This document shows, piece by piece, positions 1-64,000 of a stretch of 64,000 nucleotides of DNA. This stretch comes from a virus (Duplodnaviria > Heunggongvirae > Uroviricota > Caudoviricetes): the IMG/VR virus record IMGVR_UViG_2861079508_000001. One strand, 5' to 3'. Under the pieces are notes generated by a model. It ran no database searches. It was not told the origin of the DNA and was given only the letters and a program-made list of their open reading frames with translations. Both the position numbers and the translations under genes were made by a program. How positions within the stretch are numbered: position 1 is the stretch's first letter; each line of letters starts with the position of its first letter.

Positions 1-123
1 TAAATGTGATAGTACCTTCCCTGTACCACATGTTGAATATGCTCCTTGATTTGGTGGGCTATCCTTGCCCACCATTAAGTATGTACCTACTTATTTTTAC
101 CGATATAAATATTTTTTTCTACA

Positions 124-3100
124 TTACAGAAGGCCAATTCTTACTCGTAGGACGTTGTTATCGTCATAAACGTCAATCCGCTGACCATTTATGACCAGTC
201 GCCCATTACCCCCGCTATTACCGTTGATCTCAAGCGTTCCATTTTTGCCGAACCGCCATCCAGATCTACCGCTAACAAAATTGGTAGATTGCAGATCGCC
301 TACTTTTGCATTGGTGATTGTGCCATCCTTGATATACGCACCATTCATATAGGCGATACTGTTTTCGATAACAAATGGCGTGGTGATCTTCCCGTTAACA
401 GAGTTGACCAAACCAAACCTGTCAGCCTGCACCAAAAACTGAGAAAGGCCAGTGGTGTCGATACCAAGCGCAATACCAGCAACATACTTCTGCCCTCCGC
501 TCGTTGAAGTTTCCATTTTCAACGTCCACGCGGTTGACACTTTTTTGTTGGTATCAGCAATAGCTGTTGCCTGCTGTTGAATTGTCGCGGTATTTCCATC
601 CACCTCTGCTTTCAGAGTATCGATTCGCCCACTCAGAGCATTATCTGCCTGCGTTCTCGCTGTCGTTTCAGTTGTTACCGCCGCGGAAATGTTGGCTGCC
701 GTTTGAGACTCTAAGTTTGTGATTTGAGTCGCCAATGCAGCATCTTGCTCTGTACGCGTTTTCGTTTCGGTTGCTACAGCCGCTTTAATATCCTCTTTGT
801 ATTGAGAGGTCAGCTTGGTGATCTGAGACGACAACGCCGAGTCAGCATCAGTTCGAGCCTGCGTTTCAACTGCAACGGCCGCACTAATATCTTTCGCTGT
901 CTGTGCTTTTAAACTTGAAACCTCTTTTGTTAAAGCGGTATCACCATCAGCACGAGCCGTTGTTTCTCTGGCAAGAGATGCCTCGAGATCATTAGCTTTT
1001 GCTGTAAGAGACGAAATCTGAGTGGACAATGCACTATCGGCATCAGTCCTTGCCTTTGTCTCTACAGCAACCGCTGCGGCAATATCAGTTCCGGTTTGTG
1101 CTCGCAGGCTGTTAATTTCTCGTGAGAGCGCCTGGTCAGCACTTGCTCTGGCCTCCTGCTCCTGAGTGATGGCAGCGGATATATCACCGTCAACCTTTGA
1201 CTGAAGCTGGTTTATTTGTTTGGCTAACGCAGAGTCCCCGCTTGCTCGGGCCTCCTGCTCACTACGTATTGCAGCAGAAATATCATCATCAACCTTTGCC
1301 TGAAGTTGGGTGATCTGGCTTGCCAGAGCCGAATCTTCCGTTGCTCGGGCTTCTTGCTCTTCCTTAATAGCTGCGACGATATCGTTGCTTACTTTCGACT
1401 CAAGCTGAGTGATCTGTGTCGTCAGAGCTTCATCGGCAGATGTGCGAGCCTCCTGCTCTGTACTAATCGCCGCGCTGATATCTCCTTCAAACTTAGATTG
1501 CAGCTGAGTGACACGCTTTGCCAACGCTTCATCGCCATCGGCACGAGCGGTGGACTCTTCCAGAATACTGGCCTTAATGTCTTCGCCAATTTCTACGCGA
1601 ATTTCCTCAACCTTCGTGGCCATTGCAGACATATCATCAGCAAAGGTTTTCTGTGTTGTTGCGATCTTCGCGTTATTGACCATCTGCTTGTGCTGGTCTT
1701 CATCTTGACGAAGAGCTAGGTCAATATTTGTTTTGGCTAACGCCTCAATGTTCGTAGTCAGTTCTGCACTGGCACGATCGACCTCTGCAACCGTCTTTTT
1801 CATTTCTTCAACGGCAGCGGAGCTTTCCTCTACCGTTGACTGCAACACTTCCAGTTGTTTAGCGTTTGCAGCATCGCCTTCAACACGAGCCTCGCTTTCC
1901 TTAGCAATAAGAGCCGCCGCTTCATCTCTTGCAGCCTTTATTGCCTCGACTGTATTAGCGAGAGCTTTATCGTGTTCAGATACGGTGTTTTCGATTTCAA
2001 CAATTGCAGCATCAGTAGCATCAATTTTTTCAAACGCTTCATTGACCTTGTCGATCGTTGCCGAAACCTCACCTTTAAGCTCGGTTTGTGCGTTCTCCAA
2101 AGCATCGCTACGCTCGTTGAATTTTATTTCAAAACCCGCGAGGTTATCGCTGAACTGCTTATCTAATTCAGCTATATCTTCCTTAACGTCGTTTACCGAC
2201 CCCTCCAAAGATTCGACGCTCTGGTTGATATGCTCATTTAACTCGTCAACTGCTTCTTGAGAGGCTTTGCTGTTGATGTCCTCAAGCAGAGCCTGACCAA
2301 GCTCGGAAGATGTAATTTTGCCAGCCAGGAACGACAGTACATCGCGAGTTGTCGCCTCTGTACCCAAGTTTGAGTTCGGAGGGCTTAACATACCTCGCTT
2401 GTTCGATGCTCGAACCCAGTAATACCACGTTTCGCTATCCCCAAGACCAGCATGTGTAAAGGTGGTGCTTGCAGACTCTGCGATCAGTTTCGCCGTATCC
2501 AGATTGTTGGTCTGGGATGCGTAAACATTAATGTGATCAAGGTCTACCGAATCTGGATTAACCCAATTCAGTATCACATTACGATAGTCTCCAACGGCCG
2601 TTAATGACGTTGGTGCATCCGGCGGTGTCATTGTGCCCAGCACCTGATAAACGGTACTGATAATTTCTGTTTTTTTACCGTTGAATGAAACCGCATACAG
2701 TTGGAAGTCGTAGCGTCCATTCTCCGCGACATTAACGATTTCGTATTGTTCTTCGGTTACACGCGCCGATTGCCAGTTCGATACATTGTTTTCATCAGAA
2801 CGTCGCCAACTGATCCAATACTCTGGAGATTTCCCTTCCCATGTTGCAGTCAGTTTTACTGACAGGTTGCCCGGGCTTGAGAGGTAAGTCCCTTCAGTGA
2901 TTTGCAAATTAGACGGCTTGGAGTAAGTCGGGTCCAATACCGTCGTATTCTGCGGGATAAGCGTTGCACCATTGTCGATCGCCTCATATTTAGACGGATT
3001 GTTTTCAACAGCGGTGATGTCAAAGCTACCCGACGTTTCCCCCTGAGCGATGTTAACGATGCGAACGCGCATAGGTTCGAGATCTGGTTCTGTAATTGTC

Positions 3101-4842
3101 CAGACACCGTTCAAAACAGGCGTTTCCGCTGACGACAGAGCTTTTGAAAACGTAACCTTTGTTATGTTTTCGCCAGTTTCAAGAACATCGCGCTCAACGA
3201 TTTTGCCTTCCTGATTCAATATCCGAATAAAGCTGCCGCTTTTAGCTAACGACACAGGCGCATCGAGAGTGATGCTGTTTTTGGTAAACTCCACAATTCG
3301 ACCGGAGTTACGTTTACCTGCACGATATTTGTTCTGAATCAGAACGGTTTCACCGGGCATCAGAAATGAGGCGTCTAAGCCGGCAGTAAATGTAATTACA
3401 TCCGACTCCATTCTGGCGGTATACAAAAGCCACAAACCAACTCGGTGAGCCTGGCCTCGGCTTGTACATCCAAATGCTACGACTTCTGTTTTACGCTCAC
3501 CATAACGGCGCATTGCGTCCTGATCTTCAACGTACTCGATGTTTTGCTTATAACCGTCCTCCTTGTTGTTGTAGGTTACGAGCGCAACGGATGGGCGATC
3601 TTTACGCGCAGAACCTTTATAGGTAAACAGTCCATCTTTGACGTTGGAGTTGGTAAACATCATTACTGGATCTGATGGGCTATCCTGCATGATGTTAACC
3701 ATGCCACCAGCCCAAAACACCATGCCGCGGAATGCACCGGCAATATCCTGAATTAATCGGTATGCGTCTTGTCGACTGGTGATCTGCGTATTGATTGCAA
3801 AGCGTTTCTCTTTACCCCCAAAGCCATCATCGACCTCTTCGTCACAATATCGACCAATCTGGTAGAGCTGGCCGAGGTCAATCATGGATTCCGACACAAA
3901 TTGCCCAAGACCATACCGAGTATTGGTAAGCAAATCGTAGAGAATCCACGCAGGGTTTGAAGAAGACAACAGCTTAAAAGTACCGTCCCATACGCCGACA
4001 TAAGTATTGGTGTATTCGTTGTCTCGGATTTTGATACCGCGCACCAAATACGAACGGGAAGGCATTGTGCTACCAAACTGCTCTGAATTGACCTTCAAGC
4101 CAACAAGAGCAGAGTTAGGGTAGTTCATTGGCGTGTCGACAATCTCACCTATGGAATCAACCCATGTGTCGTTGTAGAGGTACTGGCTACTGTTATCATC
4201 TGTAAGACGAATCACCCTAACCTTGTATGCACGACCAGGCTTAGGTAGTTTCAGCTCATAGCTACGGTAATACACGCCGGTTTTCTTTGCCGTTAGCGTG
4301 ATATCAACGCTTTTCTCACCTTCTGCCACTACATCAGAAAATGTTGCGTCTCCGTTGGCGATCTGGAATTTGTACTTCACCGTAGTGCCATTTGTATCGC
4401 CAGAGCTTTTATCAACGCTACGTAAAGAGGGGAATTTCATGATGACACGAACGCGATCAGCTTCATCGTTATCGATTGAAACCGTAACGTCGTGTGTTTT
4501 TTTAAGCTGAATATTTACGGACTTAGGCGTTTCGACAAAATCAAAACCAGCCATTGGCGTCTGGTCTTGTGAGCCGTCACGAAAATCCCATGTAATACCG
4601 CTGAAGTTGGAAGAGCCATCTTCATTCAAGATCGGTAAATCGTCGATGAAGATCGACTTTGCGCCATTTACCAGGCCACCGATAACCCCCTCGCCAAGAA
4701 GGTCGAGGATGGCTGCCATAGCACGAGAATTGACAGTATCATCAGCTTCAACCGGGGTACGGCTGGAGCTTTTACTTTTCTTGCCACCAGCACCGGCAAT
4801 AAGAAGCGGTAATTTTTTCTTCTTGAACTGTTCCATGTCCAA
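124..4842 (-). CDS. central tail fibre / host specificity protein (lambda gpJ-like), 1572 aa, with tandem coiled-coil repeats
   Basis: Size and position at the distal end of the tail module after I/K/L/M-like genes; about 14 tandem ~25-aa repeats (DISAAI..EQEAR..ALA.QI.QLQSKV). Confidence 0.8.
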   Translation of the reverse strand: MDMEQFKKKKLPLLIAGAGGKKSKSSSRTPVEADDTVNSRAMAAILDLLGEGVIGGLVNGAKSIFIDDLPILNEDGSSNFSGITWDFRDGSQDQTPMAGFDFVETPKSVNIQLKKTHDVTVSIDNDEADRVRVIMKFPSLRSVDKSSGDTNGTTVKYKFQIANGDATFSDVVAEGEKSVDITLTAKKTGVYYRSYELKLPKPGRAYKVRVIRLTDDNSSQYLYNDTWVDSIGEIVDTPMNYPNSALVGLKVNSEQFGSTMPSRSYLVRGIKIRDNEYTNTYVGVWDGTFKLLSSSNPAWILYDLLTNTRYGLGQFVSESMIDLGQLYQIGRYCDEEVDDGFGGKEKRFAINTQITSRQDAYRLIQDIAGAFRGMVFWAGGMVNIMQDSPSDPVMMFTNSNVKDGLFTYKGSARKDRPSVALVTYNNKEDGYKQNIEYVEDQDAMRRYGERKTEVVAFGCTSRGQAHRVGLWLLYTARMESDVITFTAGLDASFLMPGETVLIQNKYRAGKRNSGRIVEFTKNSITLDAPVSLAKSGSFIRILNQEGKIVERDVLETGENITKVTFSKALSSAETPVLNGVWTITEPDLEPMRVRIVNIAQGETSGSFDITAVENNPSKYEAIDNGATLIPQNTTVLDPTYSKPSNLQITEGTYLSSPGNLSVKLTATWEGKSPEYWISWRRSDENNVSNWQSARVTEEQYEIVNVAENGRYDFQLYAVSFNGKKTEIISTVYQVLGTMTPPDAPTSLTAVGDYRNVILNWVNPDSVDLDHINVYASQTNNLDTAKLIAESASTTFTHAGLGDSETWYYWVRASNKRGMLSPPNSNLGTEATTRDVLSFLAGKITSSELGQALLEDINSKASQEAVDELNEHINQSVESLEGSVNDVKEDIAELDKQFSDNLAGFEIKFNERSDALENAQTELKGEVSATIDKVNEAFEKIDATDAAIVEIENTVSEHDKALANTVEAIKAARDEAAALIAKESEARVEGDAANAKQLEVLQSTVEESSAAVEEMKKTVAEVDRASAELTTNIEALAKTNIDLALRQDEDQHKQMVNNAKIATTQKTFADDMSAMATKVEEIRVEIGEDIKASILEESTARADGDEALAKRVTQLQSKFEGDISAAISTEQEARTSADEALTTQITQLESKVSNDIVAAIKEEQEARATEDSALASQITQLQAKVDDDISAAIRSEQEARASGDSALAKQINQLQSKVDGDISAAITQEQEARASADQALSREINSLRAQTGTDIAAAVAVETKARTDADSALSTQISSLTAKANDLEASLARETTARADGDTALTKEVSSLKAQTAKDISAAVAVETQARTDADSALSSQITKLTSQYKEDIKAAVATETKTRTEQDAALATQITNLESQTAANISAAVTTETTARTQADNALSGRIDTLKAEVDGNTATIQQQATAIADTNKKVSTAWTLKMETSTSGGQKYVAGIALGIDTTGLSQFLVQADRFGLVNSVNGKITTPFVIENSIAYMNGAYIKDGTITNAKVGDLQSTNFVSGRSGWRFGKNGTLEINGNSGGNGRLVINGQRIDVYDDNNVLRVRIGLL
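590..1700. repeat. tandem ~75-bp in-frame repeats inside the tail fibre gene
   Basis: Periodic nucleotide and amino-acid repeat visible in the ORF translation and the DNA. Confidence 0.7.
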
Positions 4843-4853
4843 AAAATCCTTGA

Positions 4854-5444
4854 TTACATAAGCTGGTCGATGGTGATAGAAGAACTCACGACCTGTGAGC
4901 CAACTAAAATTTCCTCGCCATAGATAAGCTGTACAGGGTTCCCCTGGTTTGTTGTGTTTTGAGGTCCATCAAAGTAATAAGAGTTCGAGTTATCCGCCTG
5001 CCTCACACTTTCGTTAGTGGCTTGCGGAGATATGATTTGCGCTATACCGCCCATCATCAGTGACAAACCGAGAGGCGCAAGAGCGGGCACCCATATCGAG
5101 GCAACCATTAATACTGCTCCAACAACCGTCTGAAACCATCCAAAAGCAGATCCACCACTTCCTCGCGGAACAGGGGTAATGCGGATTTTTGCAATATTGT
5201 CAGACTGCCCCATCATCTGATATTCACTCTCGTCCACAGACCACTTGTGGCCCTGTTTATTGGTGATCTGGATGTGGTATCTGTCATAGGTTTTGATATT
5301 GCGCTTCATCCATGCTTTAAACCCAGGCTTGTTGGCCTCAATTAAATCCAGAGCCTGTTTTGTATTACGCACCTTTAGATGCCAGTGGCGGCCAAAATGT
5401 TTGGCCATAGGGCCGCCAAGCTGCACATGAACTAACTCAGACAC
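4854..5444 (-). CDS. tail assembly protein (lambda gpI-like)
   Basis: 196 aa, hydrophobic C-terminal region, position between K-like and J-like genes. Confidence 0.6.
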   Translation of the reverse strand: MSELVHVQLGGPMAKHFGRHWHLKVRNTKQALDLIEANKPGFKAWMKRNIKTYDRYHIQITNKQGHKWSVDESEYQMMGQSDNIAKIRITPVPRGSGGSAFGWFQTVVGAVLMVASIWVPALAPLGLSLMMGGIAQIISPQATNESVRQADNSNSYYFDGPQNTTNQGNPVQLIYGEEILVGSQVVSSSITIDQLM

Positions 5445-6256
5445 GTCTCATCTCCCTTGAGCAAGTCTCTGTGACGCAAGTGATGCGTCGTATGTTTCTG
5501 ATACATTCCGCCGTAATAAGCACGACAACTTAGGCGGTCGATCTGGTGATGAAGAATCATTCCATCGCCGATATAAACCGCGCAGTGGTCAGGCATTTTC
5601 CCGTATTGGATAAAGAATACGTCCCCACGTTGAGGCTCTGTTCCGGGCGCAAGACGCACCAATCCCTCGTTACGGTAGTTCTGATCGAGAATGTCGTTAT
5701 CGCCGGTGTACCACGATGGAATATGCAGGTGTGCGTTCGGGTTTAGTTCGACGTTAAACTCACGCTTCAAATAGTCCCGACACAACATCCAGCAATCAAA
5801 TACGCCAAATACATACGGTCTGCCCAGGTATGGCATTTCGAAACCATCAGGTGTGATCACATTCATCTCGCTAAAATGGAAAGGGGCATCTCCCTCAACA
5901 TTCTTGCGAATAGCCAGAATCATCCACGGAACTTCCGTCGCTTCGCAGCCTGCACGATCGGCATCAGATGCTTCTGCTGATTCATCAGTATGTGAATGCC
6001 AGATTGCGATAACATCACCCGCATCCTCTGCCGCCATAATGTCGTCAACGTGCATTACAAAAGTGTTCTGCGGGTTCTCCGAAACATTCCGCGCTTCCAT
6101 AAAGCGATATTTGTCGCCATTAGTTCTAACCAGAAAGCCACACGCTTCATTAGGGTAGCGATTTATGGCGCAGAGATAGATTTGCTGCATAACGTCAGAG
6201 CCAAGCTCAGGGATTGCTTTATTACCCATACCGCGTAGCTCCAATAAATCCGCCAA
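5432..6256 (-). CDS. tail tip assembly protein (lambda gpK-like; JAB/MPN plus NlpC/P60 motifs)
   Basis: HSHTDESAEASD metalloprotease-like motif and DCWMLCRDY NlpC/P60-like Cys motif; synteny. Confidence 0.7.
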   Translation of the reverse strand: MADLLELRGMGNKAIPELGSDVMQQIYLCAINRYPNEACGFLVRTNGDKYRFMEARNVSENPQNTFVMHVDDIMAAEDAGDVIAIWHSHTDESAEASDADRAGCEATEVPWMILAIRKNVEGDAPFHFSEMNVITPDGFEMPYLGRPYVFGVFDCWMLCRDYLKREFNVELNPNAHLHIPSWYTGDNDILDQNYRNEGLVRLAPGTEPQRGDVFFIQYGKMPDHCAVYIGDGMILHHQIDRLSCRAYYGGMYQKHTTHHLRHRDLLKGDETCLS

Positions 6257-6953
6257 AATGGATCACACCGTCGGCAAAATAATTCCGACGCGCATTACAG
6301 GCGTCATAACGTTTTGTGCAGTAATCCGCACCAGACATAGACGTCTGCTGGTTATTTTTGTCGAAATATGGACCGGTATAGCCGCATTCTGGCCCTCGGT
6401 ATTTCCACGGGCAGGTGTTTTTAATGATCTGACGATACGGCAGTTGCACCCCCATCAAATCGAACACACTGGACAATTCAAACTCGACAACCTGATGAGT
6501 TTCGAGAGTTTTCTGTTCGATAAACCACATTTCATCCGGGAAATGTTGGTTTGGATCTGCTGTTGGGTTGCCGTCTTTAAAATTAACGGCATCGAGGAAG
6601 CGAGCCAGCGTCATCTTGCGAATAATGCGGCAGCCAACAAGATCGTCGTTCGCCTGAACTTCCGCAGAGACGGTTCCGGCAAAGTTCGATACCTGAATTT
6701 TTGGACGTGGCAACGTTCCCTGGCCCGTTTTGTCAAAGCCTGATGCTTTTATTGGCCACGGCTCGTATGTCACTCCTTGCCAGACGACCGGTTGCATCAG
6801 TTCGTTTGTTCCGGCGTGGAAGAATAGCTTCCCCCCTGAAGTTGTGTTCGACATATCCAGTACGAACAACTCAATGAGTGCAGAGGGAGATAAGCTCTGA
6901 ATATCAGCTTTAATTCCCATTGTTTCATCCTTGAAATAAGTAGGCGCTAACAT
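6222..6953 (-). CDS. minor tail protein (lambda gpL-like)
   Basis: C-terminal Cys motif CPWKYRGPECGYTG typical of gpL family; synteny. Confidence 0.7.
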   Translation of the reverse strand: MLAPTYFKDETMGIKADIQSLSPSALIELFVLDMSNTTSGGKLFFHAGTNELMQPVVWQGVTYEPWPIKASGFDKTGQGTLPRPKIQVSNFAGTVSAEVQANDDLVGCRIIRKMTLARFLDAVNFKDGNPTADPNQHFPDEMWFIEQKTLETHQVVEFELSSVFDLMGVQLPYRQIIKNTCPWKYRGPECGYTGPYFDKNNQQTSMSGADYCTKRYDACNARRNYFADGVIHFGGFIGATRYG

Positions 6954-7002
6954 CCTGTCAGCGCCACAATGATAGTAAATCAGTACTTACTTATCCAGAT
7001 GC

Positions 7003-7338
7003 TTAAGCCTCAAATACTTGTCTGAATGTAGCAGTTAAGACACAGTACCCCTGATATCGCTTGACCGTATGACTGTCACATACAACTACAATCTGCTTGC
7101 CTCTTGGATTAACCCAATAGAACGATTCAACGCCTGATCGCTCAGTCAGGAAGTCATCGATTGCATTAATTTCGTTGTATGATCTGGTAAAGGTTAACGA
7201 CCATTCTTCTTTAATACGATTAAGACCTTGAGCCTGTCGCTGCTCGTAGTCATCACCAAAATTAAGTACCGTTACATTCGGTTTTACGCTTTTTTCAGAT
7301 TCGTAATCTGGATACCAATTAAACGTTTGTCTTTCCAT
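7003..7338 (-). CDS. minor tail protein (lambda gpM-like)
   Basis: 111 aa ORF immediately downstream of tape measure gene; synteny. Confidence 0.6.
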   Translation of the reverse strand: MERQTFNWYPDYESEKSVKPNVTVLNFGDDYEQRQAQGLNRIKEEWSLTFTRSYNEINAIDDFLTERSGVESFYWVNPRGKQIVVVCDSHTVKRYQGYCVLTATFRQVFEA

Positions 7339-7380
7339 CTCACATCCTTGTGAGACTGCCCCGGTCGGGGCAGTCGATAG

Positions 7381-10300
7381 TTAGTTACGTTGAGTGTTTG
7401 GGTTGAGAGATCCGCCAGGGCGTTTCTCTTGAGCGATAGTCTCAAGCGCGATTGCTTTCATCCGTTGAGCGGCATTGTTCCATATGCTTTCTGTATCGCC
7501 GGATTCAGTTGTGCTACCGTCACTATGGACGTTGATCTCAATTGATACCGGAGAAAGAACATTTCCTCCTCCACTCATACCATCGGTACTGAGCGTTACA
7601 GGGATTGTTCGACCATCAGGCAATGGAACATACGCCTCATTCATATCGCCTTCCCCAAACAACGCCAATTGAGGTGAGTTGGCGATACCGCCTTTCTGGT
7701 ATGCCCGGAGCGGGATCACGCCGTCTTTTCCGAATATGCCACCATTTGCAAACTTCGGAATTGCAGGAATACCATTCGTGCCATCGGCAGCAGAACTGGT
7801 CAGATTGTTGAACCCGGAAGTTGAGCCAGAAGAACCGGACATCAATCCATCGAATCCACCACCAGCCCATACTGAAACCAAACCAGATGCAACTGTCGCG
7901 CCGAAATTCAACCACTTATTACCAGAGCCGGAAGCATTAGCTCCAAGCATTGCAAACGCGGCAGACAGAGCGCCGGTAACAGAGCTGAGGTTCTGCATCG
8001 AGAAGATGGAGTCCTTCACTGCTTTTGTCTCAGCATCTTTGGCTTCGGTGCTATCAAATAGCCCCGATACCCAGCTACCAATCGCATTTGTTGCTGTGCC
8101 AATTGCGCTGGTGGTCTGCTGTGTTGTTTGCCCCAATCCAGTTACCGAACTGGACGTCTCCTTCGTGGCTTCTCCTACCGACTTGTCGCCATTAACAGTG
8201 TTGCCCATTCGTACACCTTGATTGGCAACGGCAGAAGCAACTCCAGTGAGCAAATTGCCACTCTGTGAACTACCAGCTGCGGTGGTTCCCATCCCCAACA
8301 TGTTCATTAGAGGCAGCGTGATTTGCGACTTCACGACCATATTGGTGATATCTTTCAAAATGGACTGAGATAGGCTGGAGAAGCTCATCTTCCCGTTAAT
8401 AACGAAATCAGTCAGGACATCAGTTAAGCCACTAAACAAATCAGTCCAGGTGCTTTCGATCTGCTCTGCCAAGTTTTCGTATTCCAGTGCCAACTTCTGC
8501 GTCGCAGTCCCCGTCTCTTTAATAAGCGCGGTATTGCCAGCAGCAATCAGTTGATTGATTTTCTTTGTATAAAGCGCCACAACTTTAGGATCAGACGCCT
8601 TATCACGAAGTTCTATCAACGCTTTGAGATTGCGGTTGTAGGTGTCTTCGAAATCGGCAACTTTCTCTTCGCGAGACGGCGTATAGCCAGCACTAATAAT
8701 GGAATCCGCCTCCGGTGCCCAAGTGGAGATCATCTGCTCAACATTGCGGCGATTAAACATCTCACGATATTCAGGTGTCGCATTTTTGAGGTCTTCAAGA
8801 CGTTTTTTCGCCTTGTCGATCATCTCTTGAGTGATGAACTCGTTAGGAACCGCATTAGCCAAATCTGTCAGCGATTTCGTTGTATCGCGAAGAGACTGAT
8901 CAAACGATACCGTAGCCTTAGAGCTTTCACCCATTTGCCCCATAAGCTGATCGGCTTTGTCCAGAGCCTTCTGGTATCCGGCTGCCAGTTTCTGTTGCGC
9001 TGCCTGTTCCTTCTTGGCCGCACGCTGCGAGGCGTTAGCTGATCGTTGGGCTGCTTTCTCGGCAGCTGCTGCATCCTGTTCACGAGCTTTAGTTAGTGCA
9101 GCAATGGCTGCGGCACGCTCTTCATCGCTCATTTTCTCCAGAGAGCTGGCGCTGGATGCTTTCTGCAAATTAAGCTGCGTCTTGAGTTGTTTAGGCCCAA
9201 TAATCGGCTTACCTTCGAAGTCCATCATCGGAGTGCCGTCAGGCAAAGTACGCTGATAAGTCGCAGAATTCATCTGGTTTCGCATATATTGCGCCAACGC
9301 CTTCTGAGCAGCTTTATCAGTTGTACCTAACCCAAGAACAGTCCCCTGGTTTGACATTACGCCCTTACCAGTTTTGGCCGCGTTATCTCTCTCGAACTCT
9401 GCCTGAGTAAGTTCCTGAGCAACGGCTTCCAAATGCTCCTGATAACCACGAATACTGCCTTGCAGTTTCTGGATTTGCTCGGTATTGCCATCCTTTTTGG
9501 CTTTTTCAAGCTGATCATTAAGAGTCGCGATTTGCTTCTCGGTCGCATTCTTACGAGAAGAAAGTGAATCAACCAGTTTTTGCGCAGGCTCCAGATAGCT
9601 TTTGTTTACCGTTTCACGTAACGGTGCCAATAGCTTGTTCTTTTCGTCATCTGAAAGTGAACCGTCATCATTGATTTTCTGGATCTTATCCAGAGCCTCC
9701 TGCCGGGCTTTCACGAATGTTGCCGCGAAAATCTGGTTTTCCGCTCGAATTTTCTCAATCTGAGATTCGGCAGCCTCTTTAGCCAAACGCTTTGCTACAG
9801 CGCCGTCACCAAGAGCTATCGTGCCGGTTATCTTTTGATACTCTTCCTGATTTTTTTTCAGGCGTGCTTCGATGTCAGCCTTCGACTCTTTGTGAGTAAT
9901 AACACCGGCAGAGTTAGATACGTAATTAACACCCTCACCAGTTTTTAATGCTCGTTGATCAGCAAGAATCTGCTTTTCGAGCTTTTCTGCGCGGTCGGCC
10001 ATTTGTGCACGTTTGGCCGCCGTCATCGCCTCTGGTATTTTCCTAATCTCGTCAACGACCTTTGAAGTTTCGCTGCGGAGCATGGTCATGTACGTGATTA
10101 GGCCAGCAACAGCTACAGTGGCAACTGTAAATGCTGCCCCTATAGGGTTTGCTGCAATGAACGCCGTTAATCCAGCAAAAGCGCCTTTAAGCCCCGTAAT
10201 CGCCCCACGGATGGCGAAAATAAGAGAGGGGATCGGAGCCAGCCCCATACGTGCCGCACGATTGAATCGGGTTACTGCTGTAGCGCCGAGGTTAAATGGA

Positions 10301-11119
10301 GTCTGTATGGCGGTCGCCATCGTGGCAAAGGTGCTAACCATCTGGCTGCCTGCGCCAACTACCCCCATGATCCCTGCTCGCATCAGTTTGAACGCAACCA
10401 TCGCGGCCACGACCTTACCGAGATTAATTACCAGCTCTTGGTTCTTTGCTAACCATTGAGCAAGCTGACGCAACCCATCAATTGCCGTCGTTAACCCCGA
10501 GCCTAAAGAATTGGCAAACGAAATCCCTTCGGCGCTATTCATGATTGAAGCCAGTTCTTTCATCCCCTTCGATAGAGAATCCAGATATCCGGCCTGACCA
10601 ACCCGATCAGCAAATAACGTGAATGACGTCTGAAGTTGCGCCAGCGCACCTGTGTAGGTTTGCATCATGTCTTTCGCTGCGTTCTCATTCTCCGCACGCA
10701 GACCAACAAACATCAGAGACAACGCCTGTTTTGCCTCAACCGTACCGCTGGCAACGGCTTTAGTCAGTTCCCCCATAGTGATGCCTGCGGCGTCTGCCAT
10801 TGCCTGCATCGCGTTAGGAACGGCTTCACCTAATTGCTGACGTAGCTCTTCCATTGACACAACGCCCTTACCGGACATCTGCTGAACGGCCACAGCCGCA
10901 CGTTTCAACAGCTCACTATCACCACCAAAACGAGCAACGGAGTCCACCAGCGCCTTCAGAGAACCATCGGTTGGATCTAAGCCAGCAGAACGAAACTTCA
11001 CGAAGGAATCTGTTAACGCCTGCATCGCGAACGGCGCATTTTGCGCCATGTCTACGATGTACTTCATATCATCAGCGGCAGCCTGGCCAGGGTTGGACTT
11101 CTCCTTATTCAACCCTCGA
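7381..11119 (-). pseudogene. tape measure protein, C-terminal ~1245 codons, 5' part severed by IS insertion
   Basis: Long Ala/Gln/Lys-rich helical ORF ending with Gly-rich C-terminal region; ORF start abuts the IS left end; continues in the N-terminal fragment at 12430-13286. Confidence 0.8.
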
Positions 11120-11173
11120 TGAACCGCCCCGGGAATCCTGGAGACTAAACTCCCTGAGAAAGAGGTAAACAGG

Positions 11174-11500
11174 ATGACTAAAAATACTCGTTTTTCCCCC
11201 GAAGTCCGTCAGAGGGCGATTCGTATGGTTCTGGAAAGTCAGGGCGAATATGACTCACAGTGGGCGGCAATTTGTTCCATTGCCCCAAAGATTGGCTGTA
11301 CACCGGAGACTCTGCGTGTCTGGGTACGCCAGCATGAGCGGGATACCGGAGGCGGTGATGGCGGGCTCACCACCGCTGAACGTCAGCGTCTGAAAGAGCT
11401 GGAACGTGAAAATCGTGAACTGCGCCGCAGTAACGATATCCTTCGCCAGGCTTCCGCTTATTTTGCGAAGGCGGAGTTCGACCGCCTCTGGAAAAAATGA
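11174..11500 (+). CDS. IS3-family transposase OrfA (HTH)
   Basis: 108 aa protein [26 protein letters not shown]... recognised as IS629-type OrfA. Confidence 0.9.
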
Positions 11501-12387
11501 TGCCACTGCTGGATAAGCTGCGTGAGCAGTACGGGGTCGGACCGCTATGCAGCGAACTGCATATTGCCCCGTCAACGTATTACCACTGTCAGCAACAGCG
11601 ACATCATCCGGATAAACGCAGTGCCCGTGCGCAGCGCGATGACTGGCTGAAGAAAGAGATACAGCGCGTATACGATGAAAATCATCAGGTGTACGGTGTG
11701 CGTAAAGTCTGGCGTCAGTTGTTACGGGAAGGTATCAGAGTGGCCAGATGCACTGTGGCACGTCTCATGGCGGTTATGGGACTTGCCGGTGTTCTCCGGG
11801 GTAAAAAGGTCCGTACGACCATCAGCCGGAAAGCCGTTGCCGCAGGCGACCGCGTAAACCGTCAGTTCGTGGCAGAACGACCTGACCAGCTGTGGGTGGC
11901 TGATTTTACTTACGTCAGCACATGGCGGGGCTTCGTCTATGTGGCGTTCATCATTGATGTGTTTGCCGGATACATCGTGGGGTGGCGGGTCTCATCGTCT
12001 ATGGAAACGACATTCGTGCTGGATGCTCTGGAGCAGGCGTTATGGGCCCGTCAACCGTCCGGCACAGTCCATCACAGTGATAAAGGTTCTCAGTATGTAT
12101 CGCTGGCCTACACACAGCGGCTTAAGGAAGCCGGATTACTGGCATCAACAGGAAGTACTGGTGACTCGTATGACAACGCGATGGCGGAGAGCATCAATGG
12201 CCTTTACAAAGCGGAGGTAATACACCGTAAGAGCTGGAAAAACCGGACAGAAGTGGAGCTGGCCACACTCACGTGGGTGGACTGGTATAACAATCGACGA
12301 TTGCTGGAAAGGCTGGGCCATATCCCACCGGCAGAAGCAGAAAAAGCTTATTATGCTTCCATCGGAAACGATGATCTGGCAGCCTGA
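11497..12387 (+). CDS. IS3-family transposase OrfB (DDE integrase domain)
   Basis: 296 aa, DDE-type catalytic domain, overlaps orfA stop. Confidence 0.9.
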
Positions 12388-12429
12388 GTTCACAGATAAA
12401 ACACTCTCCAGGAAACCCGGGGCGGTTCA

Positions 12430-13286
12430 CGAAGCATCACCCGCATACGTTCCATTTCGGCCGCAGCTTCAACAATAGGCTTCTGCCACCCAAACATGAT
12501 GTCAGTAACCGTTCTGGCTGCATCTCCGATCTCGCCAAGCAGGAAAATGTTGCCACGAAGGCCAGAGAACATACCTCCTTCGTTACTTTTACCGCTATGG
12601 CCAGAAGCGCCGCTACGCCGCCCGCTACCACCATCGCCACTTCCAGATGTACGAACGCGTACCGGCTTGCTAATCAGTTGCTGACGTCCGATAACTTCGT
12701 CCATCTGCTCACGAACCTTTTTCAGTCCCTCGGCAGCCTGACTCGTTGTGACACCCCAATTACTGAGTCGCTTCGTCGTGGTATTAAGGCGCGTATTCAT
12801 GCCACTCACGGACGCAGAGGCTTCTTTGACCTCCGTACCAAAGCGGCTTGCGCTTTTGCTTGCATAGGTCGCCCAATCAGAGAAATCATTTAGCTCTGAT
12901 TGCACTTTACGTAATGACGCGGTGAGTTTATCTACTGAAGAAGTTGTCGTATCGACGCGCTCAATCAGGGCTTTAAGACCAGAATTGAGGCTGGTGATGT
13001 TGCCACGCATTTTACGCGTAGCATCTGAAGCAAGCTCAAAACCGGCAGCTACATCCTGTAGTTTATCTGCTGTAGAATCGAGCTTGCTTTCCAGAACGCC
13101 AATGATACGGGCGACCGAACCCAAAGAGCGTTCAAAGGTTTGGATTTTTTGAGCAGGCTTTGTTACCTGCTCACCAAATCGAGTAAGCAGTTTCCCCGCA
13201 CGATCGATTGACGCTGTAAACTGTTTGTCTTCCAGCGACAGGATAAACTCTACGTTTTGTGACATTCCCTTGTCATCCTCTGCCAA
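12430..13286 (-). pseudogene. tape measure protein, N-terminal ~285 codons, truncated by IS insertion
   Basis: ORF reads through into the IS right end and terminates there; frame is consistent with the C-terminal fragment once the IS and one CGA copy are removed. Confidence 0.75.
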
Positions 13287-13542
13287 ATATTTGCATCAGT
13301 TGCTCTTTGGCGTCAGGGTCTGCCTTATCCTGGCTTGGATCGTAGACTTTATCTGTTACGACTGGTCTTCCAATCCTGAGTTGCAAACCCTCCATGAACG
13401 CCTTCACAGCCTCGCCATCCGCCTGGGACGCACGAGCGACTTGTAAGTTGCGGACATCCTCTTCCGCACGCAGACGGTCTATATTGCGACTGAGCATCCA
13501 GAACATCGTGAGAGGAACGTTCAGTAGCTCTAATGGCGACAC
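13273..13542 (-). CDS. tail assembly chaperone extension (gpT-like, probably expressed by frameshift from the upstream chaperone)
   Basis: Small ORF between the G-like chaperone and the tape measure start, overlapping the latter; classic G/GT arrangement. Confidence 0.45.
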   Translation of the reverse strand: MSPLELLNVPLTMFWMLSRNIDRLRAEEDVRNLQVARASQADGEAVKAFMEGLQLRIGRPVVTDKVYDPSQDKADPDAKEQLMQIFGRG

Positions 13543-13622
13543 GGCGTAGTGAGCAACTACACGACTGAAATAGAATCCGAGATCTATTGAGACGGTCCTT
13601 GTCCCGGATTCATCGCGGGAAA

Positions 13623-13940
13623 TTACTTTGCCCCTTCGCCAGCCGCTTTTTCGTTTTCTTCATCAATCACTTCCATAGCGAAGGTGAAGATCTGCTGGAG
13701 TTGCGGAACAGTCAGTTTTTCAAGAACTTCATCAGGCACTGAAGGGATAACCTTACGAACCAGATCTGCATAAGCTGTCACTTGCTCAACAGGAGACATG
13801 TTCATGAGATCTTTGCCTTCCATCTGCTTGATGGAAACGAACAAACCTACCGTCATTTCAACGATGGGATATTCCTGACCGCCAAATTTGATGCTTTTCT
13901 TCGGAGGCAGAATGGAATCGAGATCGAGTAATTTGGTCAT
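13623..13940 (-). CDS. tail assembly chaperone (gpG-like)
   Basis: 105 aa acidic protein directly downstream of the major tail gene. Confidence 0.55.
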   Translation of the reverse strand: MTKLLDLDSILPPKKSIKFGGQEYPIVEMTVGLFVSIKQMEGKDLMNMSPVEQVTAYADLVRKVIPSVPDEVLEKLTVPQLQQIFTFAMEVIDEENEKAAGEGAK

Positions 13941-13995
13941 TGGTTTAAATCCTTTTAAAAGAGAGGCTCATCCTGAGCCTCTGCTTAGTTACTGA

Positions 13996-14742
13996 TTAAT
14001 CTGCGGAGTTAATCGTTACTGACTTAGTAGCCTTCTTAGAACCGCTATTGCTGGTGAAGGAGATGTTTGCAGTACCCTGCGCCACACCGCGCACAAGACC
14101 CGTTTGATCTACCGTGGCCTTTTCCTGGTCTTCGGATTCCCAAACACCGGTTTTGTCTGCGGCATCAGCTGGAGTGATTTCGGCTGTCAGTTGCACAGTT
14201 TCTCCAGCTTTTACGGTTGGAGATTCCGGTTTGATCGACACGGTTTTTACCGGTTTAGGGCCGCTCATTCTTCCCAGAACGCCTTCGTCATCAGGGTACG
14301 CACTGAACTGAACAGAGAACACACGAACATCATCAGACTGGTAAGTCATGGTGAAGTTACCTGCGGTCGCAGCTTTCGGGATGGTCAGAACGTAGTCGGT
14401 AGTGTCCTGCGGAGTCAGAACCAGCTCTTTGGCTACGTCGATCAGGTTGACACCCTGTGCGGAAGTGATGGTCACAGCGTTGTCGTCTTCGTTCAGAGTA
14501 GACCCCGGCATCAGATCGACCATATTTTTCAACACAGACTCGGCCAGCGGCGCAGTAATGGTAATGTTACGACCCTGCACCAGCTCGGACATAATTGTCT
14601 GCCCGTGCTGGTCGACAGTGACTTTCAGCGTTTCAGTGGCTACTTCAACCTGAACACCACCTTTGGTGTAACCCAAATCCACACCACCAAACGACACCTT
14701 ACAGGCACCAAGTTTGATGTTTTTTACATGGGTATTAGACAT
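13996..14742 (-). CDS. major tail protein with C-terminal Ig-like (Big_2) domain
   Basis: Start at ATG (MSNTHVK) preceded by AAAGGAG; C-terminal Ig-like segment similar to repeats in the 17402-18322 protein. Confidence 0.7.
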   Translation of the reverse strand: MSNTHVKNIKLGACKVSFGGVDLGYTKGGVQVEVATETLKVTVDQHGQTIMSELVQGRNITITAPLAESVLKNMVDLMPGSTLNEDDNAVTITSAQGVNLIDVAKELVLTPQDTTDYVLTIPKAATAGNFTMTYQSDDVRVFSVQFSAYPDDEGVLGRMSGPKPVKTVSIKPESPTVKAGETVQLTAEITPADAADKTGVWESEDQEKATVDQTGLVRGVAQGTANISFTSNSGSKKATKSVTINSAD

Positions 14743-14786
14743 TGATGGAAAACTCCTTTTTCCGTTAATTCTACGCATTCATTGCG

Positions 14787-14808
14787 CTAATAGTAAGTAT
14801 ATACTTAC
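14787..14808. promoter_or_regulatory. palindromic motif TAAGTA-N-TACTTA upstream of major tail gene
   Basis: One of about 14 copies of this palindrome found just upstream of minus-strand gene starts. Confidence 0.4.
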
Positions 14809-14816
14809 CGATTAAC

Positions 14817-15173
14817 TTAATTCAATAAATAGCCAGCAAATTCAACAGGAATGCCTGCTTCTATTAATGCTCCATCATTTTTGGGATAAATGATTGGCAT
14901 CGCAATCGGTCGTACCAGTCGAAAATAAACACCACCAGATTCCGTTTCCTCTACTGGAAACATCTCAATGATTTTATTGGCTTTCTCAACCGTCGTAGTA
15001 ATTGACGAACCACGCACAATGATTGTGAATGATTCGTGATAAAAGCCCTGTAGCTCATGATCGATGCTGATACCGGTATTTGGGTTAATAAGCAGGACGC
15101 CAGATTTCACATTGGCAGGCAAGTAGTGACAGAAAATGTCAGTCCCGACCGTGCCAATCTTTGCCTTCTGCAT
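14817..15173 (-). CDS. hypothetical tail/head-tail protein
   Basis: ORF in head-tail joining region; start placed at internal ATG to avoid a 120-nt overlap. Confidence 0.4.
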   Translation of the reverse strand: MQKAKIGTVGTDIFCHYLPANVKSGVLLINPNTGISIDHELQGFYHESFTIIVRGSSITTTVEKANKIIEMFPVEETESGGVYFRLVRPIAMPIIYPKNDGALIEAGIPVEFAGYLLN

Positions 15174-15201
15174 CAAACTTGCAAACGCTTCAATAAACAC
15201 A

Positions 15202-15675
15202 TTAACCTCTCGTAAATCCGGCTTTTCTGGCAGCCTCAAGAATCGCTTCTGAGAACTGCTTCTCGCTAATTTCCACCGCTCTTTCCAGAAAGTGTGGCCC
15301 AACACGGGGTTTAACACCGGCAATTGGTGGGTTTGTCACGTTCTTCATTCGAGAAAGATAACCGAGTCGGTATTTACCCAGCTCCATGTACTTAGCATAG
15401 TCACCTACTTCTACGCCCGGATGCCCCTGACGTGGTTTTGCTCCAGACACAGAAAGCTCAATACGCAGCCCTGAATAACCTTCTTTAATCACCCTGGCAA
15501 AGATGGCTGTCTCCAGAGATCCGGTTTCCAGCGGGGCCATTGCACGGCTGAGGCGCTCAACCAAACGCGCCAGCTTTTCCATGTCCCGAATAAGATATCG
15601 CTTAAATGCTTTCTGGCTGTTGTTGAGTCTATTCCCCGCACGTTTGAACTGATGCGCATCGTATTTCAGACCCAT
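15202..15675 (-). CDS. head-tail joining / tail completion protein (HK97 gp10-like)
   Basis: 157 aa, position and composition. Confidence 0.4.
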   Translation of the reverse strand: MGLKYDAHQFKRAGNRLNNSQKAFKRYLIRDMEKLARLVERLSRAMAPLETGSLETAIFARVIKEGYSGLRIELSVSGAKPRQGHPGVEVGDYAKYMELGKYRLGYLSRMKNVTNPPIAGVKPRVGPHFLERAVEISEKQFSEAILEAARKAGFTRG

Positions 15676-16106
15676 ATATTCGCCCCTACTTCAAGATGCC
15701 CAGGTCTTCCTCGTAGCCCCCAGCGGCGATGAACACTGGACACCTTTAATTTTTGACCTTCAAGGATCAGTACATCATCAAGTTGTACAGCCGCTTCTAA
15801 AGGGACAACTAACACAGCATCAAACAGCTCCAGACTCGCCTTACCACGACTACCAGAGCTATCAGCACGAACTGACGATTTCTCATTACTCTGTTCGAAC
15901 TTAACCACGCCGACATTCGTCTTCCTGACGAATTGTAATTGCGCCTCACCGTAAACGTTCTTTGCGCCAAAGCGGTAGATCGCAATTTCTGTTTGCCATG
16001 AAATATTCATGCTCTCTCCCTGTTGTTGTCGGTCGCTCTCATTACTGGCCAAAAAACCTTTCGACCAAAAGTAAATAATGCGACTGGCGTTACGCACGGC
16101 GAACAA
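15666..16106 (-). CDS. head-tail adaptor protein (putative)
   Basis: position between head and tail modules. Confidence 0.35.
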   Translation of the reverse strand: MFAVRNASRIIYFWSKGFLASNESDRQQQGESMNISWQTEIAIYRFGAKNVYGEAQLQFVRKTNVGVVKFEQSNEKSSVRADSSGSRGKASLELFDAVLVVPLEAAVQLDDVLILEGQKLKVSSVHRRWGLRGRPGHLEVGANIWV

Positions 16107-16923
16107 TCATACGGTTGTTGATGTAACTGACCAGCAAGCGCCAGGTACTACGAGCCACATGCACGTTTGCAGCTTTACCGGTACGGTACATGTTGGTTGT
16201 TTCACCGATGGACTCTGACAAAATGCCATCCTCTCGTGCTGCGGCTACATCATTGCCATTTGCGATCTCACACGCTTCGTTGACAACGGCAAGCATCAAC
16301 GCTTCTTTGAAGTAGTCAGGGAACTCTTCAAACTTCTCCTGCGTCATCTTTTCCCAATCGACTAAATCATGCCGGTACGCTCCATCTGCTTCCCACGGAA
16401 TGTCATACACATTCAGCATATTTTGAGGGCGATCGTATCGGTCAAAGTCGATACGTAGAATTTTGCGGATTGAGAACGGTAAAGTTTTAATTCGTCTGGT
16501 AGCCTCAATGAGACGCTTGCGCATTAAGCCTTCACCATCCGACAGCAAAGTGTCCCCATTCAGCATATCGATCGCCTGCATTTGAGCATCAGCGACAGTT
16601 GCAAACGACTGTTCTGGTATCGACAGTTCAAAACTATTCAGCAGAACATACATTTGCCGCTCTTCATGCGTCAGACCCGATGCAACAGCCTTCACAATGA
16701 CGTACCGCAGATCTCGCTCTTTCTCAGAGAGCTGGTTATATTCAGCCGACACGACAACCGGAATCGACATTTGACCGCTGGTAATTTCTAGCGGCTCGCC
16801 ATCAACGAGAATAGCCCCGGTGCTGTCCTTTACTGTGTAGGTGGCAGATTCGATATCCAGCACGTTGAAGGCAAATGAAAGAGAAACAGCTTCACCGCTA
16901 CGATACGAGTCGATCTGCGCCAT
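16090..16923 (-). CDS. hypothetical structural protein
   Basis: 277 aa ORF in structural module. Confidence 0.4.
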   Translation of the reverse strand: MAQIDSYRSGEAVSLSFAFNVLDIESATYTVKDSTGAILVDGEPLEITSGQMSIPVVVSAEYNQLSEKERDLRYVIVKAVASGLTHEERQMYVLLNSFELSIPEQSFATVADAQMQAIDMLNGDTLLSDGEGLMRKRLIEATRRIKTLPFSIRKILRIDFDRYDRPQNMLNVYDIPWEADGAYRHDLVDWEKMTQEKFEEFPDYFKEALMLAVVNEACEIANGNDVAAAREDGILSESIGETTNMYRTGKAANVHVARSTWRLLVSYINNRMIVRRA

Positions 16924-17357
16924 TACTCACCGCCTTGTGCTTTCAGGATGCCGTCAATCATTTCGACAATTCCTTTCGCTTTGACACCAACCTGATTACC
17001 AATAACTCGTAGACCGGCAATACCTTCGTTGTCTGCAATTGACTCCAGCTCTTCTCGTGTGAAAGTCTGGATCTGTTTGGCCGGTTCATCTGGTGTCCCA
17101 CGTTTCATTGGCACAATGTCAGGCGCTGCTGGCTCGGTAATCAGGTCTGCTGTCAATTCACCACGATCACTGTATGCGGCAGACGGAGAAACATTTTTGC
17201 CCTCTACTGTTGACGCTCGCATTGAAGCACAAATCCTCTGCTGATCGATAAAAGGCAACTCCGCTACGGATACCCCGTTCTCGAACTGAACGCCACACAG
17301 CATTCCCGAATAACCGGAAAATTGCGGTTCTAATAAAACAATTTTTGCTGGTTTCAT
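16923..17357 (-). CDS. hypothetical structural protein
   Basis: 144 aa ORF in structural module. Confidence 0.35.
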   Translation of the reverse strand: MKPAKIVLLEPQFSGYSGMLCGVQFENGVSVAELPFIDQQRICASMRASTVEGKNVSPSAAYSDRGELTADLITEPAAPDIVPMKRGTPDEPAKQIQTFTREELESIADNEGIAGLRVIGNQVGVKAKGIVEMIDGILKAQGGE

Positions 17358-17401
17358 AACGCTTTCTCTCCACTTGGGCGGCGAAAGCCGCCCAATATCG
17401 G

Positions 17402-18322
17402 TTATTCCTGTGCGGCAGTAACTTCTACAGTTGCTGTCGCTTTGTGGCTACCATCTTGGGTAGTAACCTCGATTGTGGCAGTACCAGCCGCAACACCAGT
17501 TACAACACCGGTTTCGCTGTCAACCGTTGCAAACTCGGTATTTTTGGATTCCCAAGTAACGGTTTTATTTGTGGCTCCTGCCGGCTCGACATTTGCTGTC
17601 AGCTGAACAGTTTTGTTTGCCTCAACGGTTGTGCTATTTGGGTCGATTTCGACGCCGGTAACAGCCACAACAGGCGCAGTTACTTCCACCGTTGCAGTTG
17701 CCTTTTTGCTGCCATCTTGGGAAACGATCTCAATCGTCGCAGTGCCAACTTCTACACCAGTAACGTTCCCGCTCTGGTCTACCGTTGCCTTATCTTCATT
17801 TTTGGAAGACCAGGTAACAGCCTTATTCGTCGCATTTGACGGCTGAACATTCGCTTTCAGACTGACTGATTTCCCTTTCTCAACAGACGTTGATTCTGGC
17901 GTTACCGTTACGGATTGAACGGCTACCGGATTTACGGTGACTTCCACTGAAGCGGAAAGCTGGGTTTCCTGATCAGTTGCAGTAATTTTTACTTTGCCTG
18001 GTGCTACGCCAGTTACTAATCCAGTGCCGTTAACGGTTGCAATTTGGTCATTGGCTGACTTCCAGGTGAATGAACTGGCACTCTTACCCATACTAATACC
18101 TGCACTAAGTTGAACAGTTTTCCCAACCAAAACTGACGGTGAAGCCGGGGTTATGTTTACGGATTGGGAGAGGGGAACCGCCTGCAAACAAGCAGATAGC
18201 TGACTTTGTTGCCGCTCGGTTAAAGGTTCATCGGAGATAGAATTGGTAAATCCGGCACGGCACATATGCCCCGTAAAATCCGAAAATGCCTCTTCCGTAA
18301 TCTTCATCTTTTGTTCTGGCAT
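17402..18322 (-). CDS. Ig-like (Big_2) repeat protein, candidate head decoration protein
   Basis: Three tandem Ig-like repeats (ATVDQ.G.VTGV..G.A.I); located right after the major capsid gene. Confidence 0.55.
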   Translation of the reverse strand: MPEQKMKITEEAFSDFTGHMCRAGFTNSISDEPLTERQQSQLSACLQAVPLSQSVNITPASPSVLVGKTVQLSAGISMGKSASSFTWKSANDQIATVNGTGLVTGVAPGKVKITATDQETQLSASVEVTVNPVAVQSVTVTPESTSVEKGKSVSLKANVQPSNATNKAVTWSSKNEDKATVDQSGNVTGVEVGTATIEIVSQDGSKKATATVEVTAPVVAVTGVEIDPNSTTVEANKTVQLTANVEPAGATNKTVTWESKNTEFATVDSETGVVTGVAAGTATIEVTTQDGSHKATATVEVTAAQE

Positions 18323-18340
18323 TTCTCGCTCCTACAAAAA

Positions 18341-18361
18341 GGGTGGGCGTATAGCCCACCC
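18341..18361 (-). terminator. intrinsic terminator after major capsid gene
   Basis: Hairpin GGGTGGGCGTATAGCCCACCC flanked by A-run and T-run. Confidence 0.6.
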
Positions 18362-18395
18362 TTTAACATAGATAACTACTTATCTACTACACTGA

Positions 18396-19271
18396 TTAAA
18401 TTTTTACATTGGTCAGTGCAGCGATAGCCTTATCGTGCTTATTCGCCAGAGAGCAGTACCACTTCACACGGGTACGTACTGCGTCTTTGTTCTGTACAGT
18501 ACCAATGTTTTCAACAACGATACCTGCGTTATCGCCGCCATACAGACCAGTAACGCCGTTCTCTTCTGACAGATGCAAGCAGTAGATGCTTGCTTTGCCA
18601 GAATCAGTCGGGATGAAGTCGTTGATGATGAACGGAACACCGTTATGACACAGCATCGGACGACCGAAGTTCTCCATCATGATTTCAGACGGACCTACGT
18701 TTACTGTACGCAGCAGCGCACGGTAAGCACGAAGGTGCTCTGAACGCATCATGATGCAGTCAGCACCAAGATCTTTCACCGCATCGACCAGTTCGTCGAA
18801 CATAGAGAAAGTCATAGATGCACCGGCGATATCGATCTTCTGATCTGCGTGCATCAGGCGTGGAATGCCGTCAAACGCTTTGTTGTTGGTGCTGGAGTCA
18901 CCCAAAATCAGATTGCGACGGAACGCACGAGCCAGACCTTTAACTTTCTGACGAACCTGAATAGCCAACTGGTTATTGGTGTCGGCCATAGTGGTTGCCA
19001 GGAATTTATCAACGTCTACGTCACCAGCCAGAATACGCAGTTTCGCAACGCATTCTTCGAAGGTTGCTGCACCTTCCGGGATGGTGTCGTTAACGTCGAT
19101 GAAGGTAGCCTCACTCAGCGTTTTTTCACGGTTGTACAGATATGCCTTTGAAGTAATTTTCATAAAAGGCAGGATGGCAAACAGGTCATCGCGATCGATG
19201 ATGGTTTCAATCACGCCCTGTTCAAGTTCGTTGTTAGACAGCTTTTCAGCTTCTTCACGCAGTAATGGCAT
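18396..19271 (-). CDS. major capsid protein (HK97-fold)
   Basis: 291 aa, position after scaffold gene, followed by strong terminator. Confidence 0.7.
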   Translation of the reverse strand: MPLLREEAEKLSNNELEQGVIETIIDRDDLFAILPFMKITSKAYLYNREKTLSEATFIDVNDTIPEGAATFEECVAKLRILAGDVDVDKFLATTMADTNNQLAIQVRQKVKGLARAFRRNLILGDSSTNNKAFDGIPRLMHADQKIDIAGASMTFSMFDELVDAVKDLGADCIMMRSEHLRAYRALLRTVNVGPSEIMMENFGRPMLCHNGVPFIINDFIPTDSGKASIYCLHLSEENGVTGLYGGDNAGIVVENIGTVQNKDAVRTRVKWYCSLANKHDKAIAALTNVKI

Positions 19272-19296
19272 CTATCAATTCCCTTTGATTTAGATG

Positions 19297-20184
19297 TTAC
19301 TTAAGTCCAATTTTCCCCAGACCGGAGGCCAACTTATCCATAGTCGACTTGTTCTTCGGTTGGGATATTGTGTAGGTCGATTTGGAATGTGAGCCTACAC
19401 CCTGCTTGGCTTCGCTACGCATCAATGCGTCAGCTTCCGGATCTGCCCGCACAATGCGTTCAATCGCGGATTCAAACGGCAACGGCTTACCTTCACCGTC
19501 AACCAGAACAGCTCGTTCTTTATGACCTGCCGGTTTGTCATAACCCACTACGCTACCGTCTTCACCCACTTCAAAATGAGAACCGTAGATCACGCGGGCT
19601 TTTGCCGGAGTCATCAGAACTTTGTCACGTAGGAAGAGAGAGTTACTGAAGGAAGCGCCCACGGTCATCTCGACTAATTGAGATTTCAGTGATGCGTTTT
19701 CACTTTCCAGTGCTGCATAACGTTCGTCACGCTGTGCCAGCTCTGCCTGGTGTGCTTCGATCATCTGTTTTTTAACAGCATCGAACTCACCACGACGCTC
19801 CAGTTCAGCTTGCTCCGCCTCACGACGTGCGTTTTCTGCGGCCTGTTCAGCTTCTAAAAGCTGGCGAGCACGCGCCGGGTCGATTTCACCGTACTGAGCA
19901 AGCTGATCGGCCAATGTGCGCTCTTTCTCTTTGCGCTTCATGTTCTCTTTCAGCAGTTCAGCACCAGCTTTCTTGGTTTTGCGAAGTTCGGCCAGTAACT
20001 CTTCATGAGTCATGCCAGCGTATTCGTCATCACCCTTCGGCTGCTCTTTTTGTTCACCCTGCTTGTCAGGATCTTGTGTACTCTGCTCATTATCAGCAGC
20101 TACACCGCCAGCGCCCCCACGCTCATGCGCTTCAGCAACATCCATCAGACCACGACGGGCCAAAAGCATTTGCCACAGTTTCAT
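19297..20184 (-). CDS. capsid scaffolding protein
   Basis: Charged helical protein rich in E/A/R/Q between portal and capsid genes. Confidence 0.6.
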   Translation of the reverse strand: MKLWQMLLARRGLMDVAEAHERGGAGGVAADNEQSTQDPDKQGEQKEQPKGDDEYAGMTHEELLAELRKTKKAGAELLKENMKRKEKERTLADQLAQYGEIDPARARQLLEAEQAAENARREAEQAELERRGEFDAVKKQMIEAHQAELAQRDERYAALESENASLKSQLVEMTVGASFSNSLFLRDKVLMTPAKARVIYGSHFEVGEDGSVVGYDKPAGHKERAVLVDGEGKPLPFESAIERIVRADPEADALMRSEAKQGVGSHSKSTYTISQPKNKSTMDKLASGLGKIGLK

Positions 20185-20205
20185 AAAAATTCCCTTTGTT
20201 ACTTA

Positions 20206-21780
20206 TCACTCGTTCTCTTGAGTAGATGAGTCCCCATTCCCTCGGGGTTGATCTTGCCCGCTTTCTTGGGCTGCACCACGATCATAAGTAAGTACTGACT
20301 TATTTTCAAGGGTATTTAGATCATTTTTTGGCGGAAAATTCAAGAGATCTTTATCAAATTCCTTTTTCATCGCCTCAGTAATGTTCGGGAAAATCTTCTC
20401 AATAAGCATTTCCATCTGGTGACGACGTACAGAGTCCGGTGCCTGAAGTAATGACAGTTTCTCGGCAACAGAAAATTCATCTGTAAGGCCACGAATATCG
20501 AAACTTTCTGGATACGCAATTAAAGAGTGGTCTTCGTCCAGATCTACCCCCATCCATTTCGCAACCAGTAGCATGATTTGGCGTTCAGCCCTTTCCAGAC
20601 GCTCTGCTTTTGTGACAAGCAAGCTATTTACACGCTGGAAGTCATACATTTTTGCGGCACCAGATGAGTTATCAATTCCCTGTGCGTTGTCCTGCTTCGT
20701 TCGCTCACCAGCGACACCAACTGAATGGTAGATTTCGTTAATCACCGTCTTAATCGTAGTGATGATCATCTGAGCTTGTTTCGGGTCTGGTGACAAATAA
20801 AACGGCTGGTTTCCACCTTCAGAATCGTAGGTGAAGACTCGCTTTGTGCCCATTTCAAGCACTTTAGTGTGGTTTTCATCACCAGGTAAAAGCGACTGTA
20901 CTGGTATAGCCAACTGGCTAAATGTCTGATCCTGAATAATGGCATCAAGGTTTGACAGATAGTTTGCAACCGCACGATCAAGATAAGCGATATCATCGAT
21001 CAACGATGGGCTGAAATACGGTGATTCACTTTCTCCAATACAATCAACAGGAAACACAGGAACTACGCTGAGATTATGCTCACCGCTATCCTCTAAAATA
21101 ACTTTTGCCTGACGGCGACCTGCTCCACCAGCGCCCTTCTTCACTTCCTCACGGAACAGATACCACTCGTTTTGTGTCCACAGACGATAACGTTGGTATT
21201 CCTGACCTGTAGAAGTAAAAGGATCTGCGTCATCACGAGCGACTTCCACAATTAACGCCCACAACATATTCCCGTCGTCGTCCCATGCCACATCCAGCAT
21301 TTGCTGAGGTGAAATCCAGTAGGCGTAGGCGCGAGCATCTTTCTTTTTCTCGTCAGCTACTGACTCAACATCACCACTCATCGTGCTATCGACAACAACC
21401 CATATGCGACCGTAAATAGACGACTGCAAATCAATAGCGGCCATAAATGAGTCAATAGAGGCATTCTGGCGAGTCGCACGTTTCCAGAAATTGCGGATCT
21501 GCTCTGGTGCCTCTTCGATATTTCTATGAATGTCTTCTTTAAAGAGATATTTGTTGATGAGGTTTACCACCTCACGAGTGTGGTTGAAGCGATAAGCACG
21601 CTCAACTCGCTCCTTAAACTCCTGATCTCCCTCTTTAAAGTAACGAAAGATATTGTCTGTAAACCAACCACGCCCGCCAGCGTAAGTGCTGGCGAGGAAG
21701 TCCCAATGTTCTTTTTTCTTTTCGTATTCCGGGTGGCGTCGCGCCACCAGATCCTTAATTTGTTTGTCGTTCAATTCCAT
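20206..21780 (-). CDS. portal protein
   Basis: 524 aa ORF between terminase large subunit and scaffold. Confidence 0.65.
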   Translation of the reverse strand: MELNDKQIKDLVARRHPEYEKKKEHWDFLASTYAGGRGWFTDNIFRYFKEGDQEFKERVERAYRFNHTREVVNLINKYLFKEDIHRNIEEAPEQIRNFWKRATRQNASIDSFMAAIDLQSSIYGRIWVVVDSTMSGDVESVADEKKKDARAYAYWISPQQMLDVAWDDDGNMLWALIVEVARDDADPFTSTGQEYQRYRLWTQNEWYLFREEVKKGAGGAGRRQAKVILEDSGEHNLSVVPVFPVDCIGESESPYFSPSLIDDIAYLDRAVANYLSNLDAIIQDQTFSQLAIPVQSLLPGDENHTKVLEMGTKRVFTYDSEGGNQPFYLSPDPKQAQMIITTIKTVINEIYHSVGVAGERTKQDNAQGIDNSSGAAKMYDFQRVNSLLVTKAERLERAERQIMLLVAKWMGVDLDEDHSLIAYPESFDIRGLTDEFSVAEKLSLLQAPDSVRRHQMEMLIEKIFPNITEAMKKEFDKDLLNFPPKNDLNTLENKSVLTYDRGAAQESGQDQPRGNGDSSTQENE

Positions 21781-21806
21781 TTGAATAACCTTAGATAATT
21801 ACCTAC

Positions 21807-23063
21807 CTATCGAGAACCACCAAGAATAACACGGTTTTTGACTGGATACCTACGATGTACTGGATAGCCCAATGCGTCTGCACTATGCTCAATGCCACCT
21901 GTCTTATCCATATCTCGTGTTCCAGGCTTGTAGATGACTTTTTCCAGTGAATCAATCAAATGCTTGCACTTCGGATCGATATACAACCGGATATCTCCAG
22001 ATGCGGTCATCAGCATTCGGTTAACAGCATTAACACGATCCGCAATTGGCGGGTGCTTTTTCGAATAATCGACACGTAAGAATCCCTTCTCTTTGAATAT
22101 GTCGACGTCAGACTCCCCGCGAGCATGTTGGCGATAAGCACCTGCCGGATCTGGAAATACCGTTATCTGTGATTTCCAGCGCCAGAAGCGTCTCTCAAGC
22201 TCATCACAAACCTCTGCCGTGTTAGAGGAAAAGAGCACCAATTCATCAATTGCCCATAGCTCACCATTTGGCTGAGGTTGCAAAATTACTGAAGACATCG
22301 GGTCAATGTTGAAGTCCTGCCCTACCCATATAGGCAACCGAGGGTTGAACTGAAGCGGTTTTACATGCACGTTACGATCGAACGGGTAGTAAACGCGCCC
22401 GGACATGTTCTCAAAGCTCGCCAGGTACTCCTGAGCGAACGATTTCGGGTCCATATCGTTCTTAGCAGCTTCAATTTCCGCCGTAGGCACAAACGGAGAA
22501 TCGGCAGTTACAAACTGCCAGCTCTTCCACTGTCCCTTTCTTTGCAGCTCTACGTTCTGGCCTATAGTCCACAGTTTGTGAAATTCCGAGAAACCTTTTG
22601 GCGTACCAATGATAAGTGCACCGCCGCGTGTCGATGAAAGAGTAGGTCGTAACACCTTGTACCAGGTGTCAGCCTTCATATCCTGAAATTCATCAAGCAC
22701 TACAAAATGCAACGCTACGCCGCGCAGAGTGTCAGGCTTATCAGCACCTTTGAGGGCGATCTCCGAACCGTTCTTCAACACGATTGTCATCGTGGTGTCG
22801 TTCTTTTTCCTAACCCACTTACGAGGCAGAACTTCCTGTAGATCGTCCCACAAAATCTGGCGAGCCATCTGGTAAGTAGGAGCGACATACCAGACCCTTT
22901 GCTTTTTTTCCTTTGCCGCCGCACGAATAATAGTGGAGATCGACAACCGGGATTTTCCCCAGCGTCGACCAGCACAAACAACTTTAAATCGATGCGGAGA
23001 CTGGAAGACTTTCATCTGTCCAGAATGCAGTTGCACAAGACTGAGCGAGGACGGGATTGCCAT
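21807..23063 (-). CDS. terminase large subunit
   Basis: Walker A CAGRRWGKS and Walker B VVLDEF ATPase motifs; C-terminal nuclease-like region. Confidence 0.75.
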   Translation of the reverse strand: MAIPSSLSLVQLHSGQMKVFQSPHRFKVVCAGRRWGKSRLSISTIIRAAAKEKKQRVWYVAPTYQMARQILWDDLQEVLPRKWVRKKNDTTMTIVLKNGSEIALKGADKPDTLRGVALHFVVLDEFQDMKADTWYKVLRPTLSSTRGGALIIGTPKGFSEFHKLWTIGQNVELQRKGQWKSWQFVTADSPFVPTAEIEAAKNDMDPKSFAQEYLASFENMSGRVYYPFDRNVHVKPLQFNPRLPIWVGQDFNIDPMSSVILQPQPNGELWAIDELVLFSSNTAEVCDELERRFWRWKSQITVFPDPAGAYRQHARGESDVDIFKEKGFLRVDYSKKHPPIADRVNAVNRMLMTASGDIRLYIDPKCKHLIDSLEKVIYKPGTRDMDKTGGIEHSADALGYPVHRRYPVKNRVILGGSR

Positions 23064-23695
23064 TATTCGTCCTCCCCTTCACTTCCATCATCTGTCGCAT
23101 CAAATTCGCTTAGAGCTTCTTCTTCCAACGTCTCAAGCAATTCGTCATCGATGATTTCAGGCTCGTCGTCTTCCTGACGTAATTTCGCCACCTGGGAAGG
23201 CGTAAGCTCACCAAATACCAGGTTCGGAATTTCTTCCTCGTCATTTTCCGCATGATCCATGCCCAATGCTTTGGACGAAACTTCAAAGCATTTTGCAAGG
23301 GTATTACTGGCTCTCTGTAAGCTCTTGAGAGAATCCTCAATCGCCCCTAAAGGCTTACCCTCACGTTTGGCCGTAGTGACTTCGACCATCACCATCTGCC
23401 CCAACGCATACGCCCAGCCGTCATAACGTGTACGACGTTCTTCTATCTTTTCCGCACGGGCTTTAGCGCGAAGCTCTGCGTCAGATTTAAGAGACTCACG
23501 AACCATCTTCCCAACAGAGTCCGCGCCTTTCTCTAATCCTCGCTTTTTGAAATGTCTGGAGAGTGTTTCACGACGAATGCCGTACTCTTCCTCCAGCTTT
23601 GAGAGTGTATATTCGCCTGACGTCCATTTGGCTTCAGCTTCGGCCCACTCCGCTGGTGTCAGGCGAGTTTTTACCTCGTCTTTTTCGACCGTCAT
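23063..23695 (-). CDS. terminase small subunit (putative)
   Basis: 210 aa, N-terminal HTH-like region, acidic C-terminus, directly upstream of terminase large subunit. Confidence 0.55.
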   Translation of the reverse strand: MTVEKDEVKTRLTPAEWAEAEAKWTSGEYTLSKLEEEYGIRRETLSRHFKKRGLEKGADSVGKMVRESLKSDAELRAKARAEKIEERRTRYDGWAYALGQMVMVEVTTAKREGKPLGAIEDSLKSLQRASNTLAKCFEVSSKALGMDHAENDEEEIPNLVFGELTPSQVAKLRQEDDEPEIIDDELLETLEEEALSEFDATDDGSEGEDE

Positions 23696-23744
23696 AGATC
23701 CCTCTAAAACACACAGAGCGCGTCCATGCGCTCTAAAACAACTT

Positions 23745-23776
23745 GTTTACTGCATTTTCTAACCAACTTGTTTTCT
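23745..23776. promoter_or_regulatory. two copies of palindromic motif AACAA-N-TTGTT(TTCT)
   Basis: AAAACAACTTGTTTAC and AACCAACTTGTTTTCT upstream of terminase small subunit. Confidence 0.45.
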
Positions 23777-23790
23777 GGGTTGTTTAATTA

Positions 23791-23889
23791 GGTCTGGGCA
23801 TGTCTTATTAAGCCTGCTTCCGTATATATTTAATAAGTTACTTATTATTTATATATACAGAAGCAGGTCTTTAAATAAGCTCCCAGACC
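23791..23889. repeat. long imperfect palindrome (arms GCCTGCTTCCGTATATAT / ATATATACAGAAGCAGG), copy 1
   Basis: Inverted repeat read from sequence; near-identical arms recur at 47965-48035. Confidence 0.6.
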
Positions 23890-23891
23890 GA

Positions 23892-24158
23892 TTACATCAC
23901 CAGTAACTTCGCTTTGGCTCGACCTAAAGTGGTTAACCCAAGAGTTCGGCGGTGATAGCGATTGTCACTGCGTTGGCGCGTATGCCCTTTCTCCACAAGC
24001 CCCTTTTTTATCAGAGCGCGAATTGAGAACTGGATACTTTGCTTGGTTGTCTTGTACGGCAAAACTTCAAGCAATTCGTCCAGATCAAGTAGATAACCTC
24101 GCTCATAACCGAGATTGAGCGTTTTGATGATGTCCTTTTGTTTATCGGTTAACGTCAT
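23892..24158 (-). CDS. small basic protein, possible winged-helix DNA-binding protein
   Basis: 88 aa ORF, composition. Confidence 0.35.
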   Translation of the reverse strand: MTLTDKQKDIIKTLNLGYERGYLLDLDELLEVLPYKTTKQSIQFSIRALIKKGLVEKGHTRQRSDNRYHRRTLGLTTLGRAKAKLLVM

Positions 24159-24167
24159 GGCAAATCC

Positions 24168-25058
24168 TTATGCCGGTAAAGCAATTTCTAACGGTTTATC
24201 CAAAGGTTGTTTGTCGAATGCCAGCAGTGGCAGCGTGTCAGGCAGTCGACGACCAAAGTCAGGGTTTCGATACACCCCATACAACGGAGACGTAAAGCTC
24301 AGGTTGTGAATGTCCTTGAGCAACTTCACAATGCAGGCCTCGTCCACCAGACTGTCGGCAATGTCCTGAATCGTCGTGCCACGATTCCGCCCAGCTTTTG
24401 CCAGGGAACTGTTCTTGTGGTAGTCCGCCACCAGATCACGCAGTGCACGGCGACGACGAGACTCGCTCATTGCGAACAACTCTTTGACGATCGCCTCGTT
24501 ATCACCCGGGTCGGAACGGAAATGGCGCTGGAATACACGCAGTGCACTTTCATAGCTCTTCGGTCGCTCAGGGCGGATGAACTTAAACCCTGCTTTCATG
24601 GCGAAGGGATTGTATTTGCTCATCGAGGACTGGATCTCAATGATTGGCCGGTCATGCATCCTGCTAACCAGGTTAATCATTCGATAAGAGACGCCTACGC
24701 CACGATACTGAGTATCCACAACTGAGCGACTGATCACCGCAAAGTTGTTATTCACGTACCGACCCCAGTACTGGTTAGCCACGGTGGTATTAGTGGTTGG
24801 TTTCAACTTAGGAAACATGCGGTGGCGAGGTGCCAACAGTAGTTTCGGGTAAGCCATAACCACGACGCCCACCAGACGGTCATCAAGTTCGCAGCGATAG
24901 TAAGTTGGCGCGAAAGGTTTGCCGTCTGTTTTGTAGTGAAGCGACTTAAGAGCGTGCCAGTCCTCTACAGTTCCCTTTGTAACAGTCATTCGCTCCAGAA
25001 AGTCCAGATGACGCGGAAACTCTTCAGGGCGGTAGCGTTTAATGATGATGTCCGTCAT
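24168..25058 (-). CDS. GNAT-like acetyltransferase-fold protein with C-terminal extension
   Basis: YRGVGVSYRMI and NPFAMKAGFKFI resemble GNAT motifs A and B. Confidence 0.45.
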   Translation of the reverse strand: MTDIIIKRYRPEEFPRHLDFLERMTVTKGTVEDWHALKSLHYKTDGKPFAPTYYRCELDDRLVGVVVMAYPKLLLAPRHRMFPKLKPTTNTTVANQYWGRYVNNNFAVISRSVVDTQYRGVGVSYRMINLVSRMHDRPIIEIQSSMSKYNPFAMKAGFKFIRPERPKSYESALRVFQRHFRSDPGDNEAIVKELFAMSESRRRRALRDLVADYHKNSSLAKAGRNRGTTIQDIADSLVDEACIVKLLKDIHNLSFTSPLYGVYRNPDFGRRLPDTLPLLAFDKQPLDKPLEIALPA

Positions 25059-25720
25059 GAATGGACCTCATCGTGACTACCATTGTGATATTCCACCTTC
25101 ACGCGTTCTTTGTAGTGCTTGGTGATCTGCATATCCGGGCGCAGCGCGTTCTTCAGGTCTTCGTGAGTCGTCGCCACCATTACCGTCGCACCAACCTTTC
25201 GAGCGGCACGCTGGAGGTTAGACGCCACAACCTGAGCGGTTACACGGTCGAGAACAGCGCCGAACTCGTCAGCAGCCCACACTTTAGCGCCTGACTCAAT
25301 CAGTTTGGCAATCTTGAGACGATATTTCTGGCCGTCTGACATTTCAGAAGGCTTGCGAACAAACAGATATGCATCGTTCAGACCAGCCATAGATAACAAC
25401 CCAAGCGCATCACTGGTCGTTTTGCCCAACTGATCGATGACGTTAACCTCATTATCGAAGGTAAAATCATCGATGGAGGCTACAGACAGCCCTTCATCCT
25501 TCATCTGTCGTTGCAACTCGCGCAGCACAACGGATTTGCCGGAACCGGATTGGCCGGTGATGTACACCACATCGCCCTGCTTCACTTCCAGCTCCAGATT
25601 GTCGTAAAGCGTCCACTCTTTTTCGTCCAGGCCAAGCCCGAACGACTCAGCGATTTCCAACGTGCGCGTGGTTTTATTTACGCGTGTCTGAAACGATACG
25701 TTGATGATGTATTTGCTCAT
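25055..25720 (-). CDS. stand-alone ABC-type ATPase
   Basis: Walker A GQSGSGKS, signature MSDGQKYRL, Walker B VWAADEFG, H-loop TTHED. Confidence 0.65.
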   Translation of the reverse strand: MSKYIINVSFQTRVNKTTRTLEIAESFGLGLDEKEWTLYDNLELEVKQGDVVYITGQSGSGKSVVLRELQRQMKDEGLSVASIDDFTFDNEVNVIDQLGKTTSDALGLLSMAGLNDAYLFVRKPSEMSDGQKYRLKIAKLIESGAKVWAADEFGAVLDRVTAQVVASNLQRAARKVGATVMVATTHEDLKNALRPDMQITKHYKERVKVEYHNGSHDEVHS

Positions 25721-26385
25721 GCAGCCATCTCCCCGGAAGAGATCTTCTCCGCATATGCCACAAATGCGTCTACCCCGCTTTCTCCCGTCATTTCTTCCAT
25801 GTGGGCAAGCAAATCACCAACAACAATGGCAGAGCCAGCAGGGAGCGTTTTAAAGCCCAATACGTCGACAACACGTACTTCTTCCGCTGCAACTTCACGA
25901 CTGATCTCGGTGTGTTCATCCTTCTGTCGTTTAGTTTCTTCGCCAAGATCGATAACTAGCGAGTCGGTGTCCATTTCTTCTGTCATACTGCCAACGAGAA
26001 CATTCAACTCACGCTCTTCAAAGCCGAAAACCTCGATATCGTCCAGAACAAGCGACTCAAGCTCTTTCTGTAGCTTAATTGCATCGTAATCAATGCTGGC
26101 AAGTCGGTTATCTTCAAGGCGCTTCGCACGAACCTCGTCATCACTGAGATCATCGCGAACAATAACCGGTACGCGCTCAAGTCCAGCAAAAATTGCAGCC
26201 TCACGGCGGCCGTGGCCAGTAATAATTACGTCGTTCTTATCGACCGTAATTGGCTGGTCAAATCCGCGCTTTTTAATGGCTGCGGCTAGATCTCGGATCT
26301 GCTGTTCATCATGCTTTTTGGCATTCATCTCATAGGGAATAAGATCTGCCGGGTCGCGATATACGATTTCAAACTTTTTGGTCAT
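25717..26385 (-). CDS. ParB-like N-terminal domain protein 1
   Basis: ParB/Srx motif ITGHGRREAA; start at ATG with AAGGAG; stop overlaps next gene. Confidence 0.6.
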   Translation of the reverse strand: MTKKFEIVYRDPADLIPYEMNAKKHDEQQIRDLAAAIKKRGFDQPITVDKNDVIITGHGRREAAIFAGLERVPVIVRDDLSDDEVRAKRLEDNRLASIDYDAIKLQKELESLVLDDIEVFGFEERELNVLVGSMTEEMDTDSLVIDLGEETKRQKDEHTEISREVAAEEVRVVDVLGFKTLPAGSAIVVGDLLAHMEEMTGESGVDAFVAYAEKISSGEMAA

Positions 26386-27083
26386 TACATACGCTCCTTG
26401 TAGTAGTCGACCAGCCACACCAGAGCCTCACCAGCGTTCTCCATTTCATTACCGGTGTTAATAGCCTGCTCTTTGATGATGTTTTTTATGGTTTCTGCAA
26501 CACGATCTGACGCATCGAAAGTTACTTTGAAGCGCATGGTCTGATGTTCCGCACCCACACGTTCGGTTTTCTCTCGTTTGTCGGTATCGACAGGCTCATC
26601 ACTACCACGAGACAACGCCTCCAGTGCTTCAAGGTCGATTGCCGCCTCTTTTGCTAAAACCATCGAGATTTCGTCGTCATACGGGGCGATTTCAGACAGT
26701 TGATAGTCAAGTTCTGACTGAATTTCTTCAATGAAGCGTTGCAATGCGATTTGGTCGTCTTCACCGTATCGCTCGTTGTCCACCAGTGACATCTGTTTAG
26801 CTACGACATCGCTAATTTTGCCCACAGAAAGCACCGGAACCGTTGAAATTCCTTGCTCAATAGCAGCACGCCAGCGATGTTCGCCGCCGAGGATTTCAAA
26901 AAATCCATCTTCAAGTTCACGAGCCAAAATTGGCTTAAAAAAGCCCAATTTTTCGATAGAACCTTTCAGTTTTTCAAAATTCTGCGCACCAACCGAATTG
27001 GTGTTCCAGGTATTCGGGCGAAGGTTGGCAACATCAACCTGCAAAATCGTGATTTTTACATCCATTTTATTGCTACAATACAC
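26385..27083 (-). CDS. ParB-like N-terminal domain protein 2
   Basis: ParB/Srx motif LGGEHRWRAA. Confidence 0.6.
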   Translation of the reverse strand: MYCSNKMDVKITILQVDVANLRPNTWNTNSVGAQNFEKLKGSIEKLGFFKPILARELEDGFFEILGGEHRWRAAIEQGISTVPVLSVGKISDVVAKQMSLVDNERYGEDDQIALQRFIEEIQSELDYQLSEIAPYDDEISMVLAKEAAIDLEALEALSRGSDEPVDTDKREKTERVGAEHQTMRFKVTFDASDRVAETIKNIIKEQAINTGNEMENAGEALVWLVDYYKERM

Positions 27084-27087
27084 TAAG

Positions 27088-27112
27088 TAACCACTTACTT
27101 ATTATAATAGCC
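27088..27112. promoter_or_regulatory. palindromic motif TAAGTA-N-TACTTA in divergent promoter region
   Basis: CTAAGTAACCACTTACTTATTATAAT between ParB-like gene and helicase gene. Confidence 0.4.
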
Positions 27113-27147
27113 AAATAACATACAAAAGGCACTAAGGAAAGAGGTTT

Positions 27148-28707
27148 ATGACTGTTCGGATTGTATCTAACGCAGTAAATGCGCTTATTTCTGGCGCAGA
27201 TGACAAGGTAAAGCAACTGGTGCAGCAAATGTTGAGCTACGAAGTCGAGACTGGCGACTGGAAGGGCACAAGCACGATGTTCAACTGGAGTAAAAACTCG
27301 TTCCCTGCTGGCTTTGCCAAGCCTGTAGCGGCGAACTTGAACAAGGCGGGCATCAAATGTGTTCATATCCGCAAAGACAAAGCCCCGGCGCTTGGTAAAC
27401 CAAATCCGGCGGTTAACCCATTCCCATACAATCCTGATTATGCGTATCAGGATCAGACTGTGGAAACACTGGTTCGAGAGGGAATGATGATTGCGCAGAT
27501 CGCTACTGGTGGCGGGAAATCTAACGTTGCCTGCAAAGCAGCTGCACGTATCGGTCGAATGACATTATTTTTAACAACCCGCTCTGTTCTGATGTTTCAA
27601 ATGGCCGAAAACTTCCAGAGATCCATCGACTACCGCGCCGAAAATGGCGAACCGTGGTTAAAAGACCAAAAGGTTGGAGTCATTGGCTCGGGTGAGTTCC
27701 AGGTATCACGACATATCAACGTCGCTACAGTTCAAACTCTTGCAAGTTTCCTCGAAGAACCACCACGCGATGCAACACCAGATAAGAAAAGCTACCACCT
27801 CAAACGTCGGGAGTTGGTGAAACGCTTCCTTTCAAGTGTCTCTCTTCTTATTCTGGAAGAGGCGCATGAGTCTTCAGGCTCAAATTTCTATGACATCGCC
27901 AGATTATGTGTGAACGCAGACTATCGTCTGGCGCTTACAGCCACGCCGTTCATGAAGGATTCGACGGAAGCCAACATGCGCCTGATGGCGGTGGCCGGGC
28001 GAATTGAAATTAAAGTCACAGAAAAGTACCTGATTGATCGAGGCATTCTGGCAAAGCCGTACTTCCTTTATCATAAAGTTGCCTACAAGCCAGACGAGGC
28101 CAGAATCAAGGCCGAACTTGCCAACAAACACCTCAATTTTAGAGTTGGTATGAGCACCGCCTACCAAAAGGCTTATCAGTTGGGGATCGTGTATAATTTG
28201 GGACGTAACGAGGCCATTGTTCGCGAAGCATTGCTCTATAAGCAACATTCTCTCAATTGTATGACTCTGGTTCGTCTTAAACGCCACGGGCAAATCCTGA
28301 TGGAAATGATGAAAGAGTCCGGCCTTAGAGTTGACTTCATCTATGGGGAATCTAACCAGGCGACAAGGCAAGCAAAGCTGAACAGTTTAGCGTCTGGAGA
28401 AATAGATGTTTTAATAGGCTCGACTATTCTGGATGTCGGTGTTGATGTGCCAAGCGTTGGTGCGGTCATTCTTGCTGGTGGTGGGAAAGCAGAAGTTGAA
28501 ATGAGGCAGCGTGTCGGTCGTGGCTTACGAGCCAAAAAAAATCAGGCAAACGTGTGTTTTATCACTGATTTCATTGACATTAGCAACAAATACCTGTTGT
28601 CTCACTCTTATGAGCGAAAACACATCATCGACACCACACCTGGCTTTGCAGAAGGTGTATTGCCTATTGATGGAGCATTCGATTTTGGAGTTCTGAAACG
28701 AGATTAG
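27148..28707 (+). CDS. SF2 DEAH-box helicase
   Basis: Walker A TGGGKS, DEAH-like LEEAHE, motif III LTATP, motif VI QRVGRGLR. Confidence 0.75.
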   Translation: MTVRIVSNAVNALISGADDKVKQLVQQMLSYEVETGDWKGTSTMFNWSKNSFPAGFAKPVAANLNKAGIKCVHIRKDKAPALGKPNPAVNPFPYNPDYAYQDQTVETLVREGMMIAQIATGGGKSNVACKAAARIGRMTLFLTTRSVLMFQMAENFQRSIDYRAENGEPWLKDQKVGVIGSGEFQVSRHINVATVQTLASFLEEPPRDATPDKKSYHLKRRELVKRFLSSVSLLILEEAHESSGSNFYDIARLCVNADYRLALTATPFMKDSTEANMRLMAVAGRIEIKVTEKYLIDRGILAKPYFLYHKVAYKPDEARIKAELANKHLNFRVGMSTAYQKAYQLGIVYNLGRNEAIVREALLYKQHSLNCMTLVRLKRHGQILMEMMKESGLRVDFIYGESNQATRQAKLNSLASGEIDVLIGSTILDVGVDVPSVGAVILAGGGKAEVEMRQRVGRGLRAKKNQANVCFITDFIDISNKYLLSHSYERKHIIDTTPGFAEGVLPIDGAFDFGVLKRD

Positions 28708-28709
28708 TT

Positions 28710-28988
28710 ATGAGCGAAAAGAAAACAACTTATTGTCAGGTAGCATTGTCTGATAAGGCCAATGACAAACTTGGAAAGTTTCAAGTGAAACTAAAAGAAA
28801 AAAATATCAAAATGTCTAAGGCTGAAGTCATAAATACCATTCTGGAACAATTGACAATGGCCGACTTTGACAAGGTTATATCTTCTGTCGGGGCTTCCGC
28901 TAAGACTCGTGAGAAAATCATGCGTATCTATGAGAACTCTAATATGACAAAGGAAGATCTCGAAACGCTATTAAGCAGATTAAAATAA
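28710..28988 (+). CDS. hypothetical protein
   Basis: 92 aa ORF, translationally coupled to helicase. Confidence 0.4.
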   Translation: MSEKKTTYCQVALSDKANDKLGKFQVKLKEKNIKMSKAEVINTILEQLTMADFDKVISSVGASAKTREKIMRIYENSNMTKEDLETLLSRLK

Positions 28989-29014
28989 TCACGCTATCAA
29001 TTAGGGAGACAAAG

Positions 29015-29479
29015 ATGAAGTCTCCCATACTGTTCACTTTCTGTTCTAAAACTATCATGAAATACTCGCTTCTCCCTCTACTAACGTTACCAGTGTTGAT
29101 GCTTACCGCGTGCCAATCACGCCCAATATCAATCCATGACGCCAAACCAGCACCGCAGGCCAAAGTGTTCAAGTATCAAAGCGCAGCGCCAGCTACGTTG
29201 GTGGTAATGAGAGACACAGGTTTTGTAGGAGCTGGATGTGATGCTTCCATTTTCATCAACGGCGAAACTGTCGCAAAACTGGCTACAGGCGAAAAAGCGA
29301 CTTTCCATTTAAATGCCGGAGAATTAATTGTGGGTGCATCTCTTGAAGGTGCAGGTTTATGTGCTCTAAACCCCGCTCGTCAAGAGCGAGAAACGACTCT
29401 GAAGAATGGAGACACAAAAGCGTTCAGGGTGTTCACCAGCAATTCTGGTGACATCGACATTCTGCCAACAACTCTGTGA
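29015..29479 (+). CDS. lipoprotein (candidate superinfection exclusion protein)
   Basis: Signal peptide with lipobox LTAC; start may be internal Met (MKYSLL). Confidence 0.5.
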   Translation: MKSPILFTFCSKTIMKYSLLPLLTLPVLMLTACQSRPISIHDAKPAPQAKVFKYQSAAPATLVVMRDTGFVGAGCDASIFINGETVAKLATGEKATFHLNAGELIVGASLEGAGLCALNPARQERETTLKNGDTKAFRVFTSNSGDIDILPTTL

Positions 29480-29483
29480 TGAC

Positions 29484-30008
29484 ATGACAACCAAAGATAT
29501 TACCTACGGTATCCAAGCTGAACTCTGGCCGCGAGATTACACTAACGTTGAAAAACTACTGATGTTCTGGCGCAGAGAACAAATTCCTGTAAGGGTCACT
29601 CTCGAAGATGGCCAGGCGTTTTGCATGTACGTTTATGGCCTCATGCCATCTCGTAACAAAGTTGACCTTTGCCCAGCCCCTTTTGACAAAGAAAATCGTA
29701 TAAGGCTCCCACTTGAACGCATTAGTACAATTGAATCAGGTGTGGTTGACAGTATCGCTCACGATTTCAAAGGTCGACTAACAGTTCACCCTGATTATGT
29801 CGATAATCGGCCATCACGCCGCGATTTTTTTGCAATTTGCAACCAAGCCTACAAAGCAAACAAATCTATAAGGGTGTACATGGCGGATGGCCGTGAAATT
29901 GAGGGGGTGTCAGCAGGCGCAGATGCTTGTCAGGTTACACTACGTGTCGAGAACGGTAGAAAAATAGTTGTTTTGTTCGATTGGGTTGAACGAATTTTGC
30001 CTTTTTGA
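29484..30008 (+). CDS. hypothetical protein
   Basis: ORF 29406-30008 trimmed to first non-overlapping ATG (MTTKDITYG). Confidence 0.4.
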   Translation: MTTKDITYGIQAELWPRDYTNVEKLLMFWRREQIPVRVTLEDGQAFCMYVYGLMPSRNKVDLCPAPFDKENRIRLPLERISTIESGVVDSIAHDFKGRLTVHPDYVDNRPSRRDFFAICNQAYKANKSIRVYMADGREIEGVSAGADACQVTLRVENGRKIVVLFDWVERILPF

Positions 30009-30011
30009 GTT

Positions 30012-30320
30012 ATGAAATCGATATTGTTACCACCATTATTTTTACTTTGCTCAGTTACGGCAAATGCAATGGACTATAAGCCTGTCATTCAGTCGCTGAT
30101 GAATGACGTGTGCTCAACGTCTCAGAATGTATCAGTTTGCATGTATCAATTTTCGGCAGCCGTAAAAGCAGGAAAAGCGATAGGTGAGAATGTGGAACTG
30201 TGTAAGAAAGTGGCAAATGAAGAAAGGGCAATGTTGGATTGCGAATCTAGCGAGTCATCGGCACAGTTCGTTGATGCGCTATTTGACACCAATCGTAAGG
30301 CTGTAGAGTCTGTTCAATAA
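30012..30320 (+). CDS. secreted Cys-containing small protein
   Basis: N-terminal signal peptide ending ANA; 6 Cys. Confidence 0.45.
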   Translation: MKSILLPPLFLLCSVTANAMDYKPVIQSLMNDVCSTSQNVSVCMYQFSAAVKAGKAIGENVELCKKVANEERAMLDCESSESSAQFVDALFDTNRKAVESVQ

Positions 30321-30333
30321 ATCTATAAGGTTA

Positions 30334-30362
30334 ATAACCGGCTAAGTCCGGTTATTATTTTT
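30334..30362 (+). terminator. intrinsic terminator
   Basis: Hairpin ATAACCGG-CTAAGT-CCGGTTAT followed by T-run. Confidence 0.6.
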
Positions 30363-30509
30363 CACATCACTTCTTTATATCTACAAATCAAATAACCTAA
30401 ATATATATAAGGTCTAAAGCCGCAATCGATTATTTATTTAGGGAACACCTTCGACGATCTCGCTTTTATTTCTAGGACTTTCATCCCTGCAAAAAATTTT
30501 AAAAAACAC

Positions 30510-30538
30510 TTGCAATCTATTTTCGCGTATCGATAATT
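30510..30538 (+). promoter_or_regulatory. sigma70-like promoter (TTGCAA - 17 bp - GATAAT)
   Basis: Hexamers and spacing read from sequence, about 65 bp upstream of the 30603 ORF. Confidence 0.5.
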
Positions 30539-30602
30539 GAGCTCGTCGAAAGCGAAGACGCTAACGACAATAAATTTTAAATTTACATAAGGAAAAATTA
30601 TC

Positions 30603-31253
30603 ATGGCTAACATTATCATTTCTAAAAAATCCATCATTGAAGCTGCTTCCATTGTATCCGATGAACTGCGCGAAAAAGCAGATCTGGCAACTCAAACATA
30701 TAACGAACATTATAAAAATGGTACGCACACTAAAGCAGACAAAGCAAATATGCAAGCTGCGACCACTAAACTTGCTTACTTCATCAACAACGTCGTAAAC
30801 GCAGTAGAAGACGAAAAATTATGCTCTGTTTTCTACTATGCGATTAAAGCAAGCAAACAAGCGCCAGAAGTATTTTTCCGTGATGCAATGACTAATAGTT
30901 ATTCTCTGGAAAAACTGGTTTATCTGGTTAAATCAATTAAATCTGGTAAATGCGTTTATTCCATCGCTGATATGTCAGGATCTCGTGTATTCGCTTTAAT
31001 CGATATGATTAACGACGAGATCGACACGTTCACCAATGGCGCTGTTTTCGATTTAATGAATGAAGCTAAAAAAGCGTGCGAAATTAAATTGGACGCTGGC
31101 TATACTCAAGCCAACCAGTTGATCAATCTTTGCGAACGTCTTGGACTTGTTGAGAAAGTCAAAGGAATGGGAAGCGCAAAAGCTGGTACACAGCAATATC
31201 GCTTTATCAAGAATGATTTCTACAATTATTTAGCTGATGCTTTTAAAGCGTAA
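30603..31253 (+). CDS. hypothetical protein, AT-rich codon usage
   Basis: 216 aa ORF with RBS; composition differs from flanking phage genes. Confidence 0.5.
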   Translation: MANIIISKKSIIEAASIVSDELREKADLATQTYNEHYKNGTHTKADKANMQAATTKLAYFINNVVNAVEDEKLCSVFYYAIKASKQAPEVFFRDAMTNSYSLEKLVYLVKSIKSGKCVYSIADMSGSRVFALIDMINDEIDTFTNGAVFDLMNEAKKACEIKLDAGYTQANQLINLCERLGLVEKVKGMGSAKAGTQQYRFIKNDFYNYLADAFKA

Positions 31254-31265
31254 TTAATGGAATCA

Positions 31266-31283
31266 AGCGCCCACTATGGGCGC
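31266..31283 (+). terminator. hairpin AGCGCCCACTATGGGCGCT (copy 1, weak T-run)
   Basis: Inverted repeat; identical hairpin recurs at 31764-31782. Confidence 0.35.
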
Positions 31284-31303
31284 TTTAAAGGAGCTTTAAA
31301 AAA

Positions 31304-31507
31304 ATGGTCAGCTATGACAAGATCCGCGCAAAGTATCGCGCAAAGTATCGCGCTTATAAACTGGAATTAATCGATGATTTGATCGCGCAACGCGACCAAT
31401 TAAATTTTACGTTTTCTGATTTGCTTAACAGCAAGCGAGATTGCAAGCGCAAACGTGAATACTTACGTTTAAGCGCATTAATCGGAAAACTTCAAAATTC
31501 TATTTAA
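31304..31507 (+). CDS. hypothetical small protein (low-complexity N-terminus)
   Basis: 67 aa ORF containing a 12-bp tandem repeat. Confidence 0.3.
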   Translation: MVSYDKIRAKYRAKYRAYKLELIDDLIAQRDQLNFTFSDLLNSKRDCKRKREYLRLSALIGKLQNSI

Positions 31508-31528
31508 TTTTTTTTAAGGAGCTTAATC

Positions 31529-31759
31529 ATGTTTGTTCTTATCGCTGGCGTTAACGTCCATAATGAATATTATGTTAATCGCATCGCTGGGATCGCTGGT
31601 TACGCTGGGCGCGCAGTCGAGCTTATAGATGAAACGACGCGCAAAATTGACTTATTGAGCGACCAGGAGCGAAAAAAAGCAGACGTGAACGACGCTGATA
31701 TATTTTTAATGTTAAAAGCGTTTGTAGAAATGGGATTTAAAATCAGTTTACACAAATAA
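31529..31759 (+). CDS. hypothetical small protein
   Basis: 76 aa ORF with RBS AAGGAG. Confidence 0.35.
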   Translation: MFVLIAGVNVHNEYYVNRIAGIAGYAGRAVELIDETTRKIDLLSDQERKKADVNDADIFLMLKAFVEMGFKISLHK

Positions 31760-31763
31760 AATC

Positions 31764-31789
31764 GAGCGCCCACTATGGGCGCTTTTTTT
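31764..31789 (+). terminator. intrinsic terminator (hairpin AGCGCCCACTATGGGCGCT plus T7 run)
   Basis: hairpin followed by TTTTTTT. Confidence 0.65.
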
Positions 31790-31810
31790 CGTTTCCAATA
31801 CACCTACCAT

Positions 31811-31838
31811 AACGCGCCATCATTGGCGCGTTTTTATT
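31811..31838 (+). terminator. intrinsic terminator (AACGCGCCA-TCAT-TGGCGCGTT plus T-run)
   Basis: hairpin and T-run read from sequence. Confidence 0.55.
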
Positions 31839-32244
31839 GTCTTTAACTCACTCCAACAACATAAAAATAAGCGCCAAAATAACGCCATAGACGCGCTTTT
31901 ATATCCTTACCAGTACATGCCCATTACTTAACACATTAACGCGCTTAAAACGCATTATATTGCGCTATAGAGTATGGTTAATCATTGGCTTTTAGTCTTG
32001 CTATGTGATCCGCGTTTATTTGTCGGTGCGGATCGGCATTTTGTTTTGTTCTGTATCCGCTCGCGTATTATGTGCGCGTAATTTTTCACATAATCACACC
32101 ACTTAATCACGTATGTGATTATGCTACGAAAGAAATCTGGATGTCTCAGGCGACGAAAGTCATCATAATTTCCCCCGCTCACCTGTCCGACAACCGCTGG
32201 TTGGATTCCACCAGCTTCCCGATGTTTTTTCTACACAAAGGCGA

Positions 32245-32340
32245 ATGCAGCCGTTTCCCGAAAAAATCCTGGCCGTTCCCCGTCGGCTCATGAATACGTT
32301 CCTCGCCGTTTCTGAAAATTTCCCTGCGGCAGCTGGTGGC
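32245..32340. repeat. array of GCCGTTTCC(C/T)GAAAA-like repeats ending at a Chi octamer
   Basis: Three degenerate copies plus GCTGGTGG at about 32332-32339; related array at 35380-35520. Confidence 0.5.
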
Positions 32341-32375
32341 TATAGAGAAAGGGCCGTTTCTGGCCCTCTTCTCAG

Positions 32376-32858
32376 TTACACGCCATCAAGGATGTGGATG
32401 CGGTTGCTTGCGTATACATTCAGCATAAAGTTAGCGCAAAACAGTTTCCATGTATCAACGCCAGCGGTATACGTAATGTTTTTGCATTTAATTGCATTGT
32501 TGGCGATCCGCATCCCCTGCGATACTGCTTCATCGTCGGAAAATTTGAACGACGATTGAGTTTTAATCCAGACAGAAATCTGCGTAGCGAACTCAATCAG
32601 CTTGGACTGGCAGAATCGCCCGGAGCGCACCGGAAGGACGAACGTTCCGAATCCAGAATTTACCACATATGCTTTCTCAAATACCCGCGAGTAACGACGA
32701 TTGCCAATGATGTCGCGTGCAATAATGCATTTTTCTTGTGCTGACAGTTCTACCGTCTCATTGTCGCGCCATGCACCAAGTACTCGTTTTTCAATGTCAG
32801 AGAACGTTACAGCGATATTGCCATGTGCGGGTGCGTTTACAGTAGCGATAAAATTCAT
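32376..32858 (-). CDS. hypothetical protein
   Basis: 160 aa ORF preceded by promoter and motif. Confidence 0.5.
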   Translation of the reverse strand: MNFIATVNAPAHGNIAVTFSDIEKRVLGAWRDNETVELSAQEKCIIARDIIGNRRYSRVFEKAYVVNSGFGTFVLPVRSGRFCQSKLIEFATQISVWIKTQSSFKFSDDEAVSQGMRIANNAIKCKNITYTAGVDTWKLFCANFMLNVYASNRIHILDGV

Positions 32859-32876
32859 GATTAATTCCTTATCGTA

Positions 32877-32933
32877 AATAACAAATTGTTTTCTTGTTGG
32901 TGTTAATTATCGTTGTACGAATAAGGCGTCAAA
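32877..32933 (-). promoter_or_regulatory. sigma70-like promoter (TTGACG - 16 bp - GATAAT) with downstream AACAA-N-TTGTT motif
   Basis: Hexamers on minus strand; palindrome between -10 and RBS. Confidence 0.5.
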
Positions 32934-33208
32934 GTGGAAAGTTGCGGTAGCCGGACGGGAACAGGTGGGTTTGTCGGTTGCCTGGAGGTAAGAGGTTGGT
33001 GTTATTAGCCTGAGGGAAACAGGATGGTCATTTAAGACCACCAATGCTGGTGGCCTTAATAATTATCGCCCGATTACGCTAAGGATCTTTTCCTCAACTG
33101 ATTTGTTGTTGCGACTAAACTGCCTTGCGTATCTGATGACAGAAGAGGCGTTTTGCTTTCTGACCATCTCGGCTCTTTCCTTCAGGCGTTTCTTGAAATC
33201 GCCCATAT

Positions 33209-33625
33209 TTACCACCAGGCGCAGAAGGTCAGTCTGTTATTGTGAAAGTCGTGGTTCTTAATCAGATCTTCCACAAGCTCTTTCAACTGCCCCACATCAT
33301 GCCAGTAACCTTCGTCGTACTCCTGACTGCCGAAGAAAAAACCTTCCCGAGTAGGCAAGTACTCTTCGCAATTGCTTTCGTTTATGTGCATCAAATGAGC
33401 TTTCAGAAGACAAATGTCATTCATCGTTAATTCTAAAAGCTCACAATTTTCGACTTCACCTACGTTGCGCTCCATCCACCCAACGAGCGCATTGAACTTA
33501 CGGAAGTAAGCAACCTGCTTTCTGGATGCCTCGTTATTCAGATCGTTTTTAGGCTGTGTCTCGATATAGATATCAAGTCCCATGATGGTTTCCTTATTAA
33601 CTTGCTTCAGTAAAATCATTTTCAC
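33209..33625 (-). CDS. hypothetical protein
   Basis: 138 aa ORF; likely true start a few codons inside. Confidence 0.45.
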   Translation of the reverse strand: MKMILLKQVNKETIMGLDIYIETQPKNDLNNEASRKQVAYFRKFNALVGWMERNVGEVENCELLELTMNDICLLKAHLMHINESNCEEYLPTREGFFFGSQEYDEGYWHDVGQLKELVEDLIKNHDFHNNRLTFCAWW

Positions 33626-33666
33626 AAATCAGATAAGGCAGAAAACAAATTGTTATCTGGCTTAAT

Positions 33667-33692
33667 AAAATGGCGCGGTTTACGCGCCATTT
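33667..33692. terminator. intrinsic terminator hairpin (AATGGCGCG-GTTTA-CGCGCCATT)
   Basis: Hairpin flanked by A/T runs, immediately after a TAA at about 33701. Confidence 0.5.
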
Positions 33693-33856
33693 AAAGAGGA
33701 TTAAGCGAATACGCTTTCAGGGATTAAGGTGTCGGCAGGAATGCCAGAGGTAATGCGCAGGCCGTACTGACCAATCCAGGTAGTGTTGGTATTCAGGCTG
33801 GAGGCGAATACGGTGTTAACCATATTCATCATGGTTTCAAACACCTCTTCATCAAC

Positions 33857-34096
33857 CTAGCGGAAGTAGTTCTCGATTTTCAGCAGCAGCGGGTCAGTTG
33901 CATCGAGAATGGACTGGTATTGAGTCGCGTACTCGCCGCCGGAGGCATCACCTTTACGCACGATCGTACTGGCCTGGACTTCGGCACCAGTTTCGGTGTT
34001 GTACGTAACAACGGTAATTTTTGCCACATTCTTACCTTCGGCGGTTTCAGAGGCATAGTAAACATCAACTGTCAGTTTTTCGCGTTTAACGGTCAT
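33857..34096 (-). CDS. hypothetical protein, apparently truncated (79 aa) by a premature TAG
   Basis: ORF ends at TAG; protein-like reading frame continues about 49 codons to a TAA at about 33701 followed by a terminator. Confidence 0.45.
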   Translation of the reverse strand: MTVKREKLTVDVYYASETAEGKNVAKITVVTYNTETGAEVQASTIVRKGDASGGEYATQYQSILDATDPLLLKIENYFR

Positions 34097-34221
34097 TTCA
34101 CTCTCCGTAGTGTATTGGTTATTTTTATATTCTATAATCGTAAGTATTTACTTACAATACAAAAAGCCCCGTAAGGATGGCGGGGCTGTCGTACTGTCGA
34201 CTAATTGCCACTTGCACATTA

Positions 34222-34533
34222 TCAGGCTATTGCCATCACTGATGCTCTCTGAATTTCTTGCTGGGCCACGCGGTTAACTTCCATCAAGGCCAGTTCGAGC
34301 TGATGTTCCGGCCACATTCTTTGAAACGCCATCCAGCCTTTTCCACGCTGGCGACGAACATTCATTACATAACGAGTAAAGGTGTTTTTATCGAAAGACA
34401 CCGCTGTTTCACGGAACAGACGAATAGAGGTTCCATTGGCAACGATGTCCAGCAAAGTTAATTGAGCAACCAGCGCAGGCTTCTCTTTTCTCTTCTGGTC
34501 TTTGTCCAGACCAAGAACCAATGATTTTTTCAT
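34222..34533 (-). CDS. hypothetical protein
   Basis: Start at MKKSLVLG with RBS GGAG; motif AAACAACTTGTTTTCT immediately upstream. Confidence 0.5.
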   Translation of the reverse strand: MKKSLVLGLDKDQKRKEKPALVAQLTLLDIVANGTSIRLFRETAVSFDKNTFTRYVMNVRRQRGKGWMAFQRMWPEHQLELALMEVNRVAQQEIQRASVMAIA

Positions 34534-34544
34534 CACAACTCCGT

Positions 34545-34560
34545 AAACAACTTGTTTTCT
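34545..34560. promoter_or_regulatory. palindromic motif AAACAACTTGTTTTCT
   Basis: between -10-like TATTAT and RBS of downstream gene. Confidence 0.45.
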
Positions 34561-34687
34561 CAATGGCGTAAATAATACCAATAAGAAAACGGCTACAAAG
34601 CATAATGATCAGGTGCATGAGCGATATGCAGGTTCTTCCCTGCGGCTACAGATTAAGTTAAGCCAGCAATGCTGGCTTTGGTTGGGA

Positions 34688-35017
34688 TTACGCGAATACC
34701 TCAAGAAACTCCTGAACGTCCCAATGCTGGACGAGGTGAAGATAGACCTTAGAAATCACGTCATTTTCGCTATCGCATGTGAAGTAGTACTTCTGGCTGC
34801 GGTTGTATGTGTCCACACAAAATTCGCTCATATCCATAAAGTCAGCATCATCACCCAGGTCGCTAATCATCAAAGCAGGTGCATCATCACGAGTCATCAG
34901 CTCCAGCACCCATCTTGAATTAATCAGAGTGGAAGACCAACCTTCCAGCTCATAAAACTGGTCAAACTCTTTTTGAGTCAATTTCTTAATTTGGTTGATG
35001 TCGATATTTGCAAACAT
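34688..35017 (-). CDS. hypothetical acidic protein
   Basis: Start at MFANIDINQ with RBS AAGGA. Confidence 0.5.
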   Translation of the reverse strand: MFANIDINQIKKLTQKEFDQFYELEGWSSTLINSRWVLELMTRDDAPALMISDLGDDADFMDMSEFCVDTYNRSQKYYFTCDSENDVISKVYLHLVQHWDVQEFLEVFA

Positions 35018-35029
35018 AAAGCAATCCTT

Positions 35030-35045
35030 AAACAAGATGTTTTCT
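35030..35045. promoter_or_regulatory. palindromic motif AAACAAGATGTTTTCT
   Basis: between -10-like GATAAT and RBS. Confidence 0.45.
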
Positions 35046-35379
35046 TAATGGTGTTATTATCGCAATAACGCACAGGCGAAAAAGGATTTTATTCCGGTGA
35101 ATGTGGTTTTGGCAGTGAGTTTTCAGGTTCAGTACAGAGTACACTTTTTACATTATTCTGATTTAGTGGCCGAAGATGGCTGGTGGGCAGAATAATCATC
35201 TCCCCGAAAACCTACTGAAATCGATTGTGACCCGTTGGCTGTCTGGCACAATTACGCTGTAACTGGGCATTCAGAGGGAATCCAGCGGTAAGTAGGTTCG
35301 CCTTCACGTGAGCGCCTCTCTTCTTCCCGCACATTACAGGTGGGTAGCCGCAACTCTCCCTCTCGCTATGCCGGTACGC

Positions 35380-35520
35380 CGCCGTTCCTGAACCGGCATC
35401 GAGCCTTTTCCCGAAATCCACACAGGCAACTCGACCGTTTCCCTGAAAACCTCCAGCCGTTCCCCGAAGGCAACCCAGCCGTTTCTGTAGCGGGATGCAA
35501 CCTTTTCCCTGTATGGACCG
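35380..35520. repeat. array of about 6 degenerate (G)CCGTTTCCC(T)GAA-like repeats
   Basis: Units at about 22-bp spacing read from sequence; Chi octamer at about 35179-35186 nearby. Confidence 0.5.
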
Positions 35521-35619
35521 AAGGCTGACCGTAGGGGTGTTACGGGGGATAAAATCAGGAGTTGAATAAATACGAAAAAGGAGGCGACACCCCTCCTTCC
35601 CTCCCCACTTATACATACC

Positions 35620-36580
35620 TGGCTTCTTCGCTATACATGTTGTGTTTTATCTGTCTCAACCTCTCTATAGGCGTTAATGCTCACTCCTTCCAGAATGTTC
35701 TATACGGCAACTATTTCTGTTGGTGAATTGGGTGTGTTGTTCTCTCTGTCGGTGTATGTGGTTTCGTTCGTTTTGCGGTGGTTCTTCTATGGGGTGTTCT
35801 CGTCGTTTTGGTGATTGTTCTTCTCCGTGTATGGAGTAATGGCAGGTGGGCGATTCCTTTCGTTGTTGTGTTTGAGTTGTTTGTCTGGAGTGTGTGAAAG
35901 GCTTTTGCAGTTATTCGTGTATTGGGTAATGGCATTTCCCGTGATTGTTGTGTTTCGTGTCTTTTGGGATTGAGAGAAACCTTGCGGTTACAGGCTTCGT
36001 TGGGGTTTCAGTGATTCTGGTGTTCTTCGCTGTTTGGGGAATGGCGTGTCGTGGGTATCGCGCGTATGAATGTTTTCGGATTGCCTGTGAAAGTTAGGTT
36101 GGTTGTCCGGTAGCCTGGGGAGAAGAGGTGGGTCTTTTCGGTAGCCTGCCATAAAGAGGTTGGTTGTTTTTGGAAATGGCATTTGTGTTATTTAGTTGTT
36201 TTGTTATGCCTGAAAATAAGTTGTTTATATGGTTGTGTAACGCAACGGGAGCGATTTTGAGCGTGTGTTTTTGTTGGTAGTGTGTTGGGTCGTCTGTGGT
36301 GAAAATTGGACGCTGTGGCGCTGTCTGCTGCGTAGAGTTACGGGTATAAGCAGTGATGTGTGAAAACGTCAATTTTTTAGACCAAATCGGGTGAAAGCGT
36401 TGATGTTTCGTTGATCTGTTATTCAGTTGTTTTCTTGATTGTATAAACAACTATAACTTATTGATATTTAAGGATGTGATTGCGGGTATGGAAGAAGAGT
36501 AGTGGCGATCAACGGATTCTTATAGAAAAGAATCAAATTGTGACCGCCATTATCAACTGATTGATTTGTTTACTTGTGTA
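35620..36580. repeat. ORF-free GT-rich, C-depleted region with degenerate repeats
   Basis: No ORF of 60 aa or more on plus strand; strong G+T skew; repeated GGNAATGGC and GGTAGCCTG...AGAGGTNGGT units. Confidence 0.6.
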
Positions 36581-36581
36581 G

Positions 36582-36980
36582 TCAGTTCTCGAAATGAATA
36601 GGGTCAACGTAATGCCGCTCACCGCTTTTACCATTACACAGCACTGTAACTTTCGCCTTTTCACTCCAGGCTGAGTATAGAAAGTTCCCATCAGGTTGAA
36701 CATGGTAACGAGAGAAGTAAACATCGCCGACTGAGGCGTCGAACATGTTCCTATCTTTTTCACTTTGGGCAAGCGAGATGGATATCACCGAATTCCCATT
36801 TGGGGAAACGATTTTAAATTTATTCCCTATATCCATAACAATATTGTAACCAGGTAATTGCTTGTGTGTTTCCGGATCTATTTTCATGCATCGTGGGTAC
36901 ACGATAGTGTTAGGCTCTTCAACTGGCGTGGCATTAGCAGAAAGCACAAAAAATATTAGTGCCAATGGTGCATATTTCAT
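36582..36980 (-). CDS. secreted/periplasmic hypothetical protein
   Basis: N-terminal signal peptide MKYAPLALIFFVLSANA. Confidence 0.5.
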   Translation of the reverse strand: MKYAPLALIFFVLSANATPVEEPNTIVYPRCMKIDPETHKQLPGYNIVMDIGNKFKIVSPNGNSVISISLAQSEKDRNMFDASVGDVYFSRYHVQPDGNFLYSAWSEKAKVTVLCNGKSGERHYVDPIHFEN

Positions 36981-37274
36981 TTATCCCTCACAATTTCCAA
37001 TTTTCCAGACCATCGTCTATTTCAGCGTCAGGGTGGAATTGTACCGCATCAAATCCTACATCGAGCACCTTTCGAATGTTCTTGATGGTTTGCTATGTGA
37101 CACCGTAATCACGCAGCTTTTCTTCCCTCCCCTGACTCCCCCATACTCCGTTTCTGTACCCAATTGAGTCCGAGATTGTATGGTGCTCGAAACAGATATT
37201 TGGTAGACACTCAGAGTCATGCTGTGTAACGAGGGTAGGGCTACTAACTGTCGTCTTATACAATTTGGTGAGTT

Positions 37275-37523
37275 TCAGCATTTTACCACCCCGTTCGGAA
37301 ACAACTCATTCGCCGTAGTTGATATAACCTCCCAATTAACGCCGACATCAGCGTTATGGCATTGTCTGATTTTTTGCATCACCTGTACGCATTGTTCATC
37401 AGTGAGATCTGTCCTTACTTCAGCAATATCTTCTTTGTGCCACATAACCATGAGTAAGGGTTCGTCTTCTGGATAGTTTTTCAGTTTCTCGATGATTTCT
37501 TTTGCTGTTCCAAACATCTTCAT
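37275..37523 (-). CDS. hypothetical protein
   Basis: 82 aa ORF with motif upstream. Confidence 0.45.
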   Translation of the reverse strand: MKMFGTAKEIIEKLKNYPEDEPLLMVMWHKEDIAEVRTDLTDEQCVQVMQKIRQCHNADVGVNWEVISTTANELFPNGVVKC

Positions 37524-37528
37524 CTCCT

Positions 37529-37593
37529 AAACAATTTGTTTTCTTATATGACTTATTATCTCAATCAACAAAAGGTAGAAAACAAATTGTTTT
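37529..37593. promoter_or_regulatory. two inverted copies of AACAA-N-TTGTT motif; the second is split by the host-segment junction
   Basis: AAACAATTTGTTTTCT and AGAAAACAAATTGTTTT; the latter is completed by TTGTTTTCTAG at about 41159. Confidence 0.5.
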
Positions 37594-37633
37594 AGAGTTT
37601 GTTAAAGTCAGAAGGGGTTGTGTCTATATGAAA

Positions 37634-37656
37634 ATGCCCGGCGTGTTGCCGGGCAT
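37634..37656 (-). terminator. intrinsic terminator downstream of metG
   Basis: Hairpin ATGCCCGGC-GTGTT-GCCGGGCAT followed by T-run on minus strand. Confidence 0.6.
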
Positions 37657-37676
37657 TGCGAAGAGAGGTTGTTTAA

Positions 37677-39710
37677 TTACTTAACCTGGTGGCCAGGTTT
37701 AGCACCAGCATCCGGGCTTAACAGGAAGATATCTTTCCCGCCGGGGCCAGCAGCCATCACCATGCCTTCAGAGATACCGAAGCGCATTTTACGTGGTGCC
37801 AGGTTAGCCACCATAATGGTGTGACGACCAATCAGTGCCTGTGGATCTGGATAAGCGGAACGGATGCCTGAGAAGACATTACGCTTTTCACCACCGAGAT
37901 CCAGCGTCAGGCGAAGCAGTTTGTCAGAACCTTCTACAAACTCTGCGTTTTCAATCAGCGCCACGCGCAGGTCAACTTTGGCGAAGTCGTCAAAGGTGAT
38001 AGTTTCCTGAATCGGGTCGTCAGCCAGTGGGCCAGTTACCGGTGCGGCTGTGGCTTTCACTTCTTCTTTGGATGCTTCCACCAGTGCTTCAACCTGCTTC
38101 ATATCGATGCGGTTATACAGTGCCTTGAACGGATTCACTTTATGGCCCAGCAGCGGTTGCTGGATACCATCCCAGGTCAGTTCTGTATTCAGGAATGCTT
38201 CTGCACGTTCAGTCAGTTTCGGCAGTACCGGTTTCAGGTACGTCATCAGCACGCGGAACAGGTTAATGCCCATAGAGCAAATCGCCTGCAGATCGGCATC
38301 GCGTCCTTCCTGCTTTGCCACCACCCACGGAGCCTGTTCATCAACATAGCGGTTAGCCAGGTCAGCCAGTGCCATGATTTCACGGATAGCTTTGCCAAAT
38401 TCGCGGCTTTCCCATGCTTCGCCAATCACTTCAGCGGCATCAGTAAAGGTTTTGTACAGTTGCGGGTCAGCCAGTTCGCTTGCCAGCACGCCGTCAAAAC
38501 GCTTGTTGATAAAGCCTGCATTACGGGAGGCCAGGTTAACCACTTTGTTAACGATATCGGCATTCACACGCTGAACGAAATCTTCCAGGTTGAGATCGAT
38601 ATCATCAATGCGCGAAGAGAGTTTCGCAGTGTAGTAGTAACGCAGGCTGTCGGCGTCAAAATGATTCAGCCAGGTGCTGGCTTTAATAAAGGTGCCGCGA
38701 GACTTGGACATCTTCGCGCCGTTCACCGTCACATAGCCGTGAACAAACAGGTTGGTCGGCTTGCGGAAGTTGCTGCCTTCCAGCATGGCAGGCCAGAACA
38801 GGCTGTGGAAGTAAACGATATCTTTGCCGATGAAGTGGTACAGCTCGGCGGTGGAGTCTTTCTTCCAGTATTCGTCGAAGCTGGTAGTGTCGCCGCGTTT
38901 GTCGCACAGATTCTTGAAGGAACCCATGTAGCCAATCGGCGCGTCCAGCCAGACGTAGAAGTATTTGCCCGGTGCGTTCGGAATTTCAAAACCGAAGTAA
39001 GGTGCGTCACGGGAGATATCCCACTGTTGCAGGCCAGATTCAAACCACTCCTGCATTTTGTTTGCCACCTGCTCCTGCAACGCACCGCTGCGGGTCCATG
39101 CCTGCAACATTTCGCTGAAAGAAGGCAGATCAAAGAAGAAGTGTTCGGAATCACGCATTACCGGTGTAGCGCCAGAAACCACTGATTTCGGCTCGATCAG
39201 TTCCGTCGGGCTGTATGTCGCGCCGCAGACTTCACAGTTATCGCCGTATTGATCCGGCGCTTTACATTTCGGGCATGTGCCTTTTACAAAACGGTCCGGC
39301 AGGAACATGCCTTTTTCCGGGTCGTACAGCTGAGAGATGGTGCGGTTTTTAATAAAACCGTTCTCTTTCAGGCGAGTATAGATAAGCTCGGACAACTGAC
39401 GGTTCTCTTCGCTGTGCGTCGAGTGATAGTTGTCATAGCTGATGTTAAAGCCTGCGAAATCAGTCTGATGTTCCTGACTCATTTCGCCAATCATCTGTTC
39501 CGGTGTGATACCAAGCTGCTGTGCTTTCAGCATGATTGGCGTACCGTGGGCATCGTCGGCACAGATGAAATTAACCTCGTGGCCGCGCATTCGCTGGTAA
39601 CGAACCCAGACATCAGCCTGGATGTGCTCCAGCATATGGCCGAGGTGGATTGAGCCGTTAGCGTACGGCAGCGCGCACGTCACCAGAATTTTCTTCGCGA
39701 CTTGGGTCAT
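37677..39710 (-). CDS. metG: methionine--tRNA ligase (enterobacterial host-type)
   Basis: 677 aa from [25 protein letters not shown] (HIGH motif), KMSKS motif, C-terminal tRNA-binding domain; near-identical to Escherichia MetG by recall. Confidence 0.95.
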
Positions 39711-39867
39711 AGTAGGCATTACTTCTTTGTAGTGAAAAGGGGCTTGATAGTAACAAAATGGCCTTATGTCTGCCATGTGATAACAGCATTTCTCATAAAT
39801 GATTAAATGTCGTAGCTGGAGTACACTACAAGGCGACAATTGCGCAAATTAAAATAAAGGAGACGGG

Positions 39868-40968
39868 ATGAGCGAGTCCAAATCGCCGGATGCCCTGAGA
39901 GCAATGGTAGCCGGTACGCTGGCTAATTTTCAGCACCCAACCCTGAAACACAACCTGACTACGCTTAAAGCGTTACACCATGTTGCGTTGATGGATGACA
40001 CACTGCATGTCGAACTAATCATGCCTTTCGTGTGGAATAAGCCTTTTGAAGACCTGAAAGAGCAATGTAGTGGTGATCTGCTCCGTATCACTGGCGCAAA
40101 GGCTATTGACTGGAAGCTGTCGTACAACATTGCCACGCTTAAGCGCGTCAAAAACCAACCAGGCATTAATGGCGTTAAGAACATTATCGCCGTCAGCTCA
40201 GGCAAGGGCGGCGTGGGTAAATCCTCCACGGCGGTAAACCTGGCACTGGCGTTGGCTGCTGAAGGTGCGAAAGTTGGTATTTTGGATGCCGATATCTATG
40301 GTCCATCAATTCCAACCATGCTGGGCGCGGAAAACCAACGTCCAACCTCACCGGACGGTACTCACATGGCACCTATCATGTCTCATGGCCTGGCAACCAA
40401 CTCTATTGGTTATCTGGTCACCGACGACAATGCAATGGTGTGGCGTGGACCGATGGCCAGCAAGGCGCTGATGCAGATGTTGCAGGAAACACTGTGGCCT
40501 GATCTGGACTATCTCGTTCTCGATATGCCACCGGGCACTGGTGATATTCAATTGACGCTGGCGCAGAACATTCCTGTAACTGGTGCGGTTGTGGTAACTA
40601 CGCCGCAAGACATCGCGCTGATCGATGCGAAGAAAGGCATTGTGATGTTCGAAAAAGTCGAAGTGCCGGTACTGGGTATCGTTGAAAACATGAGTGTGCA
40701 TATTTGCAGTAACTGCGGTCATCACGAGCCAATTTTTGGCACCGGTGGCGCACAGAAACTGGCCGAGAAATACAACACGCAGTTGTTAGGCCAAATGCCA
40801 CTTCATATCTCTCTTCGTGAAGATCTGGATAACGGAACACCAACCGTTATTAGTCGTCCAGATAGTGAATTTACGGCTATTTATCGTGACCTCGCAGATC
40901 GCGTTGCTGCCCAAATGTATTGGCAAGGTGAAGTAATACCTGGCGAAATCGCATTCCGCGCAGTGTGA
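39868..40968 (+). CDS. apbC: Fe-S cluster carrier ATPase ApbC/Mrp
   Basis: Walker [11 protein letters not shown] and CxxC motif CSNCGH; divergent from metG as in enterobacterial chromosomes. Confidence 0.95.
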
Positions 40969-41266
40969 TAAAAAGGTGGTGCTTTTGCCGTTACGCACCA
41001 CCCCGTCAGTAGCTGAACAGGAGGGACAGCTGATAGAAACAGAAGCCACTGGAGCACCTCAAAAACACCATCATACACTAAATCAGTAAGTTGGCAGCAT
41101 CACCGAGCGCCAGCGGCGAACATATGAGCTTCGGAAATACTAGACATTCTTAACTCCGTTGTTTTCTAGTTGTGGTTATTTTCACAAATAAGAAAAGATA
41201 GAAAACAATTTATTTAAGGCCACAACTTATGGCCTTTATTTATTCATGCCGAAGGATTTGTAGCGT

Positions 41267-41647
41267 CTAATTGCCGGATAAAATGGGGTGAGGTGCTTGC
41301 CAGTAGGCTCCACCGTTCCATGTGAACCCCATGCGAATAAGAGTGTTTATTGCGGCTTTGGTAGACTCCGATTCGACACTGGCTTTACGAAACTCTTGAA
41401 CCTCTTTCGCCAACTTGTATGTAATTGTGCAGGGGACGATTGCAGCCCAGCCTTTCTCATGACTGTTAATGACCATCTGGATGTGACCATCCAGAATAGG
41501 TTGATTAGGCATGTTATTGAAAATGTCTGCCTGTTTTTGAATGTGAAGAAAAAGCCTTGCCAGCGCCATTTGCTCACTACGAGACAAGGGATTATCAAGA
41601 GGGCTTTTTGCAAAAGCTGCTATACGCTGTGCATCAATGCCAAACAT
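41267..41647 (-). CDS. hypothetical protein
   Basis: 126 aa ORF. Confidence 0.45.
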   Translation of the reverse strand: MFGIDAQRIAAFAKSPLDNPLSRSEQMALARLFLHIQKQADIFNNMPNQPILDGHIQMVINSHEKGWAAIVPCTITYKLAKEVQEFRKASVESESTKAAINTLIRMGFTWNGGAYWQAPHPILSGN

Positions 41648-42351
41648 CAGCGCACCTCACCATCTTTATGGCTGGAGTTAACTTCCGTCATTAAATGTCT
41701 GACGTAATCGACAAGAGAGCCGCCTGGTGGAATCTGGCATTCCTCAACTAACTGGAAGTAGATATCCGCTGCATTACGTGTATTGCTACCCGCGCATATT
41801 CTTTCTTCCCGAAGTGCATGAAGCTCGTTGATCAAACGGTCACACTCTCCGTTACGCTGATCCACAACGGCCTCAAGCTCTGCGACGCGTTCACCTGGCG
41901 TCTTACCTTCTTTGCGTTGGATGGTAACGACGAAATCGCCAATTGCAGGGACGTTGTAATCCAGCTCAAGGTAGTTTTTGGCACCGCTGCGGACGAACTC
42001 ACCCGCGAACATGGTGGCGAACATCGCAGAGGCCACTTCTCCGTTGAAAAGTGACTCCAGATCTAACGGAGTCCCGGCAGCAAGAGCCTCTTTTGCTGTA
42101 TCCATTGCATCCATGAACCGATCAAACTCACTAGCGCGCTTTTCCAGGTCTTTCCATTGCTCGCTCCAACGTTTGGCAACGAAGTCTATGAATGTTTTCG
42201 CGGATTCATCAAAATTCCCCTCAAACTTAACGATGCCTTTATCAATAATGATCTGGCCTACCGCATCCTCTGCATAACCTTTCAATGTAAACTTGAAAGG
42301 AAAATCGGAATGGCCTGTGACGTTAAAATGCTCTAACTGGAGGTTGCTCAT
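41647..42351 (-). CDS. hypothetical protein
   Basis: 234 aa ORF. Confidence 0.45.
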   Translation of the reverse strand: MSNLQLEHFNVTGHSDFPFKFTLKGYAEDAVGQIIIDKGIVKFEGNFDESAKTFIDFVAKRWSEQWKDLEKRASEFDRFMDAMDTAKEALAAGTPLDLESLFNGEVASAMFATMFAGEFVRSGAKNYLELDYNVPAIGDFVVTIQRKEGKTPGERVAELEAVVDQRNGECDRLINELHALREERICAGSNTRNAADIYFQLVEECQIPPGGSLVDYVRHLMTEVNSSHKDGEVR

Positions 42352-42412
42352 GTGTTTTTCTCTTATCGTTTAGTAACTACATTCTTACATAAATTAAGTA
42401 AGCATTTACCTA

Positions 42413-44098
42413 TCATTTAACGCGTTTGAAAACGTATACGCTGACTGTGATCCCTGTGTCTTCAAACTCGTTGGTAAACGACTTCCCTCTGGCATAAACG
42501 TAATTATCCATCGTCATCCAGTCCAGTATTGGCGCAGTGCCCGGCAATACTGCTACAAGACGCCCGCCGACTTTCAGATGCCCCAGCGCAGCCAGCGTGT
42601 GCTCTCTATGACGACCAAGCGAGTACGGCGGGTTCATAACGATTTTGTCGAACTGATAACCTGCGTTGTCCTCAGACCACTTTATGAAGTCGCAGCAAAT
42701 CGTGTTCGTATACCCTTTTCCACGCAGGATATCAGCGAAGAGAGGTGCGATTTCTATGCAGGTAACATCTTCCAGATCGGCGTCAATATAGGCCAGAAGA
42801 TCCCCACGTCCGGCTTGAGGCTCCAACAGCTTCTCACCAGGCTTCAATTCAGTGGCTCTTGCAACGTACTCAGCAATCAAGCGTGGGGTAGGGTAGAACT
42901 GGTGTGATTTTGTATCCGGTATTAAACCGGTAGCCACAATCGTATTTAGCGTATGGCCGATGTCATACGGGAACTGCCAGTGCTTTTTCTCCTGCACGCC
43001 GCCAATGAAGCTCAGTGTGCGCTCAAGCTCTTCCACCTGCGACTTCTGGAGAGCTGAATCAGAGAAGTACCATACACCTTTGTCTTTGCTCAATCGCCCG
43101 TCACGAAGCGCAGTGCGAACCGGCACGGAGATCGTCTTCTGGATTAAACCGAACTGCTTTGGTGCCCGTGTTTTTGGCGCAGTTCGGCATGGCGCGGGGA
43201 TTGCAGCAGGCATACTGTAAGCCAGCACCTCATTCAACTTCCAGGCCACGTCAGGATGTATTTCAAAGTGAACGTTGCCGTTCTTGAACATCTTCACGCG
43301 CATCAGATTTCCATCGACGTTCATCCAGTCACCGGTCTGGCAGTCGTTTGCCCGATACGCAGCTGATAGCACCTCAGCAGTGCGGTTGATGGTAATAAAT
43401 TCTTTGTGCGCGAAGAAATGAAGCAAGACACGCAGATCGTCGATGTAGTCCTCTTTGCGATAGTTCACGCTAACGCTGTCCCGCCAGAAATCAGAAATGC
43501 AGTCAGCGATTATCAGCCGCTCGCTGAAACCATTTGTCTTATTTGTCTTGTGCACAGGACTCAGCGCCTTAAACAAGCCATACACGCGCTCAGAGAGATA
43601 TTTGTGCCTGTCATTCAGCAAATTAAGCATCGTGGGTATGACCGTTTCTGCTTTGAACTCCGGTACACCAACGAACTCTTTAACCTTCATCTGGTAGCCG
43701 GTTCTGTCAGTTTTGATGACTTCCTGTTTGCCCTCTATAAACTGCTCGCGCCACTCATCTCGACGGGAAGCTGGCATGATCAGCAAAACGTTAGTCATGT
43801 CCGTGACCTTCCTCCAGTACTCGGCCCAAATATTCTGTTTCACCCATTCCAGATCGACTTTATCCAACCAACCTCGATTTAAACGCGAGCGATCTTCATC
43901 TGGTCGATGGTTTAGTTTCAGCAGGCGATTAATCATGTTGTGGCGTTCGTCGCCATAAACGAAGTTGTGAACCTGATACATGAAGGCGATCTCTTTCTCG
44001 CACTCGGCCACAATTTCGTGGATAACGTTCATTTCCTGACGATAATCGATAGCAGTGTTTGAGCTGGCATCGTCGATGATGGAAAGGGCTGTATTCAT
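42413..44098 (-). CDS. N6-adenine DNA methyltransferase with large N-terminal domain of unknown function
   Basis: C-terminal motifs FYPTP, EPQAGRGD (AdoMet binding) and NPPY (catalytic). Confidence 0.65.
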   Translation of the reverse strand: MNTALSIIDDASSNTAIDYRQEMNVIHEIVAECEKEIAFMYQVHNFVYGDERHNMINRLLKLNHRPDEDRSRLNRGWLDKVDLEWVKQNIWAEYWRKVTDMTNVLLIMPASRRDEWREQFIEGKQEVIKTDRTGYQMKVKEFVGVPEFKAETVIPTMLNLLNDRHKYLSERVYGLFKALSPVHKTNKTNGFSERLIIADCISDFWRDSVSVNYRKEDYIDDLRVLLHFFAHKEFITINRTAEVLSAAYRANDCQTGDWMNVDGNLMRVKMFKNGNVHFEIHPDVAWKLNEVLAYSMPAAIPAPCRTAPKTRAPKQFGLIQKTISVPVRTALRDGRLSKDKGVWYFSDSALQKSQVEELERTLSFIGGVQEKKHWQFPYDIGHTLNTIVATGLIPDTKSHQFYPTPRLIAEYVARATELKPGEKLLEPQAGRGDLLAYIDADLEDVTCIEIAPLFADILRGKGYTNTICCDFIKWSEDNAGYQFDKIVMNPPYSLGRHREHTLAALGHLKVGGRLVAVLPGTAPILDWMTMDNYVYARGKSFTNEFEDTGITVSVYVFKRVK

Positions 44099-44110
44099 AA
44101 TTACACCATT

Positions 44111-44126
44111 AAATAATTTGTTTTCT
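44111..44126. promoter_or_regulatory. palindromic motif AAATAATTTGTTTTCT
   Basis: immediately upstream of methyltransferase gene. Confidence 0.45.
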
Positions 44127-44239
44127 GATTGGTGTAATTATCGCAAACTTGAAAAGGCATAAAAGCTGCATTCATAGGCGTTACAGCAGATTTAAGGCGT
44201 AAAAATGGGGGCTGTCGCCCCCTGTCGACTGGTGCTGTA

Positions 44240-44806
44240 TTAGAGTGCGTATTGCGTTTTGTGCGGCTGCTTATTCAAGTCATGGCGATGCGTGAGCTCC
44301 CGCATCATGTCTTCAAGGCGACTCTTTGTGTCGTCGAGCTGGTCGGCCATTGCACCTAAAAGCTGGCGAACGGCCATCGGATCGTCGCTGTTTAGTGATG
44401 GCATTTTAGAACCTGCTTTAGAAGACATAAGGTTGATTGCAGACATCAACATCGTTAGAGAGGATTTAAGCCCGGCAATTTCACGATCTTTGCTGGCAAT
44501 AATCGTCTCACTTTTGTTACCGTCATCAGTTTCTTGAGTCTCGCTCACCATATCCAAAGTCGCTTGCAACTTATCAGCTCTCTCTTTTTCAGCAAGGTAA
44601 TGAACACCGAAATGGTGTGCCAAAGCTACAATCTGAGTTGGCTCTTCAAAGGTGGAATTAAAATTAAGTATTGTAAACAGTCTCTCAAATATGGAAACGT
44701 CTTCTATTCCTCGAAGAATGGCTAACATTTTGACCAGTTCATTAGCATCCATTTCTTCGAATAAGGCGTTTTGTTCATCAGCTATCGCTTTGCATTTCTT
44801 GCACAT
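44240..44806 (-). CDS. hypothetical protein
   Basis: 188 aa ORF with motif upstream. Confidence 0.45.
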   Translation of the reverse strand: MCKKCKAIADEQNALFEEMDANELVKMLAILRGIEDVSIFERLFTILNFNSTFEEPTQIVALAHHFGVHYLAEKERADKLQATLDMVSETQETDDGNKSETIIASKDREIAGLKSSLTMLMSAINLMSSKAGSKMPSLNSDDPMAVRQLLGAMADQLDDTKSRLEDMMRELTHRHDLNKQPHKTQYAL

Positions 44807-44824
44807 GTGTTTTTCCTAATGCTT

Positions 44825-44840
44825 AAACAAGTTGTTTTCT
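44825..44840. promoter_or_regulatory. palindromic motif AAACAAGTTGTTTTCT
   Basis: upstream of 44240-44806. Confidence 0.45.
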
Positions 44841-45103
44841 TATTGTCTTTATTGTGATGTGGCATAAAAGGGGAGCAAGCTAAACGTAAAGGTGCAAACT
44901 CTCTATTTCGGTCAACGAAACACAAGGGCCATTTGGCCCTTGTCATTAACACTTTGCTTTACGAACTAACGGATAAGCGAAGTAGATCGCCAAACCAATG
45001 AGGACGCCATCAGAAATGACAGACATCATCTTTCCCGTAAAATCCACCAACACCGCCATCACCAGAAGAGCAATGACGATCACAAGCCGGAATCTCTCAA
45101 GCA

Positions 45104-45529
45104 TTAGAGATAAGCATCCAGTGACAACTGAAGCGCCTGGGCGATCTTTTTCAGTGCCTGCTCTTCTTGTTCACCAATGCCGTCCTGATCGGCAATATCA
45201 AGGCACAGACACAGAACATCGACCGCCTCTGGAGTACCCGCAATATCAGACAGCTCACGAATAGCCTGTGCATTAGCAGAACGAGGGGACGCTTCGTAAC
45301 GAGCACGGATATTGGCGCTCATTTGGGCAATTTCACCAGCAAACGGAGAAAACGCAGGCAGAGCTGCAATTGTCTTCTCAAGAATGGCAATTTCTTTTGC
45401 GTCACATGTGCCGTCGGCATAGGAGATCATGTACGCGCCCCACACGGTGGCCTCAACCGCATCACGGTTCTCCATTTTTTTGACTTCGATAACAGCTTTA
45501 CGAGTTTTCTTTTTGAAGAAACCTAACAT
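45104..45529 (-). CDS. TerB-like domain protein (putative)
   Basis: 141 aa, weak resemblance to TerB/DUF533 helical fold. Confidence 0.35.
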   Translation of the reverse strand: MLGFFKKKTRKAVIEVKKMENRDAVEATVWGAYMISYADGTCDAKEIAILEKTIAALPAFSPFAGEIAQMSANIRARYEASPRSANAQAIRELSDIAGTPEAVDVLCLCLDIADQDGIGEQEEQALKKIAQALQLSLDAYL

Positions 45530-45552
45530 GTGCTTTCCTTTTATTATTTGTC

Positions 45553-45569
45553 AAAACAAGTTGTTTTCT
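45553..45569. promoter_or_regulatory. palindromic motif AAAACAAGTTGTTTTCT
   Basis: upstream of 45104-45529. Confidence 0.45.
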
Positions 45570-45622
45570 AATTACATAAATTGCTTACGCAGAGATGGTC
45601 AATGCATATGCACTAACAGCCG

Positions 45623-45811
45623 TCAGAAATAACCAAGTACCGAACCAACTGGAAAAACAAAAATCCCAACTACACGAGCCAAGGTCATGCCAGCCTGAAA
45701 CTGGAGATCGCCAGAGCAAACAAGTTTTATAATGTTCGATACCCAACCGGCGGCCATAAGGGCAAGAATTGCCAGCCAAATTTTTCCAAAGTGATTTGAA
45801 AACCAGTTCAT
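45623..45811 (-). CDS. small membrane protein (two predicted TM helices)
   Basis: 62 aa hydrophobic ORF. Confidence 0.4.
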   Translation of the reverse strand: MNWFSNHFGKIWLAILALMAAGWVSNIIKLVCSGDLQFQAGMTLARVVGIFVFPVGSVLGYF

Positions 45812-45820
45812 ACAACCGCC

Positions 45821-46315
45821 TTAGTCACAGCATGATCCTGAGTAACTGGATGAACTTGAGGTATCGCATCCACCGCCATCCCATCCAGAGTGACAGGACG
45901 CTCCACTGGAGTGGTGGTAATTGTCGTCGACGAAGGTGTGGTGATGGATGAATCCGGCATCAAAAGGCTCTGACCGGCTGGAACGGCTACCGTCGCCAGT
46001 GAAACTATAATGAGAACGTAGGCCATTGGTTTCAGCCTCTTTCTTTGAAAATTTTCCATTCGAACTGTCCTTGTTGTTTTTCTCCTTCACTAAAGGCCGT
46101 GCATTTTTCGCTTCGCGTGAAGAACCAGAGGCAACAATCGCCCCCACGTTCGCAACAACTGACGCTTGATTATCTAAACGTTCATTCAGCAACCGAACGG
46201 TAGTCTCTAGTTCATCAAGGCGTGACATAACACGACCGCTAAATAATTCGGCCAAAATTTGACGTAAAGAACGAGGACGTTTAGTTACAGAAGTGAAATA
46301 GGTTTGACGTGCCAT
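45821..46315 (-). CDS. hypothetical protein (C-terminal part low-complexity; overlapping 83-aa signal-anchor ORF 45808-46059 in another frame)
   Basis: ORF track; overlapping frames. Confidence 0.3.
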   Translation of the reverse strand: MARQTYFTSVTKRPRSLRQILAELFSGRVMSRLDELETTVRLLNERLDNQASVVANVGAIVASGSSREAKNARPLVKEKNNKDSSNGKFSKKEAETNGLRSHYSFTGDGSRSSRSEPFDAGFIHHHTFVDDNYHHSSGASCHSGWDGGGCDTSSSSSYSGSCCD

Positions 46316-46463
46316 GTGGACTCCATCCAGTGTCAGAAAGAGTTGCGGCTGGCGATTGCCAGCCGCCTTTCTCGTTCCATCCTGGAACTGTGTCTTACCG
46401 ACACATTGTCATCCTGACGCCGATAAGATACATGATTTAAAATGATAGGTAAAAACTTACTTA

Positions 46464-47054
46464 CTATTTATTATAAACAAAACCAATATCTTTCTTGTGA
46501 GGCATATCTGCTGCTGAAAAAGCTGCGATCTTCGCGAGTCGATCACATATTTCATTTTCACGATGCCCGGCGTGACCTTTAACCCACTTCCAGCGAACAT
46601 TATGTCGACTTGCGGCCTCATCCAGACGCTTCCACAGATCAACATTCTTTACCGGTTTTTTGTCAGAAGTCATCCATCCATTGCGTTTCCACCATTTCAT
46701 CCACTGTGTCATGCCGTTTTTCAGATACTGGCTATCAGAGTGCAAAATAACGTTGCATGGATATTTCAAACGCTCCAGCCCGATAAGTGCCCCCATCATC
46801 TCCATGCGGTTATTGGTGGTGCTATGAAAACCATCTGAGAACTCGCGTTCCTCACCACGATACTGGAGAACGATACCGTAACCGCCCGGGCCACCCGGAT
46901 TTTTAAGGCAAGAGCCATCACTAAAGATTTTCACGGTTTTAAGCTGGGGATTGAACTCTACGACAGGCGTTGTGGGATTGGTGCGGGGGGAATTTTTGTT
47001 TTTGGCTTTTTTGCGAGTTTTTGCTTGCGATCGGGCTGGTGTCTTCGTCGTCAT
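46464..47054 (-). CDS. rnh: ribonuclease H (RnhA-like)
   Basis: Conserved RNase H motifs (SDGSCL, HSDSQY, KGHAGH); start at MTTKTP with AGGAG RBS. Confidence 0.8.
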
Positions 47055-47138
47055 ATAAACTCCTGAATCAAGCGCCGCGCCGATTTTTCCTCGCGCGTGC
47101 GCACACGCGTGCGTGTTAATAATTATTAAAATAAACAA

Positions 47139-47636
47139 ATTACTTCCCAGAACAGGTTTTTATAAACCTGAACTGAACGAACGAAGTGAGTGAAGTTCAC
47201 CTCGAACGAAGTGAGAGGTTGTCTTTTCAGGTAATACTCTCCCAGGGAGGTGAGTATAAAAATCTCTCACCAACCTGGTCGTTTCATAACCTGAAAAGTT
47301 ATGGTCTAAGTCTACTGCCAGCTTAGACTTGGGAAGTTATGGATGACAGCACCCCAGAACCGAGATCTTCCCACACTTTATGAAGGGGAGTACTGGATTC
47401 AACCTCTCGAAACACCCCAGACTCGACAATCATAAAGTGACCCTTGTCTCTGCTCACTTTGGTTCCCCCTTCCCCGACACCTAAACGGCACCAGTTCTAC
47501 GCTGGTAGTGAGCTTTTTTAAACCTGACGCCAGTGACGCTTACCCCCACCCATCAGGTCGAGTCTCCAGTCTACGACTGGAAACTATCAGATCTTAGCAC
47601 TTACAATTCACTTTATGAATAGTTTGTACTTATCTA
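47139..47636. repeat. ORF-free ~500-bp region rich in hairpins and short direct repeats
   Basis: No ORF of 60 aa or more on either strand; repeats CGAACGAAGTGAG x2, AAGTTATGG x2, several inverted repeats. Confidence 0.5.
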
Positions 47637-47891
47637 TCATTGTGATTGATTATTTTCTCTACCATGTAGTTGAACATTCAAGGCAAACACCTCATTGATC
47701 AACTCACCTAAAAGCTGTTCAACAAGTTCGCGATGCTCGCCAAGATGCAAGCACTTAATTGCCCATTCGTACAAGTTGAAAGCCTGCTCACGATCTTTCA
47801 TCATTTCACGAGCCTGGGCCAGAAAATCGCTCTCTACGAGCGCAACGACATTAGTCGGGTATGACATGTTGGTTTCCTTAAAGTGGTTCAT
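47637..47891 (-). CDS. hypothetical small protein
   Basis: 84 aa ORF. Confidence 0.4.
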   Translation of the reverse strand: MNHFKETNMSYPTNVVALVESDFLAQAREMMKDREQAFNLYEWAIKCLHLGEHRELVEQLLGELINEVFALNVQLHGRENNQSQ

Positions 47892-47964
47892 AAAATCGAT
47901 TTTAAAGCGTCTGGGAAGGGGTTCTAGTGGATTCTGTTGTGATGTTCAGGTCTGGAGTCTCTGA

Positions 47965-48035
47965 TACAAAACAGCCTGCTTCCGTATATTAATAATTAAT
48001 ATGTAGTTATTTATATATACAGAAGCAGGCTAATT
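47965..48035. repeat. long imperfect palindrome, copy 2 (arms AGCCTGCTTCCGTATAT / ATATATACAGAAGCAGGCT)
   Basis: Same arms as element at 23791-23889. Confidence 0.6.
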
Positions 48036-48052
48036 ACAGACGCCAGAACAAA

Positions 48053-48646
48053 CTAAGCAGCCTTCTTTGATGGTCTTTTTTTCCTGATCACATTCGCAGG
48101 ATCATACCCTCCCAGACTTTTCATGACGTCCAAAGGGATCTTGCTTATAGAGTGCCCAGCGTCCTGACAGAATCCTCGAAAAACAACGAGCATACTGCCA
48201 CCTGGGTTGATGTTTACTTCTACCTGACCCAGATTTACGTCAGGCTCGACAAACGCTACGCGGCCACCAGACAGAATAATCGTCTCATTCGCACACTCTG
48301 TTGCACGCTCATACCACTTTGTATCTAGGGATTGAGGAATTAGCATCACTGTTGTAACTCCGCGAGCCTGCTCACGTATAGCCGCATCAATCCAGGGGTA
48401 GATTTTGGAGTAGGGTGGATTGAGGAAGGCAATTGTACCTGGCTGTCCCCATTCAGATTTCAAAGCATCACGCTCAACGCCTATGAAATTAGGCAGCTTT
48501 GCATTGTCCTTGTTGCAGGCAACGTCAACATCAAATGTCACTCCAAGATAACGTTGAATGGCAGAAAACAGCCAGTCAGGTGTTCTCCAGAGGTCACGAA
48601 GAGAGTTGTCACGCTTTCGCTGTTTGATTTTTTCGGCTGCAATCAT
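48053..48646 (-). CDS. dam: phage Dam-type N6-adenine DNA methyltransferase
   Basis: Small MTase with NPPYS catalytic motif. Confidence 0.8.
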   Translation of the reverse strand: MIAAEKIKQRKRDNSLRDLWRTPDWLFSAIQRYLGVTFDVDVACNKDNAKLPNFIGVERDALKSEWGQPGTIAFLNPPYSKIYPWIDAAIREQARGVTTVMLIPQSLDTKWYERATECANETIILSGGRVAFVEPDVNLGQVEVNINPGGSMLVVFRGFCQDAGHSISKIPLDVMKSLGGYDPANVIRKKRPSKKAA

Positions 48647-48712
48647 CTTCTTTCTCGATAGGTAAGTAAATACCTATTTTTGCATTTGATTTTATGTCTG
48701 GCAATCAAATAA

Positions 48713-48755
48713 AACGCGCCAGAAATGCAAACGAGAAGCTCTCTGGCGCGTTTTT
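48713..48755. terminator. intrinsic terminator hairpin (ACGCGCCAGA...TCTGGCGCGT plus T-run)
   Basis: long stem with T-run; intergenic. Confidence 0.5.
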
Positions 48756-48829
48756 GTGGTGCTGGGTATGTGATTGGCTTACCCAGTACTATAAAGCTCT
48801 CTATGGGCTTTATTTTAAGTAGGGGAACG

Positions 48830-49639
48830 TCATCCAATAGTGTACTCCGCGACAAACTTCTTAACGATCGGTGATTCTTCGTTCAATGTTAGATTTCCAC
48901 CGTCTCTAACGGCAATTCCTGTCGCTGGAAATACAGCCATCATTTGCCCAGCCTGAGTTGACGCAGTGTTAAGCGGATACGGTTTTTCTGGATTGCTCAT
49001 TAAAGCAATCTTAATACTATTACTTGTAGCCTTCTTTTCTGTGAGAAGGTGTCTCATGGAAATTACCGTGTAAACACTAATATCTGGACCTCCGCTAAAC
49101 CAATTAAGAAGGTTTAATATCTTATCCTTTGCTTTGACAGGCGCGTTATCGTAAGCGTCTAAGAAAATATCTTTTTCTAAGCCCGCTTTATTGAAAAACG
49201 AATCATCTTTATCACTTAAAGTAAAACGAGGACCTCTTGCAGTACGAGCTTTTTTATTTGTATTGCTATCATTTGACTGTTGAACTTTTAATTCATCATT
49301 AACCTCAACACACTCTTCAACCTCAATAAATCCCAATTGTTCTGGCTCGTTTTCGGCAGCTTCAACACTTTCAGCGTTAATTACGTTTATAGGCTCATGC
49401 GCTAACTCCAACTCATTTAAAGCAGAGCTGAAATCACCTGCTTTTTCTTCATTGAAAAGTTCTTCGGCAACATCATCAGAACTCATGGCTACGCCAGCAT
49501 CTAGGCCGAGCAGCAGATCGTCAATATCATCAGTATTTTCAACCTGTGCAGCTTTTTTTACTGGTTCATCAAGTGATTGCAACATGGCTGTCAGCTCGTC
49601 CAGATCATCATTTGTCATTACATTTTCAACCGAACTCAT
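48830..49639 (-). CDS. acidic hypothetical protein
   Basis: 269 aa ORF with highly acidic N-terminal half. Confidence 0.45.
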   Translation of the reverse strand: MSSVENVMTNDDLDELTAMLQSLDEPVKKAAQVENTDDIDDLLLGLDAGVAMSSDDVAEELFNEEKAGDFSSALNELELAHEPINVINAESVEAAENEPEQLGFIEVEECVEVNDELKVQQSNDSNTNKKARTARGPRFTLSDKDDSFFNKAGLEKDIFLDAYDNAPVKAKDKILNLLNWFSGGPDISVYTVISMRHLLTEKKATSNSIKIALMSNPEKPYPLNTASTQAGQMMAVFPATGIAVRDGGNLTLNEESPIVKKFVAEYTIG

Positions 49640-49797
49640 GTAAGTCTCCTTCTGTTTGGTTACATTTGCGTTTCGATGGCTGCATTTTGACTAAACCTAT
49701 CAGGCGGAAAAGTATTAAATACAGGCAGAAAATGATTGAAAGGCGACTGTTCTTTAAAAAAAAGCCTACTTTAAACTTTTTAAAGTAGGCTTTTGTT

Positions 49798-50355
49798 TTA
49801 CACAATTTCAGAGGGTAATTTAAAAAATCCGTACTTATTACGTGCCTTAAAGAAGCATTGCATCATTAAGTTTGTGTCATATAAGGCACTATGTGCTTTG
49901 GCATGATCGTATATAAAGCCAAGAGAGAAGGCCAACTCTTCAAGGCGGGGACGTTTACCGTCTTCTGTGGCCCACAATCCCGATAACATAGTATCTATAA
50001 CAGGAACTTCTGGCAGTCTTACTCCATACCCTGAAAACTCGTGTCGAATAAATGGTATATCAAATGCTTCGCCGTTATGAGCAACCCACACACTACATGC
50101 CCCCATATAAGCGCCAATTTCGCTGGCATGATTTGACAACAAAGGTTCAGCTGCGAGCTGTTCCAATGAAATGCCATGAACGGCTTGAGCTTTCGGATCT
50201 ATGTTTCTGCGAGGGTTAAAACGCATCTCCAGACTATCAATATGTCTCTGTGTCTCCAGTTCATAGCGGGTAATTGCGATTTCAATAATTTTATGACCAG
50301 CAAGGAAATCCAGTCCCGTAGACTCGATATCGATGCCTGCAACAATCGTTGTCAT
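49798..50355 (-). CDS. DEDD-family 3'-5' exonuclease (DnaQ-like)
   Basis: Exo motifs GIDIESTG, HNGEAFD, HSALYD. Confidence 0.7.
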   Translation of the reverse strand: MTTIVAGIDIESTGLDFLAGHKIIEIAITRYELETQRHIDSLEMRFNPRRNIDPKAQAVHGISLEQLAAEPLLSNHASEIGAYMGACSVWVAHNGEAFDIPFIRHEFSGYGVRLPEVPVIDTMLSGLWATEDGKRPRLEELAFSLGFIYDHAKAHSALYDTNLMMQCFFKARNKYGFFKLPSEIV

Positions 50356-50364
50356 CAGAACTCC

Positions 50365-50784
50365 TTACAACTTCTTAGCGCCCTTAAGTAGTGCGCTACG
50401 TACAAATTGAGCCGCTTTTTTCAAAGTTTCTTCACTGGTTTCACAGACAATCGGATCTTTCCACTTACCTGACACAGTGTTGAGAATATTGATTTGGTTG
50501 CTATCCAGACAAACAGAGATATAAAGCACTGTGCCACCAGCCAGCATCAAATGCATAGGAAACAGAGGCTTTTTACTGCCTTCACTGAACTGAGACATGG
50601 CGATGTTAATGGCTTCACCCACTTGTGTACCAACAAGCCCCTGCGCAGTTTCGAATATGGCACGAATAGCCAGACGAGCCTCTCGATCGCTCATAAGCGA
50701 CCGGGAATGTTCGTCCGCTACACGAATCAAAGCCTCTGTTGTTTTCCGATCCAGTTCATCTTCAAGCAACATTTCACTAAACAT
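50365..50784 (-). CDS. hypothetical protein
   Basis: 139 aa ORF. Confidence 0.4.
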   Translation of the reverse strand: MFSEMLLEDELDRKTTEALIRVADEHSRSLMSDREARLAIRAIFETAQGLVGTQVGEAINIAMSQFSEGSKKPLFPMHLMLAGGTVLYISVCLDSNQINILNTVSGKWKDPIVCETSEETLKKAAQFVRSALLKGAKKL

Positions 50785-50845
50785 TTTTTATCCTTAACCC
50801 ATTTTGAGAGTTTTATTGTCGCAATGTCGAAGAGGCGAACAATTT

Positions 50846-51490
50846 CTAATGAACGGTCACTCGGCCACAGAACCGGTTTTCTATCTTTTCTACAGCGTTA
50901 TCTAGCATTCTCATCACTGATCGGGCTCTTGCTTCAACCGTGCGATATCGGTTGGAAACGACGAAGGTTTGCAGATCTCCCCTTTGCGGATGCAGGTGAA
51001 TTTTTGTCAGTTCCCCGCACATCAACGCATCAATACGAGCGACATACAGACGGTCTAATGATGCTCGTTGTGATCGCAAGTAATCTCGCTCTGAGAGAGC
51101 GACTCCCGGGCGTAAGCCAGCAATGGCGTTAAAGTTTGAAATAGCAGTTTTGTGGCAAAACTTTTCGATATCGAGGGCTAACTCAATACACCGATCTTCA
51201 TTTGTATGGCCGACCAAATCCAACGTGTAGGCCATAACATCAGCAGGTGTGCGATCGATAACAAAGCCTTCAACACCACGCGTAAGTAGCTCTATATGCT
51301 TTGCTATTTCCATTTGAATCTGAAGCCGCTCATATAGAGGCATAGAATCACCTACTCGAACACCGAGGCGGCTCATCAAACTTCCGACACCAGCATCCAC
51401 GTAAGGGATTCCGTAATGTTTGTCGATATATTTAGCCAGGGTTGTTTTCCCACTGCCCTGAGCACCAGTGATCCCAATCCGGTAATCCAT
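50846..51490 (-). CDS. P-loop nucleotide kinase (dNMP kinase-like)
   Basis: Walker A GAQGSGKTT; context among nucleotide-metabolism genes. Confidence 0.5.
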   Translation of the reverse strand: MDYRIGITGAQGSGKTTLAKYIDKHYGIPYVDAGVGSLMSRLGVRVGDSMPLYERLQIQMEIAKHIELLTRGVEGFVIDRTPADVMAYTLDLVGHTNEDRCIELALDIEKFCHKTAISNFNAIAGLRPGVALSERDYLRSQRASLDRLYVARIDALMCGELTKIHLHPQRGDLQTFVVSNRYRTVEARARSVMRMLDNAVEKIENRFCGRVTVH

Positions 51491-51966
51491 TACGACCTTC
51501 TGTATACGATCTGCGAAAAGCCAGGCTCTTCCTCGCTGGCTCGTTGGGTATAAGCTGTTTCAACAGGCACAAAGCCTAAGTTACGCATCATGCTTGCCGG
51601 GAAGAATGCATCGGCGTTTGGTACATCAATGCCGATGTGGGAGAGCCAAATCTCTTCAACATGCGGCATGAATAGCGAGTAAATTTGTTCCCCGCCAATC
51701 ACCCACACAGGCTCTGGTAATCGCAACACATCATCCACACCAGCAGGGTAGAATCCATTTGGTACAAAGCCATGAGAGCGCGTCAAAACGAGGTTATGAC
51801 GCTCTGGAAGAGGGCGTTTGAGACTTTCCATCGTTTTACGCCCCATAACGACAGTGGCGTTTTTGGTGAGTCTCTTAAATAGCTTCAGATCGGTAGAACA
51901 ACGCCAGGGGAGTTCATTCGCTATGCCGATCTCATAGTTACGGCCAACAGCAGCGATCATCTTCAT
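51490..51966 (-). CDS. frd: dihydrofolate reductase
   Basis: DHFR family pattern (ELPWR, VVMGRKT, VWVIGG). Confidence 0.8.
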   Translation of the reverse strand: MKMIAAVGRNYEIGIANELPWRCSTDLKLFKRLTKNATVVMGRKTMESLKRPLPERHNLVLTRSHGFVPNGFYPAGVDDVLRLPEPVWVIGGEQIYSLFMPHVEEIWLSHIGIDVPNADAFFPASMMRNLGFVPVETAYTQRASEEEPGFSQIVYRRS

Positions 51967-52376
51967 TTGCTCACCTCATAGATGACCGGTCGATGGTGAG
52001 AGTCGGCTAAAGCGGCACGGAGTCGAGGATCGTGCACCAGCGCAGCGATAAGCAGATCGCCTTTATGCTCCGCTAATGTGCGCTTAATATGCTTCTCATA
52101 ACTGGTGCCATTCGGTACGAGATGAAGCCAGTCATAATCAACGCCAAAATCTTTCAGCCATCGTTTAGTTGGCGCTTCAAGAGTTTCAGAGCGGCTACTG
52201 ATAAGCACCACTTCAGCCCCTGAGCGAGCAAAACCACGCAACATACGGCTGGTGGGGAAAATGAGTTCATCACCGGCAATGAATTGGCCTGCATCCGAGT
52301 CAGATACAGATTTACGATGGCTGGTATTTGCCAGCACACCTTCAATTTCGCATAAGACATACATACCTCTTGCCAT
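51963..52376 (-). CDS. hypothetical protein (possible HAD-like nucleotidase)
   Basis: ORF 51963-52472 trimmed to internal Met to remove overlap with thymidylate synthase gene. Confidence 0.3.
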   Translation of the reverse strand: MARGMYVLCEIEGVLANTSHRKSVSDSDAGQFIAGDELIFPTSRMLRGFARSGAEVVLISSRSETLEAPTKRWLKDFGVDYDWLHLVPNGTSYEKHIKRTLAEHKGDLLIAALVHDPRLRAALADSHHRPVIYEVSK

Positions 52377-52377
52377 A

Positions 52378-53508
52378 TCACACCGCCACTGGAACCTTGA
52401 TCCACGGTAGAGGGGCATAGCCAAGAATAAGAATCTCGTCCCATTTGAAATCATCCAGCTCAGACCATTCATTAGGGAATATAACGACCGGATCTGAATG
52501 CTCTGGAGCCTGTCGTTGCATTAGCTCACACACACCTTCCATGTGGTTGTTGTACAAATGCACGTCAAAGCCAAAATGCACAAATGCACCGGCCATGTGA
52601 CCCGTAATCTTCGCGAGAAAATGAGTGAGAATGCCATAGCCAGCAATATTGAATGGCATACCAACAAAAGTGTCTACGCTACGCTGTACGAGGCAGGAGT
52701 TGAGGATGCGTTTGGGGATTCCAAGTTCATCCAGTTCAGTTTCAGTAACACTGCCGTCCATCTCCAGATCGTATAGCATCTTGGTGTAGATAGACTCATA
52801 ACCGAGGCGACTGTGTTGAAGACCAATGTCAGTTGCCATCGTTAAACGGGTTTCAAAATCCAGTTCACGACTCCACAAAGAGAAGACAAAGTGGCAAGGT
52901 GGCAGTTTCATATCCTCAAGCTCGCCTACGTTCCATGCGTTAAGCATGATGCGACGATCGGTAGGGTTCGTGCGCAGTGTATCGACAATACGCTGTAGCT
53001 GATCGATTTCACGGGACAGCACTACGCGATCTTCACTGATACCCAGGTATCCCTCGACTTTGTACCCGCGTTCACGGAAAGTAGCGATCTTGCTCAGATA
53101 TTCACTATGGCTCACGATGCGGGTATCTTCCCATCGACGCCACTGCTTACCGTAAACCGGCCCCAAATCGCCATTCTCATCGGCCCATGCATCCCAAATC
53201 TTAACGCCGTTATCCTTGAGAAATTGGATGTTGCCCGTGCCTTTCAGATACCACTCAAGTTCGACAAGCAGTGGCTTAAGATTTACCGCCTTTCCAGAAA
53301 TAAGCGGCACAGTCCCACCAGTAAGCATGTAGTAAGAGGGAACGTAGCAGGTGCTTAAAGTACCAGTGCCTGTGCGATCATCAGCCTGCACGCCGCTTTT
53401 AAGCACCGTCTCAATAACTTTTGCATACGATGCGTTTGTTACCTGACCGTTCGTATGCTCACGATTCAAAAGGAGTGACACAAAAACCTCACAAAGATAA
53501 GTAACCAC
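52378..53508 (-). CDS. thyA: thymidylate synthase family protein with ~50-aa insertion and N-terminal extension
   Basis: DRTGTGT, IWDAWADENGDLGPVYGKQWR, catalytic PPCH, dUMP-specific PFNIAGY; start codon uncertain. Confidence 0.8.
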   Translation of the reverse strand: MVTYLCEVFVSLLLNREHTNGQVTNASYAKVIETVLKSGVQADDRTGTGTLSTCYVPSYYMLTGGTVPLISGKAVNLKPLLVELEWYLKGTGNIQFLKDNGVKIWDAWADENGDLGPVYGKQWRRWEDTRIVSHSEYLSKIATFRERGYKVEGYLGISEDRVVLSREIDQLQRIVDTLRTNPTDRRIMLNAWNVGELEDMKLPPCHFVFSLWSRELDFETRLTMATDIGLQHSRLGYESIYTKMLYDLEMDGSVTETELDELGIPKRILNSCLVQRSVDTFVGMPFNIAGYGILTHFLAKITGHMAGAFVHFGFDVHLYNNHMEGVCELMQRQAPEHSDPVVIFPNEWSELDDFKWDEILILGYAPLPWIKVPVAV

Positions 53509-53555
53509 TTATTCATTAAGTGAGTTTACATTTATTGAGGGAACAAGGCCAGATA

Positions 53556-53574
53556 GATAAAAAAATGGTGGCCA
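53556..53574 (-). terminator. intrinsic terminator
   Basis: Hairpin TGGTGGCC-ATA-GGCCACCA followed by T-run on minus strand. Confidence 0.6.
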
Positions 53575-53652
53575 TAGGCCACCAAAAACGAATAGTTGTT
53601 TCAGAAATTTAACGCGCCAGCGCAATATACACAGATAGATAACTACCTACAA

Positions 53653-54522
53653 TTATTTTTTGATCATTCCGTACATTGCTGAGGCTTTAGCTTGCTCAAC
53701 AAAGGAGGATAAATCGACATCACTATAGGTTGGAGACTTCAGAATCTTTCCATCGGAAATTCGAAAACCGATCATCTTATCGGTGCCATCAGCATGGCGA
53801 AATCCCAGGTCAGAAGAGTCGTATTTGCAGTTGGCCACAGCATGGCGACGCTCTTCGGCATCTGCAGGCCATAATTTTGTCATGTTGGACCGATGAATTT
53901 CGCCAACCAGCTCGACGACATTGATACCGAGAAAATCAGCCAGTCGATAAGTCATCATGCACGCCACATAGATTTTGTTCATTACACGGCGCAGTTCCTG
54001 AATCAGCTCAGAATCCTTAACAGTCTTCTTCTCAAGTTTATCTGCCAGCTCTTCGAGCATACATGACGCCTCACGAGCTTCCTGAAATGGCATTGCCATA
54101 TCATCGAAAACAGTGTTACCAGGCACAAAAATTGTCTGCATAAAGCGATCAATGCTCTGTTCCTGCGTGTAATAAGTCATGCCGGTAGAAATACCACCTT
54201 TGATGGCGACCATCGTACCAACACCAACGTATAAAAAGTCGGCCATTGCATCCAGCAGTTGCTCAATATCCCCATTCATTGCGGCTGGAATACCTTCCAC
54301 TACAGCTTCTTCATGAATCAGGCTTGCACGGAGACGAAGCAGCTCTGGTGTCGGCATAACGCGTCTCGGATGCTGGAAGAGTTCATGAAACTGATCGACC
54401 ATCTTGTAAATACTTTCAGTGGCTACACCATGGCCTTCATGCAATTCATATGGTTCTGGCTTAAATCCAATGAGTCGATCGGTGGCAAGTTTCAGGTGGT
54501 CAGTCAGTTTGGTAAAGTTCAT
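53653..54522 (-). CDS. MazG-like nucleotide pyrophosphohydrolase (putative, tandem domain)
   Basis: EE..E...D helical NTP-PPase-like motif (HEEAVVEG ... DIEQLLDAMAD). Confidence 0.45.
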   Translation of the reverse strand: MNFTKLTDHLKLATDRLIGFKPEPYELHEGHGVATESIYKMVDQFHELFQHPRRVMPTPELLRLRASLIHEEAVVEGIPAAMNGDIEQLLDAMADFLYVGVGTMVAIKGGISTGMTYYTQEQSIDRFMQTIFVPGNTVFDDMAMPFQEAREASCMLEELADKLEKKTVKDSELIQELRRVMNKIYVACMMTYRLADFLGINVVELVGEIHRSNMTKLWPADAEERRHAVANCKYDSSDLGFRHADGTDKMIGFRISDGKILKSPTYSDVDLSSFVEQAKASAMYGMIKK

Positions 54523-54599
54523 GCTAGTTTTGTTCCTTCTTAATTCTTGTGATCCATTGTGGCCCAGCGTTGCCAGGCCACATAATGCTTTGTATCGGT

Positions 54600-55742
54600 T
54601 TACAGGTCTGCAAACTGGCTTAGAGAAGCCTTATCCACGGTAGAATCGATCTGACCTACCAGATATGTGCTTTGCTCTGCCTCTTGTGGTGCAATTTGCA
54701 GTGTGTCGGTTAACAACCACTTGTTCATCCAGACCAGCGGGTCAGTGGTAACTTCTGGAAATAAAGCCTTCAGGCCAAGACGATTCATAGCCAGATTGGT
54801 GCGGTATTTTACATAGGTTTTGAGAATATCCGCGTTTAAACCAATCATCGAACCGTCTTTGAAGAGATAGTCTGCCCAGTTCATTTCTTGTTCGGCGACT
54901 GATTTCATGGTGTCGTAAATGACGTTTTCTTCATCAGCAGCAATCTCTTTCCACAATAAACCTTCGCGACCGGTACGCATGAAGCGGATCATGCGTTCAG
55001 TTCCTTCGCAATGCAGAGCTTCATCACGGGCAATAAAGCGCATAATTTTGGTGTTACCCTCAAGCAACTTCCGTTCACCAAAGGCAAACGTACATGCAAA
55101 ACTTACGTAGAAACGGATCGCCTCAAGCGCATTAATGGACACCAACGTGCGGAAAAGCTGACGATGCAAAGGGTATGGCTCCCAGCCATATTCATTTACG
55201 TACAGACGCTCAAATTCCTTCTCACCTAACGACTGGCGCTCGCAGGTCATCCCATAAAGCCTGTCATATTCAGCAGAGATACTGATCGCTCGGTTGATGA
55301 TTTCTTCATCCGTAACAATACCGTCAAAAACAATGCTCGGATCGTCCACCATGCCACGAATAATGTGGGTGTAGCTGCGGCTATGGATAGTCTCAGAGAA
55401 AGACCACGTTTCAACCCACGTTTCCAGTTCAGGAATAGAGATAAGCGGCAGCAGCGTTGCATTTGGGCTACGTCCCTGAACTGAATCGAGTAACGTTTGA
55501 TAACGGAGATTGCTCAGAAAAATGTGACGTTCGTGGTCCCGCAGCTTCGTGTTGAAGTCGATACGATCGCTCGAAATATCAACTTCTTCCGGCCGCCAGA
55601 AGAAAGACAATTGACGTTCAATCAACTTTTCAAAATCACGGTATTTTTGCTGATCGTAACGTGCCACGTTGACAGATTGTCCGAGGAACATAGGCTCTTT
55701 GGTTGCATCATTAGCACCCAAACGGAACGTTGAATATGACAT
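54600..55742 (-). CDS. nrdB: ribonucleotide reductase class Ia beta subunit
   Basis: About 70 percent identity by recall to E. coli NrdB over full length; start at MSYSTF. Confidence 0.9.
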
Positions 55743-55772
55743 GTGTTTTTCCTTTTTCTTTTTTATGTGTTT

Positions 55773-55804
55773 AAACAAGTTGTTATCTTATTTGTTTAAA
55801 CAAG
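55773..55804. promoter_or_regulatory. palindromic motif AAACAAGTTGTTATCT plus GTTTAAACAAGG
   Basis: between nrdA and nrdB. Confidence 0.4.
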
Positions 55805-55847
55805 GCTTACAAATCAAAGAGAAGGTGGGGATACACCCCACCATATG

Positions 55848-58163
55848 TCAGATTTTGCAGGCTCCGTCGCACTCATCTTCTGGCTCGACGGCTACAGCTT
55901 GCGTCAGTGGATTCTGCGGTTCGTCGTCATCACGCTTTCCTGCCCCATCTCTGGTGTTGTGGTAGTAAAGCGTTTTAACTCCCATCTTGTAGGCGAGAAG
56001 CACATCTGACAGTAGCGTCATCATTGGGACTTTATCGCCTTCAAAGCGAGAAGGGTCATAGTTGGTATTGGCTGAAATAGCCTGGTCAAAGAACTTCTGG
56101 ATGATCGCCACCTTTGTCAGATAGCCGCGGTTGTCCGGCATATCCCACAGGTATTCATACTGTTCCTTCAGTTTTTCAAACTCAGGCACGACCATCTTGA
56201 CGATGCCGTCCTTAGAAGATTTCACTGACACCGGGCCACGAGGCGGTTCGATGCCGTTGGTGGAATTAGTGATCTGGCTGGAAGTCTCGCATGGCATTTG
56301 TGCCGTCAGTGTGGAGTTGCGAAGGCCGTATTTTGCAATACGTTCACGCAGTTCTTCCCACGGCATCTTTAACTCAAAGTTGGTTTCGCCACTTTCGTCT
56401 AATGAAGAACGGTAATGGTCGATCGGCAACTGACCAATTGCGTACTTGGTCTGCTCAAACCAGTCACACTCACCTTTTGCTTCAGCAAGTCGGCAGCTGG
56501 CATCAAGAAGGTAATACTGGATAGCTTCGAACGTTTCATGCACCAGTTTATTGCCAGCGGTATCAGAATAACGAACGCCATTTTTTGCCAGGTAATAAGC
56601 AAAGTTGGTTACACCAATTCCCAAGCTACGACGAGCTTTGGCAGGCACTTCGGCTGCCTCCATCGGATAGTCTTGATAATCCAGTAACGAATCCAGTGCA
56701 GCAACGGCATAGAACGCCACCTCTTTAAGAGACTCCAGTGAACGGATGGCTCCGAGGTTAAAAGCGGATAAAGTGCATAGCGCGATCTCACCGTTCGGGT
56801 CGTCGGTAAATGCCAGTGGACGGGTGGGTAGGGTGATCTCCATACACAGGTTTGACTGGCGGACAGGTGCAAGAGCAGGAATGAAAGCGCCATGCTCATT
56901 AATATGATCGACGTTCGCAATATAAATTCGGCCCGTGGACGCTCGTTCCTGCATCAGAGATGAGAACAGCTCAATGGCAGGTACTGACTTCTTGCGAATT
57001 GAATCATCGGCTTCGTATTTATGGTACAGCTTTTCAAACAGATCCTGGTCTGTGAAGAAGGCTTCGTACATATCAGGCACATCATGCGGGCTGAACAGAG
57101 TGATGTTCTCGCTTCTGACGAGTCGACGGTACATCAGACGGTTACTCATGACACCGTAATCAAGATGGCGAACGCGGTTTTCATCGATACCACGGTTATT
57201 TTTCACCACCAGCAGACTTTCAACTTCAAGATGCCAAATCGGGTAAAACGCTGTTGCTGCGCCACCACGGACACCACCTTGCGAGCAAGATTTAACAGCA
57301 GTCTGGAAATGCTTCAGGAATGGAATAACTCCGGTATGGGTGGCTTCACCATTGCGGATCTCGCTGCCCAGCGCACGGATACGGCCAAAACCAATACCAA
57401 TTCCAGCACGACGTGAAACGTAGTCGATAATTGCGGCTGAAGCTGCACTAATCCCTTTCAGACTATCGCCAGACTCAATCAGCACACAACTGGAGAACTG
57501 ACGGGTTGGAGTACGGACGCCGGCCATGATTGGTGTGGGCAGAGACAGTTTGAACGTACTTGTAACGTCATAGAAACCTTTGACCATCTCCATACGTGTT
57601 TTGCCAGCGCAGTCGTCTTCCCAATTCTGGAACAGACACATGCCCACCAGCATATAGATATGTTGCGGCCCCTCATGAATCTCACCAGTAACACGGTTTT
57701 GAACGAGGTATTTGCTTTGCAATTGCACCGTAGCCGCATAGCCAAAAAGATCGTCACGTTTAGGCTTAATGTAATTGCCGAGTTCTTCGATCTCTTCAAA
57801 TGAATAATGTGTCAGCAAATCCTTGTCATAAACGCCCTTGCTAACGTTCTTGATAATGTGTTGGTAGAAGTTCGGATAGTCGTAACGACCGAAGGCATCT
57901 TTGCGGATTTTAAAAATGTTCAGGCGGGCAGCCACCTGCGAGTAATTTGGTGCATCTGGTGAGATCAAATCAGCGGCAGATTTAACCAAAGCCTCATGCA
58001 ACTGGCTGGTGGTAATCCCATCAAAAATGCTGGCCGCAGCTCCCATTGCTACAGCGGATGCGCTTACACCACGAATGCCTTCTACGCCATACATTACGAC
58101 GCGGTTGTATTTTTCTTCGGATAACGGCTCTGTTTGGCCGTTACGTTTTACGATGCTTATCAT
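55848..58163 (-). CDS. nrdA: ribonucleotide reductase class Ia alpha subunit
   Basis: Full-length similarity to E. coli NrdA including C-terminal CxxC tail. Confidence 0.9.
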   Translation of the reverse strand: MISIVKRNGQTEPLSEEKYNRVVMYGVEGIRGVSASAVAMGAAASIFDGITTSQLHEALVKSAADLISPDAPNYSQVAARLNIFKIRKDAFGRYDYPNFYQHIIKNVSKGVYDKDLLTHYSFEEIEELGNYIKPKRDDLFGYAATVQLQSKYLVQNRVTGEIHEGPQHIYMLVGMCLFQNWEDDCAGKTRMEMVKGFYDVTSTFKLSLPTPIMAGVRTPTRQFSSCVLIESGDSLKGISAASAAIIDYVSRRAGIGIGFGRIRALGSEIRNGEATHTGVIPFLKHFQTAVKSCSQGGVRGGAATAFYPIWHLEVESLLVVKNNRGIDENRVRHLDYGVMSNRLMYRRLVRSENITLFSPHDVPDMYEAFFTDQDLFEKLYHKYEADDSIRKKSVPAIELFSSLMQERASTGRIYIANVDHINEHGAFIPALAPVRQSNLCMEITLPTRPLAFTDDPNGEIALCTLSAFNLGAIRSLESLKEVAFYAVAALDSLLDYQDYPMEAAEVPAKARRSLGIGVTNFAYYLAKNGVRYSDTAGNKLVHETFEAIQYYLLDASCRLAEAKGECDWFEQTKYAIGQLPIDHYRSSLDESGETNFELKMPWEELRERIAKYGLRNSTLTAQMPCETSSQITNSTNGIEPPRGPVSVKSSKDGIVKMVVPEFEKLKEQYEYLWDMPDNRGYLTKVAIIQKFFDQAISANTNYDPSRFEGDKVPMMTLLSDVLLAYKMGVKTLYYHNTRDGAGKRDDDEPQNPLTQAVAVEPEDECDGACKI

Positions 58164-58196
58164 GTATCACCAAATAAAGAGGGCCACTATATTTAG

Positions 58197-58222
58197 TGGC
58201 CCATGTTAATAGATAAGCACTT
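58197..58222. promoter_or_regulatory. palindromic motif GATAAG-CACTTACCTATC upstream of nrdA
   Basis: member of TAAGTA-N-TACTTA family. Confidence 0.4.
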
Positions 58223-58236
58223 ACCTATCAATGAGA

Positions 58237-58806
58237 TCAAATGAGAGACTTGAGAACATCGCGCACCTGGCGAAACTGATCTGTTTGCATACCGGTATGG
58301 ATGGCAGCCACCGCATCAGCCAAATGTTCGTTTTTGTTCACGAGAACATCCTGTCCAGATTGCTTACGACGCAGCCACGGTGCTTTAGGGTGTTTTTTCG
58401 TAGCCCACTGGATAATCTCTTCTTTCGATGTAGTAAGTTTATTGCCAACAAAATGCTTGATTTCGTTTGGAGTGACCTGGATCAATGGCTTATCCACACA
58501 CGCAAGTACACCGATACAAATACCGTAAGACGTCTGCGAACGAGAGTTTTGGCTCCCAACCGGTAGTTCACAAAAAACCATATTCGCCTTATCAATGATT
58601 GGCTTCGCAACACGCCATATTTCACTGGCACGGCGCAGATCGTCACTGTTCACACGAACGGTCTTTTTGTTACTCCCCGCTTTAGTCTCAACAAGAGTAA
58701 GGCCGTGAATCTCAAGTTCGTCCGTTTCAAGGTCTAAAGTGCCCACAGCAAGCCCAAAGTTGCTCATAGAGGGATCAACACCAACTACGCTGATTTTTTT
58801 ACTCAT
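58237..58806 (-). CDS. RuvC-like Holliday junction resolvase (putative)
   Basis: N-terminal VVGVDPS and C-terminal ADAVAAIHTG resemble RuvC-family motifs. Confidence 0.55.
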   Translation of the reverse strand: MSKKISVVGVDPSMSNFGLAVGTLDLETDELEIHGLTLVETKAGSNKKTVRVNSDDLRRASEIWRVAKPIIDKANMVFCELPVGSQNSRSQTSYGICIGVLACVDKPLIQVTPNEIKHFVGNKLTTSKEEIIQWATKKHPKAPWLRRKQSGQDVLVNKNEHLADAVAAIHTGMQTDQFRQVRDVLKSLI

Positions 58807-58815
58807 ATAGTCTCC

Positions 58816-59559
58816 TTACCATGTTCCCCATAGAGGGTTTTCCAATAATCTCGCCTCCAACGAATTGGCTACTATTGCCGTTTGCAACGTTGGTTGGGGA
58901 TAGTTTGCAAAGTCTGAATACTCATTTTCCTGCGTGACACGTTTATCTACGGCATGTTTAACGCCACTTGCTATGAAATGACGCATGATGCCCAACAGCC
59001 TCCGACTGTCTGCACTATCGTTTGCTAAAACATGAGGGAGCTGAAGTTCGATTTCTACCATTTCTCCATACTTACCAACAAACTGTAGTTTGTCCGCACT
59101 GTACTTTTTATCCCTCCTTTGGATAAGGAAACCAGTAAAAGCATCACCTGGCGATGCCAAACTATCCACCCGCTTATTGGCAAGTCGAATAAGGTTCGTG
59201 AAAGCCATACAGTGATGCGCACCCATTCCCCCAAAGAACCCTTCGCTATTAATGTTAAGATCTTCAGTTTCATGGGATGCAATAAACCCAGGCCCGACGT
59301 TGGGAAGATATCCCCCCTCAACAAAAGGATTAATCAGGATCGGCGCAATACATCCAGGTGGTAGTGATTTCAAACTTTGCATCAATGGTGTCTCGGATAT
59401 TAGACCAAGCAACGCGGCGAATTGTACTCCGTCAATATTGTTGCTGCCCCATAGAATACGTGGAGCCGCACCATTGGAAGTATGCCCATTGATCAGTTTT
59501 ATCGACTGCATCACTGCAAATACCTGCAAAAACTGCGAGCGGCTTAATTTAAACGACAT
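58816..59559 (-). CDS. hypothetical protein
   Basis: 247 aa ORF. Confidence 0.45.
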   Translation of the reverse strand: MSFKLSRSQFLQVFAVMQSIKLINGHTSNGAAPRILWGSNNIDGVQFAALLGLISETPLMQSLKSLPPGCIAPILINPFVEGGYLPNVGPGFIASHETEDLNINSEGFFGGMGAHHCMAFTNLIRLANKRVDSLASPGDAFTGFLIQRRDKKYSADKLQFVGKYGEMVEIELQLPHVLANDSADSRRLLGIMRHFIASGVKHAVDKRVTQENEYSDFANYPQPTLQTAIVANSLEARLLENPLWGTW

Positions 59560-61465
59560 AGCTGCGCCCCTCTTTAACTTCCAGCGTAATAGTTTCCCGG
59601 AACCATGACTTCATCTCTTTATGGGAGATAATCAGCACAGTACCTCGCTCGCGAGCTTTGGACTCCAGAATACCCATGAGGCGTTCAAGACCGGCTGTAT
59701 CGAGTGCATCGTCAATTTCGTCGCCGATAAACAAATCGATGTTTTTACTCGCCCGGTTACTAACCAGATCCTGCAATGCCAAAGAACACGCAATGCGAAC
59801 CTTCCGCTTCTCACCACCAGAGAGGGTTTGGAACGACTTACTTGAACCTTTCTTCTGCACACTAATGTTGAATTTGTCGCGATACTCACCTTTTTTAGTG
59901 ACATCCATCGTCGACCACTCAGCAGTAATATTCCCGTCAGACAACGTATTGAGATACTCGGCAGTGCGTGTATTCAGGAAAGGCGTAACAGACGTCAAAA
60001 TATGAGAACGCACCCCGGCAGGAGAGTAGACCTGACGAGCTTTTTCCAATAGCAACGTTTGTTCCTGAATAGCCTTCAACTCATCTTTTAAGGACTTGAA
60101 GGTAGACTTACTGGATACCAGGTTATCTTCGTGTCTGGCGATAAGAGCAATAAACGGATTAATCTCTTTTGATATACGATCGACCTCAGTACGAGCACGA
60201 GTCACAAGAGACTCAATAGCAACAACCTCCTTCTCACGATGACGCAAAGATGAGAGTTGTTTCGTAAGCTCTTCAATCCGGGCAATGATAGCCGTTACAT
60301 CAGGTGTCGTTTTAACAAGGGCAGACTCAATGCTTAACGCTTTCTCAAGATTCGTTTTGTGTTTAGCCATTGCCTCTGCAAGTGTCTTCGCCTGACCAAT
60401 TTCCTGACGTGCTTGTTCAATGAAATTCTCCTTCACCGTTGATAGATCTTCTTCGCAGTAGGCTTTGCCACAAGTAGGGCATGGTGATCCCACTTTAGTA
60501 CCAACCTCTTCTGCTTTGGTCTTAAAATTACGCGCGCGGCTCATTGCATCAGCCTGACTATTTTCTGTAGCTTTGATGCTTGCCCGAATATCAGTTATCG
60601 CACCACGAACTTTGAGCAACTTGGCGTCATGTTCTTCTTTTGAGGCTAACTTTTTGCGCTCACTTTCGATTGCCTTCTCGGTATCACGGCTCTGTTCGGG
60701 AAGAGTGCGGATCTCAAGTTCAACTTCCGTTAACTCAACTTCGGCACTGGCCAGCCCAGCCAGGGCATCGTCATAACGTTTAGAACGCTCTTGCTCCCAT
60801 GATTCAGAGGAGGCTTTCGCTGACTCAATTTCTGACTGTGTTGCCTCAATGGTCGAGATTGTCGACTCCAATTTGGTTTTAACCACATCCATACGTGCGG
60901 CAGCTGCATTAGCTCGCTCACGAGCAATAGCGTAGGCGCGTGTCAGTCTGTCAACGCCAGCGGCTTCTTCTACGATGGTTTTGAGGTTTTTGTCGGACAT
61001 TCCAGGTAAATCTGGCATAGCTTCTTGGCTCGCATAGATGGAAGCCATGAAAACCTCTTTAGATGCACCGATCAGACGCTCGACGAACTCTTGCGTCAGC
61101 GCATCTTTGCCTTTCGTCATATCGCCGTCTTCACCACGAACGATAAGCCGATTTTTGAACTCTTTGTGTTTACGGTGACGAATGATCGCATATCTCTTGC
61201 CTTCATCCTCGATGGTTACTGCAACACGACAGTTCTTTTCATGGTCGGTAGACAACACATCGTCCCCCTTCACACCATGAGCTGTTTCGCCATAAAGACA
61301 CCACATCAGGCTATTCATTAGCGTTGACTTTCCAGAGCCATTACTTGATGCGGAACTATCATCACTATTAACACCCTGAATGAGCACTAAACCACGCTGA
61401 TCTAACTCGACCTCCGCGCTGGCGATAGCCATAAAATTCTCAACCTGGAGCTTTAAAAACTTCAT
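59549..61465 (-). CDS. SbcC/Rad50-like ATPase
   Basis: Walker A NGSGKST, long coiled coil with zinc-hook CPTC, signature LSGGEKRK, Walker B FIGDEID. Confidence 0.75.
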   Translation of the reverse strand: MKFLKLQVENFMAIASAEVELDQRGLVLIQGVNSDDSSASSNGSGKSTLMNSLMWCLYGETAHGVKGDDVLSTDHEKNCRVAVTIEDEGKRYAIIRHRKHKEFKNRLIVRGEDGDMTKGKDALTQEFVERLIGASKEVFMASIYASQEAMPDLPGMSDKNLKTIVEEAAGVDRLTRAYAIARERANAAAARMDVVKTKLESTISTIEATQSEIESAKASSESWEQERSKRYDDALAGLASAEVELTEVELEIRTLPEQSRDTEKAIESERKKLASKEEHDAKLLKVRGAITDIRASIKATENSQADAMSRARNFKTKAEEVGTKVGSPCPTCGKAYCEEDLSTVKENFIEQARQEIGQAKTLAEAMAKHKTNLEKALSIESALVKTTPDVTAIIARIEELTKQLSSLRHREKEVVAIESLVTRARTEVDRISKEINPFIALIARHEDNLVSSKSTFKSLKDELKAIQEQTLLLEKARQVYSPAGVRSHILTSVTPFLNTRTAEYLNTLSDGNITAEWSTMDVTKKGEYRDKFNISVQKKGSSKSFQTLSGGEKRKVRIACSLALQDLVSNRASKNIDLFIGDEIDDALDTAGLERLMGILESKARERGTVLIISHKEMKSWFRETITLEVKEGRSYVV

Positions 61466-61740
61466 ATAACACCTTTGATACCGTGTGTTAGCTTTTGACC
61501 TTCTTTCAATCTGAACTCCGTATGCGCCGGGAAGGATCTGCGCCTCAATACGCCTTTTCTGGTTAACCTTCCAAGATAAAACGCTACGGGATTTCCTTGT
61601 GGCGGGTAGGGCTTGTGAAACATCACCGTCTGGCCTCGTTCAAGTCTTTTCATCGTGATGGCAAAGTCTCGAAAGCTCCCATAACGACTTTGCCTCACAC
61701 AGCCTCCGAACTCTCCGCTTCGGTGAGGATTTCCTGACAC
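61462..61740 (-). CDS. hypothetical small basic protein in the SbcD-SbcC gap
   Basis: ORF track only; overlaps both neighbours. Confidence 0.2.
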   Translation of the reverse strand: MSGNPHRSGEFGGCVRQSRYGSFRDFAITMKRLERGQTVMFHKPYPPQGNPVAFYLGRLTRKGVLRRRSFPAHTEFRLKEGQKLTHGIKGVI

Positions 61741-62780
61741 AAAATATCCAACTTGCTCAGATCAAATCCGCCGTCAGTATCGTGGACAATCTTGCAATAA
61801 GCAGATACCGACTCTCCCAGGCTATCGATTTTGCTGGTTTCCGTTGTGCTTGCTGTCCCTTCCATCATTGATGACTTACGGATGAAGTTGCACACGACAC
61901 CTTTTGCACCCATTGTTTTGAGGATGTTCTGGTACTTAATGCCTTCTTCATCGTTCTCAATTACGGCGCGGAAACGCACGTAGTTGCCGCGAATTTGGTC
62001 ATCGGCAACATAATCTTCCAGGTTAATGAATTTAGGCGCACTGGTTTCGTAGTGACTGAAACTGCCGTCCGGGTTTACGATCATGTAACCAGCCAGAGAT
62101 CCAACATCTCCCCAATTTTGATGGGTCAGCGCACCGACACTGATAACTCCAGGAATGACCTCTTTGTGGTTGTGGTAATGCCCACTAAGCACGAGACGAA
62201 AGCCGATATCCTTTAACTCCTGCGCATCGATACCGACGTCAGGCATTGTTGGAATGGCTTTGTTAATGGATGTATGGATAACAACGTCATGGTTATCACC
62301 TTCTACGCTCTTACGTAATGCTTTCAGATCGCTGATAAGCTCCGCATGATTGTTACGCCAGCTAATCAGGTGGACAGTCACATCACCAATTTTTATTGAG
62401 TGTGGGCGCTTGCCACATACGATTACCACGCCGATAGAACTCAGCGATGCTGCTGCGTTGGCGCTATATACTGAATCGTTGGTTTCAAGATCGTGATTAC
62501 CGGCCAGCATTACTACTGTCAGATCAAGCTCGTTGATAATCCACTTGTACGTTTCAGTTACGTAATGCAAAACAGAAGGGGACACAGTTCCTCGGACGTG
62601 AAATGTATCACCGGCAACCAACATGTACTTACAACCGGCCTTCTTCATGGCGATGGCTGCTTCTTTCGTTGCTTCCAACTGTATTTCAAGTCTGGAGTTA
62701 AGCCCCTCTGCGTTCGTCGTGGAGAACGCATCCCATTTGTGGTAGTGGCAGTCAGAAATGACGCCGTATGGCAAAGTCAT
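61695..62780 (-). CDS. SbcD/Mre11-like nuclease
   Basis: Phosphoesterase motifs DCHYH, GDTFH, GNHD. Confidence 0.75.
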   Translation of the reverse strand: MTLPYGVISDCHYHKWDAFSTTNAEGLNSRLEIQLEATKEAAIAMKKAGCKYMLVAGDTFHVRGTVSPSVLHYVTETYKWIINELDLTVVMLAGNHDLETNDSVYSANAAASLSSIGVVIVCGKRPHSIKIGDVTVHLISWRNNHAELISDLKALRKSVEGDNHDVVIHTSINKAIPTMPDVGIDAQELKDIGFRLVLSGHYHNHKEVIPGVISVGALTHQNWGDVGSLAGYMIVNPDGSFSHYETSAPKFINLEDYVADDQIRGNYVRFRAVIENDEEGIKYQNILKTMGAKGVVCNFIRKSSMMEGTASTTETSKIDSLGESVSAYCKIVHDTDGGFDLSKLDILCQEILTEAESSEAV

Positions 62781-62882
62781 GTGTTTTTCCTTTGTGGTTA
62801 TTTTGATACAAATTTTAAGAGCAATGAGAAGGTAAACAACTATGCATAACGGTATGTTAGGAATGAAACGAGCGTCTTAATA

Positions 62883-62912
62883 TACAAAACTTATAAGTAA
62901 GTATATACCTAT
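62883..62912. promoter_or_regulatory. palindromic motif ATAAGTAAGTATATACCTAT upstream of SbcD-like gene
   Basis: member of TAAGTA-N-TACTTA family. Confidence 0.4.
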
Positions 62913-63034
62913 TTATTGTGGCGCAACTTTGCTTGTCTGTATGACTAAAAATAAGACAGGATCACTGTAGAACGCTATGAGAGCTATTTTGAGGAGGCGT
63001 AGATTCTATCTACGCCAATATACGATCTGGAGGG

Positions 63035-63679
63035 TTACAGCGCGTCAGTGGGCTTTTTACGCGCTGCGTTTATGCTTATGACGCCAGCTTTTGGACGTGG
63101 GTCAACAAGGTTAAGCTCTTCTTCGCTGTGGTATTCGAGGTCGAACTCACGTTTTACATGTCTGATGTAGATTGCGGTGAGCAGGCTATCTTTGGTCAGA
63201 AAGTGTCCGTAGGATTTGCGGATCACTTCTTCTACCTTCTCGATTTTCTCACCACCCATACAGAGATGATTAAACCGGCTGTGTTTCCGCAACATTTCGT
63301 CTACTGGGCCTGAGTAAACCTTGTCTACTTTCCCAAAACGGATGATTTTCCCTGTGTCTGCGGATACGAGGCAAATCAGCTTGTCTGGTGATAAACGATC
63401 TCGCCACGTCACACCTGAACGGAGTGTGTTGAAGTAGGGAGCATCCAATCCGATGATCGGTTTACGAAATGCGAGTAATGGAACGTACCTGATGCAACTG
63501 TTTAAATGAAAATTCACACCAGCCTTATCAAGTTTAATTCTGGTTTCGTAGATCGGGCACTTCGCCGCTATACCGCAGATGTCACAAAGCAACTTCTGCT
63601 TATTCAGGTTGGAATTTGATTCGATAGTGTAGGAGCCGTCTTCAAGACGACGAACCCAGCGCGTGCGTTTTAGATCCAT
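63035..63679 (-). CDS. hypothetical protein with Cys cluster (CDICGIAAKC)
   Basis: 214 aa ORF adjacent to candidate origin repeats. Confidence 0.45.
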   Translation of the reverse strand: MDLKRTRWVRRLEDGSYTIESNSNLNKQKLLCDICGIAAKCPIYETRIKLDKAGVNFHLNSCIRYVPLLAFRKPIIGLDAPYFNTLRSGVTWRDRLSPDKLICLVSADTGKIIRFGKVDKVYSGPVDEMLRKHSRFNHLCMGGEKIEKVEEVIRKSYGHFLTKDSLLTAIYIRHVKREFDLEYHSEEELNLVDPRPKAGVISINAARKKPTDAL

Positions 63680-63776
63680 ATGTCATTTTTCTGTGATTGT
63701 TAGCCGAGGCAACGATAACCCACCAGGTGCGCCGAAGGTAGTAAATGCCTGTTTTAATTATTCACATATCCACAGG

Positions 63777-63833
63777 ATAGATCCTAATAAAGAGATCCAT
63801 AGATAGATCCTTATATAGATCAAATAAGATCCC
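63777..63833. repeat. five (T/G)AGATC(C/A) heptamers at about 11-12 bp spacing (GATC cluster)
   Basis: Direct repeats read from sequence. Confidence 0.6.
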
Positions 63834-63879
63834 CGATCGCTGTAAGCCGCGCCACGACTGGTCTGAAGTCATGTTCATG

Positions 63880-63980
63880 TATGCTGTCAGCGGTAATTGA
63901 TAGTCTGTCAGCGGTTCACCGTATGCTGCCAACTGTTTTTGGTATTCTGTCAGCGGCAAATCAAGTATGCTGTCAGCGGT
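63880..63980. repeat. four to five TGCTGTCAGCGG-like iterons at about 20-bp spacing
   Basis: Direct repeats read from sequence at the window end. Confidence 0.6.
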
Positions 63981-64000
63981 TGAATGACAAAGGTGTCCAC

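Follow-up and report, generated by a model that had tools for sequence, protein, structure and literature searches.

A P1 oriR-like origin at the window end of an SSU5-supergroup phage-plasmid, very probably its plasmid-maintenance replicon

Anatomy of the origin region

The window, by which we mean the whole stretch of 64,000 nucleotides analysed here, ends in a compact succession of sequence elements. Two DnaA boxes come first on the left; next is an A+T-rich array of five heptamers that contain GATC, then a G+C-rich spacer in which a sixth GATC lies, and finally five iterons (Table 1). The two DnaA boxes overlap by one base and each has a single mismatch to TTATCCACA; in alignment they fall on the site annotated as binding DnaA in the P1/P7 oriR, and they are kept across 13 related origins. 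An earlier note on this DNA, made from the letters alone, had pointed to the repeats as a possible origin. The repeats are real and the origin reading has held, but the DnaA boxes, the G+C-rich stretch and the RepA initiator discussed below had all escaped it.

Table 1. Coordinates of the features discussed (window positions, unless a locus is named)
Feature	Coordinates	Strand	Basis or remark
Two tandem DnaA boxes	63758..63774	+	motif scan; TTATTCACA (63758-63766), ATATCCACA (63766-63774)
Five GATC heptamers, A+T-rich (30% GC)	63778..63833	.	candidate unwinding region and Dam/SeqA target
Individual heptamers	63778; 63792; 63804; 63816; 63826		TAGATCC; GAGATCC; TAGATCC; TAGATCA; AAGATCC, in that order
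G+C-rich spacer (64% GC), CGATCGCTGTAAGCCGCGCCACGACTGGTCTGA, with sixth GATC	63834..63866	.	composition and alignment
Iteron 1, TATGCTGTCAGCGGT	63880..63894	+	motif scan; putative RepA-binding site
Iteron 2, TAGTCTGTCAGCGGT	63901..63915	+	motif scan; candidate RepA-binding site
Iteron 3, TATGCTGCCAACTGT	63922..63936	+	variant copy; stays variant in Klebsiella homologue
Iteron 4, TATTCTGTCAGCGGC	63943..63957	+	motif scan; candidate RepA-binding site
Iteron 5, TATGCTGTCAGCGGT	63966..63980	+	motif scan; candidate RepA-binding site
First of tandem TGTCCACA pair straddling repA ATG	63993..64000 (pair, L001 4994-5009)	+	tentative
Dam-family N6-adenine methyltransferase	48053..48646	-	Pfam PF05869, E 2.9e-38
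Two ParB_N proteins	25717-26418; 26385-27083	-	domain match
Tandem origin cores, SSU5	L004 2500-2745; 2850-3150
Tandem origin cores, Cyrano	L015 2600-2840; 2990-3240

The GATC tetramers lie at 63780, 63794, 63806, 63818, 63828 and 63835, with spacings of 14, 12, 12, 10 and 7, and the last of them (in CGATCG, 63835-63838) falls outside the heptamers, where it opens the G+C spacer. No 60-bp stretch of the window holds more than the six GATC found here: any 60-bp stretch of the 64 kb lying wholly outside the cluster holds at most three, and the stretches with 4, 5 or 6 GATC (22, 21 and 5 window positions respectively) all fall on this cluster. By a Poisson estimate, about 0.02 clusters of this kind would be expected in the whole 64 kb, and six GATC were reached in none of 200 shuffles, the maximum being five (2 of the 200). 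The earlier note had described five (T/G)AGATC(C/A) heptamers; four of these are exact, the fifth starts with A, and the sixth GATC must be added to them. Compared with P1, the heptamers align column for column with Dam methylation sites 2-5 and an AGGTCC pseudo-site. The spacer that follows them differs hardly at all from TGATCGTTGCAGGCCGCGCCACGTCTGG of P1/P7, GCCGCGCCACG inside it being identical to P1, and is also kept in the origins of Klebsiella, Kosakonia, Pantoea and SJ46.

To the right of the spacer lie five direct iterons at intervals of about two turns of the helix, spaced by 21, 21, 21 and 23 bp and with zero to three mismatches to TATGCTGTCAGCGGT. The four to five iterons of the earlier note are thus five in number, at a spacing of 21-23 bp rather than the 20 bp it had given. 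Over the whole window the motif is matched seven times at up to three mismatches, against 1.28 expected, and the two matches outside the array are isolated three-mismatch sites (17592 and 43496). A short perfect palindrome, GCTG-T-CAGC, lies within every iteron, whose 16-nt site is otherwise asymmetric; the iterons of P1 are unlike this. Between 63599 and 64099, a scan for a consensus sigma-70 promoter and for terminators detected none in or near the iterons, and tRNA and Rfam scans returned nothing at the origin.

Beyond the last iteron stands the first copy of a tandem TGTCCACA pair, each copy with two mismatches to the DnaA box. The Klebsiella homologue reads GTATCCACA-TGTCCACA here, GTATCCACA having one mismatch, and P1 has DnaA boxes at the equivalent place, between the last iteron and repA. 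The pair may therefore represent right-hand DnaA boxes as in P1, in which case DnaA would bind on the translation start of repA.

Where does the element continue? Over its last kilobase the window matches Escherichia phage CMS-2020a (CP054387.1) at 99.8-100% identity, and more than 100 plasmids from E. coli and Shigella, about 105-115 kb in size, match it equally well. In CP054387.1 and in many of the plasmid records the match terminates at the final base of the record, which corresponds to window base 64000, while RepA maps to bases 1-1092 of CP054387.1. Thus the record has been rotated so as to open with the ATG of repA; the window cuts the element there, its base 64000 directly preceding the start codon. 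This record is circular and that of an SSU5-like phage-plasmid; the window makes up its final 64 kb, and the element has its place in the SSU5 supergroup of phage-plasmids (PMC7969092; PMC8085198). The earlier note had suspected that the element might run past the end of the stretch, and extending it rightwards in an identical but unrotated plasmid, NZ_CP080257.1 (locus L001), confirms this: the sequence continues into an ORF of 364 codons (L001 5002-6096), the repA gene, whose ATG lies 21 nt past the last iteron, and then into 12 more iterons (L001 6097-6628, in two clusters, 6097-6213 and 6375-6628). All 17 iterons have one orientation, where 0.22 would be expected by chance, and their consensus is (G/A)TATGCTGTCAGCGGT. 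By analogy with P1, the 12 downstream copies would constitute an incA-like copy-control locus.

The initiator gene and the role of the iterons

Over 76% of its length the 364-aa initiator shares 43.5% identity with the RepA of P1/P7 (E 2e-64); its identity to the RepA of SSU5 and Cyrano is 48%, and to initiators of Klebsiella phage-plasmids 85-87%. It matches Pfam Rep3_N at 37.5 bits, above the gathering cut-off of 22.4, as well as phrog_775. An NCBIfam scan of RepA gave no match, and PDB sequence searches, both with RepA alone and with a nine-member profile, gave no meaningful one. A RepA homologue of the P1 type, belonging to the Rep_3/RepE class, thus starts right after the window, which together with the DNA homology to the P1/P7 oriR bears out the comparison with P1 oriR that the earlier note had drawn.

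The position of the start codon matters for the reading of the iterons themselves. In RefSeq/PGAP the initiator, WP_001348683.1, has 404 residues and begins at an ATG inside iteron 1 (window 63881; L001 4882-6096), so that the iteron array is translated. One could therefore suppose that the region from 63881 on encodes the N-terminal 40 residues of a 404-aa RepB and that its periodicity is that of a peptide repeat. The frame is indeed open from this ATG into repA, in E. coli and Klebsiella alike, and PGAP uses the start in many records. However, an iteron that contains no stop codon and recurs with a period of 21 bp, i.e. 7 codons, leaves the frame open by chance. Other annotators, and the rotation of the records, use the downstream ATG (MSTK...), and homology to the RepA of P1, P7 and SSU5 starts only at about residue 30 of the 364-aa form. 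Moreover, E. coli and Klebsiella have kept the 15-nt iteron cores, the odd third one among them, but not the intervening spacers. Cores kept with spacers scrambled are the signature of an array of protein-binding sites, a constraint at the level of DNA and not of codons. Past the stop codon, non-coding DNA holds 12 further copies of the motif, and in P1 the iterons, which contain the repA promoter, lie upstream of the gene. We consider it very unlikely that the array is coding sequence; the annotated 404-aa start appears to be a systematic RefSeq start-codon error, and the ATG immediately after window base 64000, giving 364 residues, is favoured.

A second question is whether the iterons serve partition rather than initiation, as a centromere (parS-like site) for a phage ParB_N protein. 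The earlier note had kept this possibility beside the origin, and the two ParB-like proteins to which it referred do carry ParB_N domains. No classical P1-type parAB operon is annotated beside repA in this lineage, and the palindromic core of the iterons would also suit a centromere. Yet the ParB_N genes lie some 37 kb away, beside packaging genes, with no good or convincing iteron copy near them. The iterons are direct repeats of one orientation that bracket repA, like the incC and incA repeats of P1, which bind RepA according to GenBank; those of the window occupy the very position of the P1 incC iterons. Among relatives with a common backbone, moreover, the iteron sequence co-varies with the type of Rep. 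Neither a palindromic parS nor P1-type boxA/boxB motifs around an IHF site were found, the only palindrome being the 4+4 core of the iteron. This part of the earlier proposal is not sustained, and we regard a centromere here as extremely improbable. The ParB_N genes themselves belong to a group of three adjacent genes on the minus strand (25055-27083), the third encoding an ATPase of ABC type rather than ParA type; the group lies downstream of the terminase-portal block and is divergent from a helicase gene (27148-28707).

One may also ask whether the site serves the lytic cycle, as an origin or a packaging (pac) site, instead of plasmid maintenance. The phage has genes of its own for DnaE, a primase, a DnaB-like helicase and Dam, and the pac site of P1 is likewise regulated by GATC clusters. 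Architecture and sequence, however, match oriR and not the pac or oriL of P1, the same core is found in conjugative plasmids that are not phages (Rts1 and plasmids of Kosakonia and Serratia), and the terminase genes are about 40 kb away. We give a lytic or packaging role only a very small chance. The 214-aa neighbour was also considered as an origin factor and dropped: it has no Pfam or NCBIfam match, only phrog_2105, of unknown function.

The reading that we prefer, and hold with high confidence, is that the repeat region is a theta-type plasmid-prophage origin, dependent on RepA and DnaA and controlled by Dam and SeqA, where protein binding, methylation dependence and copy control are predicted by analogy. 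Window positions 63758-64000 would then very probably be the origin-proximal half of a plasmid-prophage replicon of an SSU5-supergroup phage-plasmid, orthologous by sequence to oriR/incC of P1.

Relatives of the origin and exchange of its Rep-iteron cassette

The anatomy of the origin, its homology and its conservation are direct observations. A blastn search with window positions 63740-64000 (261 bp) finds the annotated oriR of P7 (E 2e-14) and of P1 (E 3e-13) at 78% identity. The P1/P7 features under the match, taken from the curated GenBank records AF234172 and AF503408, are 'DnaA', 'Dam methylation site 1-5', 'incC' and 'origin of plasmid replication oriR'. P1 and P7 (IncY) have in common with our element the order of parts (DnaA boxes, GATC heptamers, G+C stretch, five iterons, repA, downstream iterons) and a core DNA similarity of 78% over about 120 bp. 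In the pairwise alignment the P1 DnaA boxes TTATCCACATTATCCAC stand against TTATTCACA-TATCCACA here and the P1 G+C stretch GATCCCTGATCGTTGCAGGCCGCGCCACGTCTGG against GATCCCCGATCGCTGTAAGCCGCGCCACGACTGG, and the heptamers pair one for one, one of those in P1 being AGGTCC where AGATCC stands here. P1 therefore counts five GATC, whereas here there are six, with a GATC in all five heptamers. The iteron spacing is 21, 21, 21 and 22 in P1 against 21, 21, 21 and 23.

The differences from P1 are equally clear. The P1 iteron, GATGTGTGCTGGAGGGA, is unrelated to (G/A)TATGCTGTCAGCGGT, and we therefore expect a different incompatibility specificity. Downstream of repA there are 12 iterons in two clusters, compared with the nine of incA in P1; RepA has 364 residues, with a Lys-rich extension at the N-terminus and another extension at the C-terminus, compared with 286; and no parAB follows the replicon, unlike in P1.

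Close relatives are the Klebsiella replicons of the pKPHS1 type ('IncpKPHS1', for example phage ST13-OXA48phi12.3), a sister lineage in another host genus, with the same iteron motif, five-iteron spacing and core but diverged spacers. Their DNA identity is about 80% over the whole 261 bp and that of RepA is 85-87%. For the IncpKPHS1 replicon only four iterons were reported downstream of repA, together with the lack of a known RepA domain; the upstream origin core goes undescribed there (PMC6735626). Rts1 (IncT) and other RepFIB-like replicons carry the same core of DnaA boxes, AGATCC heptamers and GATCCCCG upstream of an initiator of the RepB/RepA family. They are, however, conjugative plasmids and not phages, their iterons differ, and their Rep proteins are 38-52% identical (44% for Rts1). 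The oriC of E. coli likewise combines DnaA boxes with clustered GATC in an unwinding region, and its GATC cluster is under Dam/SeqA control (PMC5043065), but it lacks a plasmid initiator and iterons, and its sequence is not homologous to the element, in which DnaA would be auxiliary.

By the earlier note, a lack of conservation of the repeats in related phages would tell against its reading; they are in fact conserved. The core aligns across 13 origins, namely those of this element, ST13-OXA48phi12.3, SSU5 (two copies), Y. pestis pMT1, P1, P7, SJ46, Rts1 and plasmids of Kosakonia, Serratia, Pantoea and S. bongori, and in this alignment the AGATCC columns and GATCCCCGATCG are nearly invariant. 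Wherever genes are annotated, a RepA/RepB-family gene lies downstream of the core, and the iterons vary with the Rep protein while the core stays. The replicon is thus one more example of the DnaA- and Dam-linked iteron origins of the P1/RepFIB/Rts1 class, which has long been known. Among PLSDB plasmids 1679 match the 261 bp, and the 473 that do so over at least 80% of it have the same iteron family (E. coli, Shigella and Klebsiella). The origin is present in 117 of 5426 complete E. coli genomes, always on a plasmid and with a median of one copy. In our literature search we found neither experimental work on this replicon nor a paper joining the names of the SSU5 group with a DnaA box or oriR.

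How does the iteron type change while the core persists? SSU5, pHCM2, pMT1 and Cyrano have the same backbone (the 214-aa neighbour gene and SbcCD-like genes) and the same core of DnaA boxes and GATC heptamers. Identity to phage Cyrano (L015) is 90% across the 214-aa gene and the origin core, reaching as far as about 63867; to SSU5 (L004) it is 78%, as far as about 63839. Past the GATCG, SSU5 and Cyrano differ from our element: the G+C spacer is another one, the iterons are of an unrelated ATCCACTATAGAGAG type, and RepA has fallen to the 48% identity given above. Judging from these alignments, the Rep-iteron cassette has been swapped, with a junction inside the conserved core (window about 63839-63879), and the core acts as a recombination boundary between replicon specificities.

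In SSU5, Cyrano and pMT1 (L005), the origin core is present twice in tandem, and each copy leads into five iterons at 21-bp intervals. GATC heptamers are intact in the distal core, while those of the repA-proximal core have decayed to AGAACC and AGACCC. As the repA-proximal core has lost several GATCs in these relatives, Dam dependence may not be universal in the wider family.

A model of replication control and its significance

How would such an origin work? In P1 the origin requires Dam methylation and is under the control of SeqA. By homology with P1, RepA monomers would occupy the five in-phase iterons, while host DnaA would bind the left boxes and possibly also the weak TGTCCACA pair at the repA ATG. 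Together RepA and DnaA would open the A+T-rich heptamer region, onto which the host replisome would load for theta replication. Initiation would need full Dam methylation of the heptamer GATCs, and after replication the hemimethylated GATCs would be bound by SeqA, blocking immediate re-initiation; this Dam control is proposed from the analogy with P1. RepA bound to the origin iterons would in turn repress the repA promoter. Such autoregulation is suggested purely by P1, whose repA promoter is annotated inside the iterons. Finally, the downstream iterons would limit copy number in two ways, by titrating RepA and by pairing with the origin (handcuffing).

The Dam methylase that the earlier note had identified in the phage is confirmed as such by its Pfam domain (Table 1), and P1 also encodes its own Dam, besides having a separate lytic origin. 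The phage enzyme is a possible trans-acting modifier of the origin GATCs, although host Dam would suffice. As all heptamers have retained GATC in this lineage and the phage brings its own Dam, it is conceivable, though we think it a long shot, that upon induction the phage Dam re-methylates the origin so fast that SeqA sequestration is abolished. If this were true, a once-per-cycle plasmid origin would become an over-initiating origin that feeds the lytic cycle, i.e. a methylation-based switch from plasmid to lytic replication.

Some observations on the rest of the phage-plasmid and its siblings should be recorded here. An insertion sequence of the IS3 family lies at window 11174-12387 (+), with overlapping orfA and orfB and an Rfam ALIL frameshift pseudoknot (11455-11571, 120 bits), between the large minus-strand ORFs 7381-11112 and 12390-13286; it probably interrupts a gene of the tail-fibre region. 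A 158-aa ORF at 51490-51966 (-) sits where a DfrA51 dihydrofolate reductase is annotated in the near-identical pEcFELIX526.1 and is, by position, a candidate for the same gene. The annotation of that plasmid groups dfrA51 with further genes of nucleotide metabolism in one block, among them thymidylate synthase and nrdAB (neighbours as far as about 58 kb), and dfrA51 has recently been shown to give trimethoprim resistance (PMC12217456). The sibling phage-plasmid NZ_CP101923.1 (L013 20348-23639; L014 24093-26486) carries host-like metG and apbC, and has an ISEcp1-blaCTX-M-15 unit inserted in a DNA ligase gene.

The assignment of the origin raises no new mechanistic question, and its value is mainly one of annotation: the plasmid-maintenance origin is placed, and the determinants of incompatibility and copy control are predicted for the lineage. 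This lineage is present in about 2% of complete E. coli genomes, and its members can carry CTX-M-15 and a gene of the dfrA51 type. More generally, the exchange of Rep-iteron cassettes among close phage-plasmids bears both on how these plasmids are typed and on which of them can reside together in one cell.
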